Assembly: GCA_964016885.1 (NCBI GenBank)
Contig: OZ024744.1
Span: 7,936,001-8,000,000 of the forward strand
Length of the DNA: 64,000 bases
Source of the DNA: Eledone cirrhosa
Lineage: Eukaryota
Direction of reading: 5' to 3'
Part shown: positions 1-64,000 of the stretch, one piece after another
Layout of the letters: each line of letters begins with the position of its first letter
Position numbering within the stretch: position 1 is the stretch's first letter
Notes under the pieces: generated by a model
The model's input: only the letters and a program-made list of their open reading frames with translations
The model's database searches: none
Told to the model about the DNA's origin: nothing
Position numbers and translations under genes: made by a program

Positions 1-3000
1 CCTCTAGTACTGCTGTAGCTGTACAGTCCTGTATACAGTGACTACATTGGTAGATGCTCTCCACTAGTACTACTGTAGCTGTACAGTCCTGTATACAGTG
101 ACTACATTGGTAGATACTCTCCTCTAGTACCACTGTGGCTGTACAGTCCTGTATATAGTGACTACATTGGTAGATGCTCTCCTCTAGTACTGCTGCAGCT
201 GTACAGTTCTGTATAGAGTGACTAAATTGGTAGATATTCTCCTCTAGTACTACTGTAGCTGTACTGTCCTGTATACAGTAACTACATTGGTAGATGTTCG
301 CCTCTTGTACTACTGCAGCTGTACAGTCCTGTATACAGTGACTGCATTGGTAGACGTTCTCCTCTGTACAACTTTCGCTATAAAATCTTGTATACAGTGC
401 CTACATTGGTAGATGTTCTCCTATAGTACTACTGTAGTTGTACAGTCCTGTATACAGTGACTACATTGGTAGATGTTCTCATCTAGTACTACTGTAGCTG
501 TACAGTCCTGTATACAGTGACTACATTGGTAGATATTCTCCTCTAGTACTACTGTAGCTGTACAGACCTGTATACAGTGACTACATTGGTAGATGTTCTC
601 CTCTAGTACTACTGTGGCTGTACAGTCCTGTATACAGTGACTACATTGGTAGATGTTCTCCTTTAGTACAACAGTGGCTGTACAGTCCTGTATACAGTGA
701 CTACATTGGTAGATGTTCTCCTCTAGTACTACTGTAGCTGTACAGTCCTGTAGACGTTCTCCTCTTGTACAACTTTCGCTTCAAAGTCTTGTATACAGTG
801 ACTACATTGGTAGATGTTCTCCTTTAGTACAACATTGGCTGTAGAGTCCTGTATACAGTGACTACATTGGTAGATGTTCTCCTCTAGTACTACTGTAGCT
901 GTACAGTCCTGTATACAGTGACTAGATTGGTAGATGTTCTCCTCTAGTACTGCTGTAGCTGTACAGTCCTGTATACAGTGACTACATTGGTAGATGTTCT
1001 CCCCTCGTACTACTGTCACTGTACAGTCCTGTATACAGTGACTACATTGGTAGATGTTCTCCTCTAGTACAATTGTAGCTGTACAGTCCTGTATACACTG
1101 ACTACATTGGTAGATGTTCTCCTCTAGTACTATCGTAGCTGTACAGTCCTGTATACAGTGACTACATTGGTAGATGCTCTCCACTAGTACTACTGTGGCT
1201 GTACAGTCATGTATACAGTGACTACATTGGTGGATGTTCTCCTCTAGTACTACTGTAGCAGTACAGTCCTGTATAGAGTGACTACATTGGTAGATGCTCT
1301 CCTCTAGTACTACTGTAGATGTAGTCCTTTATACAGTGACTACATTGGTAGATGCTCTCCTCTAGTACTGCTGCAGCTGTACAGTTCTGTATAGAGTGAC
1401 TAAATTGGTAGATGATCTCCTCTAGTACTACTGTAGCTGTACTTCCTGTATACAGTGACTACATTGGTAGATGTTTTCCTCTAGTACTACTGTAGCTGTA
1501 CAGTCCTGTATACAGTGACTACATTGGTAGATGTACTCCTCTAGTATTACTGTAGATGTACAGTCTTGTATACAGTGGTGACTACATTATTAGATGTTCT
1601 CCTCTAGTACTACTGTAGATTTACAGTCCTGTATAGAGTGACTACATTTGTAGATGTTCTCCTCTAGTACTAGTGTGGCGATACAGTCCGGTATACAGTG
1701 ACTACATTGGTAGATACTCTCCTCTAGTACTACTGTAGCTGTACAGTTCTGAATACACTGATTACATTGGTAGATGTTCTACTCTAGTACTACTGTAGCT
1801 GTACAGTGCTGTATACAGTGACTACATTGGTAGATGTTCTCCTCTAGTACTAATGTGGCTGTACAGTCCTGTATACAGTGACGACATTGGTATATGTTCT
1901 CCTCTAGTACTACTGTAGCTGTACAGTCCTGTATTCAGTGACTACATTGGTAGATGTTCTCCTCTAGTAATACTGTAGCTGTACAATCCAGTATATATAG
2001 TGACTACGTTGGTAGATGTTCTCCTCTATAGTACTGTAGCTGTACAATCCTGTATACAGTGACTACATTGGTAGATACTCTCCTCTAGTACTACAGTAGC
2101 TGTAAAGTCCTGTATAGAGTGACTGCATTGGTAGATGTTCTCCTCTAGTACAACAGTGACTGTACAGTCCTGTATACAGTGACTACATTGGTAGATGTTC
2201 ACCTCTAGTACTAGTGTAGCCATACAGTCCTGTATACAGTGACTACATTGGTAGATGTTCTCTTTTAGTATTACTGTGGCTGTACAGTCCTGTATACTGT
2301 GACTACATTGGTAGATGTTCTTCTCTAGTACTACTGTAGCTGTAAATTCCTGTATACAGTGACTACATTGGTAGATGTTCTCCTCTAGTACTACTGTAGC
2401 TGTGCAGTCCTGGATATAGTGACTACATTGGGAGATGTTCTCCTCTAGTACTACTGTAGCTGTACAGTCCTCTATACAGTGACTACATTGGTAGATACTC
2501 TCCTCTAGTACTACTGTAGCTGTACAGTTCTGAATACAGTGACTACATTGGTAGATGTTCTACTCTAGTACTACTGTAGCTGTACAGTCCTGTATAGAGT
2601 GACTACTTTGGTAGATGTTCTCCACTAGTACAACAGTGGCTGTACAGTCACGTATACAGTGACTACATTGGTAGATGTTCTCTTCTAGTACTACTGTGGC
2701 TGTACAGTCCTGTATACAGTGACTACATTGGTTGATGTTCTCCTCTAGTACAACAGTGGCTGTAGAGTCCTGTATATACAGTGACTACATCGGTAGATGT
2801 TCTCCTCTAGTACTACTGTAGCTGTAAAGTTCTGTAAACAGTGACTACATTGGTAGATGTTCTCCTCTAGTACTACTGTATCTGTAAATTCCTGTATACA
2901 GTGACTACATTGGTAGATGTTCTCCTCTAGTACTACTGTAGCTCTACAGTCCTGTATACATTTATTACATTGGTAGATGTTCTGCTCTAGTACTACTGTA

Positions 3001-6000
3001 GCTGTACAGTCCTGTATATACAGTGACTACATTGGTAGATGTTCTAATCTAGTACTACTGTAGCTGTACAGTCCTGTATACAGTGACTACATTGGTAGAT
3101 TCTCTCCTCTAGTACTACTGTAGCTGTACAGTCCTGTATACAGTGACTTCATTGGTAGATGTTCTCCTCTAGTACTACTGTAGCTGTACAGTCCTGTATA
3201 CAGTGACTACATTGGTAGATGCTCTCCTCTAGTACTACTGTAGCTGTACAGACCTGTATAAAGTGACTACATTGGTAGATGTTCTCCTCTAGTACTACTG
3301 TAGCTGTACAGTCCTGTATACAGTGACTACATTGGTAGATGCTCTCCTCTAGTACTACTGTAGCTGTACAGACCTGTATAAAGTGACTACATTGGTAGAT
3401 GTTCTCCTCTAGTACTATTGTAGCTGTACAGTCCTGTATACAGTGACTACATTGGTAGATGCTCTCCTCTAGTACTACTGTATCTGTACAGTCCTGTATA
3501 CAGTGCCTACATTGGTAGATGCTCTGCTCTAGTACTACTGTAGTTATAAAGTCCTGTATACAGTGACTACGTTGGTAGATGCTCTCCTTTAGTACTACTG
3601 TAGCTGTACATTCCTGTATATAGTGACTACATTGGTAATATGCTCTCCTTTAGTACTACTGTGACTGTACAGTCTTATATACAGTGACTACATTGGTAGA
3701 TGTTCTCCTCTAGTACTACTGTAGCTGTACAGTCCTGTATATACAGTGACTACATTGGTAGATGCTCTCCTCTAGTACTACTGTAGCTGTATAGTCCTGT
3801 ATACAGTGACTACATTGGTAGATATTCTCCTCTAGTACTACTGTAGCTGTACACTCCTGTATACAGTGACTACATTGGTAGATGTTCTCCTCTAGTACTA
3901 CTGTAGCTGTACAGTCCTGTATACAGTGACTACATTGGTAGATACTCTCCTCTAGTACTACTGTAGCTGTACAGTTCTGAATACAGTGTCTACATTGGTA
4001 GATGTTCTCCTCTAGTACTACTGTAGCTGTACAGTCCTGTATACAGTGACTACATTGGTAGATGCTCTCCTCTAGTACTACTGTAGCTGTACAGTCTTGT
4101 ATACAGTGACTACATTGGTAGATGCTCTCCTTTAGTACAACAGTGGCTGTACAGTCCTGTATACAGTGACTACATTGGTAGATGTTCTACAGTAGTACTA
4201 CTGTAGCTGTACAGTCCTATATACAGTGACTACATTGGTAGATGTTCTCCTCTAGTATACTGTAGCTGTACAGTCCTGTATACAGTGACTGAATTGGTAG
4301 ATGTTCTCCTCTAGTACTACTGTGGCTGTACAGTCCTGTATACAATGACTACATTGATAGATGTTCTCCTCTCGTATTAATGTAGCTGTACAGTCCTGTA
4401 GACGTTCTCCTCTTGTACAACTTTCGGTTCAAAGTCTTGTATACAGTGACTACATTGGTAGATGCTCTCCATTAGTACAAAAGTGGCTGTACAGTCCTGT
4501 ATACAGTGACTACATTGGTAGATGTTCTCCTTTAGTACAACAGTGGCTGTACAGTCCTGTATACAGTGACTAGATTGGTAGATGTTCTCCTCTAGTACTG
4601 CTGTAGCTGTACAGTCCCGAATACAGTGACTACATTGGTAGATGTTCTCCCCTCGTACTACTGTCCCTGTACAGTCCTGTATACAGTGAGTACATTGGTA
4701 GATGTTCTCCTCTGGTACGATTGTAGCTGTACAGTCCTGTATACACTGACTACATTGGTAGATGTTCTCCTCTAGTACTACTGTGGCTGTACAGTCATGT
4801 ATACAGTGACTACATTGGTAGATGATCTCCTCTAGTACTACTGTAGCAGTACAGTCCTGTATACAGTGACTACATTGGTAGAGGTTCTCCTCTAGTACTA
4901 CTGTAGCTGTACAGTCCAGTATATATAGTGACTACGTTGGTAGATGTTCTCCTCTAGTACTACTGTAGCTGTACAGTCCTGTATACAGTGACTACATTGG
5001 TAGATACTCTCCTCTAGTACTACAGTAGGTGTAAAGTTCTGTATAGAGTGACTGCATTGGTAGATGTTCTCCTCTAGTACAACACTGGCTGTACAGTACT
5101 GTATACAGTGACTACATTGGTAGATGTTCACCTCTAGTACTAGTGTAGCTGTACAGTCCTGTATACAGTGACTACATTGGTAGATGTTCTCTTTTAGTAC
5201 TACTGTTGCTGTACAGTCCTGTATACTGTGACTACATTGGTAGATGTTCTCCTCTAGTACTACTGTAGCTGTAAATTTCTGTATACAGTGACTACATTGG
5301 TAGATGTTCTCCTCTAGTACTACTATAGCTGTACAGTCCTGTATACAGTGACTACATTGGTAGATGTTCTCCTCTAGTACTATCGTAGCTGTACTGTCCT
5401 GTATACAGTGACTATATTGGTAGATGTTCTCCTCTAGTCCTACTGTATCTCTACAGTCCTGTATACAGTGACTACATTGGTAGATGCTCTCCACTAGTAC
5501 TACTGTGGCTGTACAGTCATGTATACAGTGACTACATTGGTGGATGTTCTCCTCTAGTACTACTGTAGCAGTACAGTCCTGTATAGAGTGAATACATTGG
5601 TAGATGCTCTCCTCTAGTACTACTGTAGCTGTACAGTCCTGTATTCAGTGACTACATTGGTAGATGCTCTCCTCTAGTACTACTGTAGCTGTACAGTCCT
5701 GTATACAGTGACTACATTGGTAGATGTTCTCCTCTAGTACTACTGTAGATTTACAGTCCTGTATAGAGTTACTACATTGGTAGATGCTCTCCTCTAGTAC
5801 TACTGTAGCTGTACAGTCCTGTATAGAGTGAGTACATTGGTAGATGTTCTCCTCTAGTACTACTGTAGCTATACAGTCCTGTATACAGTGACTATACTGG
5901 TAGATGTACTCCTCTAGTACTACTGTAGCTGTACATTCCTGTATAAAGTGACTACATTGGTAGATGCTCTCCTTTAGTACTACTGTGACTGTACAGTCTT

Positions 6001-9000
6001 ATATACAGTGACTACATTGGTAGATGTTCTCCTCTAGTACTACTGTAGCTGTACAGTCCTGTATATACAGTGACTACATTGGTAGATGCTCTCCTCTAGT
6101 ACTACTGTAGCTGTATAGTCCTGTATACAGTGACTACATTGGTAGATGTTCTCCTCTAGTACTACTGTCGCTGTACAGTCTTGTATACAGTGACTACATT
6201 GGTAGATGTTCTCCTCTAGTACTACTGTGGCTGTACAATCCTGTATACAGTTTCTACATTGGTAGATGTTCTCCTCTAGTACTACTGTAGCTGTACAGTC
6301 CAGTATATATAGTGACTACATTGGTAGATGTTCTCCGCTAGTACTACTGTAGTTGTACAGTCCTGTATACAGTGACTACATTGGTAGATACTCTCTTCTA
6401 GTACTACAGTAGCTGTACAGTCCTGTATACGGTGACTACATTGGTAGATGTTCTCCTTTAGTACAACAGTGGCTGTACAGTCCTGTATACAGTGACTACA
6501 TTGGTAGATGTTCTCCTCTAGTACTACTGTAGCTGTACAGTCCTGTATACAGTGACTACATTGGTAGATGTTCTCCTCTAGTACTACTGTGGCTGTACAG
6601 TCCTGTATACAGTGACTACATTGGTAGATGTTCTCCTCTAGTACTACTGTAGCTGTACAGTCCTGTATACAGTGACTACATTGGTAGATGTTCTCCTCTA
6701 GTACTACTGTAGCTTTACAGTCCTGTATACAGTGACTACATTGGTAGATGTTCTCCTCTAGTACTGCTGTAGCTGTACAGTCCTGTTTACAGTGACTACA
6801 TTGGTAGATGTTCTCCTCTAGTACTACTGTGGCTGTACAATCCTGTATACAGTTTCTACATTGGTAGATGTTCTCCTCTAGTACTACTGTAGCTGTACAG
6901 TCCAGTATATATAGTGACTACATTGGTAGATGTTCTCCGCTAGTACTACTGTAGCTGTACAGTCTTGTATACAGTGACTACATTGGTAGATACTCTCCTC
7001 TAGTACAACAGTAGCTGTACAGTCCTGTATAGAGTGACTGCATTGGTAGATGTTCTCCTCTAGTACAACAGTGGCTGTACAGTCCTGTATAGAGTGACTA
7101 CATTGGTAGATGTTCTCATCTAGTACTAGTGTAGCTGTACAGTCCTGTATACAGTGACTACATTGGTAGATGTTCTCCTCTAGTACTACTGTAGCTGTAC
7201 AGACCTGTATACAGTGACTACATTGGTAGATTTTCTCCTCTAGTACAACAGTGGCTGTACAGTCATGTATACAGTGACTACATTGGTAGATGTTCTCCTC
7301 TAGTACTACTGTAGCTGTACAGTCCTGTATACAGTGACTTCATTGGTAGATGTTCTCCTCTACTACTACTGTAGCTGTACAGTCCTGTATACAGTGACTA
7401 CTTTGGTAGATGTTCTCCTCTAGTACTACTGTAGCTGTACAGTCCTGTATACAGTGACTTCATTGGTAGATGTTCTCCTCTAGTACTACTGTAGCTGTAC
7501 AGTCCTGTATACAGTGACTACATTGGTAGATGTTCTCCTCTAGTACTACTGTAGCTGTACAGTCCTGTATACAGTGACTACATTGGTAGATGCTCTCCTC
7601 TAGTACTACTGTAGCTGTACAGTCCTGTATACAGTGACTACATTGGTAGATGTACTCCTCTAGAACTACTGTATCTCTACAGTCCTGTATACAGTGACTA
7701 CATTGGTAGATGCTCTCCTCTAGTACTACTGTAGCTGTACACTCCTGTATATAGTGACTACATTGGTAGATACTCTCCTCTAGTACTACTGTAGCTGTAC
7801 AGTCCTGTATACAGTGACTAGATTTGTAGATGTTCTCTTCTAGTACTACCGTAGCTGTACAGTCCTGTATAGAGTGACTACATTGTTAGATGTTCTCCTC
7901 TAGTACTACTGTAGCTGTACAGTCCTGTATACAGTGACTACATTGGTAGATGTTCTCCTCTAATACTACTGTAGCTGTACAGTCCTGTATACAGGGACTA
8001 CATTGGTAGATGCTCTCCTCTGGTACTACTGTAGCTGTTCATTCATGTATACAGTGACTATATTGCTAGATGTTCCCCTCTAGTAGTGCTGTGACTGAAC
8101 AGTTCGGTATACAGTGACTATATTGGTAGATGTTCCCCTCTAGTACTACTGTAGCTGTACAGTCCTGTAGACGTTCTCCTCTTGTACAACTTTCGCTTCA
8201 AAATCTTGTATACAGTGACTACATTGGTAGATGCTCTCCTTTAGTACAACAGTGGCTGTACAGTCCTGTATACGGTGACTACATTGGTAGATGTTCTCCT
8301 TTAGTACAACAGTGGCTATACAGTCCTGTATACTGTGACTACATTGGTAGATGTTCTCCTCTAGTACTACTGTAGCTGTACAGTCCTGTATACAGTGACT
8401 ACATTGGTAGATGTTCTCCTCTAGTACTACTGTGGCTGTACAGTCCTCTATACAGTGACTACATTGGTAGATGTTTTCCTCTAGTACTACTGTAGCTGTA
8501 CAGTCCTGTATACAGTGACTACATTGGTAGATGTTCTCCTCTAGTACTACTGTAGCTTTACAGTCCTGTATACAGTGACTACATTGGTAGATGTTCTCCT
8601 CTAGTACTGCTGTAGCTGTACAGTCCTGTATACAGTGACTACATTGGTAGATGTTCTCCCCTAGTACTAATGTGGCTGTACAGTCCTGTATATAGTGACT
8701 ACATTGGTAGATGTTCTCCTCTAGTATTACTGTAGCTGTACAGTCCTGTATAGAGTGACTACATTGGTAGATGTTCTCCTCTAATACTACTGTAGCTGTA
8801 CAGTCCTGTATACAGTGACTACATTGGTAGATGTTCTCCTCTAGTACTGCTGTAGCTGTGCAGTCCTGTATACAGTGACTAGATTGGTAGATGTTCTCCT
8901 CTAGTACTGCTGTAGCTGTACAGTCCTGTATACAGTGACTACATTGGTAGATGTACTCCTCTGTACTACTGTAGCTGTACAGTCCTGTATACAGTGACTA

Positions 9001-12000
9001 CATTGGTAGATGTTCTCCTCTAGTACTACTGTACCATTACAGTCCTGTATACAGTGACTACATTGGTAGATGTTCTCCTCTAGTACTACTGTAGCTCTAC
9101 AGTCATGTATACAGTGACTACATTGGTAGATGTTCTCCTATAGTACTACTGTAGCTGTACAGTCCTGTATACAGTGACTACATTAGTAGATGTTCTCCTC
9201 TAGAACTATTGTGGCTGTACAGTCCTGTATATAGTGACTACATTGGTAGATGCTCTCCTCTAGTACTACTGTAGCTGTACAGTCCTGTATACAGTGACTA
9301 CATTGGTAGATGTTCTCCTCTAGTACTACTGTAGCTGTACAGTCTTGTATACAGTGACTACATTGGTAGATGCTCTCCTCTAGTACTACTGTAGCTGTAC
9401 AGTCCTGTATACAGTGACAAAATTGGTAGATGTTCTCCTATAGTACTACTGTGGCTACATTGGTACATGTTCTCCTCTAGTACAACTGAAGCTGTACAGT
9501 CCTGTATATACAGTGACTACATTGGTAGATATTCTCCTCTAGTACTACTGTAGCTGTACAGTCCTGTATACTGTGACTACATTGGTAGATATTCTCCTCT
9601 AGAACTACTGTAGCTGTACAGTCCTGTATACAGTGACTACATTGGTAGGTATTCTCCTCTAGAACTACTGTAGCTGTACAGTCCTGTATACAGTGACTAC
9701 ATTGGTAGATGTTCTCCTCTAGTACTATTGTGGCTGTACAGTCCTGTATACAGTGACTACATTGGTAGATGTTCTCCTCTAGAACTATTGTGGCTGTACA
9801 CTCTTGTATACAGTGACTAGATTGGTAGATGTTCTTATCTAGTACTGCTCTGACTGAACAGTTCGGTATACAGTGACTAGATTTGTAGATGTTCTCTTCT
9901 AGTACTACCGTAGCTGTACAGTCCTGTGTACAGTGACTACATTGGTAGATGCTCTCTTCTAGTACTACTGTGGCTGCACAGTCCGGTATACATTGACTAC
10001 ATTGGTAGATGTTCTCCTCTAGTACTACTGCAGCTCTACAGTCCTGTATACAGTGACTACATTGGTAGATGTTCTCCTCTAGTACTACTGTAGCTATACA
10101 GTGACTACATTGGTAGATGTTCTCCTCTAGTACCACTGTAGCTGTACAATCCTGTATATAGTGACTACAATGGTAGATGTTCTCCTCTAGTACTACTGCA
10201 GCTCTACAGTCCTGTATACAGTGACTACATTGGTAGATATTCTCCTCTAGTACTACTGTAGCTGTACAGTCCTGTATACAGTGACTACATTGGTAGATGT
10301 TCTCCTCTAGTACTACTGTAGCTGTACAGTCCTGTATACAGTGACTACATTGGTAGATGATCTCCTCTAGTACTACTGTAGCTATACAGTCCTGTATACA
10401 GTGACTACATTGGTAGATTCTCTCCTCTAGTACTACTGTAGCTGTACAGTCCTGTATACAGTGACTACATTGGTAGATGTTCTCCTCTAGTATTACTGTA
10501 GCCGTACAGTCCTGTATACAGTGACTACATTGGTAGATATTCTCCTCTAGTACTACTGTAGCTGTACAGTCCTGTATACAGTGACTACATTGGTAGATGT
10601 TCTCCTCTAGTATTACTGTAGCTGTACAGTCCTGTATACAGTGACTACATTGGTAGATATTCTCCTCTAGTACTACTGTAGCTGTACAGTCCTGTATAAA
10701 GTGACTACATTGGTAGATGCTCTCCTCTAGTACTGCTGCAGCTGTACAGTTCTGTATAGAGTGACTAAATTGGTAGATGTTCTCCTCTTGTACTACTGTA
10801 GCTGTACAGTCCTGTATACAGTGACTACATTGGTAGAAGTTCTCCTCTGTACAACTTTCGCTATAAAATCTTGTATACAGAGACTACATTGGTAGATGTT
10901 CTCCTATAGTACTACTGTGGTTGTACAGTTCTGTATACAGTGACTACATTGGTAGATGTTCTCCTCTAGTACTACTGTAGCTGTCCTGTCATGTATACAG
11001 TGACTATATTGCTAGATGTTCCTCTCTAGTACTGCTGTGACTGAACAGTTCGGTATACGGTGACTATATTGGTAGATGTTCCCCTCTAGTACTACTGTAG
11101 CTGTACAGTCCTGTAGACGTTCTCCTCTTGTACAACTTTCGCTTCAAAGTCTTGTATAGAGTGACTACATTGGTAGATGCTCTCCTTTAGTACAACAGTG
11201 GCTGTACAGTCCTGTATACAGTGACTACATTGGTAGATGTTCTCCTTTAGTACAACAGTGGCTGTACAGTCCTGTATACAGTGACTACATTGGTAGATGT
11301 TCTCCTCTAGTATTACTGTAGCTGTACAGTCCTGTATACAGTGACTACATTGGTATATGTTCTCCCCTAGTACTAATGTGGCTGTACAGTCCTGTATATA
11401 GTGACTACATTGGTAGATGTTCTCCTCTAGTATTACTGTAGCTGTACAGTCCTGTATAGAGTGACTACATTGGTAGATGTTCTCCTCTAATACTACTGTA
11501 GCTGTACAGTCCTGTATACAGTGACTACATTGGTAGATGTTCTCCTCTAGTACTACTGTAGCTGTACAGTCCTGTATACAGTGACTACATTGGTAGATGT
11601 ACTCCTCTGTACTACTGTAGCTGTACAGTCCTGTATACAGTGACTACATTGGTAGATGTTCTCCTTTAGTACAACAGTGGCTTTACAGTCCTGTATACAG
11701 TGACTACATTGGTAGATGTTCTACTCTAGTACTACTGTGGCTGTACAGTCTTGTATACAGTGACTACATTGGTAGATGTTCTCCTCTAGTACTACTGTAG
11801 CTGTACAGTCCTGTATACAGTGACTACAGTGGTAGATGTTCTCGTCTAGTACTACTGTAGTTGTACACTCCTGTATACAGTGACTACATTGGTAGATGTT
11901 CTCGTCTAGTATACTGTGGCTGTACAGTCCTGTATACAGTGACAACATTGGTAGATGTTCTCCTCTAGTATACTGTGGCTGTACAGTCCTGTATACAGTG

Positions 12001-15000
12001 ACAACATTTGTAGATGTTCTCCTCTAGTATACTGTGGCTGTACAGTCCTGTATACAGTGACTACATTGGTAGATGTTCTCGTCTAGTACTACTGTAGCTA
12101 TCCAGTCCTGTATACAGTGACAACATTGGTAGATGCTCTCCTCTAGTACTACTGTGACTGTACAGTCTTATATACAGTGACTACAGTGGTAGATGTTCTC
12201 CTCTAGTACTAATATGGCTGTACAGTCCTGTATATAGTGACTACATTGGTAGATGTTCTCCTCTAGTACTACTGTAGCTCTACAGTCATGTATACAGTGA
12301 CTACATTGGTAGATGTTCTCCTATAGTACTACTGTATCTGTACAGTCCTGTATACAGTGACTACATTAGTAGATGTTCTCCTCTAGAACTATTGTGGCTG
12401 TACAGTCCTGTATGCAGTGACTAGATTGGTAGATGTTCTAATCTAGTACTACTGTAGCTGTACAGTCCTGTATACAGTGACTACATTGGTAGATGTTCTC
12501 CCCTAGTACTACTGTAGCTGTACAGTCTTGTATACAGTGACTACATTGGTAGATGCTCTCCTCTAGTACTACTGTAGCTGTACAGTTTTGTATACAGTGA
12601 CCACATTGGTAGATGTTCTCCTATACTACTACTGTGGCTACATTGGTACATGTTCTCCTCTAGTACAACTGAAGCTGTACAGTCCTGTATATACAGTGAC
12701 TACATTGGTAGATATTCTCCTCTAGTACTACTGTAGCTGTACAGTCCTGTATACTGTGACTACATTGGTAGATATTCTCCTCTAGTACTACTGTAGCTGT
12801 ATAGTCCTGTATACAGTGACTACATTGGTAGATATTCTCCTCTAGAACTACTGTAGCTGTACAGTCCTGTATACAGTGACTACATTGGTAGATATTCTCC
12901 TCTAGAACTACTGTAGCTGTACAGTCCTGTATACAGTGACTACATTGGTAGATGTTCTCCTCTAGTACTATTGTGGCTGTACAGTCCTGTATACATTGAC
13001 TACATTGGTAAATGTTCTCCTCTAGTACTACTGTGGCTGTACAGTCTTATATACAGTGACTAAATTGGTAGATGTTCTCCTCTAGAACTATTGAGGCTGT
13101 ACAGTCCTGTATACAGTGACTAGATTGGTAGATGTTCTCATCTAGTACTGCTGTGACTGAACAGTTCGGTATACAGTGACTAGATTTGTAGATGTTCTCT
13201 TCTAGTACTGCCGTAGCTGTACAGTCCTGTATACAGTTTACTACATTGGTAGATGTTCTCCTCTAGTACTACTGTGGCTGTACAGTCTTATATACAGTGA
13301 CTACATTGGTAGATTCTCTCCTCTAGTACTACTGTAGATGTACACTCCTGTATATAGTGACTATATTGGTAGATGCTCTCCTTTAGTACTACTGTAGCTG
13401 TACAGTCCTGTATATACAGTGACTACATTGGTAGATGCTCTCCTCTAGTACTACTGTAGCTGCATGTTCCTGTATAAAGTGACTACATTGGTAGTTGGTC
13501 TCCTCTAGTACTACTGTAGCTGTACAGTCTTGTATACAGTGACTACATTGGTAGATACTCTCCTCTAGTACTACTGTAACTGTACAGTCCTGTATGCAGA
13601 GACTACATTGGTAGATGTTCTCCTATAGTACTATTGTAGCTGTACAGTCCTGTATACAGTGACTACATTGGTAGATTCTCTCCTCTAGTACTACTGTAGT
13701 TGTACAATCCTGTTATATAGTGACTACATTGGTAGATGTTCTCCTCTGTACTACTGTAGCTGTACAGTCCTGTATACAGTGACTACATTTGTAGATGTCC
13801 TCCTCTAGTACTACTGTAGCTGTATAGTCCTGTATACAGTGACTACATTTGTAGATGTTCTCCGCTAGTACTACTGTAAGTATACAGTCCTGTATACAGT
13901 GACTACATTGGTAGATGTTCTCCTCTAGTACTACTGTATCTGTAAATTCCTGTATACAGTGACTACATTGGTAGATGTTCTCCTCTAGTACTACTGTAGC
14001 TCTACAGTCCTGTATACATTTATTACATTGGTAGATGTTCTGCTCTAGTACTACTGTAGCTGTACAGTCCTGTATACAGTGACTACATTGGTAGATGTTC
14101 TGCTTTAGTACTATTGTCGCTGTACAGAGTTGTATACAGTGACTACATTGGTAGATGCTCTCCTCTAGTACTACTGTAGCTGTACAGTCCTGTATACAGT
14201 GACTACATTGGTAGATACTCTCCTCTAGTACCACTGTGGCTGTACAGTCCTGTATATAGTGACTACATTGGTAGATGCTCTCTTCTAGTACTGCTGCAGC
14301 TGTACAGTTCTGTATAGAGTGACTAAATTGGTAGATGTTCTCCTCTTGTACTACTGTAGCTGTACAGTCCTGTATACAGTGACTACATTGGTAGAAGTTC
14401 TCCTCTGTACAACTTTCGCTATAAAATCTTGTATACAGAGACTACATTGGTAGATGTTCTCCTATAGTACTACTGTGGTTGTACAGTTCTGTATACAGTG
14501 ACTACATTGGTAGATGTTCTCCTCTAGTACTACTGTGGTTGTACAGTTTTATATACAGTGGCTACATTGGTAGCTGTTCTCCTCTGGTACTACTGTAGCT
14601 GTCCTGTCATGTATACAGTGACTATATTGGTAGATGTTCCCCTCTAGTACTACTGTAGCTGTACAGTCCTGTAGACGTTCTCCTCTTGTACAACTTTCGC
14701 GTCAAAGTCTTGTATAGAGTGACTACATTGGTAGATGATCTCCTTTAGTACAACAGTGGCTGTACAGTCCTGTATACAGTGACTACATTGGTAGATGTTC
14801 TCCTCTAGTATTACTGTAGCTGTACAGTCCTGTATACAGTGACTACATTGGTAGATGCTCTCCTTTAGTACAACAGTGGCTGTACAGTCCTGTATACAGT
14901 GACTACATTGGTAGATGTTCTCCTCTAGTATTACTGTAGCTGTACAGTCCTGTATACAGTGACTACATTGGTAGATGTTCTCCCCTAGTACTAATGTGGC

Positions 15001-18000
15001 TGTACAGTCCTGTATATAGTGACTACGTTGGTAGATGTTCTCCTCTAGTATTACTGTAGCTGTACAGTCCTGTATAGAGTGACTACATTGGTAGATGTTC
15101 TCCTCTAATACTACTGTAGCTGTACAGTCCTGTATACAGTGACTACATTGGTAGATGTTCTCCTCTAGTACTGCTGTAGCTGTGCAGTCCTGTATACAGT
15201 GACTAGATTGGTAGATGTTCTCCTCTAGTACTGCTGTAGCTGTACAGTCCTGCATATAGTGACTACATTGGTAGATGTTCTCCTCTAGTACTACTGCAGC
15301 TGTACAGTCCTGTATACAGTGACTACATTGGTAGATATTCTCCTCTAGTACTACTGTAGCTGTACAGTCCTGTATACTGTGACTACATTGGTAGATATTC
15401 TCCTCTAGAACTACTGTAGCTGTACAGTCCTGTATACAGTGACTACATTGGTAGATGTTCTCCTCTAGTACTACTGTAGCTGTACAGTCCTGTATACAGT
15501 GACTACATTGGTAGATGTTCTCCTCTAGTACTATTGTGGCTGTACAGTCCTGTATACATTGACTAAATTGGTAGATGTTCTCCTCTAGAACTACTGTAGC
15601 TGTACAGTCCTGTATACAGTGACTACATTGGTAGATGTTCTCCTCTAGTACTACTGTGGCTGTACAGTCTTATATACAGTGACTACATTGGTAGATTCTC
15701 TCCTCTAGTACTACTGTAGATGTACACTCCTGTATATAGTGACTACATTGGTAGTTGGTCTCCTCTAGTACTACTGTAGCTGTACAGTCTTGTTTACAGT
15801 GACTACATTGGTAGATACTCTCCTCTAGTACTACTGTAGCTGTACAGTCCTGTATACAGTGACTACATTGGTAGATGTTCTGCTCTAGTACTACTGTAGC
15901 TGTATAGTACTATATACAGTGAGTACATTGGTAGATGTACTCCTCTAGTACTACTGTAGCTGTACATTCCTGTATATAGTGACTACATTGGTAGATGCTC
16001 TCCTTTAGTACTACTGTGACTGTACAGTCTTATATACAGTGACTACATTGGTAGATGTTCTCCTCTAGTACTACTGTAGCTGTACAGTCCTGTATATACA
16101 GTGACTACATTGGTAGATGCTCTCCTCTAGTACTACTGTAGCTGTATAGTCCTGTATACAGTGACTACATTGGTAGATGTTCTCCTCTAGTACTACTGTC
16201 GCTGTACAGTCTTGTATACAGTGACTACATTGGTAGATGTTCTCCTCTAGTACTACTGTGGCTGTACAATCCTGTATACAGTTTCTACATTGGTAGATGT
16301 TCTCCTCTAGTACTACTGTAGCTGTACAGTCCTGTATACAGTGACTACATTGGTAGATACTCTCCTCTAGTACTACAGTAGCTGTACAGTCCTGTATAGA
16401 GTGACTGCATTGGTAGATGTTCTCCTCTAGTACAACAGTGGCTGTACAGTCCTGTATACAGTGACTACATTGGTAGATGTTCTCATCTAGTACAAGTGTA
16501 GCTGTACAGTCCTGTATACAGTGACTACATAGGTAGATGTTCTCCTCTAGTACTACTGTAGCTGTACAGACCTGTATACAGTGACTACATTGGTAGATTT
16601 TCTCCTCTAGTACTACTGTAGCTGTACAGACCTGTATAGAGTGACTACATTGGTAGATGTTCTCCTCTAGTACTACTGTAGATTTACTGTCCTGTATAGA
16701 GTGACTACATTGGTAGATGTTCTCCTCTAGTACTACTGTAGCTGTACAGTCCTGTATACAGTGACTACATTGGTAGATGGTCTCCGCTAGTACTACTGTA
16801 GCTGTACAGTCCTGCATACAGTGACTACATTGATAGATACTCTCCTCTAGTACTACTGTAGCTGTACAGTCCTGTATAGAGTGACTACATTGGTAGATGT
16901 TGTCCTCTAGTACTACTGTATCTGTACAGTCCTGTATACAGTGACTACATTAGTAGATGTTCTCCTCTAGAACTATTGTGGCTGTACACTCCTGTATACA
17001 GTGACTACATTGGTAGATGTTCTCCTCTAGTACTACTGTAGCTGTACAGTCTTGTATACAGTGACTACATTGGTAGATGCTCTCCTCTAGTACTACTGTA
17101 GCTGTACAGTCCTGTATACAGTGACCACATTGGTAGATGTTCTCCTATAGTACTACTGTGGCTACATTGGTACATGTTCTCCTCTAGTACAACTGAAGCT
17201 GTACAGTCCTGTATATACAGTGACTACATTGGTAGATATTCTCCTCTAGTACTACTGTAGCTGTACAGTCCTGTATATAGTGACTACATTGGTAGATGTT
17301 CTCCTCTAGTACTACTGTAGCTGTACAGTCCTGTATACAGTGACTACATTGGTAGATGTTCTCCTCTAGTACTACTGAAGCTGTACAGTCCTGTATACAG
17401 TGACTACATTGGTAGATATTCTCCTCTAGTACTACTGTAGCTGTACAGTCCTGTATATAGTGACTACATTGGTAGATGTTCTCCTCTAGTACTACTGTAG
17501 CTGTACAGTCCTGTATACAGTGACTACATTGGTAGATATTCTCCTCTAGAACTACTGTAGCTGTACAGTCCTGTATACAGTGACTACATTGGTAGATGTT
17601 CTCCTCTAGTACTACTGTGGCTACATTGGTACATGTTCTCCTCTAGTACAACTGAAGCTGTACAGTCCTGTATATACAGTGACTACATTGGTAGATATTC
17701 TCCTCTAGTACTACTGTAGCTGTACAGTCCTGTATATAGTGACTACATTGGTAGATGTTCTCCTCTAGTACTACTGTAGCTGTACAGTCCTGTATACAGT
17801 GACCACATTGGTAGATGTTCTCCTATAGTACTACTGTGGCTACATTGGTACATGTTCTCCTCTAGTACAACTGAAGCTGTACAGTCCTGTATATACAGTG
17901 ACTACATTGGTAGATATTCTCCTCTAGTACTACTGTAGCTGTACAGTCCTGTATATAGTGACTACATTGGTAGATGTTCTCCTCTAGTACTACTGTAGCT

Positions 18001-19250
18001 GTACAGTCCTGTATACAGTGACTACATTGGTAGATATTCTCCTCTAGTACTACTGTAGCTGTACAGTCCTGTATATAGTGACTACATTGGTAGATGTTCT
18101 CCTCTAGTACTACTGTAGCTGTACAGTCCTGTATACAGTGACTACATTGGTAGATATTCTCCTCTAGAACTACTGTAGCTGTACAGTCCTGTATACAGTG
18201 ACTACATTGGTAGATGTTCTCCTCTAGTACTACTGTAGCTGTACAGTCCTGTATACAGTGACTACATTGGTAGATATTCTCCTCTAGTACTACTGTAGCT
18301 GTACAGTCCTGTATATAGTGACTACATTGGTAGATGTTTCCCTCTAGTACTACTGTAGCAGTACAGTCCTGTATACAGTGACTACATTGGTAGATATTCT
18401 CCTCTAGAACTACTGTAGCTGTACAGTCCTGTATACAGTGACTACATTGGTAGATGTTCTCCTCTAGTACTACTGTAGCTGTACAGTCCTGTATACAGTG
18501 ACTACATTGGTAGATGTTCTCCTCTAGTACTACTGTAGCTGTACAGTCCTGTCTACAGTGACTACATTGGTAGATGTTCTCCTCTAGTACTATTGTGGCT
18601 GTACAGTCCTGTATACATTGACTACATTGGTAAATGTTCTCCTCTAGTACTACTGTGGCTGTACAGTCTTATATACAGTGACTAAATTGGTAGATGTTCT
18701 CCTCTAGAACTATTGGGGCTGTACAGTCCTGTATACAGTGACTAGATTGGTAGATGTTCTCATCTAGTACTGCTGTGACTGAACAGTCCTGTATACAGTG
18801 ACTAGATTTGTAGATGTTCTCTTCTAGTACTACTGTAGCTGTACAGTCCTGTATACAGTTTACTACATTGGTAGATGTTCTCCTCTAGTACTATTGTGGC
18901 TGTACAGTCTTATATACAGTGACTACATTGGTAGATTCTCTCCTCTAGTACTACTGTAGCTGTACAGTCCTGTATATAGTGACTACATTGGTAGATGTTC
19001 TCCTCTAGTACTACTGTAGCTGTACAGTCTTATATACAGTGACTACAGTGGTACATGCTCTCCTCTAGTACTACTGTATCTGTACAATCCTGTATACAGT
19101 GACTACATTGGTAGATGTTCTCCTCTAGTACTACTGTAGCTGTACAGTCCTGTATTTAGTGACTATATGGTAGATGTTCTCCTCTAGTACTATTGTGGCT
19201 GTACAATCCTGTATACAGACAGTGACTACATTGGTAAATGCTCTCCTCTG
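1..19250. repeat. 60-bp tandem satellite, about 320 monomers, continues beyond the window start
   Basis: Consensus CCTCTAGTACTACTGTAGCTGTACAGTCCTGTATACAGTGACTACATTGGTAGATGTTCT recurs in register with the 60-nt lines, with scattered substitutions and small indels. The array ends at ~19250 in LINE sequence. Confidence 0.99.
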
Positions 19251-20440
19251 GTGCTCTGTATTGTTCTTTTTTTTAGCACACTTTTCCTCGGAGCCAAGTT
19301 TCAATTCATCCTCCACTCTCACAGTACTTGTCTCCACCGTCGGCAATCATTAGCAACCTCCTCCCATCTCCGGGTGTCCAGGTCTACTGACTTCATATCC
19401 TTCCTGCAGACATCTTTGAAGCGAAAATGAGTCGTACTCGTGCTCTTCTGCCGGTGGCCAGTTTCCCAAAAGTAGGTCTTTGGGGATCCTTCTGTTCGGC
19501 ATACGATCTGCGTGACCAAGCCAGCGCAGACGACGCTGTTTGAGCAGGGTGCAAATGCTGGGTATCTTGACGCAGTTGATGACCTCAGTGTCCATGACGC
19601 GGTTATTTCACTTGATATCCAAAATGCGTCTCAGGCAATGAAGGTAGAAGACATTGAGATGCCACTCCTGTCTGGAGTTGAGGTTGCGCTGCCGTAAAGT
19701 TTTGAGCTGAGGACACATGCCTTGTAGACAGCAATCTTGGTGTTTGTGGTTAGTTTTGTTCCCTAGACTCTTCGCCTGGCAAATGTGAAGGTTGCTTGTT
19801 CATCTCTCCTGAAGATCTTGTGGTCCAGGGAGAGGTTGTCAGTGATGGTGAAGCCAAGGTAGGAGAATTCGTGGACCACCTCCAACTCATAGTTTTGATG
19901 GTGTTGGTGGGGTTGTGCTTGAAACTTTGGCCTAGTACATTGGTATTCTTCAGACTAATGGTCAGGTTGAATTCCGAGCAGGCCCTCAAGATTTTGTTCC
20001 TGAGGTGCTGCATTTCCTCCCCAGAGTGCCCTGCCAGTGTGGCGTCATCCACAAACAGCAGTTCTTTGATGATTTAATGGTGACCTTGTATTTCACTTTC
20101 AGCCTTGACAAACTAAACGGCTTGCTGTCTGCCCTGGTGTTGAGGTAGACACACCAAGTTGACTCTCCAAATGCATGTTTTAGCATGACTACGAAAATGA
20201 TGCCAAACAGGGTGGGGGATAGCACGCACCCTGCTTCACTCCGCTTCATATGTCAAATGTCTCCGAAGGAGAGCCATTCTTATCTGCTCGAAACGACTGG
20301 ACTATCCTAAGATGTGTTGGAGGACAACCAATTCTGGCAAGGATCTTAAGCAGACCGTCTCTACTAAAGAGATCGAATGCCTTCGTCAGGTCGATGAAGG
20401 TGATGTACAGTGTTTGCGTTTGCTCTCGGCACTTCTTGTA
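19230..20440 (-). mobile_element. 5'-truncated, degenerate RTE-clade non-LTR retrotransposon (RT domain to C-terminus), with frameshifts and stops
   Basis: Minus-strand translation gives KCREQ..LYITFIDLTKAFD, GCVLSPTLFGIIF, LLFVDDATL, LTISLKNTNVLGQ, EFSYLG, TKIAVYKACVLS, LKQRRLRWLGHADRMPNRRIPKDLL and RFKDVCRKDMK..WEEVAND..WRQ. These are the RT and C-terminal motifs of RTE/BovB-type elements, in the expected order. Confidence 0.93.
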
Positions 20441-20474
20441 AATTTTTGTAATTTTCTCTCTCTCTGTAGGACCG

Positions 20475-20609
20475 AAAAATCTTAGATCGTTTTCCCACTA
20501 CTCGATTCTCTGATTAGGCTAGTATCCTTAAGATACCAGCCCAAATGAAAAGTGAGTGCACACTACTATGTTAAATAATGAGAACGATTTCGTTTAGGTA
20601 GAGAATTAG
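20475..20609 (+). repeat. Diverged direct repeat, copy 1 (copy 2 at 21396-21500)
   Basis: AAAAATCTTaGATCGTTTTCCCACT...AGTGCACAC...CGATTTCGT..GGTAGAGAATTAG occurs twice about 0.9 kb apart. Copy 1 has ~30 extra bp. Confidence 0.75.
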
Positions 20610-20803
20610 GTTTTCTCTTCCCGGAATAATTAATTAATTTCCACTACTCCATCTGCTTGCGACATTCCGTATAGGGATGGGGTTCACCGAAAATTAGGTG
20701 ACGGTATTAAACATTACGTAATTCAGCTAATAGAAGTTTCATCAGCGAGGAAAATTAGCCTGTTCGAATCAACTTCGTGTCTGCCCACCGTCTTGGTTTG
20801 ATA

Positions 20804-21001
20804 TCGCCATTGCAGCATTAGCAATCTCCTGTGTCAGTATCAAGTGACAGTGATGTGAAGGTAATGAGGTCGCCATTGCAGCATTAGCAATCTCCTGTGT
20901 CAGTGTCAAGTGACAGTGATGTGAAGGTAATGAGGTCGCCATTGCAGCATTAGCAATCTCCTGTGTCAGTGTCAAGTGACAGTGATGTGAAGGTAATGAG
21001 G
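20804..21001. repeat. 66-bp tandem repeat, 3 copies
   Basis: CGCCATTGCAGCATTAGCAATCTCCTGTGTCAGT(A/G)TCAAGTGACAGTGATGTGAAGGTAATGAGG(T) starts at 20805, 20871 and 20937. The copies are nearly identical. Confidence 0.95.
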
Positions 21002-21207
21002 CACGATTTACTTTAAAGACCAGGCTGGCGAATATTTTAAAAATGAACACAAAGAAATGATGGATAAAGCACTCGACCAGGATATCCGGGTAGAATGCAA
21101 AGACAAACATGGCAAATAATTAATAAAATCGAACTATAATAAACAGAGTAAATAGTTCAGATTATAGTCTGGATGCGGGTTATCCCTGGGAGTTTAAATA
21201 TATAATT

Positions 21208-21396
21208 GTTTCTACCTTGGGCACAAGGCCAGCAATTACACCAGTGCATGACTGGTACTTTATTTTATCGACCCCATAAGGATGAAAGGAAAAGTTAACC
21301 TCGACGGGATTTGAATTCACATCATAAAGGGCCGTAACTCTACGCTGCAAAGTATGGGGTCCGACCTTCTACCGATACTGCCAATCTACCGCCCTA
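21208..21396 (-). mobile_element. tRNA-derived SINE (cephalopod-type), internally deleted
   Basis: The minus strand starts TAGGGCGGTAGATTGGCAGTATCGGTAG (A-box-like TGGCAGTATCGG) and has a B-box-like GAATTCAAATCCC at ~21306-21318. The plus strand carries GGCACAAGGCCAGCAATT..ACTGGTACTTTATTTTATCGACCCC..AAGGATGAAAGG, which I recognise from memory as an abundant Octopus SINE body (not database-checked). Confidence 0.82.
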
Positions 21397-21500
21397 AAAA
21401 ATCTTCGATCGTTTTCCCACTCAATCGATATTTTAATTAGACAGTGCACACAACTACATTAAACAGTGAGAAAAGCGATTTCGTGTGGGTAGAGAATTAG
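21396..21500 (+). repeat. Diverged direct repeat, copy 2
   Basis: Similar to 20475-20609. Begins immediately next to the SINE 5' end. Confidence 0.75.
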
Positions 21501-21510
21501 ATTCTCATTG

Positions 21511-21608
21511 CCTCTCTCTCTATATATATATATATTTATTTGTGGGTATGTATGTGTATGTGTGTATATATATGAGTGTGTTTATATATATGTGTGTAGA
21601 TGTGTCTG

Positions 21609-21671
<63 letters not shown>

Positions 21672-21718
21672 ATATATATGTATATATATATGTGTGTATA
21701 TATATACGTGTGTTGTGA

Positions 21719-21785
<67 letters not shown>

Positions 21786-22162
21786 CGTGTATGTGTATAT
21801 ATGTGTAAAAATATATATATATATATGTGTGTGTATATGTGTATATGTCTATGTATTTATATGTGTATATGTATGTGTCTCTATATGTATGCGTGTGTGT
21901 ATGTGTATGTGTATTTATATGGTATGTGTATGTATATGTATGTGTATGTATGTGTTTGTATATATGTGTATGTATATGTATGTATATGTATGTGTGTGTA
22001 TGTGTGTGTATATATATATATATGTGTATATGTATGTATATCGATGTATATTTTATATTTTACTTGTTTGTATATGTATATGTATGTGTATGTATATGTA
22101 TATATGTGTGTGTATGTATATATGTATATGTGTGTGTATATATGTATATATATATATATATG

Positions 22163-22227
<65 letters not shown>

Positions 22228-22560
22228 TTTCTTGATATATTTCTTTTTTCTTTTTCTTTTCTCTTTATTTCTAAGTTTATAGATACATTTATAAATAGGC
22301 AGTCTGCTGACACCGTTGAATACTGACCTCTTCCCCCCCCCCCACCTAATTTCTGTATCTGGATCTAAATATGTGTGGCAGTGTTTATGTGCGTGCATTA
22401 ATGTCCATATGCTTATGATATTGGTATATACACACATATATATGTATGTAGGGGTGTATGTGTGTATGTATGTTCGTAGTTATGTGTATGTTTATGCGTA
22501 TACGCGCGTGTGTGTGTGAATGTACGAATATGTGTGAGTATATGAATGTGTGTATATATT
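21511..22560. repeat. Compound (TA)n/(TG)n/(TATG)n microsatellite region
   Basis: Direct inspection. Interrupted by a short unique stretch at ~22230-22420. Confidence 0.95.
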
Positions 22561-22829
22561 TATTTTATATTTGGGTGTCTATACGCATTTTATCTGTAGA
22601 TTATAAACTTACAGAGACATTAGCCTTGAATTTTTGTATTTACATACATCTTTTTGGCATGCGTATGCATGTGAACATATATCTTTATGCATATCTGTGA
22701 ACGAAGTTAATTTACATGTATATACACACACCTAACTGTATAAACTTTTTGTATTTTCATTGGTCAATTTGAACTCTGTTCCCAAACAGACCTGAAATTT
22801 TGAATTGTTGTTATTATCAATAAATATAT

Positions 22830-22984
22830 TTCATTATTTCTGAAGACGGCATATATATGTGTTTGGTATGTATATTTAATTTTGATAGTTTGTATAATTT
22901 TGTATAATTTTGTACATAGATCTGTTGAATATGCATGCCAATTCTAACACATATATATCCTAGAAACGATCGTTAAATAATGAA
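22830..22984 (+). ncRNA. Type I hammerhead ribozyme motif with very long stem II
   Basis: Stem I TTCATTATTT (22830-39) pairs with AAATAATGAA (22975-84). Core CTGAAGA (22840-46). Stem II ATATATATGTGTT..TGGTATGTATATT pairs with AATATGCATGCCA..AACACATATATAT. GAAA at 22963-66, palindromic stem III CGATCG, then TT as the UH site. The base of stem II is imperfect. Confidence 0.72.
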
Positions 22985-23230
22985 CTTTTTTTGTTTAATA
23001 TAAGGAACTGTTTCATTGTTTTATTCATTATTTTTTTAATATTTTATCTTGACTCTGTATTCCGTTTATCTTTCACCGAAAGTGATTTTTCATTGCATCT
23101 CTTCTTTCCATGATATCCGGATTACATTGAGTTCTTCATACGGATTGGACACTACCGTAAACTCTTGGTAGATTTATCTACATATATATATATATAGTTA
23201 AAAGAATAGAGGTGTAACACACAAGTTATT

Positions 23231-23677
23231 ATATATTGGTAAACGGAATAGGAAATGGTGACAAATTGTTCACAGTGAAAAATAGTTTAATTAGGAATAA
23301 GTGAGAATTAGTAATTGTATTGGTTAGTATTCAGTTGTGGTTTTAAGTTTTACCGGTTGCGCATTTCTAAATGCTTTTCAAAAATAATTTTGAGATAGAG
23401 CGTCCGTGATATTTGCTCTGATCTGATTAGTTTTGGGAATTCTACCTGTTTTTATGTTAAAAAAGTGGCTCCAGCGCTATTAAAATTGTTTTTTTGCGCC
23501 AATTCGTGTTGCAAAAATTCTTGTGGTCAAAACAATTTTGATTGGTCGGTAGAGGTCATGTGAATGTAAAAAATTGATTTTGCGCCAAGACTGAGAAATG
23601 ACTCTTTCACAACAAATATGTGTGTGTGTATAGTAGTAGTAAAGTGTTCGTTGTTGTGATAATGGTTAGCAGGGATG
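23231..23677. repeat. Inverted repeat A (partner 27469-27917), pseudo-LTR-like
   Basis: Reverse complement of 27469-27917 with few differences. The ORF track shows the same peptide (IPANHYHNNEHFTTT..SKLF) on opposite strands. Confidence 0.95.
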
Positions 23678-24060
23678 TGTGTGCCAACCGCAGCCTGTTG
23701 ACAGTTCAAATGCCTATTAAGACAATGGGATGGTCAGTAGGAATGTGTCTGTAAGTGAGTGGGGGATATTTTAACATGTTAAAAGATATTTTTCAGCTCT
23801 TGTCTTATACGGAAAAGTGTGTGTGTGTGTATAAGTCTCTTTGTATGTTAATGTACGCGTGTGTATGTGTGTGTGTGTATATATGTGTGTGTGCGTGAGA
23901 GAATGTGTGTGTGGGTGGACCAGTATTTTTTCTCTGGTAAAATGGTGTACATTATTCTATATTTTCCGTAAAATCGATTCTCTCAATAGAACATCAAAAA
24001 CCTTAACAATAAAAGGTGTGAAATGATATTCATTATATACATATACATACATATATTTAC

Positions 24061-24063
<3 letters not shown>

Positions 24064-24125
<62 letters not shown>
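24064..24125. repeat. (TA)n microsatellite, probable insertion site of the inner element
   Basis: Pure TA run, with a matching TA run at 27124-27146 on the other side of the inner element. Confidence 0.9.
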
Positions 24126-24131
<6 letters not shown>

Positions 24132-24186
24132 GTGAGGTTTTTTTTACAAAATGAAAGATAACCGAGGTGTCCTACACGAGTGGAAG

Positions 24187-24769
24187 TATAAAGAAAAAGG
24201 GATGAAATCGAAAATGCAACTGAAGTCTTATTTTTTTTTTAAAATATATATATTTATTTGGTTCCTTTACCGGTTTCGCAGTTCTTCTGCTTTTCAAAAG
24301 GTGAGTTGAGATGGAGGGTCTGTGGTTTTTCTCACATCTGGTTGGTCTCTAAATGTTACTTGTTTTATATGGAAAAAGTGGCTCGAAAACCAGGTTTTTC
24401 GAGAAGTAATTTGATTGGTTTGTCAATAATTATAATAAATTTCGCGCCAGTTCGCGTTACAATAGTTCTTCAAATAAGAGAGGGGGGTGTCACAGGTTGT
24501 TTTTTCATATATGAGTGTTTGAATTTCTTTTTACTTGAAAAAATGAGGCTCACGAAGGCTTTTTTTTGGTTGGTTATAAATGAAATTTGGCTGTCACGTG
24601 AACAAGTTTTCATTACATTTTTGCGCCCTTATTTGGAAAACTATTCTGTAGTCTTTATAGTGAATGTTATGACAATGGAGAGATAGTGGTCAAGGGAAAA
24701 GGGATTGGAAGAAATGTTCTGGTTCAGTGAATATGGCCAGCTGTCAGAGTTCAGGTGTCAGAGTTCAGA
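24187..24769. repeat. Inverted repeat B (partner 26543-27127), pseudo-LTR-like
   Basis: Near-identical reverse complement. The track ORFs 24258..24686(+) and 26626..27057(-) differ by one inserted residue. Confidence 0.97.
24264..24301 (-). ncRNA. Minimal hammerhead ribozyme motif (U3-A8 core variant) in pseudo-LTR B
   Basis: Minus strand reads CCTT-TTGAAAA-GCAG aagaa CTGC-GAAA-CCGG-TA-AAGG. Confidence 0.7.
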
Positions 24770-24809
24770 TTTTCTATTGAGACTGAAGATATGTGTTTAT
24801 TTATGTGCT

Positions 24810-24857
<48 letters not shown>

Positions 24858-25329
24858 TATTGGAAGATGATTCTATTAGTAGAGATGGGGGAGGGAGTTG
24901 TGTGTGTGTGTATATGGGTGTTATGTGTGTGTGTGCGAGTATGTTAGATAGAGAGAATATATATTTTGTGTGTGTGTATATATATATGTGTGTAGGAAAG
25001 TGGTTCTATTAGTAGAAATGGGGAGGGTGTTGTAGGTGTGGGGGTTGTTATGTGTGTGTATGGGTGTTATGTGTGTGGGAGTATGGTTAGCATGTTAAGA
25101 TGAAGAGAATATATATATATATATATATTGTGTGTGTGTGTGTGTGTGTGTAGGAAAATGATTCCTTTAGTAGGAATATTTTTGAATGAACATATTTTCC
25201 TGACTTTTTCGTGTTTGCTGTTGTATTGCCAGTGCAAACGTATGTTTAAGGTTTATTTAGTTCGGGTTTTTATTTTCTAAAGTAGAAGGTGTTATGTGTG
25301 TGTGTGTGTATGTCATATTGTGGTGTTGA

Positions 25330-26537
25330 CATAATGTATATTAAACCTTATTTAATGTTGGTCTATATTTTTGAATAAACATACATATTTTCCTTATTTA
25401 TTCGCATTTGTTCTGTTGTATTGTTAGCGCAAATGTAAAATGGGAAGACTTGGAATTTGGGTGTCTTATTACTTGCGCAAATGTCTAGATATGCACTTAG
25501 TGGTATCTGTCTCGTGGTTGGATCTCGTAATTGTTGGCGATGAACTGTCATTCTGTTTCTGAGTGTGAGTTTAGTTTGTCCTATATAATCTTCATTGCAT
25601 CCTTTACATTTAATGGCATAAATTAGATTTTTTGATGAGCAAGTGAAGTGATTTTTTACAGTAAAATTTTGTCCTGATTTAAATGTATACGTGTTGCCTT
25701 CAATGAGGTGAGTGCAGATTCCACAATTAGAGCGACCACATTTTTTGATACTTGGTTGTGGGTTTGTGGTAGGTAATTTGGCATTGGTGTGTAATGTTTT
25801 CAGTGATTTTGGTTGTCTTTTGCTTTTGATTATTTTGTGTGTTTCAAGGGCTTTTTTCATTCTTGGGTTTTGTTTTAGTAGTGGGATGTTATTGTGAATA
25901 GTGTTGTAAGCTTCCGCATTTCTTGGGTTGTGTGTTGAGATATATGATAGAATATTGGACGTACCTTGAATTTGTTTCTGTTTCCGTAATTCATCAATGC
26001 CTATTGCTTTAGCCCTTTCTATTCCATTATTTATTAGTAATAGTGGGTACTCTCTCTCAAATAGAATTTCCTTTAATTCTTGAAGTCTTTTATTTCGCGT
26101 TTCATAATTGGAGACAATTGTGCAAATACTTCTTGCTAGGTTAAAAGGAATGTTCGCCTTCGTGTGCTTTGGATGGTTGGAGGTGAATAGCAGATATTGT
26201 TTGGAATCTGTTGGTTTGTAGTGTATGTCAGTTTCGATATTTGTGTCTTTTTTTGTGATTAAGATGTCCAGAAATGGGAGTTGATCTTGGCTGTATTCCA
26301 TTGTGAATTGGATGTGGTTATTGATGCCGTTTATTAAGTTTTTGAAATCCTTCAGTTGGTCGAGTGTGTGGGACCAAAGAATGAGGCAATCATCCAAGTA
26401 GCGTTTCCAATTCTCTGATAAATATTTGTGGAAGTTCAATCCGTATTTTGATTTGGACTGTTCATATATCTGGACTTCTAAGTATGCCATGACTAAGTTG
26501 GCATAAGTTGGAGCGGCTTTTGTGCCCATCGCAGTCC
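25330..26537 (-). pseudogene. Penelope-like reverse transcriptase (C-terminal half), Cys-rich linker and GIY-YIG endonuclease
   Basis: TAMGTKAAPTYANLVMAYLE, WKRYLDDCLILW, LPFLDI, YKPTDSKQYL, CGRSNCGICTH, NLIYAIKCKGCNEDYIGQTK..RMTVH. The frame is open for ~390 codons, but the N-terminal RT motifs are missing and the extreme C-terminus appears frameshifted. The Cys linker suggests the Neptune group. Confidence 0.93.
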
Positions 26538-26542
26538 TGAAC

Positions 26543-27127
26543 TCTGAACTCTGACACCTGAACTCTGACAGCTGGCCATATTCACTGAACCAGAACATTT
26601 CTTCCAATCCCTTTTCCCTTGACCACTATCTCTCCATTGTCATAACATTCACTATAAAGACTACAGAATAGTTTTCCAAATAAGGGCGCAAAAATGTAAT
26701 GAAAACTTGTTCACGTGACAGCCAAATTTCATTTATAACTAACCAAAAAAAAGCCTTCGTGAGCCTCATTTTTTCAAGTAAAAAGAAATTCAAACACTCA
26801 TATATGAAAAAACAACCTGTGACAACCCCCCCCTCTCTTATTTGAAGAACTATTGTAACGCGAACTGGCGCGAAATTTATTATAATTATTGACAAACCAA
26901 TCAAATTACTTCTTGAAAAACCTGGTTTTCGAGCCACTTTTTCCATATAAAACAAGTAACATTTAGAGACCAACCAGATGTGAGAAAAACCACAGACCCT
27001 CCATCTCAACTCACCTTTTGAAAAGCAGAAGAACTGCGAAACCGGTAAAGGAACCAAATAAATATATATATTTTAAAAAAAAATAAGACTTCAGTTGCAT
27101 TTTCGATTTCATCCCTTTTTCTTTATA
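26543..27127. repeat. Inverted repeat B' (5'-inverted copy of the element's own 3' end)
   Basis: Reverse complement of 24187-24769, joined to the truncated RT through a CTGAACT stutter at 26537-26550. Confidence 0.97.
27014..27051 (+). ncRNA. Minimal hammerhead ribozyme motif (U3-A8 core variant) in B'
   Basis: CCTT(27014-17) TTGAAAA(18-24) GCAG-aagaa-CTGC(25-37) GAAA(38-41) CCGG TA AAGG(48-51). Predicted cleavage after GUA at 27047. Confidence 0.7.
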
Positions 27128-27261
27128 TATATATATATATATATATTTGTGTGTTGCACCATAGAACATGTGTGTTTACGTATGTCATTGTGTTTATATG
27201 TGGGTAGAGATATGTGCTGATGTAGGTATGTATGTTGACGTGTGTATGTTGTGGGTTCGTC

Positions 27262-27471
27262 TTAGGGAGAAGTGTTTAGACGGGATCCGTATTTGTTAAT
27301 AAAGTAAGATTCCTTGCTGATGCGCTGGGTGTGTGTGGCATTATCTTTAAATTTGTAGAGGGGAAAGATTCTGAAGTTGGGATGATTTTGGGCGGCACAG
27401 GTATCAATGTGTTCACACAGTGGCATTTTCCTGTATTCCCGTATTTTAATTTGGGATCTATGGACAGTCAT
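27262..27471 (-). pseudogene. C-terminal fragment of a Penelope-like GIY-YIG endonuclease
   Basis: MTVHRSQIKIREYRKMPLCEHIDTCA..PNFRIFPLYKF..QRISKESYFINKYGSRLN aligns by eye with MTVHRQQLRDPTTRQIPLSAYLDICA..PKFQVFPFY of the inner element. Confidence 0.88.
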
Positions 27472-27908
27472 CCCTGCTAACCATTATCACAACAACGAAC
27501 ACTTTACTACTACTACCACACACACACACATATTTGTTGTGAAAGAGTCATTTCTCAGTCTTGGCGCAAAATCAATTTTTTACATTCACATGACCTCTAC
27601 CGACCAATCAAAATTGTTTTGACCACAAGAATTTTTGCAACACGAATGGGCGCAAAAATCAATTTTAATAGCGCTGGAGCCACTTTTTTAACATAAAAAG
27701 AGGTAGAATTCCCAAAACTAATCAGATCAGAGCAAACAACACGGACGCTCTATCTCAAAATTATTTTTGAAAAGCATTTAGAAATGCGCAACCGGTAAAA
27801 CTTAAAACCAAAACTGAATACTAACCAATACAATTACTAATTCTCACTTATTCCTAATTAAACTATTTTTCACTGTGAACAATTTGTCTGCATTTTCTAT
27901 TCCGTTTA

Positions 27909-27917
<9 letters not shown>
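27469..27917. repeat. Inverted repeat A'
   Basis: Reverse complement of 23231-23677. Contains a degenerate hammerhead at 27764-27800 (TTGAAAA-GCATTtagaAATGC-GCAA-CCGG-TA). Confidence 0.95.
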
Positions 27918-27982
<65 letters not shown>

Positions 27983-28167
27983 ATATATATATAGTATATA
28001 TATATATATATAGTATATATATATATATATATATAGATATAGTATATATATATATATATATATATGTATATAGAGTATATATATATATAGTATATATATA
28101 TATAGTATATATATATATAGTATATATATACATATATATATATGTATATAGAGTATATATATATATA

Positions 28168-28203
<36 letters not shown>

Positions 28204-28843
28204 TATATATACATATATATATATGTATATAGAGTATATATATATATAATGTATATATATACATATATATATGTATGTATAATATATATATACATATATA
28301 TATGTATATATAGTATATATATATATATAGTATATATATATATAGTATATATATACATATATATATATATATATAGTATATATATACATATATATATATA
28401 TATAGTATATATATACATATATATATAGTATATATATACATATATATATATAGTATATATATACATATATATATATAATATATATATATGTATATATATA
28501 TAGTATATATATAGTATATATATATATATAGTATATATATATATATATATAGTATATAGATATGTAGTATATATATATAGTATATATATATATAGTATAT
28601 ATATGTATATATATATAGTATATATAGTATATATCTATAGTATATATATATATATAGTATATATATATAGTATATATATATAGTATATATAGATATAGTA
28701 TATATATATAGTATATATATATAGTATATATAGATATAGATATATATATATAGTATATATATATATATATATATATATAGTATATATATATATATATCTC
28801 TCTCTCTCTCTATATATATATATAGTATGTATATATATATATA

Positions 28844-28879
<36 letters not shown>

Positions 28880-29116
28880 CTCTATATATATATATATAGT
28901 ATATATATATATATATATATATATAGTATATATATAGTATATATAGTATATATACTATATATATATATATATATACTATATATATATATATATATATAGT
29001 ATATATATATAGTATATATATATATATAGTATATATATATATATATATATATAGTATATATATATATATATAGTATATATATATATATAGTATATATATA
29101 TATATATATATATATA
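27912..29116. repeat. ~1.2-kb (TA)n microsatellite punctuated by G and C
   Basis: Direct inspection: TA runs broken by TAG, CAT and short (TC)n. Confidence 0.97.
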
Positions 29117-29176
29117 AATGGAATAGAATGAAACGAAATTTCATTTCTCACTCTTAGTACGGCACTTACTTAAATG

Positions 29177-29227
29177 TAAGTATGTATGTATACGTACATA
29201 CATATATGTATACAGACGTACAGTAGC

Positions 29228-29280
<53 letters not shown>

Positions 29281-29464
29281 CAGGCCTACACACTGTACGG
29301 CGTAAATCAGGCTGTTCGTTTGTTTACGAACGAACAAAGCGAACATTATAATAAATGTTCGGTAAACTGATACGTGCATATATATATGTGTGCCTGTATG
29401 TATATATATATATACATGCTACTGTACGTCTGTATACATATATGTATGTACGTATACATACATA

Positions 29465-29468
<4 letters not shown>
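29177..29468. repeat. Foldback / MITE-like inverted repeat
   Basis: Arms 29177-29285 and 29392-29468 are reverse complements apart from the internal TA-run length. The ~105-bp centre contains two small hairpins. Confidence 0.8.
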
Positions 29469-29562
<94 letters not shown>

Positions 29563-29651
29563 ATTATATATATATATTATATATATATATTATATATATA
29601 TATTATATATATATATATATTTATATATATTTACGTATATAATATAGAAAG

Positions 29652-29743
29652 CTTCTACAGGACTAGAACTGTTACATTCGGTAGAAATCATCAGGAGGCC
29701 ATGATTATTTCTACCAAATGAAACAGTTCTAGTCGTGTAGAAG
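29652..29743. repeat. 92-bp hairpin (42-bp arms, 4 mismatches, 8-nt loop)
   Basis: CTTCTACAGGACTAGAACTGTTACATTCGGTAGAAATCATCA / TGATTATTTCTACCAAATGAAACAGTTCTAGTCGTGTAGAAG. Confidence 0.9.
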
Positions 29744-29939
29744 AATTTTTGTATACGAACAACGGTTGTCACTCTACCTATGTATTGAGGGCATCTCTTG
29801 CTCTCTCTCGGGATCTCTTGCTGTCTCTCTCTCTCTTTCTGTATATATATATATATGAAAACAGGGAGAAAGAGACGATTATGAGGAAGAAAAAAATATT
29901 TTTTTACTTTTTTGTTTCTCTCTTTTTTCTGTGTTAGAA

Positions 29940-31810
29940 AATAATTAAAACGAAATGTTTTACTTTGTGTGAAGTCTTAAGGTATTAGTTGATTTATTTA
30001 TTATTTAACAAAACCATTTGTTTATCTATTTATATATTTAATTATTGTCTATTACCGGTTTCAGTATTTATATGCATTATCAAATGATAGTGAAATGTAT
30101 TAGTGTGGTGTCGCATATGTTAAACAGAAGGTGCAGAAAGAATAATGTTATTTACAAACAAGGTTTAAGAATTGAAAAGAAAAAAGTAAAAGGAAAAAAA
30201 CGTGCATAATGTGGAACGTAAAAAATCAATGTGGAAGAAAAAAATAATGTTATTTACCAGCATAGTCATTGAAGTTAAGCAGTTGAAAATGTGTTAATAT
30301 CGCAAGAGTGCTTACTTGAACCATGGTTCCTTGAAGGAGGCAAATGGTGGACTGAGGTTTGATATGATTTCCCTTTTTAGAGAGTTAATATGCAGAGGGA
30401 AGCAATTCTTGCTGGGTGATATTAAATTTATTTAAGAAAAAGTATTAGGTAGGGTGTGAGGGGGGTAAATCTTGTAAATGTTTGATAGTTTGTTGCAGTT
30501 TTAGATTGGTCCGTATTTTAGAGCATTGAGTAGTGGTTGAAATTTATTAATGAAATGTGTTTCCTTATTGATACGTTGGATGAAAGTAGCGTTGTCTATG
30601 AATTTGTAAATGGGGAAAATGTTAAAGTTTGGATGTTCTTTGAGAGCACAATTGGCGATATGTTCACTAAATGCAATCTTTCTGTATTCCTGTATTTTAA
30701 TTTATGATTTATGGACGGTCATACGTCGACGGAGGATGTTTTTTGTCTGTCCTATGTAGTGCTCTTGACAACCTGAGCAGGTCAAAATATAGATAAGGTT
30801 TTAAGATGCACATGTAAAGTTGTGTTTAACTGTGAAACGTTGTCCTTGTTTAAAATGGAATGTTGAACCTTCTATTAGATTTATGCATATGCCACAGTTG
30901 GGCCTTCCGCATTTTGTTATTGTAGGGTTCATTGTGAGCGTTTGTTGGATTTTGGCTTGTGTGAGGATGTTTTTTATGGATTTGAGTTGTCTTTTGCTCT
31001 TTATGATGTTGTGTGTTTGGAGGATATTGTTCAATCTTGGGTCTCTTTTTAGTAAAGGAATGTTCTGGAGGTTGGTGTCGAATGCCTCATTGTTGAGGAG
31101 ATTGTGTGTGGAGATGTATGGTAGAGTTTTTTGTTGCGGTTCATTCCTGGGTTCAGGGTGTCTGAGTTCCTGGATGTCTAGTTTTAGGGCACGTTGGAAT
31201 CCATTGGTGAAAAGGGTTGGTGGGTAGTTTCTGCTGATAAGTGTGTTTTTTAATACTTCTAGTGGTGTGTAGCATGTGTATTTATCTGAAACTATTGTGC
31301 AGATCCTTCTGGCTAGATTATAAAGAATTGCCATTTTAGTATGTCGAGTGTGGCACAAGTTGAATGGAAGGTATTGTTTGGAGTCTGTGGGTTTGTAGTA
31401 TATGTCTGTTTCTATTTTGTTGCTTGTTTTATTGATGAGGATGTCGAGGAAATGGAGTTTTTCATGGCTGTAATCCATTGTGAATTGTAAGTTTGTGTTG
31501 AGCCCATTTGGAAGGGTTTTGAACCCAATCAGTCTATCTATACTTTCATGCCAGAAGATGAAGCAGTCGTCCAGATATCTATTACAGTTTTTTTCTATGT
31601 TGGTAGAAGTGGTTACCGTATTGGTCTAGAACTTTGCGGTAAAGAATGGCTTCCAAATATCCCATGACAAGGTTGGCGTATGAGGGGGCCACTTTCGGGG
31701 CAATGGCAGAATCAGATTTCTGTCTGTAGTATTTGGCATTGAATTCGAGGGACCCAAATTCATCTTGAAAAACAATTTCTTCGAATCCAATGCCAAATAA
31801 TACAGACAGA
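29940..31810 (-). mobile_element. Third Penelope-like element, degenerate and 5'-truncated, with a short 5' inversion
   Basis: Minus strand: EFNAKYYRQK..KVAPSYANLVMGYLE, RYLDDCFIFW, LHFLDILI, YYKPTDSKQYL, CGRPNCGICINL, NLIYILTCSGCQEHYIGQTK..RMTVH, with stops and frameshifts. Coding remnant spans ~30510-31748. A degenerate hammerhead lies in the tail at 30049-30090. The left boundary is approximate. Confidence 0.88.
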
Positions 31811-31816
31811 GCGTCT

Positions 31817-34800
31817 CACACCATACTAGGGTGGTGGATTGGTAGTATAGGTAGAGGGTGACACAATACTAGGGTGGTGGATTAGCAGTATAGGTAGAGG
31901 GTGTGACACCATGTTAGGGTGGTAGATTGGTAGTATAGGTAGAGGGTGTGACAGCCTACTAGGGTGGTGGATTGAGAGTATAGGTACAGGGGGTGACACC
32001 ATACTAGGGTGGTAGATAGGTAGTATAGGTAGAGGGTGTGACACCATACTAGGGTGGTGGATTGGTAGTATTGGTAGAGGGTGTGACACCATACTAGGGT
32101 GGTGGATTGGTAGTATTGGTAGAGGTTGTGACACCATGTTAGGGTGGTAGATTGGTATTATAGGTAGAGGGTGTGACACCATACTAGTGTGGTGGATTGG
32201 TAGTATTGGTAGAGGGTCTGACAACATGTTAGTGTGGTGGATTGGCAGTATAGGTAGAGGGTGTGACACCATGTTAGGGTGGTAGATTGGTATTATAGGT
32301 AGAGGGTGTGACACCATACTAGGGTGGTGGATTGGTAGTATTGGTAGAGGGTGTGACACAATACTAGGGTGGTGGATTGGCAGTATAGGTAGAGGGTGTG
32401 ACACCATGTTAGGGTGGTAGATTGGTATTATAGGTAGAGGGTGTGACACCATACTAGGGTGGTGGATTGGTAGTATTGGTAGAGGGTGTGACACCATGTT
32501 AGGGATTGGTAGTATTGGTAGAGGGTGTAACAGCCTACTAGGGTGGTAGATTGGTAGTATTGGTAGAGGGTGTGACACCATACTAGGGTGGTATATTGGT
32601 AGTATTGATAGAGTGTGTGACACCATACTAGGGTGGTGGATTCGTAGTATAGGTAGAGGGTGTGATACCATACTAGGGTGGTAGATTGGTATTATAGGTA
32701 GAGGGTGTGACAGCCTACTAGGGTGGTAGATTGACAGTATTGGTAGAGGGTGTAACACCATGTTAGGGTGGTAGATTGGTAGTATTGGTAGAGGGTGTGA
32801 TACCATACTAGGGTGGTGGATTGGTAGTATAGGTAGAGGGTGTGACAGCATACTAGGGTGGTGGATTGGTAGTATAGGTAGAGGGTGTGATACCATACTA
32901 TGGTGGTGGATTGGCAGTATAGGTAGAGGGTGTGACACCATACTAGGGTGGTGGATTGCTAGTATAGGCAGAGGGTGTGACACCATACTAGTATGGTGGA
33001 TTGGTAGTATAGGTAGAGGGTGTGACACCATACTAGTATGGTGGATTGGTAGTATAGGTAAAGGGTGTGACACCATACACGGGTGGTAGATTGGTAGTAT
33101 TGGTAGAGGGTGTGACACCATACTAGGGTGGTAGATTGGTAGTATTGGTAGAGGTTGTGACACCATACTAGGGTGGTGGATTGACAGTATTGGTAGAGGT
33201 TGTGACACGTTGTTACGGTGGTGGATTGGTAGTATTGGTAGAGGGTGTGACACCATACTAGGGTGGTGGATTGGTAGTATTGGTAGAGGGTGTGACACCA
33301 TACTAGGGTGGTGGATTGGTAGTATATGTAGAGGGTGTGACAGCCTACTAGGGTGGTGGATTGGTAGTATTGGTAGAGGGTGTGACACCATGTTAGGGTG
33401 GTGAATTGGTAGTATTGGTAGAGGGTGTAACAGCCTACTAGGGTGGTAGATTGGTAGTATTGGTAGAGGGTGTGACACCATACTAGGGTGGTATATTGGT
33501 AGTATTGATAGAGTGTGTGACACCATACTAGGGTGGTGGATTCGTAGTATAGGTAGAGGGTGTGACACCATGTTAGGGTGGTAGATTGGTAGTATAGATA
33601 GAGGGTGTGATACCATACTAGGGTGGTAGATTGGTATTATAGGTAGAGGGTGTGACAGCCTACTAGGGTGGTAGATTGACAGTATTGGTAGAGGGTGTAA
33701 CACCATGTTAGGGTGGTCTATTGGTAGTATAGGTAGAGGGTGTGACACCATACTAGGGTGGTGGATTGACAGTATTGGTAGAGGGTGTAACACCATGTTA
33801 GGGTGGTAGATTGGTAGTATTGGTAGAGGGTGTGATACCATACTAGGGTGGTGGATTGGTAGTATAGGTAGAGGGTGTTACAGCCTACTAGGGTGGTGGA
33901 TTGACAGTATTGGTAGAGGGTGTAACACCATGTTAGGGTGGTAGATTGGTAGTATTGGTAGAGGGTGTGATACCATACTAGGGTGGTGGATTGGTAGTAT
34001 AGGTAGAGGGTGTGACAGCATAATAGGGTGGTGGATTGGTAGTATAGGTAGAGGGTGTGATACCATAATATGGTGGTGGATTGGCAGTAGAGGTAGAGGG
34101 TGTGACACCATACTAGGGTGGTGGATTGCTAGTATAGGTAGAGGGTGTGACACCATACTAGTATGGTGGATTGGTAGTATAGGTAGAGGGTGTGACACCA
34201 TACTAGTATGGTGGATTGGTAGTATAGATAGAGGGTGTGACACCATACTAGGGTGGTAGATTGGTAGTATTGGTAGAGGGTGTGACACCATACTAGGGTG
34301 GTAGATTGGTAGTATTGGTAGAGGTTGTGACACCATACTAGGGTGGTGGATTGACAGTATTGGTAGAGGTTGTGACACGTTGTTAGGGTGGTGGATTGGT
34401 AGTATTGGTAGAGGGTGTGACACCATACTAGGGTGGTGGATTGGTAGTATTGGTAGAGGGTGTGACACCATACTAGGATGGTGGAGTGACAGTATAAGTA
34501 GAGGGTGTAACACCATACTAGGGTGGTAGATTGGTAGTATAGATAAAGGGTGTGCCACCATACTAGGGTGGTAGATTGGTAGTATAGGTAGAGGGTGTGA
34601 CACCATGGTAGGGTGGTAGATTGGTAGTATTAGTAGAGGGTGTGACACGATACTAGGGTGGTGGATTGGTAGTATTGGTAGAGGGTGTGACACCATACTA
34701 GTGTGGTGGATTGACAGTATAGGTAGAGGGTGTGACACCATACTAGGGTGGTGGATTGGTAGTATAGGTAGAGGGTGTGACACCATACTAGTGTGGTGGA

Positions 34801-37800
34801 TTGGTAGTATAGGTAGAGGGTGAGATACCATACTAGAGTGGAGGATTGGTAGTATTGGTAGAGGGGTGACACCATACTAGGGTGGTGGATTGGTAGTATA
34901 GGTAGAGGGTGTGACACCATACTAGGGTGGTGGAGTGGTAGTATAGGTAGAGGGGGTGACACAATACTAGGGTGGTAGATTGGTAGTATTGGTAGAGGGT
35001 GTGACACCATACTAGGGTGGTATATTGGTAGTATATGTAGAGGGTGTGACACCATACTAGGGTGGTGGATTGGTAGTATAGGTAGAGGGTGTGACACCAT
35101 ACTAGGGTGGTAGATTGGTAGTATAGGTAGAGGATGTGACACCATGGTAGGGTGGTAGATTGGTAGTATTAGTAGAGGGTGAGACACCATACTAGGGTGG
35201 TGGATTGGTAGTATTAGTAGAGGGTGTCACACCATACTAGGGAGGTGGATTGGTAGTATTGGTAGAGGGTGTGACACCATACTAGGGTGGTGTATTGGCA
35301 GTATAGTTAGAGGGTTTGACACCATACTAGGGTGGTAGATTGGTAGTATATGTAGAGGGTGTGACACCATACTAGGGTGGTGGATTGGTAGTATTGGTAG
35401 AGGGTGTGACACCATACTAGGGTGGTAGATAGGTAGTATAGGTAGAGGGTTTGACACCATACTAGGGTGGTAGATTGGTAGTATAGGTAGAGGGTGTGAC
35501 ACCATACTAGGGTGGTGGATTGGTAGTAGTGGTAGAGGGGGTGACACCATACTAGGGTGGTAGATAGGTAGTTTTGGTAGAGGCTGTGATACCATACTAG
35601 GGTGGTGGATTGGTAGTATTGTTAGAGGGTGTGACACCATACTAGGGTGGTAGATAGGTAGTATTGGTAGAGGGTGTGACACCATGTTAGGGTGGTAGAT
35701 TGGTAGTATAGGTAGAGGGTTTGACAGCATACTAGGGTGGTGGATTGGTAGTATAGGTAGAGGGTCTGACACCATATTAGGGTGGTGGATTGGTAGTATT
35801 GGTAGAGGGTGTGACACCATACTGGGGTGGTTGATTGGTAGTATAGGTAGAGGGTGTGACACCATACTAGTGTGGTGGATTGGTAGTATAGGTAGAGGGT
35901 GAGATACCATACTAGAGTGGAGGATTGGTAGTATTGGTAGAGGGGTGACACCATACTAGCGTGGTGGATTGGTAGTATAGGTAGAGGGTGTGACACCATA
36001 CTAGGGTGGTGGAGTGGTAGTATTGTTAGAGGGTGTGACACCATGGTAGGGTGGTAGATTGGTAGTATTGGTAGAGGGTGTGACACCATACTAGGGTGGT
36101 ATATTGGTAGTATAGGTAGAGGATGTGACACCATACTAGGGTGGTGAATTGGTAGTATAGGTAGAGGGTGTGACACCATACTAGGGTGGTAGATTGGTAG
36201 TATAGGTAGAGGATGTGACACCATGGTAGGGTGGTAGATTGGTAGTATTAGTAGAGGGTGAGACACCATACTAGGGTGGTGGATTGGTAGTATTAGTAGA
36301 GGGTGTCACACCATACTAGGGAGGTGGATTGGTAGGATTGGTAGAGGGTGTGACACCATACTAGGGTGGTGTATTGGCAGTATATGTAGAGGGTTTGACA
36401 CCATACTAGGGTGGTAGATTGGTAGTATAGGTAGAGGGTGTGACACCATACTAGGGTGGTGGATTGACAGTATAGGTAGAGGGTGTGACACCATACTAGG
36501 GTGGTAGATTGGTAGTATAGATAGAGGGTGTGAAACCATGTTAGAGTGGTGGATTGGTAAAATAGGTAGAGGGTGTGACACCATACTAGGGCGGCAGATT
36601 GGTAGTATTGGTAGAGGGTGTGACACCATACTAGGGTGGTAGATAGGTAGTATAGGTAGAGGGTTTGACACCATACTAAGGTGGTAGATTGGTAGTATAA
36701 GTAGAGGGTGTGACACCATACTAGGGTGGTGGATTGGTAGTAGTGGTAGAGGGTGTGACACCATGTTAGGGTGGTAGATTGGTAGTATTGGTAGAGGGTG
36801 TGACTCGATACTAGGGTGGTAGATTGGTAGTATTGGTAGAGGGTGTGACACCATACTAGGGTGGTGGATTAGCAGTATAGGTAGAGGGTGTGACACCATG
36901 TTAGGGTGGTAGAATGGTAGTATAGGTAGAGGGTGTGACATCATACTAGGGTGGTGGATTGGTAGTATAGGTAGAGGGTCTGACACCATGTTAGGGTGGT
37001 GGATTGCTAGTATTAGTAGAGGGTGTGACACCATGTAAGGGTGGTGGATTGGTAGTATTGGTAAAGGGTGTGACACCATACTAGGGTGGTGGATTGCTAG
37101 TATAGGTAGAGGGTGCTACACCATACCAGTATGGTGGATTGGCAGTATAGGGAGATGGTCTGACACCATAGTAGGGTTGTGGATTGCTAGTATAGGTAGA
37201 GGGTGTGACACCATACTAGGGTGGTGGATTGACAGTATAGGTAGAGGGTGTGACACTATACTAGGGTGGTGGATTGGTAGTATTGGTAGAGGGTCTGACA
37301 CCATACTATGGTGGTGGATTGGTAGTATAGGTAGAGGGTGTGACACCATACTAGGGTGGTAGATTGGTAGTATATGTAGAGGGTGTGAAACCATGTTAGA
37401 GTGGTGGATTGTTAGAATTGGTAGAGGGTGTGACACCATACCAGCGTGGTAGACTGGTAGTATTGGTAGAGGGTGTGACACTATACTAGGGTGGTAGATA
37501 GGTAGAATTGGTAGAGGGTGCTACACCATACCAGTATGGTGGATTGGCAGTATAGGGAGAGGGTGTGACACCATACTAGTATGGTGGATTGGCAGTATAA
37601 GTAGAGGGTGTGACATCATACTAGGTTGGTGGATTGTTAGTATAGGTAGAGGGTGTGACACCATACTAGGGTGGTGGATTGGTAGTATAGGTAGAGGGTT
37701 TGACACAATACTAGGGTGGTGGATTGGTAGTATTGGTGGAGGGTATGACACCATACTAGGGTGGTGGATTGGTAGTATCGGTAGAGGATGTGACACCATA

Positions 37801-40800
37801 CTAGGGTGGTGGATTGGCAGAATAGGTAAAGGGTTTTTATACCATACTAGGGTGGTAGATTGGTAGTATAGGTAGAGGGTGTGACACCATACTAGGGTGG
37901 TGGATTGACAGTATAGGTAGAGGGTGTGACACGATACTAGGGTGGTAGATTGGAAGTATAGGTAGAGGGTGTGAAACCATGTTAGAGTGGTGGATTGGTA
38001 GTATTAGTAGAGTGTGTGACGCCATACTAGGGTGGTGGATTGGTAGTATTTTTAGAGGGTATGACACCATACTAGGGTGGTGGATTGGTAAAATAGGTAG
38101 AGGTTGTGACACCATACTAGGGTGGAGGAGTGACTGTATAGGTAGAGGGTGTGACACCATACTAGGTGGTAGATTCGTAGTATAGGTAAAGGGTGTGACA
38201 CCATACTAGGGTGGTAGATAGGTAGTATAGGTAGAGGGTGTGACACCATGTTAGGGTGGTAGATTGCTAGTATTAGTAGAGGGTGTGACATCATACTAGG
38301 GTGGTGGATTGGTAGTATTGGTAGAGGGTGTGACACCATACTAGGGTGGTGGATTGGCACTATATGTAGAGGGTTTGACACCATAGAAGGGTGGTAGATT
38401 GGTAGTATATGTAGAGGGTGTGACACCATACTAGGGTGGTAGATAGGTAGTATTGGTAGAGGGTGTGACACCATGTTAGGGTGGTGGATTGCTAGTATAG
38501 GTAGAGGGTGTGACACAATACTAGTATGGTGGATTGCCAGTATAGGTAGAGGGTCTGACACCATACTAGGGTGGTGGATTGCTAGTATAGGTAGACGGTG
38601 TGACACCATACTAGTGTGGTGGATTGACAGTATAGGTAGAGGGTGTGACACCATACTAGGGTGGTGGATTGGTAGTATAGGTAGAGGGTGTGACACCATA
38701 CTAGTGTGGTGGATTGGTAGTATAGGTAGAGGGTGAGATACCATACTAGAGTGGAGGATTGGTAGTATTGGTAGAGGGGTGACACCATACTAGGGTGGTG
38801 GATTGGTAGTATAGGTAGAGGGTGTGACACCATACTAGGGTGGTGGAGTGGTAGTATAGGTAGAGGGGGTGACACAATACTAGGGTGGTAGATTGGTAGT
38901 ATTGGTAGAGGGTGTGACACCATACTAGGGTGGTATATTGGTAGTATATGTAGAGGGTGTGACACCATACTAGGGTGGTGGATTGGTAGTATAGGTAGAG
39001 GGTGTGACACCATACTAGGGTGGTAGATTGGTAGTATAGGTAGAGGATGTGACACCATGGTAGGGTGGTAGATTGGTAGTATTAGTAGAGGGTGAGACAC
39101 CATACTAGGGTGGTGGATTGGTAGTATTAGTAGAGGGTGTCACACCATACTAGGGAGGTGGATTGGTAGTATTGGTAGAGGGTGTGACACCATACTAGGG
39201 TGGTGTATTGGCAGTATAGTTAGAGGGTTTGACACCATACTAGGGTGGTAGATTGGTAGTATATGTAGAGGGTGTGACACCATACTAGGGTGGTGGATTG
39301 GTAGTATTGGTAGAGGGTGTGACACCATACTAGGGTGGTAGATAGGTAGTATAGGTAGAGGGTTTGACACCATACTAGGGTGGTAGATTGGTAGTAAAGG
39401 TAGAGGGTGTGACACCATACTAGGGTGGTGGATTGGTAGTAGTGGTAGAGGGGGTGACACCATACTAGGGTGGTAGATAGGTAGTTTTGGTAGAGGCTGT
39501 GATACCATACTAGGGTGGTGGATTGGTAGTATTGTTAGAGGGTGTGACAGCATACTAGGGTGGTAGATAGGTAGTATTGGTAGAGGGTGTGACACCATGT
39601 TAGGGTGGTAGATTGGTAGTATAGGTAGAGGGTGTGACACCATACTGGGGTGGTTGATTGGTAGTATAGGTAGAGGGTGTGACACCATACTAGGGTGGTT
39701 GATTGGTAGTATTGGTAGAGGTTGTGACACGTTGTTAGGGTGGTGGATTGGTAGTATTGGTAGAGGGTGTGACACCATACTAGGGTGGTGGATTGGTAGT
39801 ATTGGTAGAGGGTGTGACACCATACTAGGATGGTGGAGTGACAGTATAGGTAGAGAGTGTGACACCATACTAGGGTGGTAGATTGGTAGTATAGGTAAAG
39901 GGTGTGACACCATACTAGGGTGGTAGATTGGTAGTATAGGTAGAGGGTGTGACACCATGGTAGGGTGGTAGATTGGTAGTATTAGTAGAGGGTGTGACAC
40001 GATACTAGGGTGGTGGATTGGTAGTATTGGTAGAGGGTGTGACACCATACTAGTATGGTGGATTGACAGTATAGGTAGAGGGTGTGACACCATACTAGGG
40101 TGGTGGATTGGTAGTATAGGTAGAGGGTGTGACACCATACTAGTGTGGTGGATTGGTAGTATAGGTAGAGGGTGAGATACCATACTAGAGTGGAGGATTG
40201 GTAGTATTGGTAGAGGGGTGACACCATACTAGCGTGGTGGATTGGTAGTATAGGTAGAGGGTGTGACACCATACTAGGGTGGTGGAGTGGTAGTATTGTT
40301 AGAGGGTGTGACACCATGGTAGGGTGGTAGATTGGTAGTATTGGTAGAGGGTGTGACACCATACTAGGGTGGTATATTGGTAGTATAGGTAGAGGATGTG
40401 ACACCATACTAGGGTGGTGAATTGGTAGTATAGGTAGAGGGTGTGACACCATACTAGGGTGGTAGATTGGTAGTATAGGTAGAGGATGTGACACCATGGT
40501 AGGGTGGTAGATTGGTAGTATTAGTAGAGGGTGAGACACCATACTAGGGTGGTGGATTGGTAGTATTAGTAGAGGGTGTCACACCATACTAGGGAGGTGG
40601 ATTGGTAGTATTGGTAGAGGGTGTGACACCATACTAGGGTGGTGTATTGGCAGTATAGGTAGAGGGTTTGACACCATACTAGGGTGGTAGATTGGTAGTA
40701 TAGGTAGAGGGTGTGACACCATACTAGGGTGGTGGATTGACAGTATAGGTAGAGGGTGTGACACCATACTAGGGTGGTAGATTGGTAGTATAGATAGAGG

Positions 40801-43800
40801 GTGTGAAACCATGTTAGAGTGGTGGATTGGTAAAATAGGTAGAGGGTGTGACACCATACTAGGGCGGCAGATTGGTAGTATTGGTAGAGGGTGTGACACC
40901 ATACTAGGGTGGTAGATAGGTAGTATAGGTAGAGGGTTTGACACCATACTAAGGTGGTAGATTGGTAGTATAAGTAGAGGGTGTGACACCATACTAGGGT
41001 GGTGGATTGGTAGTAGTGGTAGAGGGTGTGACACCATGTTAGGGTGGTAGATTGGTAGTATTGGTAGAGGGTGTGACTCGATACTAGGGTGGTAGATTGG
41101 TAGTATTGGTAGAGGGTGTGACACCATACTAGGGTGGTGGATTAGCAGTATAGGTAGAGGGTGTGACACCATGTTAGGGTGGTAGAATGGTAGTATAGGT
41201 AGAGGGTGTGACATCATACTAGGGTGGTGGATTGGTAGTATAGGTAGAGGGTCTGACACCATGTTAGGGTGGTGGATTGCTAGTATTAGTAGAGGGTGTG
41301 ACACCATGTAAGGGTGGTGGATTGGTAGTATTGGTAGAGGGTGTGACACCATACTAGGGTGGTGGATTGCTAGTATAGGTAGAGGGTGCTACACCATACC
41401 AGTATGGTGGATTGGCAGTATAGGGAGATGGTCTGACACCATAGTAGGGTTGTGGATTGCTAGTATAGGTAGAGGGTGTGACACCATACTAGGGTGGTGG
41501 ATTGACAGTATAGGTAGAGGGTGTGACACTATACTAGGGTGGTGGATTGGTAGTATTGGTAGAGGGTCTGACACCATACTAGGGTGGTGGATTGGTAGTA
41601 TAGGTAGAGGGTGTGACACCATACTAGGGTCTTGGATTGACAGTATATGTAGAGGGTGTGACACCATACTAGGGTGGTGGATTGGTAGTATTGGTAGAGG
41701 TGTGAAACCATGTTAGGGTGGTGGATTGGTAGTATTGGTAGAGGGTGTGACACCATACTAGGGTGTTGGATTGCTATTATAGGTAGAGGGTGCTACACCA
41801 TACTAGTATGGTGGATTGGCAGTATAGGGAGAGGATGTGACACCATACTAGTATGGTGGATTGGCAGTATAAGTAGAGGGTGTGACACCATACTAGGTTG
41901 GTGGATTGTTAGTATAGGTAGAGGGTGTGACACCATACTAGGGTGGTGGATTGGTAGTATAGTTAGAGGTTTTGACACCAAACTAGGGTGGTGGATTGGT
42001 AGTATTGGTAGAGGGTATGACACCATACTAGGGTGGTGGATTGGTAGTATCGGTAGAGGATGTGACACCATACTAGGGTGGTGGATTGGCAGTATATGTA
42101 AAGGGTTTTTATACCATACTAGGGTGGTAGATTGGTAGTATAGGTAGAGGGTGTGACACCATACAAGGGTGGTGGATTGACAGTATAGGTAGAGGGTGTG
42201 ACACCATACTAGGGTGGTAGATTGGAAGTATAGGTAGAGGGTGTGAAACCATGTTAGAATGGTGGATTGGTAGTATTGGTAGAGGGTGTGACACCATACT
42301 AGGGTGGTGGATTGGTAGTATAGGTAGAGGGTGTGACACTATACTAGGGTGGGGGTGTGACAGTATAGGTAGAGGGTGTGATACCATACTAGGGTGGTGG
42401 ATTGACAGTATAGGTAGACGGTGTGACACCATGTTAGGGTGGTAGATTGGTAGTATAGGTAGAGGGTGTGATACCATACTAGGGTGGTTGATTGACAGTA
42501 TAGGTAGAGGTTGTGACACCATACTAGGGTGGTGGATTGGTAGTATTGGTAGAGGATGTGACATCATACTAGGGTGGTGGATTGGTAGTATAGGTAGAGT
42601 TTGCGACAACATGTTAGTGTGGTAGATTAGTAGTATAGGTAGAGGGTGTGACACCATACTAGGATGGTGGATTGGTAGTATTGGTAGAGGGTCGGACACC
42701 ATACTAGGGTAGTGGATTGGTAGTATAGGTAGAGGGTGTGACACCATACTAGGGTCTTGGATTGACAGTATATGTAGAGGGTGTGACACCATACTAGGGT
42801 GGTAGATTGGTAGTATAGGTAGAGGGTGTGAAACCATGTTAGGGTGGTGGATTGGTAGTATTGGTAGAGGGTGTGACACCATACTAGGGTGGTGGATTGG
42901 TAGTATAGGTAGATGGTGTGACACCATACTGGGTGGTAGATTGGTAGTATTGGTAGAGGGTGTGACACCATACTAGGGTGGTGCATTGGTTGTATTGGTA
43001 GAGGGTCTGACACCATACTAGGGTGGTGGATTGGTTGTATTGGTAGAGGGTCTGACACCATACTAGGGTGGTGGATTGGTAGTATAGGTAGAGGGTGTGA
43101 CACCATACTAGGGTCTTGGATTGACAGTATATGTAGAGGGTGTGACACCATACTAGGGTGGTGGATTGGTAGTATTGGTAGAGGGTATGACACCATACTA
43201 GGATGGTGGATTGGTAGTATCGGTAGAGGATGTGACACCATACTAGGGTGGTGGATTGGCAGTATAGGTAAAGGGTTTTTATACCATACTAGGGTGGTAG
43301 ATTGGTAGTATAGGTAGAGGGTGTGACACCATACAAGGGTGGTGGATTGACAGTATAGGTAGAGGGTGTGACACCATACTAGGGTGGTAGATTGGAAGTA
43401 TAGGTAGAGGGTGTGACACCATACTAGGGTCTTGTATTGACAGTATATGTAGAGGGTGTGACACCATACTAGGGTGGTAGATTGGTAGTATAGGTAGAGG
43501 GTGTGAAACCATGTTAGGGTGGTGGATTGGTAGTATTGGTAGAGGGTGTGACACCATACTAGGGTGGTGGATTGGTAGTATAGGTAGATGGTGTGACACC
43601 ATACTAGGGTGGTAGATTGGTAGTATTGGTAGAGGGTGTGACACCATACTAGTGTGGTGGATTGGCAGTATAGGTAGAGTGTGTGACACCATGTTATGCT
43701 GGTAGATTGGTAGTATAGGTAGAGGGTGTGACAGTATACTAGGGTGGTGGATTGGTAGTATTGGTATAGGGTCTGACACCATGTTAGGGTGGTGGATTGG

Positions 43801-46800
43801 TAGTATTGGTAGAGGGTGTGACACCATGTTAGGGTGGTGGATTGGTAGTATTGGTAGAGGGTGTGACACCATACTAGGGTGGTGGATTGGTAGTATAGGT
43901 AGAGGGTGTGACACCATACTAGGGTGGTGGATTGCTATTATAGGTAGAGGGTGTGACACCATACTTGTTTGGTGGATTGGCAGTATAGGTAGAGGGGGTG
44001 ACACCATACTAGTATGGTGGATTGGCAGTATAAGTAGAGGGTGTGACACAATACTAGGGTGGTGGATTGGTAGTATATGTAGAGGATGTGACACCATACT
44101 AGGGTGGTGGATTGACAGTTTATGTAGAGGATGTGACACCATGTTAGGGTGGTAGATTGGTAGTATTGGTAGAGGGTGTGACACAATACTAGGGTGGTGG
44201 ATTGGTAGTATATGTAGAGGATGTGACACCATACTAGGGTGGTGGATTGACAGTTTAGGTAGAGGATGTGACACCATGTTAGGGTGGTGGATTGGTAGTA
44301 TTGGTAGAGGGTGTGACACCATGTTAGGGTGGTACATTGGTTGTATTGGTAGAGGGTGTGACACCATTGTAGGGTGGTAGATTGGTAGTATTGGTAGAGG
44401 GTGTGAATCCATACTAGGGTGGTTGATTGGTAGTATAGGTAGAGGGTGTGACACCATATTAGGGTGGTAGATTGGTAGTATTGGTAGAGGCTGTGACACC
44501 ATACTAGGGTGGTGGAGTGGTAGTATTGTTAGAGGGTGTGACACCATGGTAGGGTGGTAGATTGGTAGTATTGGTAGAGGGTGTGACACCATACTAGGGT
44601 GGTATATTGGTAGTATAGGTAGAGGATGTGACACCATACTAGGGTGGTGAATTGGTAGTATAGGTAGAGGGTGTGACACCATACTAGGGTGGTAGATTGG
44701 TAGTATAGGTAGAGGATGTGACACCATGGTAGGGTGGTAGATTGGTAGTATTAGTAGAGGGTGAGACACCATACTAGGGTGGTGGATTGGTAGTATTAGT
44801 AGAGGGTGTCACACCATACTAGGGAGGTGGATTGGTAGTATTGGTAGAGGGTGTGACACCATACTAGGGTGGTGTATTGGCAGTATAGGTAGAGGGTTTG
44901 ACACCATACTAGGGTGGTAGATTGGTAGTATAGGTAGAGGGTGTGACACCATACTAGGGTGGTGGATTGACAGTATAGGTAGAGGGTGTGACACCATACT
45001 AGGGTGGTAGATTGGTAGTATAAGTAGAGGGTGTGATACCATACTAGGGTGGTTGATTGACAGTATAGATAGAAGGTGTGACACCATATTAGGGTGGTGG
45101 ATTGTTAGTATTGGTAGAGGATGTGACATCATACTAGGTTGGTGGATTGGTAGTATAGGTAGAGGGTGTGACACCATGTTAGGGTGGTAGATTAGTAGTA
45201 TAGGTAGAGGTTGTGACACCATACTAGGGTGGTGGATTGGTAGTATTGGTAGAGGGTGTGACACCATGTTAGAGTGGTGGATTGGTAGTATTGGTAGAGT
45301 GTATGACACCATACTAGGTTGGTGGATTGGTAGTATTAGTAGAGCGTCTGACACCATACTAGGGTGGTGGATTGGCAGTATAGGTAGAGGGTGTGACACC
45401 ATGTTAGTGTGGTAGATTGGTAGTATAGGTAGAGGGTGTGACAGCATACTAGGCTGGTGGATTGGTAGTATAGGTAGGGGTTCTGACAACATGTTAGGGT
45501 GGTGGATTGGTAGTATTCGTAGAGGGTGTGACACCATAGTAGGGTGGTAGATTGGTAGTATTGGTAGAGGGTGTGACACCATACTAGGGTGTTAGATTGG
45601 TAGTATTGGTAGAGTGTATGACACCATACTAGGGTGGTGGATTGGTAGTATTGGTAGAGGGTGTGACACCATACTAGCGTGGTGGATTGGTAGTATAGGT
45701 AGAGGGTGTGACACCATACTAGGGTGGTGGATTGCTATTATAGGTAGGGGGTGCTACACCATACTAGTATGGTGGATTGGCAGTATAGGTAGAGGGTGTG
45801 ACACCATACTAGTATGGTGGATTGGCAGTATAAGTAGAGGATGTGACACCATACTAGGGTGGTGGATTGTTAGTATAGGTAGAGGGTGTGACACCATACT
45901 AGAGGGGTAGATTGGTAGTATTGGTAGAGGGTCTGACACCATACTAGGGTGATAGATAGGTAGTATAGGTAGAGGGTGTGACACCATGGTAGGGTGGTAG
46001 ATTGCTAGTATTAGTAGAGGGTGTGACACCATACTAGGATGGTGGATTGGTAGTATTGGTAGAGGGTATGACACCATACTAGGGTGGTGGATTGGTAGTA
46101 TTGGTAGAGGGTTTGACACCATACTTGGGTGGTGGATTGGCAGTATAGGTAGAGGGTTTGACACCATACGAGGGTGGTAGATTGGTAGTATAGGTAGAAT
46201 GTGGGTAACCATGTTAGAGTGGTGGATTGGTAGTATTGGTAGAGGGTGTGACACCATACTCGGGTGGTGGATTGGTAAAATAGGTAGATGGTGTGACACC
46301 ATACTAGGGTGATAGATTGGTAGTATTGGTAGACGGTGTGACACCATACTAGGGTGGAGGAGTGACAGTATAGGTAGAGGGTGTGACACCATACTAGGGT
46401 GGTAGATTGGTAGTATAGGTAATGGGTGTGACACCATACTAGGGTGGAGGAGTGACAGTATAGGTAGAGGGTGTGGTACCATACTAGGGTGGTAGATTGG
46501 TAGTATAGGTAAAGGTTGTGACACCATACTAGGGTGGTGGATTGGTAGTATAAGTAGAGGGTGTGACACCATACTAGGGTGGTAGATAGGTAGTATAGGT
46601 AGAGGGTGTGACACCATGATAGGGTGGTAGATTGCTAGTATTAGTAGAGGGTGTGACACCATACAAGGGTGTTGAATTGGTAGTATTGGTAGAGGGTATA
46701 ACACCATACTAGGGTGGAGGAGTGACAGTATATGTAGAGGGTGTGACACCATACTAGGGTGGTGGATTGGTAGTAGTGGTAGAGGGCGTGACACCATACA

Positions 46801-49800
46801 AGGGTGGTAGATTGGTAGTATTGATAGAGGGTGTGATACCATACTAGGGTGTTGGATTGGTAGTATTGTTAGAGGGTGTGACACCATACTAGGGTGGTAG
46901 ATATGTAGGATTGGTAGAGGGTGTGACACCATACTAGGGTGGTTGATTGGTAGTGTAGGTAGAGGGTGTGACACCATACTAGGGTGCTAGATTGGTAGTA
47001 TAGGAAGAGGGTGTGATACCATACTATGGTGGGTGATTGACAGTATAGGTAGACGGTGTGACACCATACTAGGATGGTAGATTGGTAGTATTGGTAGAGG
47101 GTGTGACACCATACGAGGGTGGTGGATTGGTAGTATAGGTAGAGGGTGTGACACCATACTAGGGTGGTGGATTGCTAGTATAAGTAGAGGGTGTGAAACC
47201 ATGGTAGGGTGGTAGATTGGTAGTATTAGTAGAGGGTGTGACACCATACTAGGTTGGTGGATTGGCAGTATAGGTAGAGGGTGTGACATCATGTTAGGGT
47301 GGTAGATTGGTAGTATAGGTAGAGGGTGTGACAGTATACTAGGGTGGTGGATTGGTAGTATAGGTAGAGGTTCTGACACCATGTTAGGGTGGTGGATTGG
47401 TAGTATTGGTAGAGGGTGTGACACCATGTTAAGGTGGTGGATTGGTAGTATTGGTAGAGGGTGTGACACCATAGTAGGGTGGTAGATTGGTAGTATTGGT
47501 AGAGGGTTTGACACCATACTAGGGTGTTGATTGGTAGTGTAGGTAGAGGGTGTGACACCATACTAGGGTGTTAGATTGGTAGTATTGGTAGAGGGTGTGA
47601 CACCATACTAGGGTGGTGGATTGGTAGTATTGGTAGAGGGTGTGACACCATACTAGGGTGGTGGATTGGTAGTATATGTAGAGGGTGTGACACCATACTA
47701 GGGTGGTGGATTGGTAGTTTAGTTAGAGGGTGTGACACCATACTAGAGGAGTAGATTGGTAGTATTGGTAGAGGGTCTGATACCATACTAGGGTGGTTGA
47801 TTGGTAGTATAGGTAGAGGGTGTGACACCATTCTAGGGTGGTAGATAGGTAGTATAGGTAGAGGGTGTGACACCATGGTAGGGTGGTAGATTGCTAGTAT
47901 TATTAGAGGGTGTGACACCATACTAGGGTGGTGGATTGGTAGTATTGGTAGAGGGTGTGACACCATACTAGGATGGTGGATTGTTAGTATTGGTAGAGGG
48001 TGGGACACCATGTTAGGGTGGTGGATTGGTAGTATTGGTAGAGGTTGTGACACCATTGTAGGGTGGTAGATTGGTAGTATTGGTAGAGGGTGTGACACCA
48101 TACTAGGGTGGTAGATTGGTAGTATAAGTAGAGGGTGTGATACCATACTAGGGTGGTTGATTGACAGTATAGATAGAAGGTGTGACACCATATTAGGGTG
48201 GTAGATTAGTAGTATAGGTAGAGGGTGTGACACCATACTAGGGTGGTGGATTGGTAGTATTGGTAGAGGGTGTGACACCATGTTAGATTGGTGGATTGAT
48301 AGTATTGGTACAGGGTGTGATACCATACTAGGGTGGTGGATTGGCAGTATAGGTAGAGTGTGTGACACCATGTTAGGGTGGTAGATTGGTAGTATAGGTA
48401 GAGGGTGTGACAGCATACTAGGGTGGTGGATTGGTAGTATTGGTAGAGGGTGTGACACCATACTAGGGTGGTGGATTGGTAGTATTGCTAGAGGGTGTGA
48501 CACCATACTAGGGTGGTGGATTGGTAGTAGAGGTTGAGGGTGTGACACCATACTAGGGTGGTAGATTGGTAGTATAGGTAGAGGGTGTGACACCATGGTA
48601 GGATGGTAGATTGGTAGTATTAGTAGAGGGTGTGACACGATTCTAGGGTGGTAGATTGGTAGTATAGGTAGAGGGTGTGAAACCATGTCAGAGTGGTGGA
48701 TTGGTAGTATTGTTAGAGGGTGTGACACCATACTAAGGTTGTGGATTGGTAGTATAGGTAGAGGTTGTGACACCATACTAGGGTGGTGGATTGGTAATAT
48801 TGGTAGAGGGTGTGACACGATACTAGGGTGGTGGAGTGACAGTATAGGTAGAGAGTGTGACACCATACTCGGGTGGTGGATTGGTAAAATAGGTAGAGGG
48901 TGTGACACCATACTAGGGTGGTGGATTGGTAGTATAGGTAGAGGGTGTGACACCATACTAGGTTGGTAGATAGGTAGTATAGGTAGAGGGTGTGACACCA
49001 TGGTAGGGTGGTAGATTGGTAGTATTGGTAGAGGGTGTGACACCATACTAGTCTGGTGGATTGGCACTATATGTAGAGGGTTTGACACCATACTAGGATG
49101 GTAGATTGGTATTATAGGTAGAGGGTGTGACACCATACTAGGGTGGTGGATTGGTAGTATAGGTAGAGGGTGTGACACCATACTAGGGTGGTGGATTGGT
49201 AGTAGTGGTAGTGAGTGTGATACCATACTAGGGTGGTGGATTGGTAGTATTGTTAGAGGGTGTGACACCATACTAGGATGGTAGATAGGTAGTATTGGTA
49301 GAGGGTGTGACACCATACTAGGGTGGTAGTGTGACAGTATATGTAGAGGGTGTGACACCATACTAGGGTGGTAGATTGGTAGTATAGGTAGAGGGTGTGA
49401 CACCATACTAGGGTGGTGGATTGGTAGTATAGGTAGAGGGTGTGACACCATACTAGGATGGTAGATAGGTGGTATTGGTAGAGGGTGTGACACCATACTA
49501 GGGTGGTAGAGTGACAGTATATGTAGAGGGTGTGACACCATACTAGGGTGGTGGATTGGTAGTAGTGGTAGAGGGTGTGATACCATACTAGGGTGGTGGA
49601 TTGGTAGTATTAGTAGAGGGTGTGACACCATACTGGGGTGGTAGATTGGTAGTATTGGTAGAGGGTGTGACACCATACTAGGGTGGTGGAGTGACAGTAT
49701 CGGTAGAGGGTGTGACACCATAGTAGGGTGGTAAATTGGTAGTATAGGTAAAGGGTGTGACACCATACTAGGGTGGTGGATTGGTAGTATTGGTAGAGGG

Positions 49801-52800
49801 TGTGACACCATGGTAGGGTGGTAGATTGCTAGTATTAGTAGAGGATGTGACACAATACTAGGGTGGTGGATTGGTAGTATTGGTAGAGGTTATGACACTA
49901 TACTAGGGTGGTGGATTGGTAGTATTGGTAGAGGGTGTGACACCATACTAGGGTGGTGGATTGGCACTATAGGTAGAGGGTTTGACACCATACTAGGGTG
50001 GTAGATTGGTAGTATGGGTAGAGGGTGTGACACCATACTAGGGTGGTTGATTGGTAGTATAGGTAGAGGGTGTGTCACCATACTAGCGTGGTGGATTGGT
50101 AGTATATGTAGAGGGTGTGAAACCATGGTAGGGTGGTAGATTGGTAGTATAGGTAGAGGTTGTGACAGCATACTAGGGTGGTGGATTGGCAGTATAGGTA
50201 GAGGGTGTGACAACATGTTAGGGTGGTAGATTGGTAGTATAGGTAGAAGGTGTGACAGCATACTAGGGTGGTGGATTGGTAGTATAGGTAGCGGTTCTGA
50301 CACCATGTTAGGGTGGTGGATTGGTAGTATTGGTAGAGGGTGTGACACGATGTTAGGGTGGTGGATTGGTAGTATTGGTAGAGGGTGTGACACCATAGTA
50401 GGGTGGTAGATTGGTATTATTGGTAGAGGGTTTGACACCATACTAGGGTGTTGATTGGTAGTATAGGTAGAGGGTGTGACACCATACTAGGGTGTTAGAT
50501 TGGTAGTATTGGTAGAGGGTGTGACACCATACTAGGGTGGTGGATTGGTAGAATTGGTAGAGGGTGTGACACGATACTAGGGTGGTGGATTGGTAGTATT
50601 GGTAGAGGGTGTGACACCATACTAGGGTGGTGGATTGGTAGTATAGGTAGAGGGTGTGACACCATACTAGGGTGGTGGATTGGTAGTATAGGTAGAGGGT
50701 GTGACACCATACTAGGGTGGTGGATTGCTATTATAGGTAGAACGTGTGACACCATACTAGAGGGGTAGATTGGTAGTATTGGTAGAGGGTCTGATACCAT
50801 ACTAGGGTGGTTGATTGGTAGTATAGGTAGAGGGTGTGACACCATACTAGGGTGGTACATAGGTAGTATAGGTAGAGGGTGTGACACCATGGTAGGGTGG
50901 TAGATTGGTATTATAGGTAGAGGTTGTGACAGCATACTAGGGTGGTGGATTGGCAGTATAGGTAGAGGGTGTGACAACATGTTAGGGTGGTAGATTGGTA
51001 GTATAGGTAGAAGGTGTGACAGCATACTAGGGTGGTGGATTGGTAGTATAGGTAGCGGTTCTGACACCATGTTAGGGTGGTGGATGGGTAGTATTGGTAG
51101 AGGGTGTGACACCATGTTAGGGTGGTGGATTGGTAGTATTGGTAGAGGGTGTGACACCATAGTAGGGTGGTAGATTGGTAGTATTGGTGGAGGGTTTGAC
51201 ACCATACTAGGGTGTTGATTGGTAGTATAGGTAGAAGGTGTGACACCATACTAGGGTGTTAGATTGGTAGTATTGGTAGAGGGTGTGACACCATACTAGG
51301 GTGGTGGATTGGTAGAATTGGTAGAGGGTGTGACACAATACTAGGGTGGTGGATTGGTAGTATTGGTAGAGGGTGTGACACCATGGTAGGGTGGTAGATT
51401 GCTAGTATTAGTAGAGGATGTGACACAATACTAGGGTGGTGGATTGGTAGTATTGGTAGAGGTTATGACACCATACTAGGGTGGTCGATTGGTAGTATTG
51501 GTAGAGGGTGTGACACCATACTAGGGTGGTGGATTGGCACTATAGGTAGAGGGTTTGACACCATACTAGGGTGGTTGTGTGACAGTATATGTAGAGGGTG
51601 TGATACCATACTAGGGTGGTTGATTGGTAGTATAGGTAGAGGGTGTGTCACCATACTAGCGTGGTGGATTGGTAGTATAAGTAGAGGGTGTGAAACCATG
51701 GTAGGGTGGTAGATTGGTAGTATAGGTAGAGGTTGTGACAGCATACTAGGGTGGTGGATTGGCAGTATAGGTAGAGGGTGTGACAACATGTTAGGGTGGT
51801 AGATTGGTAGTATAGGTAGAAGGTGTGACAGCATACTAGGGTGGTGGATTGGTAGTATAGGTAGCGGTTCTGACACCATGTTAGGGTGGTGGATTGGTAG
51901 TATTGGTAGAGGGTGTGACACCATAGTAGGGTGGTAGATTGGTAGTATTGGTAGAGGGTTTGACACCATACTAGGGTGTTGATTGGTAGTATAGGTAGAG
52001 GGTGTGACACCATACTAGGGTGGTGGATTGGTAGAATTGGTAGAGGGTGTGACACGATACTAGGGTGGTGGATTGGTAGTATTGGTAGAGGGTGTGACAC
52101 CATACTAGGGTGGTGGATTGGTAGTATAGGTAGAGGGTGTGACACCATACTAGGGTGGTGGATTGGTAGTATAGGTAGAGGGTGTGACACCATACTAGGG
52201 TGGTGGATTGCTATTATAGGTAGAAGGTGTGACACCATACTAGAGGGGTGGATTGGTAGTATTGGTAGAGGGTGTGACACCATACTAGGGTGGTGGATTG
52301 GTAGTATTGGTAGAGGGTGTGACACCATATTAGTGTGGTGAATTGGTAGTATAGGTAGAGGGTGTGACACCATACTAGGGTGGTGGATTGCTATTATAGG
52401 TAGAGGGTGCTACACCATACTAGTATGGTGGATTGGCAGTATTGGTAGAGGGTGTGACACTATACTAGGGTGGTGGATTGGTAGAATTGGTAGAGGGTGT
52501 GATACCATACTAGGGTGGTGGATTGGTAGTATTGGTAGAGGGTGTGACACCATACTAGGGAGGTGGATTGGTAGTATTGGTAGAGGGTCTGACACCATAC
52601 TAGGGTGGTGGATTGGTAGTATAGGTGGAGGGTGTGACACCATACTAGGATGGTAGATTGCTAGTATTAATAGAGCGTTTGACACCATACTAGGGTGGTG
52701 GATTGGTAGTATTGGTAGAGGGTATGACACCGTACTAGGGTGGTGGATAGGTAGTATTGGTAGAGGGTGTGACAGCATACTAGGGTGGTAGATTGGTAGT

Positions 52801-55800
52801 ATAGGTAGAGTTTGTGACACCATACTAGGGTGGTGCATTGGTAGTATAGGTAGAGGGTGTGACACCATACTAGGGTGGTGGATTGGCACTACAGGTAGAG
52901 GGTTTGACACCATACAAGGGTGGTAGATTGGTAGTATAGATAGAGGGTGTGACACCATACTAGGGTGGTGCATTGGTAGTATAGGTAGAGGGTGTGACAC
53001 CATACTAGGGTGGTGGATTGGCACTACAGGTAGAGGGTTTGACACCATACAAGGGTGGTAGATTGGTAGTATAGGTAGAGGGTGTGACACCATGGTGGGT
53101 TGGTAGATTGCTAGTATTAGTAGAGGGTGTGACACCATACTAGGGTGGTGGATTGGTAGTATTGGTAGAGGGTATGACACCATACAAGGGTGGTGGATTG
53201 GTAGTATTGTTAGAGGGTGTGACACCATACTAGGGTGGTGGATTGGCACTACAGGTAGAGGGTTTGACACCATACAAGGGTGGTAGATTGGTAGTATAGG
53301 TAGAGGGTGTGACACCATACTAGGGTGGTGGATTGGCAATAGTGGTAGAGGGTGTGACACCATACTAGGGTGGTAGATAGGTAGTATTGATAGAGGGTGT
53401 GATACCATACTAGGGTGGTGGATTGGTAGTATTGTTAGAGGGTGTGGCACCATACTAGGGTAGTAGATAGGTAGTATAGGTAGAGGGTGGGACAGCATGT
53501 TAGTGTAGTGGATTGGTAGTATTGGTAGAGGGTGTGACACCATACAAGGGTGGTGGATTGGTAGTATTGGTAGTGCGTGTGACACCATACTAGCGTGGTG
53601 GATTGGTAGTATAGGTAGAGGGTGTGACACCATACTAGGGTGGTGGATTGGTAGTATAGGTAGAGGTTCTGACACCATGTTAGGGGGGTGGATTGGTAGT
53701 ATTGGTAGAGGGTGTGACACCATGTTAGGGTGGTGGATTGGTAGTATTGGTAGAGGGTGTGACACCATAGTTGGGTGGTGATTGGTAGTATAGTAGAGGG
53801 TGTGACACCATACTAGGGTGTTAGATTGGTAGTATTGGTGGAGGGTGTTACACCATACTAGGGTGGTGGATTGGTAGAATTGGTAGAGTGTGTGACACCA
53901 TACTAGGGTGGTGGATTGGTAGTATAGGTAGAGGGTGTGACACCATACTAGGGTGGTGGATTGGTAGTATTAGTAGAGGGTGTGACACCATACTAGGGTG
54001 GTGGATTGGTAGTATAGGTGGAGGGTGTGACACCATACTAGGGTGTTAGATAGGTAGTATAGTTAGAGGGTGTGACACCATACTAGGATCGTAGATTGCT
54101 AGTATTAATAGAGCGTTTGACACCATACTAGGGTGGTGGATTGGTAGTATTGGTAGAGGGTATGACACCGTACTAGGGTGGTGGATAGGTAGTATTGGTA
54201 GAGGGTGTGACACCATACTAGGGTGGTAGATTGGTAGTATAGGTAGAGGGTGTGACACCATACTAGGGTGGTGGATTGACAGTATAGGTAGAGGGTGTGA
54301 CACCATACTAGGGTGCTAGATTGGTAGTATAGATAGAGGGTGTGTAACCATGTTAGAGTGGTGGATTGGTAGTATTGGTAGAGGGTGTGACACCCTACTC
54401 GGGTGGTGGATTGTTAAAATATGTAGAGGGTGTAACACCATACTAGGGTGGTAGATTGGTAGTATTGGTAGAGGGTGTGACACCATACTAGGGTGGAGGA
54501 GTGACAGTATAGGTAGAGGGTGTGACACCATACTAGGGTGGTGGAGTGGTAGTACAGGTAGAGGGTGTGACACCATACTAGTGTGGTAGATTGGTATTTT
54601 TGGTAGAGGGTGTGACACCATACTAGGGTGGTGGATTGCTAGTATACGTAGAGTGTGTGACACCATACTAGGGTGGTAGATTGATAGTATAGGTAGAGGG
54701 TGTGAGACCATGGTAGGGTGGTAGATTGGTAGTATTAGTAGAGGGTGTGACACCATACAAGGGTGGTGGATTGGTAGTATTGGTAGTGCGTGTGACACTA
54801 TACTAGCGTGGTGGATTGGTAGTATAGGTAGAGGGTGTGACACCATACTAGGGTGGTGGATTGGTAGAATTGGTAGAGTGTGTGACACCATACTAGGGTG
54901 GTGGATTGGTAGTATAGGTAGAGGGTGTGACACCATACTAGGGTTGTGGATTGGTAGTATTAGTAGAGGGTGTGACACCATACAAGGGTGGTGGATTGGT
55001 AGTATAGGTAGAGGGTGTGACACCATACGAGGGTGGTGGATTGTTAGTATAGGTAGAGGGTGTGACACCATACTAGGGTGCTAGATTGGTAGTATAGGTA
55101 GAGGGTGTGTAACCATGTTAGAGTGGTGGATTGGTAGTATTGGTAGAGGGTGTGACACCCTACTCGGGTGGTGGATTGGTAAAATATGTAGAGGGTGTGA
55201 CACCATACTAGGGTGGTGGATTGTTAGTATTGGTAGAGGATGTGACATCATACTAGGGTGGTGGATTAGTAGTATAGGTAGAGGGTGTGACACAATGTTA
55301 GCGTGGTAGATTTGTAGTATAAGTAGATGTTGTGACACCATACTAGGGTGGTGGATTGGTAGTATTGGTAGAAGGTGTGACACCATGTTAGAGTGGTGGA
55401 TTGGTAGTATTGGTACAAGGTGTGACACCATACGAGGGTGGTCTTTTGGCAGTATAGGTAGAGTGTGTGACAGCATGTTAGGGTGTTAGGTTGGTAGTAT
55501 AGGTAGAGGGTGTGACAGCATACTAGGGTGGTGGATTGCTAGTATAGGTAGAGGTTGTGACACCATACTAGGGTGGTGGATTGACCGTATTGGTAGAGGT
55601 TGTGACACGTTGTTAGGGTGGTGGATTGGTAGTATTGGTAGAGGGTGTGACACCATACTAGGGTGGTGGATTGGTAGTATTGGTAGAGGGTGTGACACGA
55701 TACTAGGGTGGTGGAGTGACAGTATATGTAGAGGGTGTGTCACCATACTAGGGTGGTAGATTGGTAGTATGGGTAAAGGGTGTGACACCATACTAGGGTG

Positions 55801-58800
55801 GTGGATTTGTAGTATAGGTAGAGAGTGTGACACCATAATAGGGTGGTAGATTGGTAGTATAGGTAGAGGGTGTGACACCATACTAGGGTGGTAGATTGGT
55901 AGTATTAGTAGAGGGTGTGACACCATGCTAGGGAGGTGGATTGGTAGTATTGGTAGAGGGTGTGACACCATACTAGGGTGGTGGATTGGTAGTATTGGTA
56001 GAGGGTGTGACACCATACTAGGGTGGTAGATTGTTAGTATTAGTAGAGGGTGTGACACGATACTAGGGTGGTGGATTGGTTGTATTGGTAGAGGGTGTGA
56101 CACCATACTAGTGTGGTGGATTGACAGTATAGGTAGAGGGTGTGACACCATACTAGGGTGGTGGATTGGTAGTATTAGTAGAGGGTGTGACACCATACTA
56201 TGGAGATGGATTGGTAGTATTGGTAGAGGGTGTGACACCATACTAGGGTGGTGGAGTGACAGTATAGGTAGACGGTGTGACACCATACTAGGGTGGTATC
56301 TTGGTAGAATAGGTAAAGGGTGTGACACCAAACTAGGGTGGTGGATTGGTAGTATAGGTAGAGGGTGTGAAACCATGTTAGAGTGGTAGATTGGTAGTAT
56401 TGGTAGAGGGTGCGACACCATACTAGGGTGGTGGATTGGTAAAATAGGTAGAGGGTGTGACACCATACTAGGGTGGTAGATTGGTAGTATTGGTAGAGGA
56501 TGTAACACCATGCTAGTGTGGTGGATTGCTAGTATACGTAGAGGGTGTGACACGATACTAGGGTGGTGGATTGGTAGTATTGGTAGAGGGTGTGACACCA
56601 TACTAGTGTGGTGGATTGACAGTATTGGTAGAGGGTGTGACACGATACTAGGGTGGTGGAGTGACAGTATAGGTAGAGGGTGTGACACCATACTAGGGTG
56701 GTGGATTGACAGTATTGGTAGAGGTTGTGACACGTTGTTAGGGTGGTGGATTGGTAGTATTGGTAGAGGGTGTGACACCATACTAGGGTGGTGGATTGGT
56801 AGTATTGGTAGAGGGTGTGACACGATACTAGGGTGGTGGAGTGACAGTATAGGTAGAGGGTGTGTCACCATACTAGGGTGGTAGATTGATAGTATAGGTA
56901 AAGGGTGTGACACCATACAAGGGTGGTGGATTGGTAGTATATGTAGAGGGTGTGACACCATAATAGGGTGGTAGATTGGTAGTATAGGTAGAGGGTGTGA
57001 CACCATAGTAGTGTGGTGGATTGACAGTATATGTAGAGGGTGTGACACCATACTAGTGTGGTGGATTGGTAGTATTAGTAGAGGGTTGACACCATACTAG
57101 GGTGGTGGATTGGTAGTATTGGTAGAGGGTGTGACACCATACTAGGGTGGTAGATTGGTAGTATTAGTAGAGGGTGTGACACGATACTAGGGTGGTGGAT
57201 TGGTAGTATTGGTAGAGGGTGTGACACCATACTAGGGTGGTGGATTGACAGTATAGGTAGAGGGTGTGACACCATACTAGGGTGGTGGATTGGTAGTATT
57301 AGTAGAGGGTGTGACACGATACTAGGGTGGTGGATTGGTAGTATTGGTAGAGGGTGTGACACCATACTAGGGTGGTGGAGTGACTGTATAGGAAGACGGT
57401 GTGACACCATACTAGTGTGGTGGATTGGTAGTATTAGTAGAGGGTTGACACCATACTAGGGTGGTGGATTGGTAGTATTGGTAGAGGGTGTGACACGATA
57501 CTAGGGTGGTGGAGTGACAGTATATGTAGAGGGTGTGTCACCATACTAGGGTGGTAGATTGGTAGTATGGGTAAAGGGTGTGACACCATACTAGGGTGGT
57601 GGATTGGTAGTATAGGTAGAGGGTGTGACACCATACTAGGGTGGTGGATTGGTAGTAGTGGTAGAGTGTCTGACACCATGTTAGGGTGGTGGATTGGTAG
57701 TATTGGTAGAGGGTTTGACACCATACTAGGGTGGTAGTTAGGTGGTATTGATAGAGGGTGTGACACCATACTAGGGTGGTAGATTGGTAGTATAGGTAGA
57801 GGGTGTGAAACCATACTAGGGTGGTGGATTGGTAGTACTGGTAGAGGATGTGACACCATGTTAGGGTGGTAGATTGGTAGTATAGGTAGAGGGTGTGACA
57901 GCATACTAGGGTGGTGGATTGGTAGTATAGGTAGAGTGTCTGACACCATGTTAGGGTGGTGGATTGGTAGTATTGGTAGAGGGTTTTACACCATGTTAGA
58001 GGGGTGGATTGGTAGTATTGGTAGAGGGTGTGACAACATTTTAGGGTTGTATATTGGTAGTATTGGTAGAGGGTGTGACACCATACTAGGGTGGTTGATT
58101 GGTAGTATAGGTAGAGGGTGTGACACCATACTAGGGTGGTAGATTGGTAGTATTTGTAGAGGGTGTGACACCATACTAGGGTGGTGGATTGGCAGAAGAG
58201 GTAGAGGGTGTGACCCCATACTAGGGTGGTTGATTGACAGTATAGGTAGAGGGTGTGACACCAGACTAGGGTGGTTGATTGTTAGTATTGGTAGAGGATG
58301 TGACATCATACTAGGGTGGTGGATTGGTAGTATAGGTAGAGGGTGTGGCACCATGTTAGGGTGGTAGATTAGTAGTATAGGTAGAGGGTGTGACACCATG
58401 CTAGGGTGGTGGATTGGTAGTATTGGTAGAGGGTGTGACACCATGTTAGAGTGGTGGATTGGTAGTATTGGTACAGGGTGTGACACCATACTAGGGTGGT
58501 GGATTGGTACTATTGGTAGAGGGTGTGACACCATACTAGGGTGGTAGATTTGTAATATTGGTAGAGTGTGTGACACCATACTAGGGTGGTGGAGTGACAG
58601 TATAGATAGAGGGTATGTTACCATACTAGGGTGTTGGATTGGTAGTATTGGTAGAGGGTGTGACACCATACTAGGGTGGTGGAGTGACAGTATAGATAGA
58701 GGGTGTGTCACCATACTAGGGTGGTGGATTGGTAGTATAGGTAGAGGGTGTGTCCCCATACTAGGGTGGTAGGGTGACAGTATATGTAGAGGGTGTGACA

Positions 58801-61800
58801 CCATACTAGGGTGGTAGATTGGTAGTATAGATAGAGGGTGTGACACCATGGTAGGGTGGTAGATTGGTAGCATTAGTAGAGGGTGTGACACCATACTAGG
58901 GTGGTGGATTGGTAGTATTAGTAGAGGGTGTGACACCATACTAGGGTGGTGGATTGGTAGTATTGGTAGAGGGTGTGACACCATACTAGTGTGGTGGATT
59001 GGCAGTATAGATAGAGGGTTTGACACCATACTAGGGTGGTAGATTGGTAGTATAGGTAGAGGGTGTGACACCATACTAGGGTGGTAGATTGGTAGTATTG
59101 GTAGAGGGTGTGACACCATGTTAGGGTGGTAGATTAGTAGTATAGGTAGAGGGTTTGACACCATACTAGGGTGGTAGATAGGTAGTACAGGTAGAGGGTT
59201 TGACACCATAGTAGGGTGGTGGATTGACAGTATAGGTAGAGGGTGTGACACCATTCTAGGGTGGTAAATTGGTAGTATAGGTAAAGGGTGTGACACTATA
59301 CTAAGGTGGTGGATTGGTAGTATAGGTAGAGGGTGTGACACCATACTAGGGTGGTAGATAGGTAGTATAGATAGAGGGTGTGACACCATGGTAGGGTGGT
59401 AGATTGCTAGTATTAGTAGAGGGTGTGACACAATACTAGGGTGGTGGATTGGTAGTATTGTTAGAGGGTATGACACCATACTAGGGTGGTGGATTGGTAG
59501 TATTGGTAGAGGGTGTGACACCATACTAGCGTGGTGGATTGGCACTATATGTAGAGGGTTTGACACCATACTAAGGTGGTAGATTGGTAGTATAGGTAGA
59601 GGGTGTGACACCATACTAGGGTGGTGGATTGGTAGAAGTGGTAGAGGGTGTGATACCATACTAGGGTGGTGGATTGGTAGTATTGTTAGAGGGTGTGACA
59701 CCATACTAGGGTGGTAGATAGGTAGTATTGGTAGAGGGTGTGACACCATACTAAGGTGGTAGATTGGTAGTATAGGTAGAGGGTGTGACACCATACTAGG
59801 GTGTTGGATTGGTAGTATTGGTAGAGGGTGTGACACCATGTTAGGGTGGTGGATTGGTAGTATTGGTAGAGGTTGTGACACCATACTAGAGTGGTGGATT
59901 GGTAGTATAGGTAGCGGGTGTGACACCATACTAGGGTGGTAGATTGGTAGTATTGGTAGAGGATGTGACACCATACTAGGGTGGTGGATTGGCAGTATAG
60001 GTAGATGATGTGACACCATGTTAGGGTGGTAGATTGGAAGTATAGGTAGAGGGTGTGACAGCATACTAGGGTGGTGGATTGGTAGTATAGGTAGAGGGTC
60101 TGACACCATGTTAGGGTGGTGGATTGGTAGTATTGGTAGAGGGTGTGACACTATTGTAGGGTGGTAGATTGGTAGTATTGGTAGAGGGTGTGACACCATA
60201 CTAGGGTGGTTGATTGGTAGTATAGGTAGAGGGTGTGACACCATACTTGGGTGGTAGATTGGTAGTATTGGTAGAGGGGGTGACACCATACTAGGGTGGT
60301 AGAATGGTAGTATTGGTAGAGGGTGTGACACCATACTAGGGTGGTGGATTGGCAGTAGACGTAGAGGGTGTGACACCATGTTAGGGTGGTAGAATGGTAG
60401 TATAGGTAGAGGGTGTGACATCATACTAGGGTGGTGGATTGGTAGTATAGGTAGAGGGTCTGACACCATGTTAGGGTGGTGGATTGGTAGTATAGGTAGA
60501 GGGTCTGACACCATACTAGGGTGGTGGATTGACAGTATAGGTAGAGGCTGTGACACCATACTAGGGTGGTGGATTAGTAGTATTGGTAGAGGGTCTGACA
60601 CCATACTAGGGTGGTGGATTGGTAGTATAGGTAGAGGGTGTGACACCATACTAGGGTCTTGGATTGACAGTATATGTAGAGGGTGTGACACCATACTAGG
60701 GTGGTAGATTGGTAGTATAGGTAGAGGGTGTGAAACAATGTTAGGGTGGTGGATTGGTAGTATTGGTAGAGGGTCTAACACCATACTAGGGTGGTGGATT
60801 GGTAGTATTGGTAGAGGGTGTGACACCATACTAGGGTGGTAGATTGGTAGTATTGGTAGAGGGTGTGACACCATACGAGGGTGGTGGATTGGTAGTATAA
60901 GTAGAGGGTGTGATACCATACTAGGGTGGTGGATTGGTAGTATAGGTAGAGGGTGTGACACCATACTAGGGTGGTGGATTGGTAGTATTGGTAAAGGGAT
61001 TGACGCCATACTAGGGTGGTGGATTGGTAGTATAGGTAGAGGGTGTGACACCATACTAGGGTGGTGGATTGGTAGTAGTGGTAGAGTGTCTGACACCATG
61101 TTAGGGTGGTGGATTGGTAGTATTGGTAGAGGGTTTGACACCATACTAGGGTGGTAGTTAGGTGGTATTGATAGAGGGTGTGACACCATACTAGGGTGGT
61201 AGATTGGTAGTATAGGTAGAGGGTGTGAAACCATACTAGGGTGGTGGATTGGTAGTACTGGTAGAGGATGTGACACCATGTTAGGGTGGTAGATTGGTAG
61301 TATAGGTAGAGGGTGTGACAGCATACTAGGGTGGTGGATTGGTAGTATAGGTAGAGTGTCTGACACCATGTTAGGGTGGTGGATTGGTAGTATTGGTAGA
61401 GGGTTTTACACCATGTTAGAGGGGTGGATTGGTAGTATTGGTAGAGGGTGTGACAACATTTTAGGGTTGTATATTGGTAGTATTGGTAGAGGGTGTGACA
61501 CCATACTAGGGTGGTTGATTGGTAGTATAGGTAGAGGGTGTGACACCATACTAGGGTGGTAGATTGGTAGTATTTGTAGAGGGTGTGACACCATACTAGG
61601 GTGGTGGATTGGCAGAAGAGGTAGAGGGTGTGACCCCATACTAGGGTGGTTGATTGACAGTATAGGTAGAGGGTGTGACACCAGACTAGGGTGGTTGATT
61701 GTTAGTATTGGTAGAGGATGTGACATCATACTAGGGTGGTGGATTGGTAGTATAGGTAGAGGGTGTGGCACCATGTTAGGGTGGTAGATTAGTAGTATAG

Positions 61801-64000
61801 GTAGAGGGTGTGACACCATGCTAGGGTGGTGGATTGGTAGTATTGGTAGAGGGTGTGACACCATGTTAGAGTGGTGGATTGGTAGTATTGGTACAGGGTG
61901 TGACACCATACTAGGGTGGTGGATTGGTACTATTGGTAGAGGGTGTGACACCATACTAGGGTGGTAGATTTGTAATATTGGTAGAGTGTGTGACACCATA
62001 CTAGGGTGGTGGAGTGACAGTATAGATAGAGGGTATGTTACCATACTAGGGTGTTGGATTGGTAGTATTGGTAGAGGGTGTGACACCATACTAGGGTGGT
62101 GGAGTGACAGTATAGATAGAGGGTGTGTCACCATACTAGGGTGGTGGATTGGTAGTATAGGTAGAGGGTGTGTCCCCATACTAGGGTGGTAGGGTGACAG
62201 TATATGTAGAGGGTGTGACACCATACTAGGGTGGTAGATTGGTAGTATAGATAGAGGGTGTGACACCATGGTAGGGTGGTAGATTGGTAGCATTAGTAGA
62301 GGGTGTGACACCATACTAGGGTGGTGGATTGGTAGTATTAGTAGAGGGTGTGACACCATACTAGGGTGGTGGATTGGTAGTATTGGTAGAGGGTGTGACA
62401 CCATACTAGTGTGGTGGATTGGCAGTATAGATAGAGGGTTTGACACCATACTAGGGTGGTAGATTGGTAGTATAGGTAGAGGGTGTGACACCATACTAGG
62501 GTGGTAGATTGGTAGTATTGGTAGAGGGTGTGACACCATGTTAGGGTGGTAGATTAGTAGTATAGGTAGAGGGTTTGACACCATACTAGGGTGGTAGATA
62601 GGTAGTACAGGTAGAGGGTTTGACACCATAGTAGGGTGGTGGATTGACAGTATAGGTAGAGGGTGTGACACCATTCTAGGGTGGTAAATTGGTAGTATAG
62701 GTAAAGGGTGTGACACTATACTAAGGTGGTGGATTGGTAGTATAGGTAGAGGGTGTGACACCATACTAGGGTGGTAGATAGGTAGTATAGATAGAGGGTG
62801 TGACACCATGGTAGGGTGGTAGATTGCTAGTATTAGTAGAGGGTGTGACACAATACTAGGGTGGTGGATTGGTAGTATTGTTAGAGGGTATGACACCATA
62901 CTAGGGTGGTGGATTGGTAGTATTGGTAGAGGGTGTGACACCATACTAGCGTGGTGGATTGGCACTATATGTAGAGGGTTTGACACCATACTAAGGTGGT
63001 AGATTGGTAGTATAGGTAGAGGGTGTGACACCATACTAGGGTGGTGGATTGGTAGAAGTGGTAGAGGGTGTGATACCATACTAGGGTGGTGGATTGGTAG
63101 TATTGTTAGAGGGTGTGACACCATACTAGGGTGGTAGATAGGTAGTATTGGTAGAGGGTGTGACACCATACTAAGGTGGTAGATTGGTAGTATAGGTAGA
63201 GGGTGTGACACCATACTAGGGTGTTGGATTGGTAGTATTGGTAGAGGGTGTGACACCATGTTAGGGTGGTGGATTGGTAGTATTGGTAGAGGTTGTGACA
63301 CCATACTAGAGTGGTGGATTGGTAGTATAGGTAGCGGGTGTGACACCATACTAGGGTGGTAGATTGGTAGTATTGGTAGAGGATGTGACACCATACTAGG
63401 GTGGTGGATTGGCAGTATAGGTAGATGATGTGACACCATGTTAGGGTGGTAGATTGGAAGTATAGGTAGAGGGTGTGACAGCATACTAGGGTGGTGGATT
63501 GGTAGTATAGGTAGAGGGTCTGACACCATGTTAGGGTGGTGGATTGGTAGTATTGGTAGAGGGTGTGACACTATTGTAGGGTGGTAGATTGGTAGTATTG
63601 GTAGAGGGTGTGACACCATACTAGGGTGGTTGATTGGTAGTATAGGTAGAGGGTGTGACACCATACTTGGGTGGTAGATTGGTAGTATTGGTAGAGGGGG
63701 TGACACCATACTAGGGTGGTAGAATGGTAGTATTGGTAGAGGGTGTGACACCATACTAGGGTGGTGGATTGGCAGTAGACGTAGAGGGTGTGACACCATG
63801 TTAGGGTGGTAGAATGGTAGTATAGGTAGAGGGTGTGACATCATACTAGGGTGGTGGATTGGTAGTATAGGTAGAGGGTCTGACACCATGTTAGGGTGGT
63901 GGATTGGTAGTATAGGTAGAGGGTCTGACACCATACTAGGGTGGTGGATTGACAGTATAGGTAGAGGCTGTGACACCATACTAGGGTGGTGGATTAGTAG
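31817..64000. repeat. 45-bp G-rich tandem satellite, about 715 monomers, continues beyond the window end
   Basis: Consensus TAGGGTGGT(G/A)GATTGGTAGTAT(A/T)GGTAGAGGGTGTGACACCATAC repeats without interruption to the window end. Confidence 0.99.
57586..64000. repeat. 3420-bp (76-monomer) higher-order tandem duplication
   Basis: From ~57586 onward the sequence recurs 3420 bp later. Track ORFs at 57936/61356 and 58566/61986 are identical, and the long minus-strand ORFs end at 57986/61406. Confidence 0.93.

Follow-up and report, generated by a model that had tools for sequence, protein, structure and literature searches.

A 60-bp satellite array embedded in a decayed RTE-type LINE copy and its probable origin in stages across several LINE copies

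The window, that is, the entire 64,000-nucleotide stretch of DNA analyzed here (G000:C28:7936001-8000000; array coordinates outside it are given on C28), opens with a non-coding satellite, denoted array A, that is embedded in a decayed RTE-type LINE copy. The presence of a LINE-derived satellite in place is real and well supported, and the derivation of its 60-bp monomer from the RTE LINE segment encoding the C-terminal CxxC..GLYSH motif is confirmed at the level of sequence comparison. The initial annotation had proposed that the motif collapsed and was amplified in a single episode at this locus, with the birthplace of the satellite preserved. That proposal is not supported in this form, given that undeleted tandems with the same junction are present at 18 other RTE copies, and the 60-bp satellite itself resides in two others on the contig. 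From evidence that comes in its entirety from one assembly, we consider it probable, with moderate confidence, that the satellite arose in stages across several LINE copies, not in one local event.

The LINE stem in the window (19256..20436, minus strand) is 5'-truncated at 20436 and decayed. It consists of the C-terminal half of the reverse transcriptase (RT), stops short of the Cys/His motif, diverges by ~13% from the family majority, and matches RVT_1 weakly (E 0.0086). As initially annotated, the minus-strand LINE enters the array without a break: one frame, at 19263-19186, reads KKEQYRAPEESIYQCSHCLYTGLYSH unbroken across the join. The unit is entered at an ACAG microhomology (19246..19260, minus strand) with a 1-bp deletion that is common only to array A and to arrays B and C described below; it was detected in none of 37 single-copy rows and in 3 of the 18 other rows, namely, those of the three arrays. 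The first monomer (19193..19255, minus strand) is 63 bp long and combines a 19-bp deletion with a private 4-bp duplication, which had been noticed near 19215 and is located at 19215-19222; the sole reason that this monomer is in frame is that -19+4 = -15. The initial annotation spans 1..19330; TRF reports a 60-bp array over 1-19260, and 19260-19330 is LINE sequence. Short-read contigs of 570-571 bp cover 19176-19745, and thus the join, with 0 differences, which excludes an assembly error at this point; these contigs possibly derive from the assembled sample itself and do not count as a second individual.

Array A (minus strand) occupies 1..19192 of the window and extends to G000:C28:7927743, for a length of 27.5 kb, of which 8.2 kb lies left of the window. 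It is a long head-to-tail array with 454 unit anchors (~455 units), 318 of these within the window; 398 spacings are exactly 60 bp, and ~12% of the units deviate from this length. At the far end, the last unit retains the 19 bp and is followed by ~20 bases of LINE 3' sequence, which carry the CTACAG change of the satellite, and then by a break. Because LINE sequence is present at both ends and the last unit is undeleted, array A sits inside one LINE copy. Short-read contigs cross the far junction as well, again with 0 differences, and two reduced-representation runs from other samples yielded 0 reads over it. It had been expected that the LINE stop, 3' UTR, and tail would be found left of the window. 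The LINE does go on past the last unit, for the ~20 bases just described, but the stop, 3' UTR, and tail were not found in the 100 kb left of array A or around arrays B and C.

To identify the monomer, 19180-19700 was used as the query against one 3.0-Gb assembly; there were 57 matches, and 29 other loci were read. Among these first 29 copies, those that reach the 3' end possess the full motif, including the spacer that is absent from the monomer, and the 3'-complete copies have an YKCSRCIQDCHSRVGLYSHSRHC-like translated end followed by a stop, a short UTR, and an (AAT)n tail, of which the window copy has none. Thus, the 3'-complete copies contain the motif sequence, the lack of which in intact members would, according to the initial annotation, have meant that the LINE abuts an unrelated satellite. 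The monomer aligns base by base with intact LINE ends and corresponds to the 79-bp segment between the near-repeats CACAGTAG and CACAGCAG, minus 19 bp; in the family sequence, this loss lies between GGACTG and GGCCTG. Accordingly, the monomer is the product of two events, a 79-bp duplication and then a 19-bp deletion, not one. The collapse of the motif by a microhomology deletion, as envisaged earlier, agrees with the flanked 19-bp deletion but leaves out the separate duplication that preceded it. Likewise, two GGACTGT-like words were predicted to flank the deleted part; the family has GGACTG and GGCCTG, and a repeated GGACTG is confined to relic units in B and C.

At the protein level, a 301-aa frame of the family copy L193 produced 970 matches at E<=1e-30, the best of which is 70% identical, ~1,044-1,045 aa long, and contains PF03372, PF14529, and PF00078. 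The single-ORF architecture with an APE endonuclease and an RT is therefore found on relatives, the window copy being truncated. From this architecture and from what is known of LINE clades, we take the family to belong to the RTE clade. A C-terminal motif of the type CxxC..CHSR(I/V)GLxSH..C is present in 82 of 120 homologous proteins among the matches listed, and the family copies translate to a CxxC..GLxSH C-terminal motif as these proteins do, so the motif that had been given for RTE/BovB-type ORFs is the right one. The later monomers were said to encode YQCSHCIQDC and GLYS(H/Y)S, and YQCSHCIQDC and GLYSYS are indeed seen, in different frames. Protein searches with short decayed LINE fragments gave no match.

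One frame of the 60-bp unit is open, and the summed repeats score against a C2H2 Pfam model, as those of a tandem Cys-rich coding array would. However, the pattern of changes is neutral. The observed and expected numbers of synonymous changes are 258 and 216 in A, 472 and 457 in B, and 19 and 35 in C, and those of stop changes are 41 and 45, 82 and 102, and 8 and 6, respectively; overall, synonymous, non-synonymous, and stop changes in the three arrays match the neutral expectation, with no coding selection detected. The candidate of a tandem zinc-finger gene under purifying selection was rejected on these grounds, units of other lengths being common as well (~12% in A). Predicted hairpin stability, considered as a possible cause of the stronger expansion of the 60-bp form, has z-scores of ~0 to -4 in both the 60-bp and the 79-bp forms. 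We assign a negligible probability to a coding array, to a LINE abutting an unrelated satellite, and to an assembly error taken together: the first conflicts with the neutral changes and the off-length units, the second with the base-by-base alignment to intact LINE ends, and the third with the crossing of both junctions by short-read contigs, possibly from the assembled sample.

Apparent precursors of the satellite are dispersed in the genome. The 18 other RTE copies are spread over 12 contigs; their tandem units, 2-96 per copy, measure 73-80 bp, are mostly undeleted, and have a common junction, and a LINE tail is clear in the printed stretch at 14 of these loci. The pool comprised 19 loci in 20 stretches retrieved with a derived-state query and three loci found earlier. 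Three changes adjacent to the junction are present in 12, 14, and 14 of 15 independent tandem loci compared to 1, 2, and 1 of 18 single copies, with arrays A, B, and C counted as one locus, each of two C22 groups likewise, and a 65-bp array that has a different junction excluded. Most of the tandem loci came from a query with the derived bases, which biases these counts at two of the three diagnostic sites. An allele-neutral junction pattern recovered the derived base at 10 of the 11 loci listed (first 100 of 125 matches). Private changes average ~9.5% in array units (15 loci) and 10.0% in single copies, which places the common origin at about the age of the insertions. Tandem copies are a minority, with 2 of 10 exact tail-anchored matches (one uninformative) and 0 of the 18 copies with a readable unit among 31 RT-anchored loci.

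No subfamily signal is seen in the stems (tandem-bearing copies share 0.69 derived changes per 100 columns and single ones 0.72), so that the case for a source element comes from the unit alone; the LINE tails of the tandem copies show none either. First units frequently have the ancestral entry, and last units are ancestral in some arrays. In a duplicated element, the frame would continue out of register past the motif; one of the derived changes creates a stop about ten codons further on, which would keep the protein of such an element near its native length, an observation that is no more than suggestive. We read these data as one old duplication, most simply placed in the source element, with ancient ectopic conversion as a possible alternative.

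This LINE end has also been duplicated in tandem with different junctions (L003, L023, L025, and L030): a 65-bp unit is repeated 15 times, two loci have a 66-bp unit that lies further upstream, and a segment of ~46 bp is duplicated once. Two RTE copies on C22, L045 and L047 (9.64 and 9.96 Mb), lie 317 kb apart and contain 2 units in one and 20 in the other; their last several hundred bases are near-identical and they differ further 5', a pattern that looks like a conversion tract. The near-identical pairs of single-unit copies L015/L021 and L008/L024 are probably recent segmental duplicates.

The 60-bp form is shared by three arrays on one contig. Array B (C28:16.84-16.91 Mb, minus strand, 1,024 unit anchors) and array C (C28:14.67 Mb, minus strand, 53 unit anchors) are located at RTE 3' ends and begin, in register, at the same point of the RTE 3' end as array A. 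An exact 29-base pattern of the 60-bp junction has 267 occurrences in the genome, all within A, B, and C (113, 142, and 12, respectively). The medoid units of the three arrays are 98-100% alike, and their LINE stems are 68-75% alike, single copies averaging 80%. B and C keep undeleted units, in two of which, unlike in A, the GGACTG repeat is perfect; B exceeds A in size and diversity, and 79- and 60-bp units are mixed at its start. The idea that B or C was retrotransposed from A after A had aged was considered and rejected, as the changes of A are absent from their stems.

The three 60-bp arrays all run on the minus strand, and none of them has the LINE tail, which is present in most 79-bp arrays. 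Within array B, a 5.4-kb insertion (G000:C28:16865413-16870797, L088-L089) with near-identical terminal direct repeats of ~250 bp resembles a young LTR retrotransposon.

Away from the junctions, the flanks of the three arrays share no more than short matches, and a comparison of A, B, and C revealed no colinear blocks; hence, these arrays are not recent block duplicates. They might instead be very old segmental duplicates of one insertion, with the flanks since overwritten and the arrays kept alike by exchange. Such an ancestry would explain the 1-bp entry deletion found in these arrays and in no other copy, their common contig and strand and missing tails, and the 5 derived changes shared by the stems of B and C. 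We nevertheless regard it as very improbable: A shares 1 derived stem change with B and 1 with C, which does not exceed the number in unrelated pairs, flank homology was not found over up to 12 kb (2.7 kb on the 5' side of C), and exchange between the loci would be needed in any case.

The evidence of such exchange comes from the monomers. The distances between monomers of A and B (10.5%) and of A and C (9.6%) fall within the range observed inside the arrays (9.3-11.5%), and a trio of arrays on C22 with unrelated flanks behaves similarly (5.3-5.9% between arrays, 4.3-5.7% within); for arrays on different contigs, the distance is 10-18%. On one contig, therefore, between-array distances equal within-array ones, which is the satellite-type homogenization among arrays. 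Furthermore, 82 of 281 recurrent three-site variants are shared in the A-B comparison (shuffled mean 22.5), 50 of 899 in the reverse direction (31), 18 of 41 between C and A (3.9), and 2 of 41 between C and B (2.5), under a shuffle null that leaves recurrent context-dependent mutation out of account. This pattern makes A the apparent hub of variant sharing. The equal distances, together with the variants shared by A with B and by C with A, suggest that exchange likely took place after the monomers had diversified, however the three loci began.

The staged origin that we favor would have started with a single 79-bp duplication between the two near-repeats, the junction of which is observed and the timing of which can be suggested. 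The carrier was probably a source element, whose retrotransposition would then have provided a minority of copies with a two-unit seed. In a second stage, the seeded copies would have grown in place, presumably through slippage or unequal exchange, to the observed series of 2-96 units. Third, one unit on C28 would have lost 19 bp between GGACTG-like words; the deletion is directly visible. Fourth, the 60-bp form may have spread in register among the three RTE-borne arrays on C28 by non-allelic recombination, with growth to 53, ~455, and ~1,024 units. Two observations run against this staged origin: the missing subfamily signal in the stems, and the ancestral bases in the last units of some arrays, for which a simple seeded source needs later exchange.

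Both would be accommodated if the 79-bp duplication occurred a single time, in a copy that was already in place, and then reached other RTE copies, including ones on different chromosomes, through ectopic gene conversion or the integration of DNA circles, so that no source element with the duplication is needed. Stems and tails without a subfamily signal are then expected, ancestral entry in first units and ancestral bases in some last units are what insertion into the recipient's own unit would give, and LINE copies that share a contig have evidently exchanged sequence. However, units differ by 10-18% between contigs, and their private changes are about as many as in single copies, so an ectopic spread would need to match the insertions in age and to start from a donor with three or four changes already in place. 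We deem this route unlikely.

As to where the 60-bp form of the staged origin first appeared, the anatomy of array A fits a birthplace and a recipient equally. The CTACAG change in the terminal LINE piece of A and its position as the hub of shared variants favor an origin in A; the undeleted units with perfect GGACTG repeats kept by B and C and the larger size, greater diversity, and mixed start of B speak against it. Array A is the likeliest single birthplace, at slightly under an even chance. The same terminal change, hub position, and anatomy would fit a strictly local history in which duplication, deletion, and amplification all took place at A, with B and C as offshoots and the other 79-bp arrays arising independently at a duplication-prone microhomology; the 65-, 66-, and ~46-bp duplications show that this region is indeed prone to duplication. 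Independent events, however, would not have three point changes in common at as many as 12-14 of 15 loci, and the relic undeleted units with perfect microhomology in B and C are also at odds with such a history, which we consider improbable. Returning to the staged origin, we tentatively propose, as a plausible but less than even prospect, that old LINE copies serve as in-register landing pads: a LINE with a duplicated zinc-finger segment would seed satellite starts throughout the genome, and the 60-bp variant would move by homologous recombination between separate insertions of one chromosome, over distances of up to 9 Mb, outgrowing the 79-bp form about tenfold.

The remainder of the window contains additional repeats. 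A second satellite, with a 45-bp unit, runs from 31818 to 64000 and on to at least G000:C28:8130361 (at least 160 kb), adjoining a decayed Penelope-like RT frame at ~31820; a search with it returned only the array itself among the matches listed. A Penelope-like element at 24243-27072 has an RT frame of 420 aa (25363-26625) that matches GIY-YIG and is bounded by near-identical inverted segments of ~440 bp (24243-24686 and 26626-27072). A 66-bp unit is repeated three times at 20804-21001 with 99% identity, and at ~21200-21400 the read depth is extremely high over a short element that is probably a SINE-like repeat.

In architecture, the LINE family is likened by description to RTE-2_OV, an octopus LINE of the RTE clade with a single ORF of ~1,050-1,100 aa containing an endonuclease, RT, and C2H2-type finger (PMC9115989); unlike RTE-2_OV as described there, the present family is old, ~10-13% from the majority, with no intact copy seen. 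Satellites containing LINE ORF sequence have been reported, including chicken HinfI (part of CR1 ORF2) and Phodopus PROsat (L1 ORF2), and the cetacean common satellite resembles the L1 3' end (PMC9659126; for other LINE-ORF-related satellites, see PMC12628747). Our monomer similarly resembles LINE coding or 3' sequence; for those satellites, the accessible text reports similarity alone (PMC9659126), whereas here the parent copy, both junctions, and intermediates are in place. The available part of PMC13282606 does not contain the word 'satellite', and in the literature searched, with subscription papers and supplements outside its scope, we found no description of this satellite or of any satellite derived from an RTE zinc finger.

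Spread along one chromosome into existing repeats has a parallel in the Rsp-like satellite, which enters 1.688 clusters along the Drosophila X, with microhomology repair and DNA circles proposed as the mechanism (PMC7403614). In that case, two different satellites are joined at microhomology, whereas in the present case a LINE end serves as donor and a homologous one as recipient, and entry is in register. In Lathyrus sativus, short arrays within dispersed Ogre LTR retrotransposons occasionally expand into satellites (PMC7004042), and here, too, short in-element tandem arrays occasionally become long. Unlike in Ogre, the source is a LINE coding region, the seed is present in a minority of copies, and a 19-bp deletion step is tied to the longest arrays. 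With respect to a seed borne by the mobile element itself, as in Ogre, the shared junction changes favor it, the stem signal is absent, and 0 of 18 readable RT-anchored copies are tandem.

A close parallel is provided by the SINE-derived satellites (sSat) of squamate reptiles, as far as they are described in the available text of PMC10702118. There, an internal segment of a non-LTR element is repeated in tandem, the same unit is found at many loci in few to ~1,000 copies, similarity is higher among units than among parent elements (89% vs 64% in one snake), and truncated variants can dominate long arrays. As in sSat, the terminal units here run into the parent element, and the unit occupies many loci. 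The present satellite works like an sSat but is none, its parent being a LINE ORF with a zinc-finger motif, not a SINE; it occupies tens of loci, not hundreds to thousands, and its homogenization is confined to arrays that lie on the same contig. Thus, the origin of this satellite is of a known kind, represented by sSat and Ogre, and what is added is a preserved series of intermediates together with evidence of in-register exchange between separate LINE copies. The birth and spread of satellites are usually inferred from similarity, when the parent is already gone. Here, one genome preserves a series that leads from the ancestral state through the two-unit seed and mid-sized arrays to the deletion step and arrays of 27-62 kb, each stage anchored in a LINE copy of measurable age. 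The roughly twenty loci can serve as natural replicates in studies of the factors that decide expansion and of the range over which loci exchange sequence.
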